DNA of 64,000 nucleotides from Anolis carolinensis (lineage: Eukaryota), in NCBI RefSeq assembly GCF_035594765.1, contig NC_085846.1:14805190-14869189 (forward strand). The letters are read 5' to 3'. Within the stretch, counting starts at the first letter, position 1, and every line of letters begins with the position of its first letter. A program made the translations under genes and the position numbers. The notes below the pieces were generated by a model. That model was not told the DNA's origin and did no database searches. It worked only from the letters and a program-made list of their open reading frames with translations. Of this stretch, positions 1-64,000 are shown piece by piece.

Positions 1-152
1 ATCTGAATTCCTTACGGTTTTTTAGGCTGGTAATAATCGAATGAGGGTTGTCACTGCCTCCTTCTGAATGCAGCATATCCTCCAACAATGCATTTACGAA
101 GATTGGGACACGTGTGGCCAAGGAACTTTTAAAAGTCAGGCAAAAGTTATCT

Positions 153-435
153 AAGGCCCCTTCCACACCTGTATAAAATCCACATTGAACTGGATTATAT
201 GGCAGTGTGGACTCAAGGCCTTTCCACACAGCCATATAACCCATAATATCAAGGTAAAGAATCCACAACATCTGCTTTGAACTGGATTATCTGAGTCCAC
301 ACTGCCATATACTCCAGTTCAATGTGGATTTCATACACCTGTGTAGAAGGGGCCTCAGATAATCCAGTTCAAAGCAGATATTGTGGATTATCTGCCTTGA
401 TATTCTGGGTTATATATCTGTGTGAAAGGGCCCTA
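153..435. mobile_element. Nested palindromic MITEs (PIF/Harbinger-like, GGCCCCTTCCACAC...GTGTGGAAGGGGCC termini)
   Basis: Terminal inverted repeats and an internal AACTGGATTATATGGCAGTG motif. Related copies at ~17460-17600, ~24554-24702 and ~30454-30602. Confidence 0.7.
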
Positions 436-1251
436 AGAAAGGTTGCAGCAGTATACTTTCACCCTAAAGAGAAAGGCAAGATTCGTCCCCTTTGCTCCCA
501 GTTGAGTTAACTCCTATTGTCTATATACTTAGTATGTTCATATTTTAACTATGTTGATTGGGCTCGTCCCCTTGTAAGCCTCTCCGAGTCCATTAGGGGA
601 GATGGAGGCAGGGTACAAAAATAAAGTTATCATTATATTATTATAACTGAGTGAAAACTACTTTTGCACTTTGAACTCAATTTTCTCTAATAGAAGTAAA
701 CTAGGGATAAAAGGCAAAAGTTGCAGGGAGGAGAGAAAAACTGGGACATTTTAAAAGTAGTTGAAAAGTGGGACTACAAAAGATTAATTAAGACTCTCCT
801 GGCCAAATCAGGACTGTTGGGGAGCATGTAAAAGCACCTCATCCAAATACTGCCTATAGGAAGCTGCTTTTTTCTTAAAGCAACCCAAGGTTTTAGAGAA
901 AGTTTGCCCTCCATCCCTAGCTTGACATGCCAAGGTGAAATATGGGAGCTTTTGTATGAAAAGCAAGCACTCTGCTGCTCACCTGTGCCTTTTATAATTC
1001 CCCCTGCAATTCCTTCTTCTACTCATTTGTTACAAATGCAAGATCCCTCAATCCTCCAGCACCATTTCTAGAATATGAAAGAAATGGGGTGAGGGCCAAA
1101 AACCCCTGGCAGAGCATGGGAAAGTTACTTTTTGGACTACAGCTACCAGAGGCCTCTAATTAGCAAGATCATTAGCCATGTGGATGGGGGATTCTGGGAG
1201 CTTTAGTTAAAAAAAAGTAAAAATATTCTCGAGAGTTCTTTAGGAGGCTAG

Positions 1252-2093
1252 TAGGCATGGGCAAATTTATTGGAATCATTGTTAATCATAATAAAATCAT
1301 ATCTATTTTGAGTTACGAAGGGGGTTCCGAGGCAGTTTGGCGATTCAAATTTAACCTTCCAGTTCAAAGCATTGGCGCCCATGCCTCGGAATACCTTCGG
1401 ATAACCTTTGGATATATGAAAAAGTGTTTTAATTCAACCAATCTCCTGGCTAGCATTGGGGTTTAAGAGCCCCATAGAAACCAAGCCTGGAGTGTTTTCT
1501 CTTCTAGCTATCCAGGAGATAAATCCCCCTTCCCTTCCTGGTTGGTTTCTATGGGGCTCTTAAGCATGGTGTAGTGTAGTGGTTTGAGAGTTGGACTATG
1601 ATTGTGGCTTGATTCCCCACTTAGCCATGGAAACCCACTGGGTTATCTTGGGTAAGTCACACACTCTCAGCCCCAGAAAACCCAAAGAAATAGGAAATAA
1701 CACTTCCAAACCAGGAACAGATTTTTGTTATTATTTAAAAATGTCTTTTATAAAAACTTTGAAACTTCACCAAAAATCTGAGGATAAATCAAACCTTCTT
1801 AGATTTGGTGAGCTATCAGTGGTAAATGTGTTCTACCACTGTAGCAAATTTCATTAGGATGGGTCAAAAAATGAGGGAGAGAGAATCCCCTCATGTTTCC
1901 CCATTGACAATAATGTTTTCTTTCGTGTGCATGTGCATCAGCCATTAACGAGGTACATACGAATATTCTGAATTTTCATAATTTTTGAATTTTTGGCTTC
2001 AAAATTAGGAAATGACTTTAGAAACAAAGTACCTGTGCCCCCTACTTTCGAAGCGAGTATTGAACCATATTTTTCATGGATTGCACATGTCTA
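1252..2093. mobile_element. Old non-autonomous hAT-like DNA transposon
   Basis: Imperfect TIRs TAGGCATGGGCAA / TTGCACATGTCTA flanked by an 8-bp TSD, GAGGCTAG (1244-1251) / GAAGCTAG (2094-2101). Confidence 0.6.
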
Positions 2094-3648
2094 GAAGCTA
2101 GTTGGGGGATCACAGATATTGTGGCTTATGACTCATCACATCAGGGCATGGATCCACTTCAAATCCGGTTTCTACCTCCTGCAGAATTCTGGGGTTTGTA
2201 GTTTGGTGAGGCACAGAACCTGCCTGGCTGAGCTGTTTAAAGTCCCCTCTCTAAAATGGATATAAAGTGAATTTGAAGTGGATCCAAGTTCTAGTGTGAT
2301 GAGGTCCCTATACAGCAAAAGAATCAGAAGGAATCTCACCGCACCTCTGCATCAACTTCATGCTGAATAGCAAATCCACTGCCACAACACCCCACTATAT
2401 GTCTGTACAGACAGCATTTAAAAACCTTGGATGAAGGACAGCCCACCATCTGAAGTAGTTGTGAACAGCTGGCAATTTTTTCCCATTTAGTGAAAATCTT
2501 GCCAGTTTTGAACTCATTGTCCAGATCTTGCTAAATAGATGCCACCCCTGTGGGAAGCCAGAAAACAAATTTGCAGCAGCATCTCTGTGGCAGTGATATA
2601 GCTATTTGAAGGCACCTAGCACATCGCTCTGTCTCCTCTCCGGGCTAAGAATCCCTCATTCAGTATGGTTCGTTGTCTTTCTTTCCTCCAGCTCTTATGG
2701 AAATGATTTATGCTCTTGTTTGAGTGGTAAGGAGAATATAATACACAAGCGACAAGCGTAGGATGGGGCAGGCATGTGATGGAAAAAGGTCATTGAACGA
2801 CCCACATTTGCTCTATGGCATGGTATTGCAAGGAGCTCGTTTAGCCCTTCCTGGTTTGAAGGCACAGCCAGCAATAGTTTATCAGGAAGCATTTCAAGGA
2901 CAGAGGAGAGCTATAGCATGTGCATCTAAGCTTTGGACCCAACCTTCTGGGAATCTCCTCATTAGCTCCTGAGATGCAGCTCTCACTGCAGTCGTGCTAA
3001 AGTGGCTATTTTGGTGGTTTCCTAAGATTCTTTACAAACAAGCTGAAAGAGACACAAGAATTATTTCAACAGCCCATCTCTAGAGGAATCACATTCGCTG
3101 TAGGAACTGAAACTTCAAAGTTGAGCTCACTAACAAGAGCCAAGAAGCAGGTCATTTTCTCCAATCATATGAAGAGGATTCACTTAACTATACGAAGCTA
3201 AAACTCAGCACCAACAGACAAGAAGGAAGATCTGCTCCTTTCGGTTTCCCTGGCCTTACTCCTGTACTTTCAAGAGCACCTTTACCCTGCAGAAATGTAG
3301 AAAAGAGGTGTTTTCTCCAGTCAAGATTCAAACAATAGGGACAACTTTAGATGCTAAATTGGTATTTGTTCGCAGTTGATAAAAATAGGTTTCCCAAGCA
3401 CACTTTAACATATTTTTGATTAAGAACCATTTGATCTTAATGAACTGTTGAGGGAGAAAGCAGAACTTGTGAGCATCTACACACTGTAGAGGTTGGATGA
3501 CACTTGAATTGCCATGGCTATGGAAACCTAGTTTGGCAAGGCACCTGCACTCCTTGGTTGAAGACTTCTGCAAACCTCCCAAAATTCTATGTCACTGAGC
3601 CATAGCAGTTCAAGTGGTATCAAATTGCATTAATTTTACAGTGTAGAT

Positions 3649-3828
3649 CAGATATGGGCAAACTTTGGGCCCTCCAGGTGTTTTGGACTTCAACTCCCAC
3701 AATCCCTAACAGCCTCAGGCTCCTAACAGCTAAGCGGCTGAGGGGGAAAAGGAAGGAACCTGAGGCTGTTAGGGATTGTGGGAATTGAAGTCCAAAACAC
3801 CTGAAGGGCCCAGGTTTGCCCATGTCTG
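3649..3828. mobile_element. hAT-type palindromic MITE (CAGGCATGGGCAAAC family)
   Basis: Near-perfect hairpin; same family as 8155-8288. Confidence 0.8.
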
Positions 3829-4273
3829 GTGTAGATGCACCAACTGTATCATATAGGACTGGGAAGCTCATTTCCAAACTCCTCCTTCCTGCTCATTAAG
3901 TTCACTGAATGACTTAGGGTGAGGCTGCTTCTACACTGCTATATAATACTGTTTGAAACTGCACTATATGGTCATTGTAGATTCATATATTACCCTTCAA
4001 TGCCATTAAACTAAAGCATATCAAGACCTGGCCTACTTCCCAGGGCTGTTGGGACAATAAGCAAGGGAAGAGCAACATATGTTGTCTTGGACATCTTGAG
4101 GAATGGGAATGACACAAATGTAGTACATCCGTCAATCAATCACCCAGGGATAATTCCCACAAGAAATTGAGAATTCACTGTGGTTTCCACAGACATGTCT
4201 GTTTTGTAAAAAAAAAAAAAGTTTTAATTTTCTTAATAATATATTAAAATGTTCCCTTTAAAGCTCTATCTAA

Positions 4274-4490
4274 GGCCGGACTGTGGCGCAGGATGGTTAG
4301 CAGCCAGCTGCAACAAATCACTCTGAAGAGGTCATGAGTTCGAGGCCTGCCCATGCCTGCATCTGTCTCTGTCTCTGTTCTATGTGATGGCATTGAATGT
4401 TTGCCTTATATGTGCAATGTGATCCGCCCTGAGTCCCCTTCGGGGTGAGAAGGGTGGAATATAAATACTGTAAATAAATAAATAAATAAT
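4274..4490 (+). mobile_element. tRNA-derived SINE with (TAAA)n tail
   Basis: A-box TGGCGCAG, B-box GAGTTCGAG, (TAAA)n 3' tail. Confidence 0.7.
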
Positions 4491-5231
4491 AAATATCTTA
4501 CTTGCTTTCTCTTTTTCTCTTTGTTCCTCCTTCCCTCCTCTGTCTCACACTCAGGTTTGTCAGTCCCACACTACCAACAAAATCCAAAACAGTCTTGCAT
4601 GTCTGTTCTCAAAATTTGGTGGGGCTTCCCCATAAACCCATTTAAATGAAAATCCAAGGAGCTGGTGGGGAGAATAAGGTTTTGAAATATAATTCCAATA
4701 GATTTAGACTTCTGCTGTTTCTCCTAGAATCTGAAATTGCAATAATCCAAAGATCCCACTCCTTGTATTCCCTCCTATGAACAGCCTCACTGTGCAATAA
4801 TAACAGCTTGAAAGAACACTTGCCATGTGCTCAGCCTAAGATTTTATTAATTGTGATTCTTTTTGAAACAAGGTCACGCAGTAAATTTGTGTGGCTATGC
4901 CTCTTTTCCAAAAGAGGCTCCATGGACCAACCATCAGTATGAATTGTTTATTAAATAATCCACAGTTATTGACTACTTACACAACACCCATTCAGTCCTC
5001 CCAATTATATAGGTGTGAAGTTAGCCCGTCTCTAAAATGTGTAAATAAGGAACAAATCAGAAATCTGCACAGCATATCCACAAACTATACAGATTTGGCA
5101 GGGATGGTCCTGATTAATCCTCTGTCACCCCACTTTTTCAGCAGCTTCTGTTCTCAGCTTACTTCACTTGCTGTGAATTGAGTTCAAAGTTCAAAAGTTA
5201 ATTTGCATTCAATCAATTCCATAGCAAGAAA

Positions 5232-5500
5232 GGAGCTAGGTGGCGCAATGGGTTAAACCCTTGTGCTGGCTGAACTGCTGACCTGAAGGTTGGGCTGCTG
5301 ACCTGAAGGTTGCTGGTTCGAATCTGCGAGACAGGGTGAGCTCCCTTCTGTCAGCTCTAGCTTGCGGGGACATGAAAGAAGCCTCCCAGCTATCACATCT
5401 GGGCGCCCCCTGGGCAACGTCTCTGTAGACGGCCAATTCTCTCACACCAGAAGCAACTTGCAGTATGTTCTCAAGCCACTTCTGACATGATAATAAATAA
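5232..5500 (+). mobile_element. tRNA-derived SINE (second squamate SINE family)
   Basis: GGTGGCGCAATGGGTTAAACC head and GGTTCGAATC B box. Homologous copies at ~47840-48065 (-), ~51385-51624 (-) and ~58111-58335 (+). Confidence 0.8.
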
Positions 5501-5837
5501 GCAAGAGAGGAGGAAGGGAAATCCTGCCTTTCCTGGTAGACTCGGGCAAAATCAAACTGCTGCAGCCTCCTCTAGCTTGTGTATTCATCCCCGTTAATAA
5601 TTCTCCCCATCTTAACCACACTTTGATGTTGTTTGGCCACAAATGTCCCAGAATAGAGGAGTCTGAGGAAAGGAACCACTTGGGGACCTGCACCAGTTTT
5701 GCACAAATAAGGATGTCATCATCTCTGGCCACGGAAAGCAGATGAAGAACCAACAGGGATCCCTTAGACATATCACCACTTTCTTGCAGAGCCAGACGAG
5801 TATTAAATGGACACATCAATCTCCAAAATTGTGAGTT

Positions 5838-6013
5838 TTATGTTCTTGTCTTCCAAGTAATGACTTTTGACCACAGAGCTAAAAGGGATGTCACAGCAAG
5901 AAGCCACGTGGATGGCGAAACAAGGCAAGGAGCAGCAGCACTCTTCTGCCAGTGGGCATCTTGGTGGCAAGGCACGTGCTCGTGGAGAAGGTGCTCAGCA
6001 GAAGAATCCGTAT
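5838..6013 (-). CDS. Uncharacterised signal-peptide/leucine-zipper/membrane-anchored protein, coding exon 2 (DTDSSAEHLLHEHVPCHQDAHWQKSAAAPCLVSPSTWLLAVTSLLALWSKVITWKTRT*)
   Basis: Acceptor TCCTTTTTCTCAG|AT at 6014/6013 is phase-compatible with the exon 1 donor. His-rich linker then a C-terminal hydrophobic stretch. Stop at 5838-5840; minus-strand AATAAA at 4947-4952 and 4843-4848. Confidence 0.6.
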
Positions 6014-6169
6014 CTGAGAAAAAGGACATACCGTAGTTGGAAGTCGAAACCATAATTTGAATACAGATGTTAGCAATCAGAGCTCTACGACAATTATAAT
6101 AATGATGACTAGCATATATACACAGTATTGCGTGGGTATTGCAGGGACCACTGCTCTCTGTTTACATCC

Positions 6170-6270
6170 ATTCTTTCCCTTTCTCCCCTTCTTCCCTTCC
6201 CTTCCCTCCCTCTCTTCTCCATTTCTTTCCCTTTCTCTCTTTCCTTTCTCTTCTTCCTTTCCTTCCTTTC
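6170..6270. repeat. Polypyrimidine/polypurine low-complexity tract
   Basis: About 100 nt almost exclusively C/T on the + strand. Confidence 0.85.
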
Positions 6271-6368
6271 ATAGAGTGATAAAATAATAGAGTTGGAAGA
6301 GACCACATGGACCATTTACAAACAAACAGATATAGATATAGATATGGATATAGATATGGATATAGATT

Positions 6369-6702
6369 GGGACCCCAGGTAGTACAGTGTGTTAAAGTTC
6401 AGCTGAGCTGCTGAACTTGCGGACCAAAAGGTGCCAGGTTCAAATCCCGGGAGCAGAATGAGTGCCTGCTGTTAGCCCCAGCTCCTGCCAACCTAGCAAT
6501 TCGAAAACATGCAAATGTGAGTAGATCAATAGTTACCGCTCCGACGGGAAGGTAATGGCGCTCCATGCAGTCATGTCGGCCACATGACCTTGGAGGTGTC
6601 TATGGACAATGCCGGCTTTTCGGCTTAGAAATGGAGATGAGCACCAACCCCCAGAATCGGTCACGACTGGACTTAACGTCAGGGGAAAACCTTTACCTTT
6701 AC
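6369..6702 (+). mobile_element. Sauria SINE
   Basis: tRNA-like head, conserved body (GTGAGTAGATCAATAG...GGAGATGAGCACCAACCCCCAGA), (ACCTTT)n tail. Confidence 0.9.
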
Positions 6703-7083
6703 TATGGATATAGATATATGATACTCCACTTTTATCTCTCAATTGAGATGCAAAGAACAAAATTCCAACCACATGACCCGGTGGCCACAGTCTAAAGTGT
6801 TAGTCTCACAGATAGATTATATCTCAGGTAAGTCTTCCAAGTCCAAACAAGCTCAAAAAAACCCAATGATACTGAAAACCACTAACTTAGAGGTTCAGGA
6901 GAGTAAAGTTCATTCCAATACTCCATAAGTGATCTATCACCATGTTTGCATTCCAAATTTAGGTCTAAAACCAGACTGGAAAAGCTCTAGATAACCAACA
7001 TAAATGTACAAGAAAGGACCCTGGACAGTAAGTGTGCTAAGGAACTGGATCAAGTGCAATCCTCAGGCAGGCAAACCATAGTA

Positions 7084-7406
7084 CAGTAGAGTCTCACTTA
7101 TCCAACATAAACAGGCCAGCAGAACGTTGGATAAGCAAATATGTTGGATTATAAGGAGGGATTAAGGAAAAGCCTATTAAACATCAAATTAGGTTATGAT
7201 TTTACAAATGAAGCACCAAAACATCATGCTATACAACAAATTTGACAGAAAAAGTAGTTCATTACACATTAATGCTATGTAGTAATTACTGTATTTACTA
7301 ATTTAGCACCAAAATATCATGATATATTGAAAACATTGACTACACAAATGCATTGGATAATCCAGAACGTTGGATAAGTGAGTGTTGGATAAGTGAGACT
7401 CTACTG
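7084..7406. mobile_element. Tc1/mariner(pogo)-type MITE
   Basis: TIR CAGTAGAGTCTCACTTATCCAAC / GTTGGATAAGTGAGACTCTACTG with TA TSD. Confidence 0.9.
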
Positions 7407-8154
7407 TACTTCGGTCTTATCTGGGTTTATCTTCTGTAGCCAGGTCTCATCCAATCCATTTATATGGCCAGACACAGCTTTAGAATAAATATGAATCCCT
7501 AACTTGCATCACAACACTAAAAATCTCCGCAGGCACAGATTTTCTTGTAGATTGTTTTTATTGAATAAATGATAAATTGTTTACCAGTCAACCAAGAAAG
7601 ACACCACAGCTTGTTTGTTATCTGGTTGTAATAACAGGCCATTTACAAATACTCCCTTTTTTCTATATATATAGTGATGTATTTTTCAAAATTGCCAGTC
7701 CCTTAAACATAGATTTTCAAGATTTGTAAACAGATACTAACTCAAGGGAGACACCTATTCTTCATTAAGATATCTGATTTCAAGAGATAACAGTTCTTTG
7801 CAAGTGATGATTGTGTTCCTGTATACATTCGCATGGTGCTCTTACGTACAATTTTCAGCAGACTTGCATTACAATTATGTCTAACTAATTATCTATACAA
7901 TTAAACATATACAGAGTTTGTAAAAGTTTGCTTTTGGATATAATTTACACGAGCCTGGGCAAGCCATTAGGGTTGAGGATTCTGGGGGTTGTAGTACAAC
8001 ATAAACTTTGCTAAGATGTTTATATGCATATGAGATTGGACAATACATGCAAGTATTTAAACCTTCAGCTGCTTGCGCCGGATATGAATGAGGCAGTTCT
8101 TCGTTCTCACTATTGTTGTTGAATACTTTCAGATTGTTTTTGATCTGTCTATAT

Positions 8155-8288
8155 CAGGCGTGGGCAAACTCTGGCCCTCCAGGTGTTTTGGACTTCAACT
8201 CCCACAATTCCTAACAGCCTACCGGCTGTTAGGAATTGTGGGAGTTGAAGTCCAAAACACCTGGAGGGCCAGAGTTTGCCCATGCTTG
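8155..8288. mobile_element. hAT-type palindromic MITE
   Basis: Near-perfect 134-bp palindrome with 8-bp TSD GTCTATAT. Further copies at ~8965-9417 (split by a SINE), 13179-13308, 13835-13910, 35428-35610, 44884-45017, 46976-47109 and 52980-53160. Confidence 0.9.
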
Positions 8289-8396
8289 GTCTATATGAAA
8301 AGCAGGAGAGAAGAGGAAAGGAGGAGAGAAAGGGAAGGGTGAGAAAAGCAAAAGCTGATGATGAGAGGGACCAAATCTGGACCCAAGAGGTCTCAC

Positions 8397-8571
8397 CCTG
8401 TGATCGGTTCCATATGAAGAGCCTGAGTTCACTCAGGGCTTCAGTGAGGTTCTGGATCTTGCCTTGAAGCTGTAGGTTCTCGCTCTGTAGCTCCTCAATG
8501 GCCTCTTGCAGCTCAAAACCATGGCCCTTGCCCCACAGAAGGGACAGGAGCAGCCAGAACCTCAACTCCAT
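8397..8571 (-). CDS. Uncharacterised signal-peptide/leucine-zipper/membrane-anchored protein, coding exon 1 (MELRFWLLLSLLWGKGHG-FELQEAIEELQSENLQLQGKIQNLTEALSELRLFIWNRSQ)
   Basis: ATG at 8571, signal-peptide-like N-terminus, five Leu heptads, two N-glycosylation sequons (NLT, NRS), strong phase-1 donor CAGG|GTGAGA at 8397/8396. TATA-like GATAATTAAAAG about 110 nt upstream. Confidence 0.7.
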
Positions 8572-9031
8572 CTGCGTAGCTAGCAACCCTTCAACAGCAC
8601 CACAGTGATGAGAGGCCAGCGGGTGCACAGCGCAACTCCACTTCCCTCCCCAATCAATCAAACTGCAGAGGCAATCAATCGCTTTTAATTATCTCCCTCC
8701 TTCCTGAGCTAAAGCCTGCTGGACCTGAAAGGCCTTGAGAGTCACTTTGGGTGCATCTATATAGCAGAATTAATGCAGTTTGGTACCACTTTAGCTACCA
8801 TGGCTCAGTGCTGCGGCATCCTGGGAGTATTGTTTGGTGACGCACCAGCACTCTTGGGCAGGGAAGGCTAAAGGCTTTGCAAAAGCTATATTTCCCATGA
8901 GACCATGACCTTGAGTCACGACGGTTCAAGTAGTGTCAAACTGCATTCATTCTACAGTGTAGATCAGGCATGGTCAAACTTCAGCCATCCAGGTGTTTTG
9001 GACTTCAACTCCCACAATTCCTAACAGCCGG

Positions 9032-9350
9032 TAAAAGGTAAAGGTTTTCCCCTGACGTTAAGTCCAGTCATGTCTGACTCTGGGGGTTGGTGCTCATCTC
9101 CATTTCTAAGCCGAAGAGCCAGCGTTGTCCGTAGACACCTCCAAGGTCATGTGGCCAGCATGACTGCATGGAGCGCCGTTACCTTCCCGCCGGAGCGGTA
9201 CCTATTGATCTACTCACATTGGCATGTTTTTGAACTGCTAGGTTGGCAGGAGCTGGAGCTAATAGCGGGCCGCTCACGCCGCTCTCAGGATTTGAACTTG
9301 GGACCTTTCGGTCTCCAGCTCAGTGCTTTAACGCACTTCACCACCGGGGC
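9032..9350 (-). mobile_element. Sauria SINE inserted in a hAT MITE
   Basis: Reverse complement of the 6369-6702 family, with MITE halves on each side. Confidence 0.9.
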
Positions 9351-10312
9351 TTGCCATCTCAAACAGCCGGTAGGAGTCCAAAAAACCTGGAGGGCTGAAG
9401 TTTGCCCATGCTTGGCGTAAATGCACTCTTTCCTGTCTTCCCATCATGCCTGCTTGTTGCAAGGCACAGAGTGCTCATGTATATTGGGGTTAATCCACGC
9501 TGTACAATTGTAGTGCTATGATCCCACTATAACCGCCATGGCTCCATCCTACGGAATCCAGTGATTTGCAGTTTTGTGAAAGTATTGAGAATTTTCAGCC
9601 AGAAAGCTCTAAAGCTTTCAAAGCCTAGGATCCCATAAGAATCATAGTGCTATATCTGTAGTATGGAAAAGGTCTTGACTGTATCAAAGAAGCCTTTCCA
9701 TCTGACAAAGCACAGTCATCCCTCCACATTTGAGGGTTTCACCTTTGAAGGTTTGATTACACTATGTAACAAAAATTGAAAAAGAAAATCTGTTCCTGGT
9801 TTGACAGTGTTATTTCCTGTTTAATTGTGTGGTAATTACTTTGAAAGTAGTTGTTATACTTCAGAAATTTTGTTTTTTTGAATGCCACAAACTATGTTGC
9901 ATTGGTCGAGACTCTAAGAGATACTCATTGAAAAACTATAGCAAAATATGCTGCCGGATGTCCTGCAAAAACAAAGTTTTTGACGTTTAATAAATCTTTT
10001 CCATGTTTTTATAATAGAACCAATTAGGAAATGACATTTATAACCCAGGAACAAAAATCGTGTTACATAGTGATATTCGTAGATTTTATTAATATGCTGT
10101 CTCTGGGTCCTCCAGTGAAATTGTGTAGTCAACTTCTGGCAGACCCAGGCCCCATCTACGTATACTGCCATATCATGCAGTTTGAATCTGCATTATATAA
10201 TCAGTGTAAATCCATAAAATGCAGCTTCATTTAAATGTAGAGAAAATAGCGATCTGCATTGCCATATAATGCAGCTTGCACCTGCATTAAATAGACAAGA
10301 TAGATACATTGA

Positions 10313-10850
10313 GGAGCCCCCATTTGCACAGCAGCTTAAACCACTTAGCTGCTGAATTTGCTGACCAAAAGGTTGGTGGTTCGAATCCAGAGAGCAGGGT
10401 GAGCTCCCACTATTAGCCCCAGCTTCTGCCAACCTAGTAGTTCGAAAACATGCAAATATGAGTAGATCAATAGGTACCGCTCCGGCGGAAAGGTAACGGC
10501 ACTCGATGCAGTCATGCCGGCCACATGACCTTGGAGGTGTCTATGGACAACACCAGCTCTTTGGCTTAGAAATGGAGATGAGCAACCCCCAGAGTCAGAC
10601 ACGACTAGACTTTATTTATTTATTTATTTATTTCAAATATTTCTATCCCGCCCTTCTCACCCGGAGGGACTCAGGGCGGCGTACAATTGGCAACAATTCG
10701 ATGCCGATACATCATTAAAAACAACAACATATAAAAATATTTTACACCAATTAAATACAGTATAAAATATAAAACATAAAACATATGCTTAAAATCCGTT
10801 CGTCCAATATCCTCCAACTTAATGTCAGAGGGAAACCTTTACCTTTACCT
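10313..10850 (+). mobile_element. Sauria SINE interrupted near its 3' end by a minus-strand LINE 3' fragment with (TAAA)n tail (~10611-10816)
   Basis: SINE body to GACTAGACTT, then (TTTA)n and a LINE-like tail, then the SINE resumes at AATGTCAG...ACCTTTACCTTTACC. Confidence 0.8.
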
Positions 10851-11576
10851 AGGTACATTGAATCACATTATATGGGTCTACACTGGCCATATAATACAGA
10901 TTCAAATGCATTACATAGCAGTGTATATCTGCCTTGATCTACATGTGAGAGGAAGCACCATATCCATCACTTTCAACGTCTTATTTCCCCATCTACAACA
11001 CCCCTAAGCCATGGCAGTTAATGTGGTGTCAAACTGCATTAATTCCACAATATAGTTGCAACCCTTGAGTTCCTGTCCAGGTCTCATCTAGTTCCCGCGA
11101 AGAGAACAGTAAAAAGCAATTTGCAGAATGAGCATGGCAGACTTTGCATGTGTGAAATTAGCCCTGAAGAGTTATGCGGAGGAAGTGTATGGAGCTTATT
11201 TATTTTGATAAAGGGTAGGGAGGGAGTACTCAAAAGCGCTAGATGGAAGGAGAGAATAAATGGAAAATAAGAAGGGGGGATACAGACACAAAGGAAGTCA
11301 TTGGGAGGTGTGAAAGATTATAGCAGAGGGAGATAAAGCAAATCACAAGGTGGCATTTTGTTTTTGTTTTTTTAATAAACAACATCCTAGGAGGCAGAAT
11401 AGAAGTGAGACACGAAAAGAAATCATGTTGGATTTGGAAAGAATTTTTATTTTATTTTAAGACAACAAATTGGGAGGTATGGAGAGTTTGGTCAATTTGA
11501 GATGAAGATAGAAACCAGACCCTATATTTCTTCTATAGCTGTATCTGAGAGAGAGGTTGAGGGAAAATATCCTATT

Positions 11577-11808
11577 GGGTTGTTGTATGTCTTTCGGGCT
11601 GTGTGGCCATGTTCCAGAAGCATTCTCTCCTGACGTTTCGCCCACATCTATGGCAGGCATCTAGTTTATCCATACCTCACAACCTCTGAGGATGCCTGCC
11701 ATAGATGTGGGCGAAACGTCAGGAGAGAATGCTTCTGGAACATGGCCACACAGCCCGAAAGACATACAACAACCCTGTGATTCTGGCCATGAAAGCCTTC
11801 GACAACAC
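11577..11808. mobile_element. Miniature Penelope-like insertion with inverted pseudo-LTR
   Basis: Inverted 11577-11661 plus direct 11662-11808 copy of the Penelope 3' end. TSD AAAATATCCTATT(G) at 11564-11577 and 11809-11822. Confidence 0.9.
11683..11723 (+). ncRNA. Minimal type-I hammerhead ribozyme motif (Penelope pLTR), intact core
   Basis: CCU-CUGAGGA-U-GCCUGC[CAUAGAU]GUGGGC-GAAAC-GUC^AGG. Confidence 0.8.
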
Positions 11809-11944
11809 AAAATATCCTATTGTTAACTGCCCTTTTTGTTCTGAAAGAATAGGAATCATGATAATAGGAAATTCATGAGAGCAGAAAAGGTTGTTGAGAC
11901 ACTTATTTTTGGTTGTCTGGACCTTTTTAATGTGTGTGTGTGTG

Positions 11945-12260
11945 TGTTGTTGTTGTTGTTGAAGGCTTTCATGGCCAGAACAGCTCCTAACAAAGGATTC
12001 CCTCAGGCAGCCAGGCGTTGAAGCTGAAAGGCTATTCAGCGTTAATCAAGCTGTCCAATTGCAACATTCACACTTGCCTCAAGCAAACATGAGTTCTTTC
12101 TTCCACCCTGGACATTATTCCACAGATATATAAACCCCACTTGCCTAGTTTCCAACACACCTCTCAACCTCTGAGGATGCCTGCCATAGATGTGGGCAAA
12201 ACGTCAGGAGAGAGTGCTTCTGGAACATGGCCATATAGCCCGGAAAACTCACAGCAACTC
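11945..12260. mobile_element. Older Penelope pLTR fragment with degenerate hammerhead (12168-12208, GAAA to AAAA)
   Basis: Homology to the 23090-23226 region; inverted tail at the left end. Confidence 0.8.
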
Positions 12261-12726
12261 TTTTTTGTTGTTGTTGTGGTTTCCTTCCCACTATACAGAT
12301 GTAGCAGTTTGATGTAACTTGAACTACCATGGTTGCATGATACAGTATTCTGGGATTTATAGTTTCACAAGGCAACAGAGCTCCCTGATAGAGGATTCTA
12401 AATGCAGTACAAAACTACAAATTCCAGGATTTGGCCACTTCAGCATCTGTGTAGCAGCTAAAGTGGCATCAAGATGTTATAATTGTGTAGAGTTAAATTT
12501 AAATATATATAAGTCAATCCATGTATTTATGTGTTTTGATTGGTTTGTACCACAAAGGCTCTTATATGGCTTGATGGATCTGGACCAAACTTGGCACACA
12601 TTCCTTTTGTTATCTTGTCACACCTACCAGAGCCAAGGCTGGATCTACACTGGCATATAATCCCGTTTCTGAATACAGATTATCTGCTTTGGTCTGGATT
12701 ATGTGGCAGTGTAGATACTGTAGATA

Positions 12727-13034
12727 CAGTAGAGTCTCACTTATCCAACATTCTGGATTATCCAACTCATTTTTGTAGTCAATGTTTTCAATACATCGTG
12801 ATATTTTGGTGCTAAATTCGCAAATAAAGTAATTACTACATAGCATTACTGCATATTGAACTACTTTTTCTGTCAAATTTGCTGTATAACATGTTGTTTT
12901 GGTGCTTAATTTGTAAAATCATAACCTAATTTGATGTTTAATAGGCTTTTCCTTAAGCCCTCCTTATTATCCAACATATTCACTTATCCAAGGTTCTGCC
13001 GGCCCGTTTATGTTGGATAAGTGAGACTCTACTG
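12727..13034. mobile_element. Tc1/mariner-type MITE
   Basis: Same TIRs as 7084-7406, TA TSD. Confidence 0.9.
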
Positions 13035-13439
13035 TATGAATAGAAACAAATGGCGCATCTGCACTGTAGAACTAATGCAGTTTGAGATCGCTTTAACTGC
13101 CATGGCTCAATCCTATGAAATCCTGGGATCTGTAGTTTGGCAAGGCACCAGCACCCTTTGGCAACAAAGTCTATAGATCAGGTATAGTCAAACTTTGGCC
13201 CTCCAGGTGTTTTGGACTTCAACTCCCAGAATTCCTAACAGCCGGTTGTTAGGAATTGTGGGAGTTGAAGTCCAAAACACCTGGAGGGCCAAAGTTTGAC
13301 CAAGCCTGCTATCAAACTACTTGAATCCGACCGTTTCCGATTCATGGTTCAGCCTTTCCCGAACCCTCTCGGCTAAAAACACGGAAACAGTCGAAGTGAG
13401 ACCCGAGAGGTTCCGAAGTGAGGAAAAAACCCGCCCCTT

Positions 13440-13670
13440 TGGGAAACTCCGTCAGCTCGGCTCTTTCCGAGGCGTCGGCGAAATTACCCGAGGAGAACGG
13501 GCTGTTTCCGGAAGCATCCGATCGTTCCCGTTGTGGGAAGTGAGCCTAGAGAGGCGATGTCAGTCTTTGACATCCTGTAGCGGAAAAGGCGGAGATCGGG
13601 AAGTGGGCGTGGCTTTGAGAGTGCTATAAAAGCCCCTCCCTTGGAGTAGGCCTCTCCTTTTCCGTTTCCG
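13440..13670 (+). promoter_or_regulatory. RPL28: RPL28 promoter: CpG-rich, ETS/GABP GGAAG motifs, TATAAAA (13625-13631), polypyrimidine TCT/5'TOP initiator (~13651-13670)
   Basis: CCTCTCCTTTTCCGTTTCC about 25 nt after the TATA box, typical of ribosomal-protein genes. Non-coding exon 1 donor GAG|GTAGGG at 13720/13721. Confidence 0.8.
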
Positions 13671-15079
13671 GTCGCGGCTGAGGGAGGATAGAGAGCAGCA
13701 GGCCTCGTGTTTGCCGGGAGGTAGGGAGGCCTGATGGCGGTCTTTTTTTTTGATGGGTGGAGGAAGAATCCCAGGTTTATATAGCATTGAGCCGTTGCAG
13801 TTAAAGTGGTGTCAAAACGGCATTCACTCTACAGCAGGCATAGGCAAACTTGGGCCCTCCAGGTGTTTGAAGTTCAAAACGCCTGGAGGGCCCAAATTTG
13901 CCCATGCCTGCTGTAGAGTGTAAACGCACCCTAGGCTTCGAATCCCCTCTCGGCCGTGGAAACCCACTGAGTGGCCTTGGGAAAGTCACGCTCTCTCAGC
14001 CTCATAGAGAGGCAAAGGCCACTTACCTCTGAACAGATTCTGTCTAAAACAAAACAGTAACCCAGAAAGTCCTTAAAGGCACGTAACAACATGGCTGTAC
14101 ATCAGAGCTTTCCCATTTGTGAGTCGCTTGTAATCCACAGACGTGTCGTCCCCACAAACAAAGGCTGTCTGGCACAGTCTATGCTCTCCCGACAGATGGC
14201 CATCCAGCCTCAGCTCAAAAATCTCTAGAGAAGGGACTCCATTGGACTCCTGGGCAGTCCATATTTCCCTAGAGTTGGAAGGAATAATAATATACTTAAT
14301 CTACTTTATTTATATTCTACTCTATCTTATCGAGGAGACTCAGGGTGGATTACAGAATACATATATGGCAAACATTCAATATGGTTATACAGGCAACAAG
14401 GACAGATAATACATAGACAGGCGTAAAGGCTTTTGCCTCTGTCTATATATCCCCAACCGGCATCTAGTCCAACCCCCAACAGACAGATGGGGACACACAG
14501 TCAAAGCCCTTCCAACAGATAGCCATCTAGCCTCCCATTTAAAATCATCCAGAGAGATTTAATCCTTACAGAAGAGGAATGCTAGTGCTTTTCAAGTGTA
14601 GGTACTGTTATAACTTCTAATTGGCACAATTTGTTGATTGAGTTGCAGTAATCACTAAAATTGATAAGTTTTTAATTAAGAAAAGAAAATATGTTGACAA
14701 TGTTTTTGATGAACTGCATGGAGCGGCTATAGAGGAAACTACACAAGAATCAAATGTAAAGGAAAAGTTTCCAAACTTTGTTTACAGTAAAGGTTATATG
14801 AAACTTGCATATTTTATATTTTAACTTGAAAATGTATGATTATATTTTATACTACATCTATATTGTATGAAACTCTTATAAGGGTTTGGTTTTGCCTCAA
14901 GTTTTCAAGATGAACTAAATTACCAAGCTGCAAAATAATATAATAACACTTTATTTATATTCTGCCCTTCTCCCTGAGGGGACTCAGAGCAGATTACAGC
15001 ATATAAACAGACACAGGCAAGCATTCAATGCTTTGTTGCAATGAAATACAATGAGACAAAAACACGTAAAAGGCAGACT

Positions 15080-15395
15080 TCTCATTTCATTTCTGGCTCT
15101 GGAGGCGGTGCTCATCTGTGGCTCTGGGGGAGGTACTCTTCTCCATTTTCAAACCGAGGTGCCTCCTGGTCATGTGGCCAGCATGGTTGAATGGAGCGGG
15201 TTTTTTTTTTTTGGTCTTTTCCCGCTAAAGCAGTACCTATTGATCTACTTACATTTGCATGTTTTCAGACTGCTAGGTTGGCAGGTTCTAGGGCTAACAG
15301 TGGGAGCTCACTCCATCTTGTGAATTCGAACTGCCAACCTTCAGGTCAGCACTTTAGCAGCACAAGGGTTTAACCCATTGTGTTACCACGACCCC
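15080..15395 (-). mobile_element. Diverged Sauria SINE in RPL28 intron 1
   Basis: Homology to the SINE body (ACCTATTGATCTACT...TTTGCATGTTTT). Confidence 0.75.
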
Positions 15396-16200
15396 TTAGG
15401 GTTCATGTTTAAGAAGTGTGTCACCAAGATGGAAAGTTTGGAAAGCTCTGCTGTTCATGGTGCTTTACAAGTAAAAGAATAGCAAAACAATTCCCATGTC
15501 TGTGCCTGTGAGCTACATTTTTTTTTCCTTTCTGGAAAACTCATCAGTTTGACTGGCACTACTGTAATCCAAAATGTTCTGAAATTTGTAAAGGTTCGTA
15601 GTAATTTACAAAGATAGCACGTGTGACAGGTCTCCCACTTTAGGATTGTAATCTAAAATACAATGACTAAATTAAGATACTTACAGAATGATCAGTCCTG
15701 TCCAGTTGTATTAGGCGCAGAGCAGAGAGTAATGAAAGGCTGTTTCATGGTTTCAGAACTTTTATTAGTAAAAATTCTTTAAAAGTCTAAAGCTGTAGTT
15801 TTTGAACAAGGTTTCCCATTTCCTTTCCTCCAACCACACAAATTGGTTGTGTCAATTTGCTGTTTAGTAGATATTGAAGAGGAAATGAAATTATTCTGTC
15901 AGCATTTATCAGAAGAGATAATGATGTGCAAACAAATTTTTAATAAGTGTATTGGGAGGCAAGATTATAATTTAGAGGTAAAAGGGAAATAAGAGTAGCA
16001 GCATAGAAGCAGAAATCAGTTTAGTAAGGACAAGATAAATTAATAAAAACTCAAGAATGCTCAGCCAAACGTTTTGATTGAGGTGTGGTAATTTGTGGGA
16101 ACAGGACATGTGTTATATGGGTATGACCTTTTGAGCCTGATTAAAATACACAAAAATAATGAATTATTGCATGGCTTCTTCCTGTCCAGGAACCTGCACA

Positions 16201-16281
16201 ATGTCGGCCCATCTACAATGGATGATTGTGCGCAACTGCTCAAGTTTCCTCATCAAAAGGAACAAGCAAACGTACAGCATG
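16201..16281 (+). CDS. RPL28: 60S ribosomal protein L28 (eL28), coding exon 1 ([27 protein letters not shown])
   Basis: Near-identical to the vertebrate RPL28 N-terminus. Acceptor at 16189/16190, donor ATG|GTGAG. Confidence 0.97.
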
Positions 16282-16461
16282 GTGAGACAGAACTCCTTTC
16301 TCTTGTGAGCAAGACTTGATTTTTAGTATGCCTGGCTGAAATTGCAGTTTCTTTCCTAAGGGATTCAGCAATCCTGGATTCTTACCCCCCGTTTTCATAT
16401 GCATTTCCACTTTGAAATGTGTGTATGAAGTTCTGATAAATGATCTCTTGTTTTTTCAAAG

Positions 16462-16585
16462 GAACCCAACAACCTTAAAGCCCGCAACTCCTTCCGCTAC
16501 AATGGACTGATCCATCGTAAGACGGTTGGGGTGGAGCCAGCTGCTGATGGGAAGGGCATCGTTGTGGTCCTGAAGAAGCGTGCAG
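16462..16585 (+). CDS. RPL28: RPL28 coding exon 2 ([41 protein letters not shown])
   Basis: 124-nt exon, canonical AG/GT, conserved peptide. Confidence 0.97.
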
Positions 16586-16989
16586 GTAGGTTTTTAAGAT
16601 CTTGAAATGGATGTCAAATTGAAATTGGGACCCTGGGATGTTGAATTGAGATGGGGCACATGGCAAGCACAGTTTTTTAAAATATCAAATTAAAGTGACA
16701 TTCTGTTGCGTAGATGGTATAAGGGGATGGTGGATACAGGCTTACCAGTGAGCGAGTTGCATTAACCATATCCGTGTCTTTAAATAATATTTCCGATGGT
16801 GTTCAGTGTGCCTAAGGATCACTAAAATAATGAATTTGAAGCACAAAAACTTTTATGCCTGCAGTATTTGCGGTATGCACATTTTTTGCAAGACTCTTGG
16901 CCACTGTTCTTGAATTTGAGCTGCCACCTCTTCAGAGATTCTTGAGTCTTCTGCCTTTGCATCCTAATCTCCTGGCTCCCTTCTTGCAG

Positions 16990-17108
16990 GTCAGCGGAAG
17001 CCAGCAACTTCTTATGAGAAGATTACCATCAACAAAAATGCACGTGCCACTCTCAGCAGTCTCCGCCACATCATCCGCAAGAACAATTACCGCAAGGACC
17101 TGCGCATG
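16990..17108 (+). CDS. RPL28: RPL28 coding exon 3 ([40 protein letters not shown])
   Basis: 119-nt exon, canonical splice sites. Confidence 0.97.
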
Positions 17109-17877
17109 GTAAGACGGATCCCTCTTTGTTTTCTTGGTTGGTAGGTTTATGCTGTCTTGGTAACCAAAATAATTCAGTAAGCATAGAGTGGTGGTGTATC
17201 AAACAAAAAGATTTTTGGTTTTAATGTTTAATGACTAAAGGCCAAGGGAAAGTTAATTGCCACCCAAGAGACTGAATATTTGTGAGTGAGGAATAAGGTG
17301 CTTGTGTTTATATCATTTATCCAGGGAGTGATATATCTAAGTTCTGGTCTTTGGAGAATTTCAAGAAAGAAAGAACGCATTGTAGTCAATTGGTACTCAC
17401 TGATTTGACATATTGAAAAAATATTGCTGGGCCCAAATAGATGAAAAAGCACTGATGTAGGCTGGATCTACACTGCGATATAATCCAGTTTCAGAATGCA
17501 GATTAAATGCCTTGAACTGAAATGTATGAGTCTACACTGCCATATAATCCAGTTCAATGCAGTTAATTTGCATTCTGAAACTGGATTATATGGCAGTGTT
17601 GATGGGGGGTCGTAAACAACTTCTGTTTCATCTACTTTGGAAGGACTTAGACTATTGATGAGAGTATAGCTTTAAAATACCTGGCCCTATAATGAGGTAT
17701 GAAATTATTTTTAAGTGGGAAATTATTTGGTATACTTCAGCTTTTCTATCTTTGATCATCTCTGCAGGCTAGATGAGGTTGACTTTGAGATAATTTGTCT
17801 TTTAACAAGAAACCTCAAGGTTCATAACCCATCCCCAGGTTCAGTCCATTCATTTTTCCTCTTCTTTCTCCTCCCAG

Positions 17878-17967
17878 GCTGCCTTGAGACGCGCCAGTGC
17901 AATTCTACGCAGCCAGAAGCCAGTGGTGGTGAAGAAGAAGCGGACCAGGGCTACTAAAGCTGCATAA
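17878..17967 (+). CDS. RPL28: RPL28 last coding exon (AALRRASAILRSQKPVVVKKKRTRATKAA*); total CDS 414 nt = 137 aa
   Basis: Polypyrimidine acceptor, TAA stop, AATAAA at 17988-17993. Confidence 0.97.
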   Translation, partial: AALRRASAILRSQKPVVVKKKRTRATKAA

Positions 17968-19001
17968 ACATAGTTGCCAGATTTTCCAATAAAGGATCCG
18001 AACTAGAGTACGTGGTGGCTGAGTGGCGTTAATAAATAACTAATGGGGGATTTTCTTTCTTTTCCAGAAAAATATTTTTAGTTATCATTTTGTTTGAAGA
18101 TGGGATTCCCCCTCCAAACATACACATTTTTCCAGTTGGTTTCATAAAATTGTTGATTTGGGATTAGAGCCAGAGTAGTTGAAATGCAAGCAGCCTGTAA
18201 AGCTATCTCCTGTGGTTTGCTTTCTGCTATTGAAATGCCTTCAAATTGACGCTGACTTACAGTAAACCTATCATCGAGTTTTCTAAGTAAGATGTGTTCA
18301 AAGTGGGTTTGCAATAGCTTACTTCTGAGGCTGAAGGAGTATAGCTTGCCAAGATCACCCAAAGAGGGTGTTCATGGCCAAGAAAGGATTAGAAACCTGG
18401 TCTCTCAGAATCTTTATCCAATATTCAAACTGCTGTACTACATTGTCTTTCTGTAAGTAGGCGAGAGTGTGACTTGCCCAAAGTCATACACACACTGGGT
18501 TTCCAAAATGAAAAGACTCTGATCCTAGTATTCTGAATCCTAATCCAACATTCAGAGCCTTACACTCTGATGTCTATTTCCAAAAGCACACACTTCTCCC
18601 ATCTGGTATGGTCTCTGTCAACTTTCCCCCCTAATAATCTTTGAACGTGATTTTCCTGCTTCTTGGCAGGGGGTTGGACTGGATGGCCCGTGAGATCTCT
18701 TTCGACTCTATGATTCTATCTGTTTTTATGATTATAAAGACTTCGAACTGGTTTAAAACAAACACAAAGGTCCCAAGAATGAGTTTTTATAGTGGATTTA
18801 TACTGCATTAATTTAATGTAAAATCACTTTGTAACCCACCCTGTAAGGATAGGGCCAAGACAACATGCCATGTCTAGGTTGTGGTGAACAGAAAAAAAAT
18901 GTTTTATTACTATATTGTGATATAACCAGAATTCAATATCAGTTTCTATCTATTGGGCTTTGTTTTCATATCTCATGGAATAATTGTTTAATTGCCTCTG
19001 C

Positions 19002-19019
19002 AACCAATAGATGGCAGTT
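19002..19019 (+). promoter_or_regulatory. Candidate CTCF site (forward)
   Basis: ACCAATAGATGGCAGTT resembles the CCACTAGATGGCAG consensus; motif only. Confidence 0.45.
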
Positions 19020-19475
19020 AAGAGCTGAAGAAAGTTCAGATTCTGACTACCATTTCATCCCTTCTTCCTGCCACATAACTTTTGACTACAGATAGCTTAT
19101 GTTTAACAGCTTCTTTACAACACCACTTTTAACTGGTACTTACTTGGTATGAATTGCCTCTCTATCCTACCATGCTGAATCTGGAATAGGCATTGCTGTC
19201 AATTCAGAAACTGTTCCGAGCTGGCTTTGCTGCAAATGTTCTGTTCTGCATCCTTAAAAGTGCATCTGTTCCCAGCCTTACAAGCTTTTCATTTTTAATA
19301 CTGCCCTCATGTTTTAAGGCGTATATGTACTGCCAGGTGTAGGACATGAAAACATTCAAAATACATGAGATTATGATCTGTTCCCCTACTCACAGAAATA
19401 CAAAATCTGACAATAAAAGCAGAGGGTTGTTGTATGTCTTTCGGGCTGTGTGGCCATGTTCCAGAAGCATTCTCT

Positions 19476-19516
19476 CCTGACGTTTCGCCCACATCTATGG
19501 CAGGCATCCTCAGAGG
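19476..19516 (-). ncRNA. Minimal hammerhead ribozyme motif, intact core
   Basis: Exact reverse complement of 23101-23141. Confidence 0.8.
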
Positions 19517-20055
19517 TTGTGAGGTATGGATAAACTAAGTAAGGAAAGGAAAGAATATATATCTGTGTCCAAGGTGTGGCAAGAGTCCTTTGTCACTGGG
19601 AGCCAGCATTAATGTTTCAGTTAATCACCCTAATTAGCATTGGAGATGTTTTGTCCCTTGCCTGGGGGCATCCTTTGTTCAGTCAAGTCCTCATTGTGTT
19701 GGTTCCCATCTACTGTTTTGATTTTGGAGTTTTGTAATACTGGTAGCCAGATTTTGTTCATTTTCATGGTTTCTTCCTTTCTGTTAAAGTTGTCCACATG
19801 CTTGTGGATTTCAATGGCTTCTCTGTGTAGTCTGACATGATAGTTGTTGGAATGGTCCAGCATTTTTGTGTTCTCAAATAGTATCCTGTGTCCAGGCTGG
19901 TTCATCAAATGCTCTGCTATGGCTGATTTCTCTGGTTGAATTAGTCTGCAGTGCCTTTCATGTTCTTTGACTCTTGTTTGGGCGCTGCGTTTGGTGGTCC
20001 CTATGTAGACTTGTCCACAGCTGCATGGTATCCGGTAGACTCCTGCAGAAGAGAG

Positions 20056-20378
20056 GGGAAGTCATAGGGAGGAGGGAGCAAGCTTATTTTCTGCTGCCCT
20101 GCAGACTAGGACACGGAACAATGGCTTCAAACTACAGGAAAGGAGATTCCACCTGAACATCAGGAAGAACTTCCTCACTGTGAGGGCTGTTCGGCAGTGG
20201 AACTCTCTCCCCCGGGCCGTGGTGGAGGCTCCTTCTTTGGAGGCTTTTAAGCAGAGGCTGGATGGCCATCTGTCGGGGGTGCTTTGAATGCGATTTCCTG
20301 CTTCTTAGCGGGGGGTTGGACTAGATGGCCCTTGAGGTCTCTTCCAACTCTACTATTCTATGGTTCTCTATGATTCTA
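20056..20378 (+). mobile_element. CR1 LINE 3' fragment inserted into the left Penelope arm
   Basis: Nearly identical to 50730-51060, ATTCTATG tail, short AGAGAG-type duplication at the junctions. Confidence 0.9.
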
Positions 20379-21310
20379 TGAGAGAGGATCCCTCTTGTCC
20401 TTCGCTGACCGTAGCATTTGTTGGATTTTCTTCGTGGGTCTGTAGATAGTTTGTAGGTTGTGCTTCTTCATCAGCTTCCCTATGCGGTCAGTAGTTCCCT
20501 TGATGTATGGTAAGAACACCTTTCCTCTGGGTGGATCTTTGTCTTGACTCTCATGGCTTGTTCTTGCCCTTGCAGCTCTTCTGATGTCTGTGGTGGAGTA
20601 TCCATTGGCCTGTAGAGCCCAGTTTAGGTGGTTGAGTTCACCTTGGAGGAGGTGAGGTTCGCAGATTCTTTGTGCACGGTCTGTCAGGGCTTTGATTGTG
20701 CTCCTTTTTTGACTTGGGTGATGGTTGGAGTTTTTATGAAGGTATCTATCTGTGTGTGTAGGTTTTCTGTAAACTGTGTGGCCCAATTGTTGATTGGGTT
20801 TGCGGATGACCAGAACATCTAGAAATGGCAGTTTTCCTTCCTTTTCTTTTTCCATGGTGAATTGGATGTTTGGGTGGATGCTGTTAAGATGGTCCAGGAA
20901 CTTGCTGAGTTCTTCCTCTCCATGGCTCCAAATTGTGAAGGTGTCATCTACGTATCTGAACCAAACAGTTGGCTTTTTTGGTGCTGTTTCTAGGGCCTGT
21001 TTTTCAAAGTATTCCATATAGAAATTTGCTACTACTGGGCTGAGAGGGCTCCCCATGGCCACTCCATCCTTCTGTTCATAGAATCCAGTGTCCCACTGAA
21101 AGTAGCTAGTGGTGAGGCAATGGTGAAACAGGGCTGTGATGTCTTCTGGGAAGTTTTGTTTGATTAGTGTGAGGGTGTCAGCTACTGGGACTTTGGTAAA
21201 AAGGGACACCACATCAAAGCTGATCAGGATGTCCTTGGTGCTTAGATTGAGGTTGCTGATCTTTTCTATAAAGTGTGTAGAGTCCTTGATATAATGTGCA
21301 GTGAGCCCAA
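20376..21310 (-). pseudogene. Inverted, CR1-interrupted copy of the Penelope RT ORF (GIY-YIG part continues at ~20055-19630)
   Basis: Translation matches the 549-aa ORF except D/N at KRDPL vs KRNPL. Confidence 0.9.
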
Positions 21311-21337
21311 GCTGACAAGGGGAATGCCACAGTAATC

Positions 21338-22987
21338 ATGGAAACAAAACAATACAAGGAAAAAATCAGACAACTTCTAGATCCCACAATTTACAAGAAA
21401 CTGAAACAAGACCCCACTAACAAAATCACCAGAAAAACGAACACTCTAATCAAGAACTCCTCCATTAACTTTGACATACGCCAACAGCTGTGCAAATCAG
21501 AAGCCCTCCCACCCAGGCTTTACGGACTCCCCAAAATCCACAAGGACTCCATCCCACTCAGACCCATTGTAAGTGCCATTGGATCGCCGACTTACAACCT
21601 GGCAAAATTTCTGGCTACACAGCTACAAACCCACATTGGGCTCACTGCACATTATATCAAGGACTCTACACACTTTATAGAAAAGATCAGCAACCTCAAT
21701 CTAAGCACCAAGGACATCCTGATCAGCTTTGATGTGGTGTCCCTTTTTACCAAAGTCCCAGTAGCTGACACCCTCACACTAATCAAACAAAACTTCCCAG
21801 AAGACATCACAGCCCTGTTTCACCATTGCCTCACCACTAGCTACTTTCAGTGGGACACTGGATTCTATGAACAGAAGGATGGAGTGGCCATGGGGAGCCC
21901 TCTCAGCCCAGTAGTAGCAAATTTCTATATGGAATACTTTGAAAAACAGGCCCTAGAAACAGCACCAAAAAAGCCAACTGTTTGGTTCAGATACGTAGAT
22001 GACACCTTCACAATTTGGAGCCATGGAGAGGAAGAACTCAGCAAGTTCCTGGACCATCTTAACAGCATCCACCCAAACATCCAATTCACCATGGAAAAAG
22101 AAAAGGAAGGAAAACTGCCATTTCTAGATGTTCTGGTCATCCGCAAACCCAATCAACAATTGGGCCACACAGTTTACAGAAAACCTACACACACAGATAG
22201 ATACCTTCATAAAAACTCCAACCATCACCCAAGTCAAAAAAGGAGCACAATCAAAGCCCTGACAGACCGTGCACAAAGAATCTGCGAACCTCACCTCCTC
22301 CAAGGTGAACTCAACCACCTAAACTGGGCTCTACAGGCCAATGGATACTCCACCACAGACATCAGAAGAGCTGCAAGGGCAAGAACAAGCCATGAGAGTC
22401 AAGACAAAGATCCACCCAGAGGAAAGGTGTTCTTACCATACATCAAGGGAACTACTGACCGCATAGGGAAGCTGATGAAGAAGCACAACCTACAAACTAT
22501 CTACAGACCCACGAAGAAAATCCAACAAATGCTACGGTCAGCGAAGGACAAGAGGAATCCTCTCTCTTCTGCAGGAGTCTACCGGATACCATGCAGCTGT
22601 GGACAAGTCTACATAGGGACCACCAAACGCAGCGCCCAAACAAGAGTCAAAGAACATGAAAGGCACTGCAGACTAATTCAACCAGAGAAATCAGCCATAG
22701 CAGAGCATTTGATGAACCAGCCTGGACACAGGATACTATTTGAGAACACAAAAATGCTGGACCATTCCAACAACTATCATGTCAGACTACACAGAGAAGC
22801 CATTGAAATCCACAAGCATGTGGACAACTTTAACAGAAAGGAAGAAACCATGAAAATGAACAAAATCTGGCTACCAGTATTACAAAACTCCAAAATCAAA
22901 ACAGTAGATGGGAACCAACACAATGAGGACTTGACTGAACAAAGGATGCCCCCAGGCAAGGGACAAAACATCTCCAATGCTAATTAG
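21338..22987 (+). CDS. Penelope-like reverse transcriptase + GIY-YIG endonuclease ORF (5'-truncated; frame open from 21311, ADKGNATVIM)
   Basis: RT motifs YGLPKIHK, LRPIVS, SFDVVSLFT, GVAMGSPLSP and RYVDD; endonuclease GVYRIPCSCGQVYIGTT...EH...EH. Confidence 0.95.
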   Translation: METKQYKEKIRQLLDPTIYKKLKQDPTNKITRKTNTLIKNSSINFDIRQQLCKSEALPPRLYGLPKIHKDSIPLRPIVSAIGSPTYNLAKFLATQLQTHIGLTAHYIKDSTHFIEKISNLNLSTKDILISFDVVSLFTKVPVADTLTLIKQNFPEDITALFHHCLTTSYFQWDTGFYEQKDGVAMGSPLSPVVANFYMEYFEKQALETAPKKPTVWFRYVDDTFTIWSHGEEELSKFLDHLNSIHPNIQFTMEKEKEGKLPFLDVLVIRKPNQQLGHTVYRKPTHTDRYLHKNSNHHPSQKRSTIKALTDRAQRICEPHLLQGELNHLNWALQANGYSTTDIRRAARARTSHESQDKDPPRGKVFLPYIKGTTDRIGKLMKKHNLQTIYRPTKKIQQMLRSAKDKRNPLSSAGVYRIPCSCGQVYIGTTKRSAQTRVKEHERHCRLIQPEKSAIAEHLMNQPGHRILFENTKMLDHSNNYHVRLHREAIEIHKHVDNFNRKEETMKMNKIWLPVLQNSKIKTVDGNQHNEDLTEQRMPPGKGQNISNAN

Positions 22988-23100
22988 GGTGATTAACTGA
23001 AACATTAATGCTGGCTCCCATTGACAAAGGACTCTTGCCACACCTTGGACACAGATATATATTCTTTCCTTTCCTTACTTAGTTTATCCATACCTCACAA

Positions 23101-23141
23101 CCTCTGAGGATGCCTGCCATAGATGTGGGCGAAACGTCAGG
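23101..23141 (+). ncRNA. Minimal type-I hammerhead ribozyme motif, intact core; predicted cleavage after C23138
   Basis: Stem I CCU/AGG, CUGAGGA, stem II GCCUGC/GUGGGC, GAAAC, GUC; self-complementary ACGU in stem III. Confidence 0.8.
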
Positions 23142-25456
23142 AGAGAATGCTTCTGGAACATGGCCACACAGCCCGAAAGACATACAACAACCCTGTGATC
23201 CCGGCCATGAAAGCCTTCGACAACACAATAAAAGCAGAATTGCCATGGTAATTTATGTCTTATTGCGAGGCAAAACGCTTAGTCCACTATTGAGAGGCAG
23301 TGTTTGGTTTTGTTAACTGCTATCAAACTGGTTTCCAAATTTTAGCGAACTCAATTTGAGACCTCCAAGTGACTTTGTCATCAACATGTCTTGCAGGATG
23401 TTAATTCCTTGACTGAGTCTAGCCATCTATAATGCAGTCTTTTTCTACTGCTTTCCCCTTTGCCAAGCTTTATGGTCTTTTCTAGTGAATTATTCTCTCT
23501 AAAAATGTGATTTCTAGGGCTAGCTTGGGCTCAAATTGCTCTAGGACCCATTTATACTTTTCGCATTCCAAGGTTAAATGCAGAACTCTCCTCCAGCAAC
23601 ACATCTCAAATGAATTTATTCTCTTTCTAAATTACCTTTATTGTCCAGCTTTCATGATCATACATAAAAAATGGAAATACAATGACATAAACAACCCTTA
23701 CTGCTATTTAATGATATATATTTTAGACTTGTCCAGTTCTATCCTGGCTGCCCTTCGGATTTCCTAGCTTTCTGCTTTCTTGAAAGCAGTCTCCATTTTG
23801 TTTTTTTCATAATTAAGTCAAGGTATAGTAAACCTATGATTACCTTGATGTCTTAATTATTTGCTTGAAAGTTATGTAAGTAATAGTAGTCATTGTTTTT
23901 AGTTTCTTAGTGGTCAGGTATAAGCCTGATATAGACCTTTCATCACTGAATTCCTTCCCTAATCATTCCAAGTCTTTCTTTTTTCTGCTAGTAGTATATT
24001 ATTGTTTGTATATCTTTTAATGTTGACGCAACTTCCTCCAGCTTTCATACCTCCATGTTCTGTTAACCCGCAGCAGCTTTGAGCATAAAGCTTAACCTGA
24101 GAGGTAATGATTTCAGGCTTTAAGGATTGAGTGAGATGCTTCAGCAAGGGACATCTTTGTCTTAAGTGGAATACCATTATAGTTTTGACTCTTAGATTGC
24201 CTCATGCCCTTGAGAAACACATTTTCCTAAGTAATTGTCCCTCTATGTTAGTGGAAGGCTTGTGTCTAAAGGATACAAAAGAAATCTGTAGAGGATAAAT
24301 GTAAGGAAGGGAGAGGGACACCCAACAGGAAATGAGATTTGAGTCCTGTGAGGTTGTGCAAAGGGGTGGTGTATACACAGTGGGGGAAGTTAATATTTGG
24401 ATCTGTTAGTGGTTCAGCAAAGATCAAGTTGATAACAGGAGTGGCAAAACTGTCTTGCCCTATGTTATACTGCTGCAGCTAAAAAGAAAAATAACCCGCT
24501 CTAAAGCTGATATTCTTGATAACATTCTTGGATACATGGATACCTTGCTTCTAAGGGCCCTTCCACACAGCCATATAACAAAATATCAAGGCAGATAATC
24601 CACAATATCTGCTTTGAACTCTGTTATCTGAGTCTAGACTGCCATATATTCCTGTTCAAAGCAGATAATATGAGATTTTATTCAGCTGTGTGGAAGGGGC
24701 CTCGGAGTGCATCTTGCAGAATGAACGCAGTTTGACACTTCTTGAATAGCCATGGCTCAATGCTCTGGAATCCTGGGAGCTGTAGTTCGATGACGCACCA
24801 GCACTCTGGCAGAGAAGACCTTGTAGAACTACTAGTTCCATGATTTCATAGAGTATGGTAGTTAAAATAGTGACAAAGGTATTGATTAAACTGTGGATGC
24901 ACCCTACATCTATTTCTTTTTCCTGGCTTTGTCAGCCTCCTAAATGGTCCCAACAGAAATAAAAGCCATTCCTTGCTTCTTTTTCCACCTTAACAATCAG
25001 GTATCCATATACTGGGCCTCCTAGGTAGGCCAGCAAGGGGAGAAAAGCCTACTCACTTTCCACTTGTGAGAGGTGTGAAGGAGTGTCATAGATCAAGGAT
25101 CAGAAAGATGGACCCACTACAAAATATTGAATTCATCAACGGGAAGCCCTTCTCTCCCTCCCTGCATCCCTTCCAACTCTCTTTGTAAGTGATCTAAATG
25201 CGTGCTTGGGCCAAAGGAACCTAATGCGCAGCAGGGCACTGGCAGGCCTCCGGCTGACCCCAGGAGGCTATTTGAAGGCACAGACTGACGCTATTTTCTG
25301 ACTTTTCCCCTGCACTGCCCTCATCTTTTCACCCTGGTATCACAACTGACCTGGCTTCCAGCAGGACGGGGTGAATTGGTCTCCTTCCCAATGAAAGTCT
25401 AATTTCTAGTATAGTGTCTTCTTTTGCTCTTGTTTTTGTGCCTTTCTAGAAACACT

Positions 25457-25778
25457 GTGGTGGCACAGTGTGTTAAAGCGCAGAGCTTGCTGAACTTGCA
25501 GACCAAAAGGACCCAGGTTCAAATCCCGGGAGCGGAATGAGCGCCCGCTCTTAGCCCCAGCTCCTGCCAACCTAGCAGTTTGAAAACATGCAAATATGAG
25601 TAGATCAATAGGTACCGCTCCGGCGGGAAGGAAATGGCGCTCTATGCAGTCATGCCGGCCACATGACCTTGGAGGTGTCTACGGACAACGGCGGCTCTTC
25701 GGCTTAGGAATGGAGATGAGCACCAACCCCCAGAGTCAGTCACAACTAGATTTAACGTCAGGAGAAAACCTTTACCTT
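25457..25778 (+). mobile_element. Sauria SINE
   Basis: Same family as 6369-6702. Confidence 0.9.
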
Positions 25779-26939
25779 AGAAACACTTTATGAAAAGAAT
25801 AAGCTTGTTTTGCAGGTGTGGAATATAATTTTACAACCCATTCTCAATCTGACCTGCATTGCAGGGGATGTTTCTTTATAAGCAGGTAAAACCAATGGCC
25901 ACCAAATTGTATCAAATGTAACCTTTTCTGTGGCATTTTTTTTATTTTGAATCAATTTTTCAAATTGTGCCAAGAACTACACACTACCCATTCATCCCCT
26001 AATGGTACCCACCATTCTTGCCGCTGAAATAATCAGAAAAATTCATTTTGATAATCTCAAAATGACTTCTTGTCCAGTTGTTATGGCTCTCCGTTCATTC
26101 CTCTGTCTTAAATCATGTCTCCTCTGCATGATTTTAAAACATCTTTTGCCTGATGAAGAAGCCAGTGGAGCTTCGAAAGTGTGCAACCATGTGACTTAAT
26201 GAGGTCTTGGAACTGCATGCCAGTACGGCAGAGAAACAAAGGATGTGAAGCAGGGAGAAGAATGAATGATGCTCTTTTTCCTTGCAGGGTTGAAGGCAGC
26301 CAACTCCTTAATGCTGCTCCTGCCATGCCTTGGGAATATCATTCTCAGGAAACTGGGTCTGGCTTTCGGAACAATGCTGTGACCTAGGAGTGGCACCGTG
26401 TTCTGGAGTGATAAGCCCAGTCTGTTTATACACGGGCACCAAGATGGCAGAGATTTGAGTCCAATCTGGAGAGGATTGTGTGCAGTTGTGTTTGTAGTCT
26501 AAAGAGTCCGATCCCTCCTTTTCCTCCAGGACTTTGCTTTTGTTGGCTGGGCTGGGACTTATATATTTTGCCAGGTGGAAGGCAGCTTATTCAGAAATAT
26601 TAAGAGCAAGTGGTCAACAGAAGTCTATTTCATGTCACATAATTACATAACACTTTAATAGCCATTTATATGGTATCCTTTTCATCTGGAGGCTAATGGG
26701 GCTTGCTTACTTGTTGGTTGGCAGATGACCAGCTGTTAATAGGACAACTTCCTTCCTTATTTTCAGTATACAGCTGTCCTGTCCTATTGGTAGTTTTGAC
26801 TTTTGTAGATTTGATTATTAAAAATGTTTTCTCTAGGAATCATTAAGTCATCCAATGTGTCACTATGGTCCACTTCCTCCATTCATGCTGGAAGACCTAC
26901 AGATTTATACAAGTAATACCCCATTAGGAATCTGTAGGT

Positions 26940-27073
26940 CAGTGGTTCTCAACCTGTGGGTCCCCAGATGTTTTGGTCCTCAATTCTCAGAAATCCTAAC
27001 AGTTGGTAAACCAGCTGGGATTTCTGGGAGCTGTAGGCCAAAACATCTGGGGATCCACAGGTTGAGAACCACA
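26940..27073. mobile_element. hAT-type MITE (CAGTGGTTCTCAACCTGTGG family)
   Basis: TIRs CAGTGGTTCTCAAC / GTTGAGAACCAC. Copies at ~39617-39751, 46052-46184, 46714-46848, 54413-54536, 54891-55024 and 57067-57198. Confidence 0.85.
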
Positions 27074-27864
27074 GCTGTAGGTCCTCTATTGTGATCCTGT
27101 GTTCAGCTTCGGTCATGTTAGAAGACTAAGAAATTCCTAGAGAGGTGTTCCATGAAGTTATTTTTTAAACAATGTCTTTATTTGCATTTTTTCACTTTCA
27201 TGGGGCTCCTGTGCCCCAGACTCCAGTGTATGTGGAGAGCTGGCTGTATAAGTAAACACTCATTATGGGAAAAACTGGCATCTTTAATAGGACAGGATAT
27301 TTTCGCAATGACCTCAAGTTGAAAGGTGGTCACTGAGTACAGGCTTCTACTTCATAACAGCATTACAATTCCACTTTACCTGTGATTGCTGCATCCTAAA
27401 TAATCATAAAGTGTTTTGTTTGGTGAAATACTAGAGCTCTGTGGCTAAGAATTCCAGTGTGCTACTGACCTATGGCAATCCTATGGCAAACCTACCCTAG
27501 GCATTTCTTGGCAAGATGAGTGGCTCTCCCTAAACTGCAAATGCCAAGACTGGCAGTGAAGGTGGGATCATAGGAATAAAATTGCTTTGTTCGGAAAGGT
27601 CTCAGGTTTGGATACAACATGCATGAAAACCTTTGGGTGTTTTTAATAACAATGTATACCCTGTTCAATTGCTTCAAAAGCTTTGAGAATTGCTTACACA
27701 TTAATTTTTTAAAAAGACAAGTACAAGACTCTCAGGCTTATATTCTAAAAAGGCATAACATAAAAAGGAGGGATGAGGAAGAAAAAGGAAAACAAGGCCA
27801 CAAGTTTTTAATATTTTGAGATTCCTCCACATGGACATTATGGCTGCTGGGTGACAATTAAGGA

Positions 27865-28402
27865 AGAAATCTCCTTTGTTGGGAAGTGTTAGCTGGCCCT
27901 GATTGTTTCATGTCTGGAATAACTCTGTTTTCTGAGTGTTGTTCTTTATTTACTGTCCTGATTTTAGAGTTTTTAAAATACTGGTAGACAGATTTTGTTC
28001 ATTTTCATGGTTTCCTCCTTTCTGTTGTAATTGTCCACATGCTTGTGGATTTCAATGGCTTCTCTGTGTAGTCTGACATGATAGTTGTTTTATAGTGGTT
28101 CAGCATTTCTGTGCTCTCAAATAATATGCTGTGTCCAGGTTGGTTCATCAAGTGCTCTGCTATGGCTGACTTCTCTGGTTGGATCAGCCTGCAGTGCCTT
28201 TCATGTTCCTTGATTCGTGTTTGGGCAATGCTGCATTTGGTGGTCCCTAGGTAGACTTGTCCACAGCTGCATGGTATACGGTAGACTCCTGCAGAGGTGA
28301 GAGGATCCCTCTTGTCCTTTGCTGAACGTAGCATTTGCTTGATTTTCTTGGTGGGTCTGTAGATAGTTTGTAGGTTGTGTTTCTTCATCAAGTGGTTCCC
28401 TT
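27865..28402 (-). mobile_element. Older Penelope fragment (GIY-YIG region, frameshifted)
   Basis: Translation MMKKHNLQTIYRPTKK...GVYRIPCSCGQVYLGTT, with a frameshift near the C-terminus. Confidence 0.9.
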
Positions 28403-28660
28403 GTGATAAAGGTGATAAAATGGTCCAGCATGGATTTTGACTTTAAATGGAAATCTCATCCCTCCTCAAATGCAGTCTTCATTTGTTCGCAATGGAAACC
28501 AGCTGGCTATCATAGTAGGACAGATCAATCACCTTGGTTTGGCTTGAAATTGAATCTTTCACCAATTCAAAATGGGACTTTGCTTGAAGCCGGAGCAGTG
28601 TTTTGGATCACTCCATAGGAAGAAATACGGCATTCAGAAGGAGACTCCAGGCCCAGACCT

Positions 28661-29014
28661 TCATATGGCAACTGTGTTTGCTTCTGCCTCTCCCACCAGT
28701 ATGGTCCAGCTGCCGCACCGCTTCCGCTGCCTGTACTGCTGCCAGGCACAACTGGTGGCCACCCCAAGGACCCCCGTCCCCAGCAAGATCCACCCCAACA
28801 CGGATAACACGGATCCAGGAGGGTCGCGAGCACAGGCCACGCTGGTGGCTGCCAATCCGATGATGCCAAGCACCAGTCCGAAGGGAAGCAGGCATTCCCG
28901 GCAGGATGCCTCCACGCCTCCGGTGGTGGTGCCGATGAGGCCCAGGCGTGATGCTGTGCGCTCCAGACACACTTCTTCCCGTTCTATGTTCACTGTCACA
29001 CGATCGTACGGCAT
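28661..29014 (-). CDS. TMEM100-family two-pass membrane protein (divergent paralogue), 117 aa, single coding exon
   Basis: TTGGVEASCRECLLPFGLVLGIIGLAATSVA...GSVLSVLGWILLGTGVLGVATSCAWQQYRQRKRCGSWTILV aligns with recalled TMEM100 (ATGGTELSCYRCIIPFAVVVFIAGIVVTAVA...GSIISIFGLVVLSSG...KRRESQTALV). Acceptor TCTTCTTTCACAG| at 29046/29045, 31 nt before the ATG. Confidence 0.85.
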   Translation of the reverse strand: MPYDRVTVNIEREEVCLERTASRLGLIGTTTGGVEASCRECLLPFGLVLGIIGLAATSVACARDPPGSVLSVLGWILLGTGVLGVATSCAWQQYRQRKRCGSWTILVGEAEANTVAI

Positions 29015-29178
29015 ATTGGGCAGAAGGGCAAGACTTCGTTCTGATCTGTGAAAGAAGAGCAGAGACAATGATTGACAAATGCAAGGATATCGGGATATAA
29101 ATGTCTCAAATAATAATAATCTTGACTTCTCTTGAACCTTGTCTATATCTATTTTGTTTGCTGTGTCATACAATAATA

Positions 29179-29210
<32 letters not shown>

Positions 29211-29407
29211 TAATAATATCAGAGTCTTTGTATTCGAAATTTAGTAAGATTCAAGAAAAGTCAAGATAGGCAGCAAAGGTGGCACCAAGGAGAGCTTCCG
29301 AAACTTAGGTCTTGTCACTTCTTTTCCATCCCTTGGACCAAGGAGGAGGAAACCCAGGGCGAGAGTACTGCCTTAAAAATGCAGGTGTGTATAAATATCT
29401 TTTCCTT

Positions 29408-29782
29408 GAGTTGTCGAAGGCTTAATGGCTGGAATCACTGGGTTGCTGTGAGTTTTCCAAGCTGTATGGCCATGTTCCAGTAGTATTCTCTCCTGATGTT
29501 TCACCCACATCTATGGCAGGCATCCTGAGAGATTGCGTGGTTTGTTGGAAACTAGGCAAGGGAGATTATTATAACTATGGAAAGTCCAGGGTGGGAGAAA
29601 GAGCTCTTGTCTGTTGGAGGCAAGTGTGAATGTAGCAATTAATCACCTTTATTAGCATTGAAAAGCCTAGCAGCTTCAAGGCCTGGCTGTTTCCTGTCTG
29701 GGGGAATCCTTGATTGTTTCATGTGTGGAATTCCCGTTTTCAGAGTGTTGTTCTTTATTTACAGTCCTGATTTTAGAGTTTT
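29408..29782 (-). mobile_element. Degenerate Penelope pLTR with inactivated hammerhead (~29492-29532)
   Basis: Homology to the Penelope 3' end; core reads CUCAGGA instead of CUGAGGA. Confidence 0.8.
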
Positions 29783-31224
29783 AGACTTGGTGGATGTTTG
29801 TTTTGTTTTGTTTGGAATTATATACTCTGTTCAATAGTGCTTAGTAGTTAAGGCATCCTGCTTAATAACCTCACAAAGGGTCTTTGGGTTTGGCCCTGAT
29901 ATTTCAAAATTCTGATTTGGTCCTGATTTGAAAATTTGCATTCCAGCCCTGTTGTTCATGGAGCCACGCATTCCCACACATCCAATAGTAGAACTGGACT
30001 CCTAAAACTAATCCTACCTAATTCTGTCACAGTTATATCCCTCAGTTGTCCCGATTTAGCAAAGACAGTTTCAGTCCTTAAGGCCATCCCACTTATTTAA
30101 GAGAGAAAAAGCAGGATAAAAATAAAAATATAACATTTTCATTTAGAATAGCCGTAAGGTACAAACAATGTAAAGGCACACAAAAACCACAAAACATGAT
30201 GTTGCTGTGGACTACAAAACCCATCCATCAAGCTCACTGCTAGAGATGCAACCTTTCAAAGCCTCGTGGCCTTTCAGTGGGGTCCCTCCAACCCAACAAT
30301 TGTTCATCCCTCTTTTAATGAAAGATATATTAATAGCCATACACATTTGTGGGTTTGTCTATCGATTTGATTATGCATAGGTTTGAGCATTATGATCTCT
30401 GTAGGCATTTCTAGATCCTCCAGTGCATCCACAAGGTAATGCAAGAGGATCCAGGCCCCTTCTACACTGCTATATAAAATCCAGGTTGTCTGCTTTGAAC
30501 TGGATTATATGGCAGTGTAGACTCACATAATCCAGTTCAAAGCAGATAATCTGGATTATCTTCTTTGATAACCTGGATTATATGGTAGTGTGGATCCAGC
30601 CTTAGAGATTCGATCCCATGATCCTAGTCCCAGAGAGTGTGAAGGGCTGACTGTATATCTGAGAGGTATCAGCCTAGTGAGATGCAGTTAGAGGGAAGAC
30701 ACAGGTGTCACTTGCTAAATCTGACATCTTCAAGGTTTTTAAACTATAGTTCCCATCATATCCAATCCCACACACAATTGCTGTGGGTAATGGATTTTAT
30801 AGCCAAATACACATAATGGATACTGCATTAGGAAAGACTAATCTCTTGAAACCATCACTACCAGTACAGAAATTATAGTTACCAGTCTTAATCCTTTTTT
30901 TTATATTTTACATTTTATACCACTTCTCTCTTAGCATGGGACCCAAGTTGGCTAACAACACAATGTTAAAATGTTTACTTAACTACCCAAAGAATCTGTG
31001 GATAAAAAGGCCCTCATCTGGCTCTGAAATTTGCTTTTTTTTTGGGGGGGGGGGGGAGAAATGATCCCCACAGGCTGGAGGTGATGGAGAGAGAGGAGAC
31101 GAGACAGAAATGTCTTTACTTTTGCCCTGAAAGGAGCTTTAAACCCCATATTAAGATAATCTTTTGATCTGAGAGAACAGCCCTGGATAGAGCTCTTTGT
31201 ATCTTGAGAAAGGAACAAAGGAGT

Positions 31225-31782
31225 GCTTTTGTCAAAATGAAGAAGGGAAGAGAATAAAGTTGCTAAGGTTAGGAAGGGAAGGGAATAAGGTTGCCAAGAT
31301 GAGGAAGAAGAAAGTATAAGGTTGCCAAGATGAGGAAGGGAAGGGGGTAAGGTTGCCAAGATGAGGAAGGAGAGAGAAGGTTGTGAAGATGAGGAAGGAA
31401 AAGGAATAAGGTTACAAAGATTAAGAAGGAGCAAGAATAAGGTTGCCAAAATGAGGAAGAAAAGAGAGGAAGATTGCCATGATAGGATGGAGAGACAAAA
31501 AGGTTGCCAAGATGAGGAAGGGAAGGGAATAGGGTTGCCAAGATTAGGAGGCAATAGAAGAAGGTGGAAATGACTAGGAATGAGAGACAAGAAGGTTGCC
31601 AAGATGAGGAAGGGAAGGGAATAGGGTTGCCAAGATTAGGAGGCAATAGAAGAAGGTGGAAATGACTAGGAAGGAGAGACAAGAAGGTTGCCAAGATGAG
31701 GAAGAGAAGGGAAGAAGGTTGCCAAGATGAAGAAGGGAAGGGAATAAAATTGCAAAGATTAGGAAAAAAGAATAAGGTTGAC
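31225..31782. repeat. Purine-rich minisatellite, ~30-nt unit AAGGTTGCCAAGATGAGGAAGGGAAGGGAAT, with a 92-nt higher-order duplication
   Basis: Roughly 16-18 degenerate GGTTGCCAAGAT units; 31501-31592 repeated at 31593-31684. Confidence 0.9.
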
Positions 31783-32127
31783 ACATGTATCCTTTCCCAA
31801 CATGACTGTTGGCTTACCCTCCAGCATTTCATGTTTGTAAACTGAGACACAAGCAATGTCAGAGTGTGATCAAGATGGCAAAATTCATTAATGTGAAAGC
31901 AACAAAAGGTTGCAGGAATTTGCTTTTGTTCGAGTCAGTTGGGAAGGACAAGACTTCATTCCTTCTCTGATCCTCCCTTTGATTTCACAGCAAGTGAAAT
32001 CAGCTGTGAAGAAAGTGGGGCAGGAGAAAGGAGAAAATTGACATTTTTGAAGCAGAAGATTAACCAGGTATTCCATGCCAAATTTGGAGAATTCGAAGGT
32101 GTGTCATTTTGGATGACTGACTTAAGT

Positions 32128-32430
32128 TACACTGCCCAACACACATTTTGGCCCATCAAATGTTAGCCTTGCTTCTGGGTATATTTGACCTGATGATTCC
32201 TAAAATGGCATCAGTTTCCCCCTATCAGATCTAGTTTTTGAGATACAATATTGTTTTTGACATCTACTAGTCTTCATCTACTTGCCCATAAAAAAATCAT
32301 GATAACCTTATCTAAGAAACTAGAGATGTTGAGGTCTATTCAATGCAATTTTCCAAATCAGTGTCCCAAATAGCCAGAGGAACAGGCCTAAAAACCAAGA
32401 CACCAAAAACAATATTGTTGGCCTGTGTTA
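32128..32430. mobile_element. Old DNA-transposon MITE (ACACTGGCCAAC...TTGGCCTGTGTTA family)
   Basis: Homologous copies at ~37421-37720 and ~61822-62112 (reverse). Confidence 0.7.
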
Positions 32431-32525
32431 TCCATCACCCACTCAGCTGATGGCTGTCCTGGCCAAAGGATTATGAGAGTTATAGTTGTAAAAAGTAAGT
32501 TTTCAAAAAAGCACTGGAATCTTAG

Positions 32526-32847
32526 TTAAAGGTTTTCCCCTGACATTAAGTCTAGGCGTGACCGACTCTGCGGTTGGTGCTCATCTCCATTTCTAAACTG
32601 AAGAGCCGGCGTTGTCTGTAGATACCTCCAAAGTCATGTGGCCGGCATGACTGCATGGAGTGCTGTTACCTTCCCGCTATGCGATACCTATTGATCTCAT
32701 ATTTGCATGTTTTCGAATTGTTAGGTTGGCAGAAGCTGGGGTTAACAACGGGAGCTCACTACGCTCACTCTGATTCGAACCACTGACCTTTTAGTCAGCA
32801 AGTTCAGCAGCTCAGTGGTTTAAGCCGCTGTGCCAACGGGGGCTCCC
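32526..32847 (-). mobile_element. Sauria SINE
   Basis: Reverse-complement SINE body and tail. Confidence 0.85.
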
Positions 32848-33427
32848 GCTGGAATCTTATATGACCTTTTATCGAATTTGCATACACCTAACTACATAGT
32901 AGAGGCTCTAAAACACGGTTTCTATATTTCAAATATGTGTAACAGAACACTGGTAAGAATTCCCAATGCAAATCGGTGATGCGCTTCAATCCCACTGTAC
33001 ATCAGCGCCAATGCACATTTGGAATGTAGTAACGTAACTGCTGCTTCTACTGGATATACACTATGAAATGGTGTAATTGCGCCGTTATAATTCCTGCAAG
33101 CAGAAGCCTAGACACAAAGACCCCAAAAGGATTCTGGCCTTTGTCTATACTGCCTTGTGAGACAACACATCTCCAATCCAATATTTAAGCTTGCTTTGAA
33201 TTGTCCTGACATTTCACAGCATGCAGGATAATAATAACCTCCCTTTATTATGTCTGTAATTCCAATGGTTCATAAAGGTACAGAAGATATTCTCCAGGGA
33301 GGACCAGGACCAGCCAGGAAACATTGCACAGTCTGCCTAAACTGCAAATCTGCATCCCAGAGCCATCCCAGGACATTTTGCTATCTGAGCCTTAGAAGCA
33401 AATAGTGTCTCCTTCTCAGATCAAGTA

Positions 33428-33735
33428 CAGTAGAGTCTCACTTATCCAATGTTCTGGATTATCCAACGCATTTTTGTAGTCAATGTTTTCAATACATCGT
33501 GATATTTTGGTGCTAAATTCATAAATACAGTAATTACTACATTGCATTACTGCGTACTGAACTACTTTTTCTGTCAAATTTGTTGTATAACATGATGTTT
33601 TGGTGCTTAATTTGTAAAATTATAACCTAATTTGATGTTTAATAGGCTTTTCCTTAAGCCCTCCTTATTATTCAACATATTTGCTTATCCAACGTTCTGC
33701 TGGCCCATTTATGTTGGATAAGTGAGACTCTACTG
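33428..33735. mobile_element. Tc1/mariner-type MITE
   Basis: TIR CAGTAGAGTCTCACTTATCC, TA TSD. Confidence 0.9.
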
Positions 33736-35872
33736 TAATATAGAACCCAAGGTTGGTCACATTACTTTAGCATATAGCAAATTCCACGGTGCCCTTTCTA
33801 CATCTATTCTCGGCATCAAAACATAGAATACCAGTATGTGCTCTGCCTAATGACAGGGCTGGCCTCCATCACATGTAAATATATCTTCTAATTAGGTCAG
33901 CCAACTCACCACACTGGTCCGCTCCTTTTTCTACGTCAGGAGAGAATGCTTCCGGAACATGGCTATATAGCCCAAAAAATTCACAGCAACCCATACCAGG
34001 AGTTGTTATCCAAAGTACCAATTTACCTGTGCTCTTATTTCCAAGGAACGGTCACTGGATCGCTTATTCTATCTTCTTGAGATGCTTGTCTTTTATTTAT
34101 TTCTTACCTCAGACTTTTGGAGATGCTTTTTCCTTATCTTCTTTCTTTTTTCTCAAAAGAATATTATTTTTCCATACTTTTGGTGCCCCCAGCTTGCTTC
34201 TGATGACGGTATATGTCAATTCGCATACAACCTGAAGTCTGTGCTCGTGCGGTCGGCCTGTCTCCGCTGTTGCCTATGTCTGGACTTTGAATTGGGTTCC
34301 TGCCCTGCCTGCCTTTTCCCTATTTCTATGTCGATCAATGGGACAAGGATGATGGAATGATAAGGAGGCAATTAGGGAGTTCCTGTCAGTTAGCAAGCAG
34401 GGGAGAAAGTTGGATACCGTACGCTGAGCATATCTGCTGCTCATTGTGCATTTGAGATACACACCCAGCCAAACAGAAAGTTCTGTAAATAAACAGACAG
34501 GATCTACATATATATGGTAGTAATGTGCGCATATAAACATTTATCTTGGCCTTCCACAGTTAGGTTTACATGAATGTTTCCATGAAGGGGGGGGGAGGAA
34601 CTACTCCAACATTTAGAGGACTCTTTGGTCCTCGAGCTTCACCCAGAATGACTAGTGGTACAGGATGGTCGGAGCTGTCCTTCAAGACATCTGGTGGATT
34701 AATAGTCTCTGGCCCTTCCTTAGATTGGATTTAGACTTAAGTCATATTGATACTGACGACGTCTCTTTCTCTGGAGATATTTAAACAGAAGCTGGATGAC
34801 CATCTGTTGGGAGTGCTTTGACTGTGTATTCCTATACGGCAGGGGGTTGGACCGAATGGCCTTTGGAGTCTTTCCCAGTTCTATGATTCTATGATGGTAG
34901 ACCTATTGATGCCAATGAAATTTCAGTTAATCAGGGCCAGTTTAACTCAGATCAATTTCAGTGGGTCTGCACTATGTATTATTAAGCTGGATCCAATCCT
35001 CTGTACGTGGAATCCCTTTTCTTTTATTGTAGGGCAGTGTCTCGCTTGTAGAGTTTGCCAGGGATCTATGGAAGTGGCCAAGCAAATATTTTGGATGTAG
35101 AAGCTTCCCAGGTCTAATTCCCAGCTTTTCCAATTAAAGTCAGACAGAAAGTGCTGAGAATAATCTCTGTGCTTGAGACTTTGCCAAGGAAAGCAGATTT
35201 GATAAGCAATCTGAGTGGGTATAAGGCACCTCAAGTGTGTTTGTGGGAGACTACGTGTGAATGTGAGCAGGTGATGATTTGTGTTTGTGCATGAGACGTA
35301 TGTTTGCAATTGAAGGAGAGAAATGATGCATCTACACGGTAGACTGAAAGCAGTTTGATACCACTTTAACTGCCATGGCTCAAGGCTATGGAATCCTGGA
35401 TGTTGTAGTCTTACAATCCCTTTAGACAAGGCATGGGCAAACTTTGTACCTCCAGGTGTTTTAGACTTGAACTCCCACGATTCCTAACAGCCTCAGGCCC
35501 TTTCCTTTTCCCCCTCAGCCGCTTAAGCGGCTGAGGGGGAAAAGGAAGGGGCCTGAGGCTGTTAGGAATCGTGGGAGTTCAAGTCTAAAACACCTGGAGG
35601 TACAAAGTTTGCCTTGCTGGTGCCTTTCCAAACTACAAATCCCAGGATTTCATAGCCGTGAGCCACGGCAGTTCAAGTGTTGCCAAACTACATTCATTCC
35701 ACCATGTAGCAAAAGATCCTGCATCCAAGAATTGTGTTATAATTATTTGCAGGTTGCCTTGAGCCATGGCAATGAAATTGCTGGCAAACTGCATTCATTC
35801 CGCAGTCTAGATGCGTCCAAATAGAGAGAGATCTGGTCTGGAATTGGTGTTTTGCTTCACCTGAAACACAGG

Positions 35873-35874
<2 letters not shown>

Positions 35875-35926
<52 letters not shown>
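35875..35926. repeat. (GATA)n microsatellite
   Basis: About 12 perfect units; continues after the MITE at 36444. Confidence 0.95.
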
Positions 35927-36443
35927 CCCTGTTTCCCTGAAAATAAGACATCCCCAGAAAATAAGACCTAGTAGAGGTTTTGCTGAATTGTTAAATATAA
36001 AGCCTCCCCCGAAAGTAAGACCTAGTAAAGTTTTGTTTGGGAGCATGCAGGATCAGTAAATGTACATACCATAGATTGTTGTACGTGGAAATAAAGATAG
36101 TAACAAGAAATAATAATAATAATATAATAACTTTATTCTTGTATCCCACCTCCATCTCCCAGATGGGACTCACATACGAACAGAAATTTAAAACAGTGAT
36201 TTAAAAACAGTATAGCAATAAAATATAATATAGAAATTGTTGAAAGGATTCACAGTTTGGTTATGCTAGTTTGTGATGACAACTACTGTACAGTAAATAA
36301 TAAATTTTCATTTTTTAAAAATTCAACCATAGATGTGAATTCTTCTTTGTGGAAAAATAAGACATCCCCTGAAAATAAGACCTAGCAAATCTTTGTGAGC
36401 AAAAATTAATAAAAGGCACTGTCTTATTTTTGGGGAAACAGGG
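35927..36443. mobile_element. pogo/Tigger-like MITE inserted into the GATA microsatellite
   Basis: TIR CCCTGTTTCCC.GAAAATAAGAC / GTCTTATTTT.GGGGAAACAGGG, TA TSD. Confidence 0.85.
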
Positions 36444-37975
36444 TAGATAGATAGATGGCTGGATGGATGGATGGATGGATCAGCTGTAGTCTGTGCCTGG
36501 AGGATAAGGAAACGACTCAGGTGATGAGCTGCTGATAGCATTGCTGCAAGATATCCTCGATTTCCAGAGTAATCTAGCAGAATATTTCCTTCTAATATAG
36601 AAAACTTCATGGGTCTGTGTCAAAGGCATAAGACTTGTAGGACTATATGGGACGGTTGCAAAAGACATGGGGAAATTTGAGTACTTCTTATCTTTTCTAG
36701 AATCAGAGCTCCTTTTTCTACCTCTCAATTCACAACAAAGCAACATGCTTTTGGATAGGTTTCAAGGTGTTTCCTTTTGCTTATTTATTTGACCATCTGT
36801 GACAGAAGCAAGAGGAGCTTACAAAGTGGGACATATCATTCCAGCTTCCCTGACGTGTTGAACTACAACTCCTAACATCCAGGTTGGGGAAGAGAGGGAC
36901 CTTCCACGCAGGATACTTTTGCCACCTACGTACCTGAACACATGGAGTCGAGGTGCATTGGGGATCCCTCCCCTCCACAAACATACACAACAACTGAATC
37001 CTGAAGGATTGCTTTTGACACTAATGCTGCTTTACGAACAGATCTGGATGGACAAAGCGGATTGAGCATATGGCCAAGGGCAGCAAGGGACAGTCAAATT
37101 AGCGGTGGCCCAATGCAATTAGCTACCAGTAGGTGAACCTACGTAAGAGCCTCAGAGAGGGAGTGCTACCTATGGGTTAGAGGAGAGGAGGCTGGGAACT
37201 CAGATACCAGGGTCTTTTGAGGAGGCAAATTCGATCTAAAGAGATGGAGAAATGAATGAAAACCCATCTGAGATAAGGTTTTGGTTTGCAGTCTTTAATA
37301 ATATCTACCAGAGAATGCTGATGCCTCACCTTACTAGAGCTCCTATAATTCCATAGCATTGAGCCATGGCAGTTTAAATGGTTTCAAACTGCATTAATTT
37401 CACACTAGGCAGGTAAAAGTAAACACTGGCCAATATATATTTTGGTGTGTCAAATGTCAGCCCCGTTTCGGTGTATATCTGACCTGCTGTTTCAAAAAAT
37501 TGCACGAATTTCCCCCCCATCAGCTCTAATTTTTGAGATACAGAACATATGACCTATTCCAATAGTCATCTGCTTGCCCACAGAAAGTCATAATGACCAT
37601 ATCTAAGAAACTAGAGCTGTTGTGGTCTATTAAATGTAATTTTCTGAATCGGAGCCCCAAATAAGGCACGAACAGATCTAAAAGCCAAGACATCAAGTTT
37701 TCATTTTGCTGGCTGTGTTATCTAGGATGTAACTCATACCTTCTAACATTTCACTGATGCAACCCAGGACATGTGCAGCCAAACAACATCAGAACCTGGT
37801 TAAGATGCCAAAAGTTATTAATGAGGAAGAATATATACATTACGATAGGCTGCAGCGACTTGCTTTTGCCTGAGTCTACATTCCCACCACCTCTGCTGAG
37901 TTGCAAACTACTTTGGCAAGATGAACTAAAGTCTGCATCAATTCAACTAGCAGAGGATGAAGGAGGAAATTAGGA

Positions 37976-38712
37976 AGAATCATAGAGTTAGAAGAGACCT
38001 CATGGGCCATCCAGTCCAACGCCCTGCCAAGAAGCAGGAAAATCGCATTCAAAGCACCCCTGACAGATAGCCATCCAGCCTCTGCTTAAAAGCCTCCAAA
38101 GAAGAAGCCCCCAGCACACTCCAGGGCAGAGAGTTCCACTGCTGAACAGCTCTTACAGTTAGGAAGTTGTTCCTCGTGTTCAGGCGGAATCTTCCTTCCT
38201 GTAGTTTGAAGCCGTTGTTCCGTGTCCTAGTCTCCAGGGCAACAGAAAACAAGCCAGCTCCCTCCTCCCTATGACTTCCCCTCACATATTGATACATGGC
38301 CCTCATCATGTCTCCTCTCAGCCTCTCTTCTGCAGGCCAAACATGCCCAGCTCTTTAAGCCGCTCCTCATAGGGCTTGTTCTCCAGACCCTTGATCATTT
38401 TAGTCGCTCTCCTCTGGACACATTCCAGCTTAGAGACAACATCTCCCTTAAGGTACAGTGCCCAGAATTGGACACAGTGTGATTCCAGGTGTGGTCTGAC
38501 CAAGGCAGAATAGAGGGGTAGCATGACTTCCCTGGAGCTAGACACTATATTCCTCTTTATACAGGCCAAAATCCCATTGGCCTTCTTTGCAGCCACATTG
38601 CATTATTGGCTCATGTTTAATTAGTTGTCTATTAGAACTCCAAGATCTTTTTCACTAGTATTGCTGTTGAGCCAGGCACCCCCCCCCCCCCCCATTCTGT
38701 ATCTTTGCATTT
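37976..38712 (-). mobile_element. CR1 LINE 3' fragment
   Basis: Minus-strand ORF2 C-terminal peptides ([26 protein letters not shown]); frameshifted. Confidence 0.92.
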
Positions 38713-40397
38713 GGAGTATCTTGCATTTGTCCCTGAGCAAAGAGAATGTAGGAACATTTAAAAGCAGCTGAAAAAAAGTGAGACAACAGAGGATGAATCA
38801 TGACTGTTCCTGCCAAATTGGGACAGTTGATGGGTATGGCAGCCATGCCCATTAACAAAATGGAAGTGTCATAACTGTGAGAGGACCCTCAGAATTGGAT
38901 TCAGCTCATAATTCTGAGTAAGTACGCACAGCATTTCACTGTTGAAGCACAATGCTACACCCTCGAACAGTAATCAGGAGAAGAAAGAGAGAGCCAGCCA
39001 GATGGTGTTTTTTCATAATCTCAGATTAAATCCACGTTCTCGTTATGATCCCTTCTTTATATGTTTTTAATTATATGTGAAAGCAATCTTTCCCGTCTCC
39101 TTATTGAAAGACTTACAATTCAGGCCTAAATTTGGAGCAAGTATGTGCAAGGTTGCACTGTTAAACATACATCTCACCTTCCCATTGCCATTACTAGGGA
39201 AAAAAGAAAGCCAATGCGATGGATATCTACAAGCTCAGGTTAAATCCATTTGTTCCCATTTGTGGTTCCTTCCTTACTACGCACACATATGCAATGGGAG
39301 GAGTCTTTTCCTTGTCTTTTCCTTATAAGGAGGTCTTATTTGAATAATTAATGATATGCATCCAAGGTATTTAAGGCAAAGGAGCACAAGGCAGATGCAA
39401 ACTCTCCATGTGAGCATAGAACGAATGCACATGGCTTCAAAGGAAGAATGTTTATTGAGTTTATGAGGCATGTACCACCACAAGTAGTATCTGAGAAGCA
39501 GGACCCATAACCTGATTATTGTCTAGGATGGTCCTCTTGTGATGAAGTGGGGTTGTAGTTTAGTTTCACTTAGAAGAACCCTTTGGATCAATTGTTGACT
39601 GGTAGAAGGTCTAAATCAGTGGTTGTCAATTTGTGGGTCGCCAGATGTTTTGGCCTTCACCTCCCAGAAATCCTAACAGCTGGTAAACTGGATGGGGTTT
39701 CTGGGAGTTGTAGGCCAAAACACCTGGGGACCCACAGGTTGAGAACCACTGGTCTAAATCCTATTGTCTCCAATAGGGCTTACTTTCAGGTATCTTTCCG
39801 TAGTACTAAAACTTTTCACCTCTCCCATGACAGTTGGTGGCACTTGGAAAAGTAGATTTGGGGTATTTTGTCATGACCTGCATGTCTTATCAGCTTTTTG
39901 TTTGATTGTTTATTACCAGAAGTGCTGTTAATCCACAGAGTGTTTTACTGCTTAAGGTAGCTCAATTCCTGGGGTCAAGAGAGCAATATCTGCCGCTGTG
40001 CTCCCATCTGTCCACTTGTCTCTACATATGCCATCTCCTTCCATGTTTTCATTCTTTTAAATACATATTTTGCTCCCCCCACCCACCCCTTCCCCTGCCA
40101 CTTTGAGGGCTGGCACATGTTGAGGAACCGTGTCCAACGTTGAAGAAAGGGAGGCCAGGAGGGCAACGGGGAAGGAGGGAGCGAGGAAGGCCCGTAAAGT
40201 CCAAATCCGATTTCCCTGGCGTTAAAGAGCTTGGAGCAAATGTGATCAGCGCAACCTAAAATAGCCCCCTCCCTCAATCTCTCTCCCTTTGTGTGTACAA
40301 TATGTGTGTGCACACATGCAGACTCATCATGGCCACCAGGTGTAGCAAAGCGAGGACTCCAGGGCCCCGACTCCACCCACATCCACCCCAGGGAGTC

Positions 40398-40404
40398 TAT
40401 AAAA
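40398..40404 (+). promoter_or_regulatory. TATA box of the visinin gene
   Basis: TATAAAA 119 nt upstream of the ATG; TAATCC (CRX/OTX type) at 39929-39934. Confidence 0.7.
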
Positions 40405-40516
40405 GAAGGTGCCCTGGGCACAAGGCCTTCCACTGGCTAGGTTGAAACAGGGCAGGAAGGACAAGCCAGGAACTGTTGGTGAAGCGGCGTGGGGTGCGTG
40501 AGCATACACCCAAACC

Positions 40517-40897
40517 ATGGGCAATAGCAAGAGCGGAGCTCTATCCAAGGAGATCCTGGAAGATCTGAAGCTGAACACCAAGTATTCGGAAGATGAGCTT
40601 TGCAAATGGTATGAGAGCTTCCAGAAGCAATGTCCCGATGGGCGCATCAGCCGGTCTGAGTTTGAAAAGATCTATGCCAACTTCTTCCCCAACTCTGACC
40701 CCAAGGTCTATGCCCGGCACGTCTTCCGGAGCTTTGACACCAACGATGATGGGACCCTAGACTTCCGGGAGTACATCATTGCGCTCCATCTCACCTCCAC
40801 CGGCAAGACCAACCTCAAGCTGGAATGGGCCTTCGCACTCTTTGATGTGGATCGCAATGGAGAGATCAGCAAGCATGAGGTTCTTGAGATCGTCGCA
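40517..40897 (+). CDS. Visinin (cone recoverin paralogue, neuronal calcium sensor), coding exon 1
   Basis: Myristoylation motif MGNSKS, EF-hands DTNDDGTLDFRE and DVDRNGEISKHE. QCPDGRI, YARHVFRSF and LKLEWAF match recalled chicken visinin better than recoverin. 381-nt exon, donor GCA|GTAAGT. Confidence 0.95.
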
Positions 40898-43800
40898 GTA
40901 AGTGAGAGGGATGGGTGGGGAGGTGTGAGAGACGGAGCCATGGGAAAAGGGTCATGGGAAAGATCCACGTCGAGAGCTTCCCCACCACAGTGTGCTGTGG
41001 ATTAAATTACACTTATGGGGCTAACTGCTGTAGATCTTTTGCACAGAACTGCTTAGACAACAACTCACTAAAGAAGCCACTGAACTCTGAATACTGAGTT
41101 GTTTCATGTTTTTGTTTGGGTAGTAGTTGATTTCGGGTGCATATCCCTTTACATCAGGCCTTATTATAGCTGGAACGGCAATATAGTCAACCCAAGTTCA
41201 TTTCATTAGATGGAAACCAGTGAAAGTGGCTAGCTCACATCCAGGTCTCTCGCTTCAAGAGACATATAGTCCTATCCATGTAGCTGTATCACTAGCTTGC
41301 CTATGCTTGGAGCAAATTCAGTCCTACCAACAATTGTTTATTCTCCTAGGGGACAGAGAACTGTAATCCTCTTGGTCAGTCTTAACTAGAATGTCTTACT
41401 CTAGTCAATACACAGGTAAATCCCATTGACAATGGGTTACCGCCGGCCATAGTCACATGTTGGAGCCGTACTTCGTAAAGGGGAAGGAAGGATGGAAGGG
41501 GCAAGAACTGGGCACGTTCTCAATCCTTCTCAATCCACCTGGACGTGATGGGATGACAAGGGATTACTTTGGTCAAAGGCTTTGTCTTTTGCCCAATAAG
41601 CCTTGGCCTATGGGGGGGAAATCCTGTTACGTCTATTTAACGAGATGAACAAGATTGGCAGAGCAGTAAACAGCTCTAAATCCAGGGCTAATTATATCTC
41701 ACTGGCCTCAACTGTCCCCAGCAGGAAGCAAATGTTCGTATTTTATGCAAGATAGGTATCACTATCTTTGTGAAAGAGTGTAGTCTGAAAAATAAACAGA
41801 TCTGTACAGCTCTATGCTGCTAATTTAAAAAAGGTTTGAAACCTGTGCAACCATCATAGCTGCACTCAAAGGTACTTGGAAATTCTAATATTTTATGAGC
41901 TTTTTAACAACATATAAAGAGTCACATAGGCATACTTCATAGCCCATCATGACAGTTGAAAGGACTTGAAAATATTGGTTCAGTTTACATAGCCTCCTTT
42001 TTGTCTATGCAGCTTTGTTGACAAAATTATGCTGTTGCTCTCCCGAAGGCTCTGAAATTCCTTCCCAGGAAGACCCGATATATCCAACAGTGACTCGAAA
42101 CATGGAAAAGGACAGTATTTGATTGGAAGATGTCTTTGATAGTCACATAAATTTGGCCTTACTTGCCTCTTTGTGGATTTAACAGAGCTCTGTGTACATG
42201 CCCAATAAATCCTTTGCTGTTGCTGACCTTCCTCCACTTTTCTAGCTTCTAGACTCTTTCCCCCTCCCCATGTAGGAGAAGATAGAGCAATCTGAGATTA
42301 AAGTTGGATTAGGTGGGATTAAATCCCTGACCCACTCAGTGCAATATTTGCCTTGCTTCAACTGTATCTTCAGGGGAATAACTTCTTCTGCTCTGACCTT
42401 GAGAAGATGTGATCATAAGCAGACCATTCCCGCGAATGCCAAGATTCTGCACCGATATTACAGTTAAAGTGGGATCAGAGTTCTGTAATTGTGTAGCAGG
42501 GAACGCGAAAGAAATCTCCTTTTGCAACCAGAGGTAGTAAATTGTTGTTCGTATTGAGGTTGAATTTATCTTTAGTCTGAGTGAAGCAGTTGCAGAAGAT
42601 GAGTGCCTTGAAAGAGCAGTTGTTTACCTACTTCGTATGTGAGTTTATTTATCTGCAGGGTGAGAGGATCTTGTGGGATTTTCTGCTTCAGGACCTAAAA
42701 AATATAGCTTGGCTCTTCCTGTAAAATGAAACAAGAGAATGATTGGAAATTTGGGGAGGTGCATTGAGAAATCACAGTCAGGGAGCTCTAGTGTCTCACT
42801 AAAATACAAGTTTGTGGATATGATAAAACCATGGAAGCTAAAGTGGAATGATGTTATAATTATGCACAGTAACACACACACACACACATCTGTAACCGCA
42901 AGACTGATGCTGCAGTTTCATTTATCAATGTCCAACAAAATATGTCCTTTCTAGGTATTTATAGGTCCTCCAGCACAACTTAATTGTATTCTTGGGCCAG
43001 GAGTTATCCATTGAATCTTATTATGCTGTACTTTCTGCAAATGGGATCTTCACGTGCAAAACAATTTTCCCATATGTTTACGCATCAAATATACTTTGTC
43101 TTGTTTTGCCTACAAGCAGGGAAATATTATGAGTTGTATGAGTGATGCTAAACTGCTGGATGTCTCCCTTCAGAAGAAAATTTCAGCACATTTCAGATTG
43201 CTCTGTTAATAAGACATAGAAACTTGACCTGGAATTCAGTATAGGATTTGTGTTTGTGGAAACACAGAATTGAGCAGTTTCCCTGTGTTTCAAGCCAGCA
43301 AGAAGCAGGGATCATATTATTACATAAGGGAGCCAACAATGGGCTATAGGTGCTCTTAATGCACATTGACCAGACAATGCCAATAAACATCCCTAGACCC
43401 CTACACATCATTGCGGATACCATTACATATCTTCACAATTCACTAGGAGGTTCGCATTTCACTTGTGCTACATAGCTGAGTATGTGTAAAGTTAGACAAT
43501 GTAAACCAAAATATACAACCAAAGTCCTGGTTTTAAACCAGGCGTGAGCAAACTTCGGCCCTCCAGGTGTTTTGGACTTTGCCTCCCACAATTCCTAACA
43601 GCCGGTAGGTCCAAAACACCCAGATTGCCAAAGCCTGCCTTACAGTGAGCTAGGTTTCCACCTTTTCTTCCTATCCTTTCTTCTGAAATCTAAAAGTATA
43701 TTGGTTAGAGCGTTGAGACCAAAGTTTTATTCCCTTTTTGGCCATGGAAACCCGTTTAGCCAAGCCACACATTCTCAGTCCCAGAAAACTCAATGACATA

Positions 43801-43991
43801 GATTCCTCTTAAGGGTTGCCATAAGTTGGAAACAAAGGCACACAAGAACAATGTGCAGAAAGGAAATTATTAATACTGGGGAATGTATATGATCAGAATT
43901 TTAACCTGAAAATACTAATGAAGCCAAATTTTAAAAGCAACATAAAATGTTCCTATATTGGTTTGGTAAGTAATTGCTTTCAATAGTTTTC

Positions 43992-44306
43992 AACTAGGCA
44001 AGTGGGGTTTATATATCTGCAGAAGGTCCAGGGTGGAAGAAAGAACTCTTGTCTGTTGGAAGCAAGTGTGCCAACTTGATTAGCATTTGTGGCAAATTGC
44101 AACATTCACACTTGCCTCAAACAGACAAGAGTTATTTCTCCCACCCTGGACCTTCCACAGATTCCAACAGACCTCACAGCCTCTGAGGATGCCTGCCACA
44201 GATGTGGGAGAAACGCCAGGAGAGATTGCTTCTGGAACATGGCCATACAGCCTGGAAAACTCACAGCAACCCAGTAAATCCGGTCATGAAAGCCTTCGAC
44301 AACACA
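43992..44306. mobile_element. Degenerate inverted Penelope pLTR with mutated hammerhead (44180-44220)
   Basis: Inverted then direct pLTR ending GAAAGCCTTCGACAACAC; cleavage triplet GCC instead of GUC. Confidence 0.8.
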
Positions 44307-47300
44307 GGATCAAATGACTTTTAAAAAGTAATTTTCCAGCTTCTAGTTTAACCTGATTATGTTTTGGGCATCACACCAGGGGATAGTCTGATGAAAGTAA
44401 TAAATTGACATCTTTGCCAGAGATGCACAATTGGAAGAGGAACAGATTTTTCCTAATGTGAGAGTAGGGCAATCTTAACATGTTAATTTTGCGTCTGCAC
44501 CAGAGTCATTTCTTTAAAGGTGCAATAGTGCTCTAATTTTTGAAAAAGAGCTGGCAATTCAATAACTGGCAGAACAGACTTGGTTACATGGATTCCACGA
44601 TGGATGAAGCAGCTGAATGAAATGTAGCACAGTCAAGCCTTTGTACCCACAAATTCAAGACTCCATAGTTCAAAAATAGTTTTTAAAAATTCAAAAACCT
44701 AACCGATTTTGCTATTTTATATAAAGGACACCATTTTAGATATCATTGTATATCATGCGACTTGAGCATCCATTAATTTTGGTATCCATGGTCCTGAAAC
44801 TAAATCCCATTAGATAACAAGGTCCCACAGCATATTCATAGATTGAACCAGGTGTGGTCTTTTAAATGTTACAAGCTATAAAACAGGCATGGGCAAACTT
44901 CGGCCTTCCTGATGTTTTGGACTTCAACTCCCACAATTCCTAACAGCCTACCGGCTGTTAGGAATTGTGAGAGTTGAAGTCCAAAACACCTGGAGGGCCG
45001 AAGTTTGCCCATGCCTGCTATAAACCCAAATGATTGAACAGGTTTGCGGGTCTACTCTCAGGTGAAAAAAATATATAGATATAAACCTCTATCGAACCCC
45101 CGCTTATCTCACCTGTAAATAGTTCAGAAACAATACTGGCCCTTTGCAGAGCATCTTATTAGTGCCAAGTTAACTAAGACAGTTATGGTTTTCCCTGGTA
45201 CCTGTCACTTGGACAGTCCCCATAATGCCCCCCCCCCAAGCCATCTGGAAGCTCACATAATCACTTGTAAGTCCAGGATTAACCCAAGAGTGTGTGTATC
45301 TATACATGTATCCCACATTCCACTCCTGAAATAGCCTCAAGGATGAGCTGCTGACGCACAGGTAGAAACGTCAAGTATATGATTAGGCTCCAGAAGAAAC
45401 CCATTGTTTGAACATTAGCTCCAAGTTGAAGGAGGGATTGGCTCAACCCCAAATTAGTAGAATTCAACCAGCACTGAGGCAGCAAAAAGGAACTCTACTA
45501 GGATGATTGGGAATGAAATTGTGCTTCTAACAGAATATTTTCACTGGAGGAAAGAAGGTTAAAACAGTGGTTCCAGATGTCAGGCTACACCAGGCATGGG
45601 CCAATAGGCTGTTAGGAATTGTGGGAATTGAAGTCCAAAACACCTGGAAGGCCGAAGCTTACCCATGCCTGGGCTACACCTTTTCAAAACCCACTCCTGC
45701 CTAGTCAACAGTGAAGAATTCTGGGAAACATAGTCCAACACTATCCTTGAACCTCAGACTGGAAACTATTGAATTAGAAGAAAGCAGAACAGTTGAACAT
45801 TTCTGTGTGTGGCATTCCTTTCTCATTTTTATTCATCCATTGCTATAGTCTTCAATACCTATAGTCTTCCATAGATGCAAACCTACATCATCTCATGTGA
45901 CTCTCTAGATCAGGCATAGGAATTGTGGGATTTGAAGTCCAAAACACCTGGAAGAGAGCCAAAGTTTGTCCATGCCTGATCTAGATGTTCTTGAAGTGGC
46001 AACTTCCAGCACACCTTTCCACTTAAGACTGCTGGGACTTTCACTCTTATACAGTGGTTCTCAACCTGTGGGTCCCCAGATGTTTTGGCCTTCAACACCC
46101 ATAAATCATAACAGCTAGTAACTGGCTGGGATTTCTGGGAGTTGGAGGCCGAAACACCTAGGGACCCACAGGTTGAGAACCACCATTCTAATAAAATGTG
46201 GGTGTCCACTCTTGGTTTATACCATAATTCAGAGTCAGAGAATATCTGCCCCTCTTAACAAGTGGAACAGAAGCTCAGCCCAACTTATCCCTTTTATGAA
46301 CTAACTGCTCATTTGAAACCATAGCTAGATAATCTCATTCTCCAAGACAACATTGATCAGATTGCTGGGGTTGAATCAGGAAGAACTGTGCTCAAACCTT
46401 CACTTAGCTCCAAGGATCACTGTTGGAGTTTGAGACAGTTTGCCTCATACCAGTTTACACTAACAACCTGAAGAGAGAGAAAATAGTAGGTTTGCTAGCT
46501 AGACTCTGAGGTCAATGGTTGAAGAATAGGAAAGAAAAGTGATGGACAGCATTCACCCTAGAATTGAACATCTCATTTGTGTTTCTCTTGGTCTTCTGCT
46601 ATTATAGCTATCCCTTATAATTTACTTGTATGGCCTCCACCACCCATCCTTGCTTTCTCTCAGCAGGTATTCTTATCTATTCTTCTTTCCCAGAACTAGC
46701 TTTCCCATTAGGTCAGTGGTTCTCAACTTGTGGGCCCCCAGGTGTTTTGGCCTACAACTTCCAGAAATCCCAGCCAGTTTACCAGCTGTTAGGATTTCTG
46801 GGAGTCGAAGGAGAAAATATCTGAGGACCCACAGGTTGAGAACCACTATATTAGGTGGAAAGAGGTGACCCTCTCAGATGGTGGGCATGTGGCAAAGTGT
46901 TGGAGGGCAGAGTTATTTGCGTCACATGGGCTGCCCTGGACTTCTTATGTTCTCAGCTTCTGAGATGCAATAGAGCAGGCATGGGCAAACTTTGGCCCTC
47001 CAGGTGTTTTGGACGACAACTCCCACAATTCCCAACAGCCAGTAGGCTGTTGGGAATTGTGGGAGTTGTCGTCCAAAACACCCAGAGAGCCGAAGTTTGC
47101 CCATACTTGCAATAAAGAATGTAATCCTCAGATGGCTGTGAAAAGAAGCACTTTGCCCTGCAGAATGGAGTTAACATGGTGGAACTTCCTATCACAAGAT
47201 GCAGGGACAAGCGTCAATTCAGACAGTTTTAGAAAGAGGATTAGACAAGGTTATGGAGGGTTAAGTCGATCAAAGGCTATTAATAACCAGGAGCTATAGA

Positions 47301-48176
47301 TTACCACCAGCATTAGAAGCAACATACCTCTCAATACCAGTTTCAGGGGAACACAAGCAGGAAGGATGCCCTACTTGCAGAATTCCCCATGTGCAACTGG
47401 TTGCCACTTGTAGGTGTGACTGGCTTGTGCTCTCCCACCTGCCAAGCTATATATGCTCCTGTTCAATACTCCTCCCAAACATTCACATTTCCAAATTTCA
47501 TACATTTTTACACTATTATGTCTTCAGTCAAAAACTTTATCCTTGGGTGGAAGGTGATGAAAATTGGAGCTAGGGCTCTTTAGTAAACAACGGAAGTGTC
47601 AAGGATGAGAAAACAGAAGCTGATAGATAGGATTCCTGGGTTTTCTAGAAATAAGTTGGGAACTAATTCTGTACAGCTATGAAATGTAAGAACGCAGGTC
47701 ATTTTAAGCAAGATCCTAAGAAGAAGTCAAGTTTAATACTACAACTCCCATCATCCCAGAGTTAGCATGGTTAGGGGATTTTGGGAGCTATAGTGGTTGG
47801 GTTTTTTAAAAAAAATCCTATCAAAAGTGACTGGAGAACTTACTGCAAGTCGCCTCCGGTGTGAGAGAATTGGCTGTATACAGAGACATTGTCCAGGGGA
47901 CACCTAGATGTGTTACCACCCTGTGGGAGGCTTTTCTCATGTCCTCGTAAGCTAGAGCTGACAGCTGGGAGATCACCCCATCTTTTGGATTCCAACCAGG
48001 TCAGCATCACCCCTTAGGTCAGCAGTCCAGCCAGCACAAGGGTTTAACCCATTGCACCACTGCGGTTGGGTGAGACTATTTGTGCTGTGATCTCCCGCTA
48101 ATATAAATGTTAGCCTAATTCCGTCTTCCAAAGAGTACTCATATAAGGTTATCTCTATTGTCTTCCACTCTCCCAG

Positions 48177-48288
48177 GCGATATTCAAGATGATTCCTCCC
48201 GAGGAACAGAAGACTTTGCCAGAGGATGAAAACACTCCTCAGAAACGGGCTGACAAGCTGTGGGCATATTTTAATAAGGGAGAAACCG
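48177..48288 (+). CDS. Visinin coding exon 2 (AIFKMIPPEEQKTLPEDENTPQKRADKLWAYFNKGET)
   Basis: 112-nt exon, CCCAG|GCG and ACCG|GTAAG. Confidence 0.95.
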
Positions 48289-49412
48289 GTAAGTCCACCT
48301 ACAGTGTCCCTCAATGTTCTGCTCTCTACAAAAGAGAAAAACCTGGATGCAGCCCAACTGTTGCCACCCTTGGTTGGCATTAAGAATTGAACAGGCCTAC
48401 TTTTAATATTTTATTCATTGGAAGCATTTAAGGATCATCCGTCAAACCGCCACGATATATGACAGAATACCTCTTAGAATTAAAAGGTGGCGAGTTCTGT
48501 TGGGCTTGGAAGCTGGCCTGTTTTTGTATTTATTGCCCTGATCAAGACAACTTTATACCCACAGGTTGAGAACCACTGGCATAGATGTAAGTCAACTTAG
48601 AAAGACGTGTGTTGACTGATATCTCCTAGTGTATTGTTTGGAGATAAGGCAGCTGAAAGCATCTGGCGAGTACTTACTTTGGAGGTTACAATCCTAGATG
48701 CCTTCGTCCTACAACTCCCATCAGTCTTAAGTTATCATCACCAAGGGAGAGAACTGCATCCCACAAAACATCTGGAGAGCCACCCATTGTTTGCTATACA
48801 CACTTCAATGAGAGTAAGCCTCACTGAATTCAATGGGCAGGTTAAGAAGCAGCCAGTTGGCATCAATCTCTGCCAAATTGACTGTAGGCATAATTTGTGC
48901 TGTTAAGCAGGCTGAAAGGAATGATATGCAGAATGACCGATTAGCGGTAGTTAATATTCTGTCGGTAGAGTTTATGTATGTTTAATTTATAAGGTTTATA
49001 TTTGATTTTTCCACTCCGGGACTCATGTATAATGTATTTTCCTTTCTTGGCAGCTTTATTCCCCAAGGTCAATACAAAATAAATGGCTGCTATGATTTCA
49101 GAGTGCTCCAATATTGCTTTACCTGGCCTCTCAGAATCAAAGGGTGGGGGAGAAGATGCCTCGTGCTTCCTGATAAAACTTAAAATTGGTTTGTTAGATG
49201 TTTTGCAGGGTAGCTTCTCCACGAAATATCCAAGTAACTTCAGCACAAATCCATATAGTCACAGATGCACATCCACTCAAGTTGGATATGTATAAATTAT
49301 CCTAGCTTCTGGCACGTTTTCTATGAGAGCCCAGGCACTTTTCCAGGATTTGTTTGTTGTTCTTGTGTGCTTTCAAGTCACTTCTAACATATGAAGACTC
49401 TGAGGTGAACCT

Positions 49413-49732
49413 GGGGCCCTTGGTGGCACAGTGTTAAAGCGCCGACCTTGCGGACCAAAAGGTCTCAGGTTCAAATCCTGGGAGCGGACTGAGCGCCCGC
49501 TGTTAGCCCCAGCTCCTGCCAACCTAGCAGTTTTAAAACATGCCAATGTGAGTACATCAATAGGTACCGCTCCGGCGGGAAGGTAAGGCGCTGCATGCAG
49601 TCATGCCAGCCACATGAACTTGGAGGTGTCTATGGACAATGCCGGCTCTTCGGCTTAGAAATGGAGATGAGCACCAACCCCCAGAGTCGGTCACGACTAG
49701 ACTTAATGTCAGGGGAAACATTTACCTTTTAC
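49413..49732 (+). mobile_element. Sauria SINE
   Basis: Same family as 6369-6702. Confidence 0.9.
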
Positions 49733-49825
49733 TAAGGTGAACCTATTAGAGTTTATATTGCAAAACTAGTTTGCCTTTGCCTTCCTCTGAGGCTGAAAGA
49801 GTATGACTTTCATACTCTTTTTGTC

Positions 49826-51060
49826 TGATCTGATCTCTTTTTTCGATAGAGTTACGAGTTGGGTCGATACAGGGAATGCTGTGGATGTAGCGTACCTGGA
49901 TTTCAGTAAGGCCTTCGACAAAGTCCCCCACGACCTGCTGGCAAACAAACTAGTAAAATGTGGGCTAGACAAAACTACGGTTAGGTGGATCTGTAATTGG
50001 CTAAGCGAACGAACCCAAAGGGTGCTCACCAATGCGTCGTCTTCATCATGGAAAGAAGTGACAAGTGGAGTGCCGCAGGGCTCCGTCCTGGGCCCGGTTC
50101 TGTTCAACATCTTTATTAACGACTTAGACGAAGGGTTAGAAGGCACGATCATCAAGTTTGCAGACGACACAAAACTGGGAGGGATAGCTAACACTCCAGA
50201 AGACAGGAGCAGAATTCAAAACGATCTTGACAGAGTAGAGAGATGGGCCAAAACTAACAAAATGAAGTTCAACAGGGACAAATGCAAGATACTTCACTTC
50301 GGCAGAAAAAATGGAAATCAAAGATACAGAATGGGGGACGCCTGGCTTGACAGCAGTGTGTGCGAAAAAGACCTTGGAGTCCTCGTGGACAACAAGTTAA
50401 ACATGAGCCAACAATGTGATGCGGCTGCTAAAAAAAGCCAATGGGATTCTGGCCTGCATCAATAGGGGAATAGCGTCTAGATCCAGGGAAGTTATGCTCC
50501 CCCTCTATTCTGCCTTGGTCAGACCACACCTGGAATACTGTGTCCAATTTTGGGCACCACAGTTGAAGGGAGATGTTGACAAGCTGGAAAGCGTCCAGAG
50601 GAGGGCGACTAAAATGATTAAGGGTCTGGAGAACAAGCCCTATGAGGAGCGGCTTAAAGAGCTGGGCATGTTTAGCCTGCAGAAGAGAAGGCTGAGAGGA
50701 GACATGATAGCCATGTACAAATATGTGAAGGGAAGTCATAGGGAAGAGGGAGCAAGCTTGTTTTCTGCTGCCCTGCAGACTAGGACACGGAACAATGGCT
50801 TCAAACTACAGGAAAGGAGATTCCACCTGAACATCAGGAAGAACTTCCTCACTGTGAGAGCTGTTCGACAGTGGAACTCTCTCCCCGGGGCCGTGGTGGA
50901 GGCTCCTTCCTTGGAGGCTTTTAAGCAGAGGCTGGATGGCCATCTGTCGGGGGTGCTTTGAATGCGATTTCCTGCTTCTTAGCAGGGGGTTGGACTAGAT
51001 GGCCCATGTGGTCTCTTCCAACTCTACTATTCTATGATTCTATGATTCTATGATTCTATG
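49826..51060 (+). mobile_element. 5'-truncated young CR1 LINE (RT domain, one frameshift in the A-run at ~50430)
   Basis: YLDFSKAFD, GVPQGSVLGP and KFADD motifs; (ATTCTATG)n tail; TATGACTT at both junctions. Confidence 0.95.
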
Positions 51061-51754
51061 ACTTGTCCAAGGTCACCAAGTAGGTTTACATGGTCAAGGT
51101 TGCAAACCACTTTTAGGTGCCATCATTTCTTTTCTTCTTCTCATCTCAAAATAGTCATGAGTTTTGAGCAAAGGCACTGTTCTGGTATCCTCAAAGTTCA
51201 TGCTGATGTACAATTTCCCCTTCCATAGAGAAATGGTCATGAAATAATTCATCAGAAGACAGTATATATTCTGCAGACACTTGCAATCCACATATTGTTA
51301 AAGAGGTCGAAACCTGAGCATTTGGTTTGGTGAAGAGTTCTGTGACGTTCGAAAAGTTGCCTATTTACTTTTAATTTTTGTGTGTGTGCGTGTCAGGAGT
51401 GACTTGAGATACTGCAAGTCGCTTCTGGTGTGAGAGAATTGGCCATCTGCAAAGACGTTGCCTAGGGGATGCCCGGAGATTTTGATGTTTTTACTATCCT
51501 TGTGGGAGCTTATCTGCGCTCTCCCTGGGTTGGATTTGAAATGACAACCTTCAGGTCAGCAACCCAACCTTCAAGTCATCAGTCCTGCCGGCACATGGGT
51601 TTAATCCACTGCGCTACCAGGGGCAACTTTTAAGTTGGTCTGCTTAGAAAGAGAGTAGTACCTAGATATAGTTCTTGCGTACCAGCACAATATTGAAACG
51701 AATAGTAATAATAAGTCAGTGGGGCCATCATGAAGACAATAACCAAACAACAAA

Positions 51755-52027
51755 TGGATTCCCCAGGCAGGAAGCAGCCAGGCTTTGAAGCTGCCAGGCT
51801 ATTCAATGCTAATCAAGCTGGCCAATTGCAACATTCACACTTGTCTCCAACAGACAAGAGTTCTTTCTCAAACCCTGGACATTACTCCACAGATATATAA
51901 ACCTCACTTGCCTAGTTTCTAACACACCTCACAACATCTGAGGATGCCTGCCATAGATGTGGGAAAAACGTCAGGAGAGAATGCTTCTGGAATGTGGTCA
52001 TACAGCCCGGAAAACTCACAGCAACCC
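51755..52027 (+). mobile_element. Degenerate Penelope pLTR with inactivated hammerhead (~51935-51975)
   Basis: GGGC-GAAAC changed to GGGA-AAAAC. Confidence 0.8.
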
Positions 52028-52167
52028 AACAGATGGATTATTATATAAGTGTCCTAAGCATACAATTAATGTATCAAGGAAAGGCATAAATTCCCTTCTC
52101 CTTATGCTTCTCTTGTACTTTATTGAATAAGTACGAATCCATGTTTTCTTTTTTTCTTTTCCAACAG

Positions 52168-52256
52168 ATAAACTTGCTGAAAAGGAGTTTATTGAAGGAG
52201 TGACGAAGAACGATGCAATAATGAGACTCATCCAATATGAGCCCAAGAAAAAATAG
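52168..52256 (+). CDS. Visinin coding exon 3 (DKLAEKEFIEGVTKNDAIMRLIQYEPKKK*); total CDS 582 nt = 193 aa
   Basis: Strong acceptor TTTTCCAACAG|AT, TAG stop; AATAAA at 52286-52291 and 53440-53445. Confidence 0.95.
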
Positions 52257-53644
52257 GAGCTTTTGGTATTAATTGTTAGGGGGGAAATAAAAGTGTGGGT
52301 GTAAAAATCAGAGCTTGGAAAAGTTACTTTTGGGGGACTACAACTCCCAGAATCCCCAGCCCACATGGCCAGAGGCTATGCTCTAGAAATTCTAGAAATT
52401 ATAGCTTTTTGGGGAAAAAATACTGTTTCCAAGCTCTGATAGAAGCGTATGTTTGTATGCATGATGCAAAGTAAGGCAGAATATTGTAATACCCTGTGTG
52501 TGTGTGTGTGTATGAGTATATGTGTGAGAGAAATAATATAAATAGAAGTTGGGGGGAAATTTGTGCACACTCATGGAAAAAGTACGACTATAAACACAAC
52601 TGTGTATACCCTTTACTGTACAAACCCAACTCTTGTTAGCGATAGCCACCCTTTTTCTGTTTCTGCCCTTTTAATTTTGCATTATTTTTTTCAATGGAAG
52701 GTCAGCCCCACGGCCATTAAAAAAATGCTCACTTGAGCGAACCTATTTGGGGGCAGGGGGAAGAAAGGTGGAGGTATGAAAAACAGTTAAGAAACAAGGA
52801 AAATATTATTATTGCTATTATTATTATTATTATTATTGTTGTTGTTGTTATTTAAGTTGCAAAAAACAAGACACACATAAAGGAGGTAAGAGTCAGTGGA
52901 CTTGGATCCAGGAGACTAGTCGTGAGGCTCGCCAGAAGACAAGCTCTCAAGTCCTTTTGTTATGATCCCATTTTAATTGCCAGGCTTCTATCCAAGTGTT
53001 TTGGACTTCAACTCCCACCATTCCTAACAGCCTCAGGCCCCTTCCTTTTCCCCCTCAGCCGCTTAAGCGGCTGAGGGGGAAAAGGAAAGGGCCTGAGGCT
53101 GTTAGGAATGGTGGGAGTTGAAGTCCAAAACACCTGGAGGCCCAAAGGTTGGGAAACACTGTCCTAGACCTTTCCTAAGACACTGCTTGAAGATGTATTG
53201 TACTTCGGTTGTTTTGGACAGTGAGGGTCAGCAAGCTAGCTAACAGAACTATAGAGCCGATGTAATTCTTCCTAAATGTGGATTTTAATGTCCGTCGTCG
53301 TTTTCCTTCCTCTATCACGCTAGCGGTGTTTCTTGTTTCTGTAAGAAAAACAGGGTTACTTACTTCTAGGGAGGGGTCGGCCAGGGTTAATATCCTAAAG
53401 AGGAGCGTGTTTAAGTTTCTGTTACCCTGTCTGTTTTTCAATAAAGGGCATTGTGTGTATCAGACTTGGCACCGAGGAGTATATTCCAACAAAAAAAGGA
53501 GGTAGCTTTATATCAACGCATTACAAAGAAACATTTCAGAATATGGGAATATCCCAACCAAGTTCACCTCCATCATGAGCTACATGATTCTAAGAGGCCA
53601 ACATATTGCCATTGATCTTGTGAGATGGTTCTATGATACAGATA

Positions 53645-53963
53645 CAGTAGAGTCTCACTTATCCAATACTCGATTATCCAAGGTTCTGGATTATCCAATG
53701 CATTTTTGTAGTCAATGTTTTCAAAATATCGGGATATTTAGGTGCTAAATTCGTAACTATAGTAATTACAACATAATATTACTGTGTATTGAACTACCTT
53801 TTCTGTCAAATTTGTTGTATAACATGTTTTGGTGCTTAATTTGTAAAATCGTAACCTAATTTGATGTTTAATAGGTTTTCCTTAATCCCTCCTTGTTATC
53901 CAAGATATTCGCTTATCCAAGGTTCTGCCAGCCCTTTTAGCTTGGATAAGTGAGATGCTACTG
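53645..53963. mobile_element. Tc1/mariner-type MITE
   Basis: Same TIR family as 7084-7406, TA TSD. Confidence 0.85.
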
Positions 53964-55810
53964 TACTTTTTTTCAACATTCTCACTTTAAAAGAATAGGG
54001 GAATTTACTACAAACCAGAGTGGAACCAAGTCCACTGGACACACACTTCCATATTAGAAGCTTGTCTCCCCAGTTATGATGATTGGCAATCTTCTTTCTT
54101 TTTGTTATAAAAAGGTGTTCTTAAGCAACTACTGTGGAAGACAAAGCCATTTGTCAGAACATAGTGGCTACATAATGGCTAGAATACTGTCCGCAAACTA
54201 CACTCATAGTTGTCATTTTCCCAGTTGCAGTGACTGCAACAAAGGCATTTTTGCTCCCCCCCTCCCCCCCCTCCAAGGGGCCATCTTGTCTCTTGATGTG
54301 TCCAAAGAATGAAGGCCTCCATTTAGTCATTGGTTCCAATGAGATCCCATCATAGCATGTTCAAGATAAAAGGCTTTGGAACTGGTTCAGCACTGCTTAC
54401 TTCTACTACACCAACCTGTGGGTTCCCAGGTGTTTTGGCCTACAGCTCCCAGAAATCCCAGCCAGTTTACCATCTGTTAGGATTTCTGGGAGTTGAAGGC
54501 CAAAACATCTGGGAACCCACAGGTTGAGAACCACTGTGCTACACAGTGCTTGCTCCATAAGGGTTATCTATCTATGGTACCATTGTAATAACCTCCAAAG
54601 ACACACACATACCCCACCACTGCAGTTGCTCAGTAGATCCTTGACACATTTAGTCATGTTATCCAGCAAAAACCTGGTCAGCATGGGAGACGGTGCCATC
54701 AGCAGTGTGGTACATGCATGTGCCTATGGTGACCCTATGGATTTCATAGGGTTTTCTTAGGTAAAACATCCTCAGAGGTGGTTTGGTCATTCCTTCCTCT
54801 GAAATAGAGCCAACAGCACTGGCATCATGTACTGACCCTGTCCAGCTTCCAAAAACAGATTAGATCAGGTATACTCTTTTGGGTCTAGTTCAGTGGTTTG
54901 TAACCTGTGGATCCCCAGATGTTTTGGCCTTCAACTCCCATCATCCTAACAACTGGTAAACTAGCTGGGATTTCTGGGAGTTGTAGGCCAAAACACCTGG
55001 GGACCCACAGGTTGAGAACCACTGGTCTAGTTACTACCAGCACCATGACTCCTGTCTTCACTGACCATCCCAAGGAATAGAAGCACCAGTTCTTTAGCCC
55101 TATTCCCTCATTTTCAGAGAAAGTTAGAGCCTTAGAATGTAGTCTCCCCTGATTTTTTAAACTTGTACTTACAAGCCACCTATCCCAACAGTTTTCTGGG
55201 TTGCCAACAGCTAGCAAATAGCAGGCAAAGTTTTTCTGAGCTGGACTAGTTCAGAAACAGAAGGGGAAAAGTCATATAAATTCTCTCTGTGTCTGTCTCA
55301 GCCCTAATGATTTAACAAGTTGGATGAAACTCACTATCACCCAACCTGTTGAATTTCTATCTTATCCAACCTTTCATGGCACATAAACACAGCATCAGTC
55401 TTGGCTTGGCAAATTCAGGACCGAGGCCCATCTTCTAACCCAATTTTGAAGCGTTATGATTGGGAGGATGGGAAGGGAAGAGGAAGGGGGCATTATATAA
55501 CCAGTCTCTTTCCCTCTTTCTTTGTGGAGTTTTAACCACAAGCCTGTTAGTGTTGATCCGCACTAATCCCCATGTGGAGAGGATGCTGTAAATATGGTTG
55601 TAAGGAGCTTGTGGTAATCAGCCGGGGACGCTGGAACAAGGTTAAGGGGGGAGGCTTAGCTCCCCGCCTTCCAGCTCTGAAGTGCTGCTCCTCAGCCTCG
55701 CTCCCTTCACCTTTGTATATCTGGTGAAATGAATGAAAAAGAAGCAAAGGCACCACAACGCAAAGATTGCCATCAGACCTGCACAACACTTCTTGCAGCA
55801 GAGAGGAACA

Positions 55811-55828
55811 GATGCCCCCTGGTGGAAA
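55811..55828 (-). promoter_or_regulatory. Candidate CTCF site (reverse)
   Basis: Minus strand TTTCCACCAGGGGGCATC, close to the consensus core. Confidence 0.6.
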
Positions 55829-58479
55829 GAGGAGGAAATTACAACAAAGAGCCCTGTGGCCTGGAAGAGGGGGAATGGGACGACAAGGCTCAAATATTCA
55901 GGGGGACTCCATATACACAGATTCTGTATCCATGGAGCTAACGAGCCATAACTTGAAGATTTTTTAAAATAATACTAAAAGCAAATCTTGATTGTGCCAT
56001 TTTATATAAGGGACCACCATTTTACTATGCCATCGTATATAACGGGATTTGAGTGTTCATGGTGGCCCTGGAACCAAACCCCAACAGGTATCAAGGTCTC
56101 ACTGTGGTTCCAACTCATACCAATCTACACAAAAAGGAGTCAATCTCAGATCGGATTACACTTCTAAAAGGTACATTTTGCTCATGCTCCCAAACACATC
56201 CAACATACAGTTGTCAGTTCTAGATCACACCAGACCATAAGATTTCCAGACCAAAACTTGAGATCAAGGGGCAGCCTCCAGTGATATCACAGTGTTATGA
56301 ATTAAGAATCAACACACACAGAGAACATATTTTCCCTCGGGAAATGGAGACAGAAATATTAACTAAAGAGACTATCCCCAGATTCCGTCTCAATGATTTA
56401 GTGATATGGGAGACAGAACAATTTACAAAGCAGGACGGGAATCCTGGCACTACAAAGATTGGGAAAGAAAAGAGGAAGCTAAGTAAGTAACTGAATAAAC
56501 CAACTGGAAATCTGTACATTGCAGTCACAAATGAATCAAGCCTTACAATTTTAGCAAACTTGTTCTCTACCAGTTGGAAGTTTGCACATTGCCTTTTTCT
56601 CTTAAGTAGAACCTCCCACTGCAACAAATTCTGGAGAACGTGCACCCGCATCATCTCCCATGCAAAAATTGGAGACCTAGGAGATCAGGCAATCCTGACC
56701 CCAGGGCTGAGATATGGTCCCTAAGCTGCAGATAATAATCCTATACATTGAATGGTTGTGGAGGAGGAATTTCAGCAGGTGTTGCTTGCCACGCAACTAG
56801 CAAAAGATGCTGACATTTCTCCTTCTGCACAACTATTCAAATTAAAGGAGTATTCTCAACATTTCAATAGAATCATTCCATTTAAAGCATCCCTCTTCTT
56901 TTCACTCTGGCATCCCTTCATTGCTAATAGGTCAAATCACAATACAGTGAAGTCTCAGAAAATAAAGGTGAGAAGAGAGATTCCAAATTCAAATTTCAGG
57001 TTCTTCTGGAAGAGGAGAAATGGGAAGAGAAAACTTAGCACAGGGAAGTTCAGTTTCCTGTCTATTCTGGTTCTCAACCTGTGTGTCCCCAGGTGTCTTG
57101 GCCTACAACTCCCAGAAATCCCAGCCAGTTTACCAGCTGTTAGGATTTCTGGGAGTTGAAGGCCAAAACATCTGGGGACCCACAGGTTGAGGACCACCAA
57201 CACTCAAACCACTACACCATGATGCTTCTCCTATTAGTTCCACACTAAAGGCCCTTGAAGTACAGTTTAGAGCTTAGACTTTCAATAGCTTTGATTTACC
57301 TGATGCAAAATCCATTACTACAGTATGTTGTATAGGACTGCTGGGAATTGTAGGACAAAACATTCTGTTCCCATCCAAACAAGCTTGAGAAGCTAGTGGG
57401 GCAATGTGGTTTTTAAGGTTTGCAGTCTGGGATATTCCTGCATTCAGCCCTAAGCCTGGAGTGAGGAGCAGGAAAGCATTTGCACAGTTAATGCCACTAG
57501 GCCAGTCCCATCCAATCCTGGAGGAGTCAGATCAGGCCAAGATAACACATACCTTGCTTACATCCTGTTTACAATGCGCTCTATGTTGGCTTGTCTTTGA
57601 AAAGTGCTCAGAAACTTTGATTGGTCAAAAGAACTGCAGCCAGTTTGGTAACTATGGAGCATGCATTTCTCTTGTAGTAACAGCTATGCTGGCTGCCAAT
57701 CCATTTCTGGACATAAAGTAATGACCTACGAGGCCCTACATGGTTAGGATTCTGGCTATTTAGAGAGCCGTATTTCCTTTTTTGGGGTCTGTTAAAGCAT
57801 TCAAGAACTTCTGGAGATGCTCTCCTCTTTGTCCTACCACATTTTCAGGCTCCTTTGGTAGGAAGAAGGGAGAGAACCTTCTTGGTAGTTGGTCCTAGAC
57901 TGAAACTCCTTCTCTAGGGAGGCCATCCTTGCTCTCCTGTCAGCAAGTCAAGGCATGTTTTTGGAATCAGACTTGTAGAATTTGCCTTTCAGTGTTTTGT
58001 AGTGCTGTTTTATGGCTTGAATATTGACAATAAATTTTAATATTTTAACAGCACATATTTATGCTTCTATTGAAGCTTTTGTATTGTTAGTTGCCTTGAG
58101 TTCCTTTACTGGAGCTCCCGGTGGAGCAATGGGTTAAACCCTTGTGCTAGCAGGACCGCTGACCAAAACATTGGCAGTTCAAATCCGGGGAGTGGGGTGA
58201 GCTCCCCTTTGTAAGCTCCAGCTTCCCATATGGGGACATGAGGGAAGGCTCCCATAGGATAGTAAAAGATCCAGGCGTCACCTGGGCAACATCTTTGCCG
58301 GCGGCCAATTCTTAAGTCACTCCTAACACGAAAAAAGGTTCAATTATCAAGAAAGACAGGATTAAATGAATAAACTAACATCAGTAGGCCATAAGGTCCC
58401 TGCCCCCTGCTGTTGAATTATATTTTATCATTGCAAAGTATGGGGTGTAAAATGAATTGTAAAGAATAAGAAAGAGCAG

Positions 58480-58497
58480 TGCTACCATCTGCTGGCA
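58480..58497 (-). promoter_or_regulatory. Candidate CTCF site (reverse)
   Basis: Minus strand TGCCAGCAGATGGTAGCA. Confidence 0.5.
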
Positions 58498-61213
58498 ATC
58501 TCTGCTACTACATTGTCCCTAGCCATCGGATAGTACAGCACATATGACGTATTTGAGGAAACCACTTCACATCACACCCATATAGTATCTAACTTTGCAC
58601 CATAGCCCACCAGATACCTATGGAAAACTCCTAAGTTTGGATGTGATAACCTATTGCAAGGCATTGCAAGAAAAGCAAGGTTCTCCTCCCTTCTCTCTTC
58701 TCCCTGTTAACTGAGTGCAAACACTTTTGCATTTAGTTTTCAGAAACTGAAATAAATTGGAAGACAAAGGGGGGCGGGGGGAGGGGGGAGTTGTAGGAAG
58801 CCTTCCCTAGGGAGGCCATCCTTGCTCTCCTGGAACTGGGACATTTTAAAATAAGATGAGAAAGTGGGATGGCAGAGGATTAACTAGAACTGTCCCTGAG
58901 AAACTATAATCATCAGAAGCTATGGATGACAGCCGATTGGAAACTGACATTTACCTTAATTTCTTATGTAAGAAGTCCAAAATGCCCAGAGGACCGAAGT
59001 TTGTCCATGTCTGAGCTATAAGGTTCTATTGTTATGTCTCAATGGGATTTTAGTGAATCCACTTTTAAAGGTTTTATAGCTCCCGGTTTTGAAATTACAT
59101 ATCCTGTTTGCTGTACCTTAAATTGTTGAATAATTATCAGATTATCATTTTATTTTATTTTTTAAAAAATCCTGTACATCAATCCATATTTCTTTCAGAA
59201 AAGCAGAATATTCAAAATATTTATTTCATGTATTTATATATTGCTTTTCGGGTAAACCTTAAGATGTTTACATAATAAAAATATTTAAAATAAGCATCAA
59301 AAGAAGTTATATAATGAAGTGGTAAAGAAAACTATGCAGGGGAGGAAAGTCCTTGAAAAGCCACACCATCCTTCCCCAAGAGCAAATGATTCTTGAATTG
59401 CCCTATAATGGCAGTCTGAGGAAGGTCAGGTGGTTATTCTCAATTCGGTATTAAATTTATATCTTGGTATTTTGGGCAAATAAGGAGGCTGTGCATGCAG
59501 GGAAGAACATACAAACTTGGTACAGTCCATAACTGCACGCACACATTCGTATACAACAAATTGTAGATACACTAAATATTAGGCCTGTCAAATGAACAGT
59601 CTCTTAGCTGCATGTATCACATCAGCAGGAGGATGCATAATAAAACCCTTCTTGGCTAGATCACTCTTGGTATGTTGTATGATCCTGGTGAGGCTTAGAA
59701 AGGATGTATGCTGCCCCAGACTGCATGAGAACAGTTTGCTATTACTATCCTAAGCTGCCTTGACATTTCTATTGTACAGAAATACTTTCATGTGGGCATA
59801 CATAGTGGGAGAGAAAATTCACACTTTCTGTTAATCACTTCCTTGCCAGATAGGGTTTTTTTTCCCATCATGATTCTCATCTCTCAAAAGTCCTATCAGA
59901 TCTATGTCTTTACCCACCTCAAGAAGCCAACCTATTGGGAGGTGATCTGGAACAGTTAAAGCAGGCATGGGCAAACCTTGGCCCTCCAGGTGTTTTGGAC
60001 TTCAACTTCCACAAATCCAACAACACCTGAGTTGTTTGCACATGCCTGAGTTAGAGCCACCCTCGATGATAGACATCAGAATTTTAAATGTTTGGTTTTC
60101 AACAGGATTGAGAATGAGAGATCAATGTGTTCCTTTCAATGGCTTCGGGAGCTACTAGGATGGATCAGATCTGAACATTCTCCAAGGCACTCAAGATATG
60201 CCCAGAAAAGGCCACAAGCAGAACATGAGTGGCCATCTCCCATGTGGTCCTGCATTTTCCCCACCTACTAAAGGGCAAGAGAGGAGCAAAACTGGCAGTT
60301 TGACTGGCAGTTGAGATCGGGACTTACTTTACACACAAAACACTGACTAAGTCCTTTTCACTCCCTTAGTACACCAGAAAGATAGAAAGGGAAAGAAGGA
60401 AGGTTCCTGTCTGAAGATGCGCCAGCTTTAGCTCCTGTGCGATGTGATCATGTCACCAGCGCCATCAGCCACAAGGGGGAAATGTGACCCCGAGCATCCA
60501 ATGCTATATCCCTGCTCAAAAACATGGATGCTCTCATTGAGTTTGCATGGTTTATACACAGAAATAATTCCATCCCCCCCTTCGAATTTCTTTTACCCAT
60601 CTTCAAATCCATCTACGCAAGCAGCTACTAGCACATCTCGTGGCCAATAATTATCTGAAAAGATGTTGCGTCAAGAACCATTTTTTTCTCTCCCACATAA
60701 TCAACCAAATTCAGAGAATAATGGCAAACTCATCACCTCTCTCTTCAGTTGATCCTTGGTTGTTGAACTACCAAATTCCCTCTTCAACATCCTTCCCGCA
60801 TCAACTCCAAAGCAGCAAATGCTCTAAACTCCTCTTCAAGGGAGGGAAATGCTCTCTCCCTTCCTGTTACCCTTCTCCACCTCTGACAACATTCTTTCTA
60901 AAAGCAGAATATTCTCAATAAGGTCCTGGCCACAGGGTTTAGATGCTGGCGCAACCATACATTAAGAGCCTTTCTTAGTGAAAAAAACAAAACAAAAAAA
61001 GGCATTTAATAGATTTTTCTGCTTTTATAATTTAAATAACTTAAAAGACTGAAAAGAGAAAACCCTGACAAATGTGAGACAGAGTTGGACTGCAATCTCA
61101 AAGTGGAAAAGGTGGGAGAGGAAAAAGAGGAGGAACTGAGAATGTACTGTGGAACCCCGATGCCCACTACCCGCCCCGTGTGCCAGACTCCCCGCTACCC
61201 CGCTCCTTGGCCC

Positions 61214-61504
61214 CTAAAGCCGCCGGAGGGCTCGTTTCTTGTCAGTCTTCTTCTTGGAAGCCAGTTTCTTGTCCCTGTCGCCTGCATGTTTCTTGGCCAT
61301 GGGGCCCTCCCCAGAGGCACCAGCCGAGGAGGAGCAAGGCTCAGCGGGGTCCTTGGTGCGCAGTCCAGACGAAGGCTGGGCATGGATCTCTGTCAGGAGG
61401 CGAGCCCGGGAAGCATATTCCTCATAGTTCTCCAGCAGGAGGCGGCCTGCTTCCTCGTTCAGTGCCGATTCCGGATTGGGGTGGATGAGCAAACACTTGA
61501 TGGT
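61214..61504 (-). CDS. UBE2S: Ubiquitin-conjugating enzyme E2 S, last coding exon
   Basis: [30 protein letters not shown]...[13 protein letters not shown]; acceptor CTCTTAG|ACC; ATTAAA on minus at 61005-61010. Confidence 0.97.
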
Positions 61505-62257
61505 CTAAGAGCAGAAAGAATGAGATGAACACCGTTAAAATGGAGGGGAGAAACATCAGAGAGGACATTAGATGCAACAGGAAAACAACTCTGACCTCTC
61601 CCAATGGAGCCAAAGGTCAGTAGATGGCTACACTTTTTAAGATGAATGTGTGTTTTAGCAATTTTGTAACCTGCCTTGAGCCGAGAAGAGAGGCAGGAAA
61701 GAAATAAAAATTATTTAGATTAAATAGTAGGGCTAGTAGTACCTGTTACAACCTTAGATTACAGAAATGTAGGAAGGCTGCATCCATATAAAAGAGTCTA
61801 TATGCCAAAAATCACACTGATAACATAACACCCCAAAAGAAAATCTTGGTGTCTTGATTTTTAGACCCATTTCTGGGGTTATTTGGGGTGCGGATTCAGA
61901 AGATTGCATTGGATAGAGTACATTACCACTAGTTTCTTAGATATGGTTAGCATGGTATTCTATGGGTGAGCAGATGGCAACTGGTATGTTCTGTATCTCA
62001 AAAACTAGAACCAAGAGGGGAAAATCATACGCCATTTTTGGAATCAGCAAGTCAAATATACCCAGAAGTAGGTCTAACATTTCAGGTACCAAAATGTTTG
62101 TTGGCCAGTGTAATAATAAGCTTGGTGAGCAGGAAAAGGTGAAGGAAGCCAGCTTCCCACATTAGCAAGATTTCATGATGTGGCTGCTTTTCAAATAAGT
62201 AACCCTAAGCATGGTATATATACTCTGGGATGTTGCCCAGTTAAAACTACCACTCAC

Positions 62258-62448
62258 CAGCAGGACATGCCGGATGCCCAGTTCTGCTTTCCAATCCTTC
62301 TTGAGGACATTGACGCAGATCTCGCCATTGGCGCCAACATTGGGGTGGAAGATTTTGGTCAGAAAATAGCCTTTTGGGGGACTAGCTGGGAAGTCTTTGC
62401 CGAGAATCAACTTCATACGAAAGAGGCCACCGGAGTATGGGGTACCCT
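62258..62448 (-). CDS. UBE2S: UBE2S exon 3 (contains the catalytic Cys in [15 protein letters not shown])
   Basis: 191-nt exon, canonical splice sites. Confidence 0.97.
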
Positions 62449-63279
62449 CTGTGACAAGAAGAAGGGGAAGAATTATTGCTAGTAGGATCTTTTACTCCCT
62501 TGAACATCTCCTAACCGTCTAGACAAGCGGCAGACTGTAGGAAGTAAGGGGGGCTGCATTAGCCTCACCCTCCAAGATATCTTGGGCAGGGATTGCACCC
62601 ACCACCATATAAGCAATGGGGGAAAAGCTTAGTATTTTGCACAAGTGAAAGAAACAACTAGGTCAGGTAAGCCTTGCACAAGTCAATAAAAACATTTTGA
62701 CCCTACTAGGGAACATTAGAAAGCTTCTTTGAAAATTTAACCAGAGATGTGTATTTTTACAAGTTTCTATTTTAGTGGTCAACTCTATAAATCTATGCTT
62801 TTAAAACATGTTGGGGACAGCTTGTGGGGCAATTAATCTAATCCCATCCTTTCTTTATGTTTTGCTTTTCAAACATGCTCAACAAAATATTGTGGTGGTA
62901 GTTGCAGTTTCTCCTGCTTGCAATAGGAAGGCACAAATAGCTACCATACACTGAAATAGATTCCAATTCTTTCTCCCTTCAAGGTTTATTGCCTCGCTTA
63001 CTATGTACAATGAAATTCTGTGTTTCTCCAGCATTCCTTTACTTTCCTTCTAAAGCTAATGCTACTAAATAATTGCCAGCTAGACAGAAGTAAGGAAGAA
63101 ATAAGACTGGGCAGGTATAAAAAGGTGTTTTGTTAACCAAGGCATACCAATAATGCCACTGGTTTTCATTTTCACACTAACCCCACATTCAAAACTGCTC
63201 CTCCTGAGCTACATATTGGATATTGCAGTCGCAACACCTCTAGCATGTATGGCAAGTGTTCCCCCTTTCCCCTTCTCAC

Positions 63280-63427
63280 CTGGTCCTTCAATGGTGACTT
63301 GGACATCTGTGATGTCCTCCTCATTGGGGAAGACCTTGATGCCCTCAGGTGGGTCTGAGGTGAGAGTGGAAACTTCTTTGTAAACCAGCCGGATCACATG
63401 GGGAGGCAAGTTTTCTACATTGGAATT
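63280..63427 (-). CDS. UBE2S: UBE2S exon 2 ([19 protein letters not shown]...VTIEGP); the ATG-bearing exon 1 probably lies beyond the window
   Basis: 148-nt exon, CTCCAG|AAT and CCAG|GTGAG. Confidence 0.96.
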
Positions 63428-64000
63428 CTGGAGGAGGGGAGGAAGAGGGAGACGGTGAAACTAAGCTGAAACAACATCTGCCTACAGCTACAAAGCATCT
63501 ATGATAGCTTTTTCTGAAGGGGAAGACTGAGAAAGAATTTACACACAAAATTTATTAGCAAAAAGCATTGAATTATTCTGCATCCCTATTTACTTTGGGG
63601 AGAGAACGAAAATGAGAACATACACAGAAAAAAATGGCCTTATGCAGTACTAGCCTCAATTTCAAAGTCCTTCCTCAAATAACCAGATCCTGTTGTGCAA
63701 AAAGGAAATGGGATAAGAGAATAGACAGTGCAGAAAGACGGCAGGGAAGAGGATGGCCCAATACCAGCAACTTTTAACAGATTGCCCTTGTAGAAATGTC
63801 CTTGAGAGAGAGAAAAGATCCCTCACCTCTAGCACAGAAGGTGCTGTTTTGCTTTAAATGAGACCTTGCCTTGGAACATGCACAACCGCTCAAGCTGGGT
63901 CCTTCTATCAACTCCCCAGTTCGAGTCCCATTTCCTAGTCTTGATCCAGCCAAGTTAGCACCTCTTTAATCAGCTACTCATTTCCCAAAATAAATCATAA

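Follow-up and report, generated by a model that had tools for sequence, protein, structure and literature searches.

A conserved two-exon gene beside RPL28 in Anolis carolinensis encodes a predicted GPI-anchored leucine-zipper protein without a described family

Small proteins held at the cell surface by a GPI anchor are known as a class that includes neuritin, prion/Shadoo and Ly6. The leucine zipper of C/EBP-beta forms a parallel dimer, and in GCN4-type zippers an asparagine buried at an a position sets the register of the two parallel chains. Leucine at the d positions with isoleucine or asparagine at the a positions favours dimers in GCN4 and in designed coiled coils. Tetherin (BST2, CD317) begins with a cytoplasmic tail followed by a transmembrane anchor near the N-terminus, continues as an ectodomain comprising a coiled coil, a glycan, cysteine and a GPI-type C-terminus, and is subject to positive selection (PMC7764263).

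The gene described here lies in a window of 64 000 nt of the A. carolinensis genome (contig NC_085846.1, positions 14 805 190 to 14 869 189; all coordinates below are those of the window). Its predicted protein resembles the small GPI-anchored proteins in having a signal peptide, a small, probably glycosylated ectodomain, a candidate omega site and a hydrophobic tail, but its ectodomain is nothing more than a leucine zipper with one cysteine and no Pfam family of the class is matched. Like the bZIP zippers (C/EBP-beta and GCN4), it has leucine at d, asparagine at a and, in matching register, an E-N motif; it differs from them by the absence of a basic DNA-binding region and by its secretory topology. 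An extracellular coiled coil with a predicted glycan and a cysteine is common to tetherin, and the C-terminal sequence fits a candidate GPI-type signal, whereas the present protein has only five heptads, places its cysteine in the stalk and starts with a cleavable-looking signal peptide.

The gene is read from the (−) strand. Starting at the 5′ end, coding exon 1 (8397..8571, 175 nt) carries the signal peptide in codons 1–18 and the leucine zipper in codons 19–58, and terminates with a phase-1 donor. There follows a repeat-rich GT..AG intron of 2383 nt (6014..8396) with a pyrimidine tract, after which coding exon 2 (5838..6013, 176 nt) continues with a His/Cys stalk, an omega-like site, a hydrophobic tail and the stop. 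The summed coding length is a multiple of three, giving 116 codons and the stop. The likely 3′ UTR (4947..5837, (−)) contains a high-copy repeat at ~5190–5480 and an AATAAA at 4952–4947. Upstream of the start codon, a block at 8645..8705 (−) that is kept in four squamates is a candidate promoter or 5′ UTR element; its AT-rich motifs (ATTAA, ATTGATT and TGAT-GATT) look like homeodomain sites.

Sequencing contigs from four runs of different studies, out of 24 and presumed to be RNA, were placed on 4600–9000. A 741 nt contig of run X10 aligns without gaps, letters 1–191 with 8587–8397 and letters 192–741 with 6013–5464, and a 720 nt contig of run X11, which is from a different study, contains the same 8397/6013 join. 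The junction matches to the base the splice of the original prediction, in which two exons were joined through a phase-1 intron, and the coordinates, frame and GT..AG boundaries agree with it. Because the contigs are without exactly the GT..AG intron, and the unique intronic bins are empty, they indicate spliced mRNA. Pieces from runs X4 and X9 span the acceptor unspliced, which fits pre-mRNA or DNA. Contigs of X10 cover 5464–6013 and 4960–5244, with X10 depth absent below ~4894, and contig coverage stops near the AATAAA at 4952. Two variants are seen in exon 1, one a synonymous change and the other I39V. Four further squamates have kept the two exons as well.

The predicted signal peptide (8518..8571, (−)) has a hydrophobic core of ~11 residues, the best 19-residue window reaching only 0.7, and would be cleaved after Gly18, before a conserved F/Y-E-L-Q start. 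Family-wide, position −1 is S, G, A or T in 87% and position −3 is S, G, C or A in 93%, figures that, in common with all the family column percentages, are weighted towards teleosts. Conservation starts abruptly at the F/Y. The small residues at −3 and −1 together with this abrupt start are typical of signal peptides that are cleaved, and the signal peptide thus looks cleavable throughout the family.

The five-heptad zipper (8398..8517, (−)) follows directly. The d positions are Leu21, Leu28, Leu35, Leu42 and Leu49, and the a positions of the Anolis model are Ile25, Asn32, Ile39, Leu46 and Ile53, exactly as had been proposed from the sequence. The zipper includes an invariant Glu31-Asn32. Two sequons had also been noted, and both (N41 and N55) are present in Anolis; only N41-x-T43, which lies within the zipper, is nearly universal in the family. 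In the AlphaFold model of the Lerista orthologue, made for one chain and having no bearing on oligomers, the zipper is one long helix (pLDDT 94–96), after which come a linker modelled with low confidence and a helix at the C-terminal end.

Exon 2 encodes a stalk with histidines at 66, 69, 71, 75 and 79 and with Cys74 (5967..5969, (−)), the sole invariant residue of the exon (100% in 46 full-length members) and a candidate for an inter-chain disulfide. Beyond it, Ser83-Ala84-Ala85 (5934..5942, (−)) is a candidate GPI omega site, with S in 78% and A in 84% of the aligned family columns. The original prediction had correctly counted the five histidines, Cys74 and the S-A-A, and had overlooked a second cysteine (88) in the tail region. 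The C-terminal hydrophobic segment (5871..5906, (−)) would be a GPI signal or a short membrane anchor. Across the family the tail comprises an S-A pair after the cysteine, then a spacer and a hydrophobic stretch, with 30–36 residues from the cysteine to the C-terminus; a median of 3 residues follows the hydrophobic stretch, and there is no cytosolic domain. The Anolis tail has 42 residues after Cys74 (30–36 in the family alignment, none longer) and ends in a short basic extension, features that are less typical of a GPI signal. The signal peptide, the zipper with its a-position asparagine, the glycan site and the C-terminal anchor are nonetheless all conserved across the family. An N-terminal signal peptide pattern combined with a small-residue omega site, spacer and hydrophobic tail without a cytosolic domain is suggestive of the GPI class, and a GPI-anchored coiled coil is the probable anatomy of the protein.

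Relatives were sought exon by exon, with the Lerista protein P0002 standing in wherever a full-length sequence had to be searched or folded. Exon 1 found matches in Lerista, Varanus and a skink-like contig. P0002 was annotated independently with the same two exons as in Anolis, and a search with it added Gekko. A profile of exon 1 gave 25 matches among 1.84 billion representatives, 23 of them belonging to this family and including the frog Ascaphus, the shark Chiloscyllium, Arapaima and Etheostoma. P0010 and P0013 are unrelated repeats and were excluded. A wider profile matched 143 proteins at E ≤ 0.001, and nearly all of the best 120, which were those listed, are named hypothetical or uncharacterised. 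The orthologues come from a monitor lizard, skinks, a gecko, a frog, many teleosts and one shark; among the database members are those of Lerista (KAJ6653287.1), Ascaphus (MEE6483218.1), Chiloscyllium (GCC17494.1), Etheostoma (KAA8584430.1) and Arapaima (‘uncharacterized protein LOC106585304’). The initial view that the protein had no recognisable homologue therefore holds for characterised families, none of which matches, but not for homologues as such, which are abundant from shark to squamates. The gene belongs to an unnamed ancient family and is not a singleton, and its sequences are already public as automatic predictions. No mammalian member was present among the 135 proteins inspected, 120 of the 143 matches of the wider profile being listed; small two-exon genes are under-annotated, and a loss in mammals is no more than a possibility.

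Several gene models require correction. Unrelated automatic names are attached to three members, DnaK (Varanus), Fucolectin-2 (Dissostichus) and histidine-rich glycoprotein-like (Lates). The name DnaK was rejected, as the annotated exon 2 of the Varanus model (KAF7238782.1, L001 10001–12160) is wrong and unrelated, the true exon 2 being at L001 14031–14186. The models for Gekko (P0004) and Arapaima (P0008) start at the wrong place and have spurious N-terminal extensions.

Teleost members form two paralogue groups, starting FELQ or YELQ, as would be expected from the teleost genome duplication. Teleosts have an extra third exon, located in the middle, that is rich in His and Glu and ends in W-x-x-W (L007 10775 onwards, L008 10812–10883 and L013 10762–10824). 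Some gene models skip it, and within a single species one model may include it and another not (P0037 and P0040). This exon was not found in the squamate, frog and shark loci or in the Anolis intron. A diverged member is carried by very GC-rich contigs (L010–L012) that, from their composition only, may be those of birds; exon 2 of L010 and L011 has the same one cysteine and hydrophobic tail. Locus L009 contains another amniote-like member. Exon 2 was not found in L009 or L012.

Purifying selection on the zipper is strong. Among squamates its dN/dS is 0.036–0.050 (dS ~1.1, dN 0.04–0.05), 33 of its 40 residues are invariant in four squamates and 19 of the 40 are identical to shark. For the opening 20 codons of exon 2 dN/dS is 0.23–0.31, and drift in the signal peptide is much faster. 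L21, L28, E31, N32, L35, T43, L46 and C74 are invariant in the 46 full-length members. When nine lineages are balanced, conservation by register is 0.96 at d, 0.76 at a, 0.73 at c, 0.69 at e, 0.67 at g, 0.58 at b and 0.53 at f. Even b, c and f, which are exposed, lie at 0.53–0.73.

RPL28 (13500..18010, (+); ATG at 16201) accompanies the family as its constant syntenic marker, adjacent to the zipper gene in six of seven genome loci. The two genes are arranged head-to-head in Anolis as first described, with the qualification that their starts are ~5 kb apart, that of RPL28 being CpG-rich and near 13.5–14.0 kb, which is too far for a tight bidirectional promoter. The divergent arrangement is also found in Varanus, Lerista and Gekko (L001, L002 and L004). 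In shark, Arapaima, Etheostoma and Phoxinus (L006, L007, L008 and L013) the genes are in tandem, with the zipper gene downstream, and a local inversion is thus implied. In every genome locus, shark and lizard alike, the phase-1 intron is located 40 codons past the conserved Phe. A GSG1-family gene comes next after the zipper gene in the three squamates and in L009. The frog locus has no other called gene within 10 kb. In fish the RPL28/zipper-gene block adjoins Sec16- or peptidase-M16-family genes.

Elsewhere in the Anolis window there is a single-exon ORF of the TMEM100 family (28661–29014, (−); Pfam PF16311, 56.8 bits, above cut-off), the first exon of a recoverin-like EF-hand protein (40517–40897, (+)), a ubiquitin-conjugating enzyme gene read as UBE2S, and reverse-transcriptase-like ORFs in an inverted arrangement at 19400–23240. 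The TMEM100-like, GSG1-like and recoverin-like neighbours resemble the GSG1L2-RCVRN-PIRT block found elsewhere in vertebrate genomes, and the Anolis region may be an old duplicate that keeps extra paralogues. These neighbours in lizards hint weakly at a neural or sensory role for the zipper gene.

Searches for a described counterpart gave generic coiled coils only. Pfam, scanned with 21 members, and NCBIfam returned only sub-threshold coiled-coil matches. A PDB sequence search (E ≤ 5) gave weak generic zippers, the closest solved structures being those of C/EBP-beta (a weak E of 0.006–0.05). The ESM Atlas contained no usable match by features for the Lerista or Etheostoma members, and by shape gave only generic helical matches, which are uninformative for a single helix. 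A literature search on the gene identifiers and the conserved motif, with most subscription journals outside its scope, found nothing relevant; names for the zebrafish or chicken locus are possible. A bZIP transcription factor was rejected, as there is no basic region, a hydrophobic signal peptide precedes the zipper and bZIP_1 scores 16 bits against a cut-off of 27.6. The likeness to bZIP is at the level expected from the common heptad pattern. TMEM238, given in the original prediction as the human gene at this position, is a protein with two transmembrane helices; the architecture differs and there was no TMEM238 match in Pfam. We regard the family as an undescribed one within the known class of small GPI-type surface proteins, with a type of ectodomain unmatched in that class.

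A possible course for the protein can be followed from these features. The signal peptide would be cut before Phe19, Asn41 would be glycosylated and the tail would be exchanged for a GPI anchor near Ser83. Two mature chains of ~65 residues would then form a parallel coiled coil with leucine at d and isoleucine or leucine at a, except for the one buried asparagine, which would set the register of the dimer. The invariant single cysteine would form an inter-chain disulfide locking the two chains together. The result would be a rod of ~5–6 nm on a short flexible stalk, with the free N-termini outermost from the membrane. Because the exposed positions and the free N-terminus are conserved along with the core (33/40 across squamates), the rod would most likely bind a specific protein partner, either another extracellular zipper or a receptor. 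Its role would then be that of a ligand tethered to the membrane, a co-receptor or an accessory subunit, and not that of a passive spacer. Taken as a whole, this disulfide-linked, GPI-anchored parallel dimer with a partner-binding rod is put forward tentatively, at a little short of an even chance.

The dimer itself is plausible from the heptad pattern. A homodimer is not assured, since the e and g positions offer few complementary charges (they are Ala, Thr, Gln and Ile, thus small or apolar) and the weak Pfam matches include trimeric coils (TolA_bind_tri and betaPIX_CC). The zipper also has a net charge of −2 to −5 in all nine lineages. With the same topology the chains might instead assemble as trimers, as higher bundles or only as heterodimers with another chain, and serve as a scaffold that clusters membrane microdomains or matrix proteins. 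A single cysteine pairs most simply in a dimer, however, and the d and a residues are in the dimer-favouring pattern, and we consider this arrangement unlikely.

The nature of the tail bears on a second alternative, in which it is a short but true transmembrane anchor, or the chain is shed as a secreted peptide ligand. The Anolis tail ends in Lys/Arg and its best 19-residue window has a mean hydropathy of 1.58, as such an anchor might. The other squamates and fish end 0–7 residues past the hydrophobic stretch and hold the spacing between the cysteine and the S-A site constant, which is the pattern of a GPI signal and makes a transmembrane or shed form fairly improbable.

The linker had been proposed as possibly sensitive to pH or metal, and a third alternative makes this the function, with the histidines near the cysteine and the His-rich exon of teleosts binding Zn or Cu, or switching the coil in acidic compartments. 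H66 is conserved in 93%, H79 in 78% and H71 and H75 in 69% of the teleost-weighted columns, and teleosts add histidine inside the zipper to their His/Glu-rich middle exon. Against this, H69 is conserved in only 4% and it is the cysteine that is invariant; the middle exon was not found in the squamate, frog and shark loci and some fish models leave it out, the lizard zipper has no histidine and exon 2 of the GC-rich orthologue L010 is likewise free of it. Since only part of the cluster is conserved, sensing of pH or metal is weakly supported, and as the function of the protein it is decidedly improbable.

The comparison with tetherin made in the original prediction does not survive. An antiviral tether of that kind would retain the N-terminal stretch, so that two anchors flank the coiled coil. 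The coiled coil, glycan, cysteine and GPI-like tail do resemble the BST2 ectodomain (PMC7764263), but the short hydrophobic core, the small residues at −3 and −1 and the sharply conserved start after the core, all judged from the sequence, speak against an N-terminal anchor. The zipper protein has no cytoplasmic tail, BST2 was not matched in Pfam (21 members) or the PDB (E ≤ 5), and a dN/dS of ~0.04 stands against the positive selection of BST2. The likeness thus fails in three respects, the N-terminal anchor, homology and the mode of evolution, and a tetherin-like function is very unlikely. Finally, chance ORFs or a non-coding transcript are refuted by the splicing, the orthology and the dN/dS and carry practically no probability, while the zipper gene and its family are almost certainly real.

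A gene that has stayed in the same neighbourhood in sharks and lizards, with a dN/dS of ~0.04, and for which no name, Pfam family or paper was found, is a rare gap in the inventory of vertebrate cell-surface proteins. Its tiny size, its two or three exons and its frequently faulty gene models, as in Varanus, Gekko and Arapaima, may explain the oversight. The broadest reading is of an ancient jawed-vertebrate family, perhaps lost or unrecognised in mammals, in which a bZIP-style extracellular zipper acts as a GPI-tethered ligand or co-receptor for a specific partner; this is possible, although doubtful in its entirety. The zipper family is readily testable in fish, frog or lizard. If mammals are really without the gene, it would be one more ancestral surface protein lost in mammals, and pairing of the zipper with a specific partner, if it occurs, would be an extracellular use of bZIP-type recognition.
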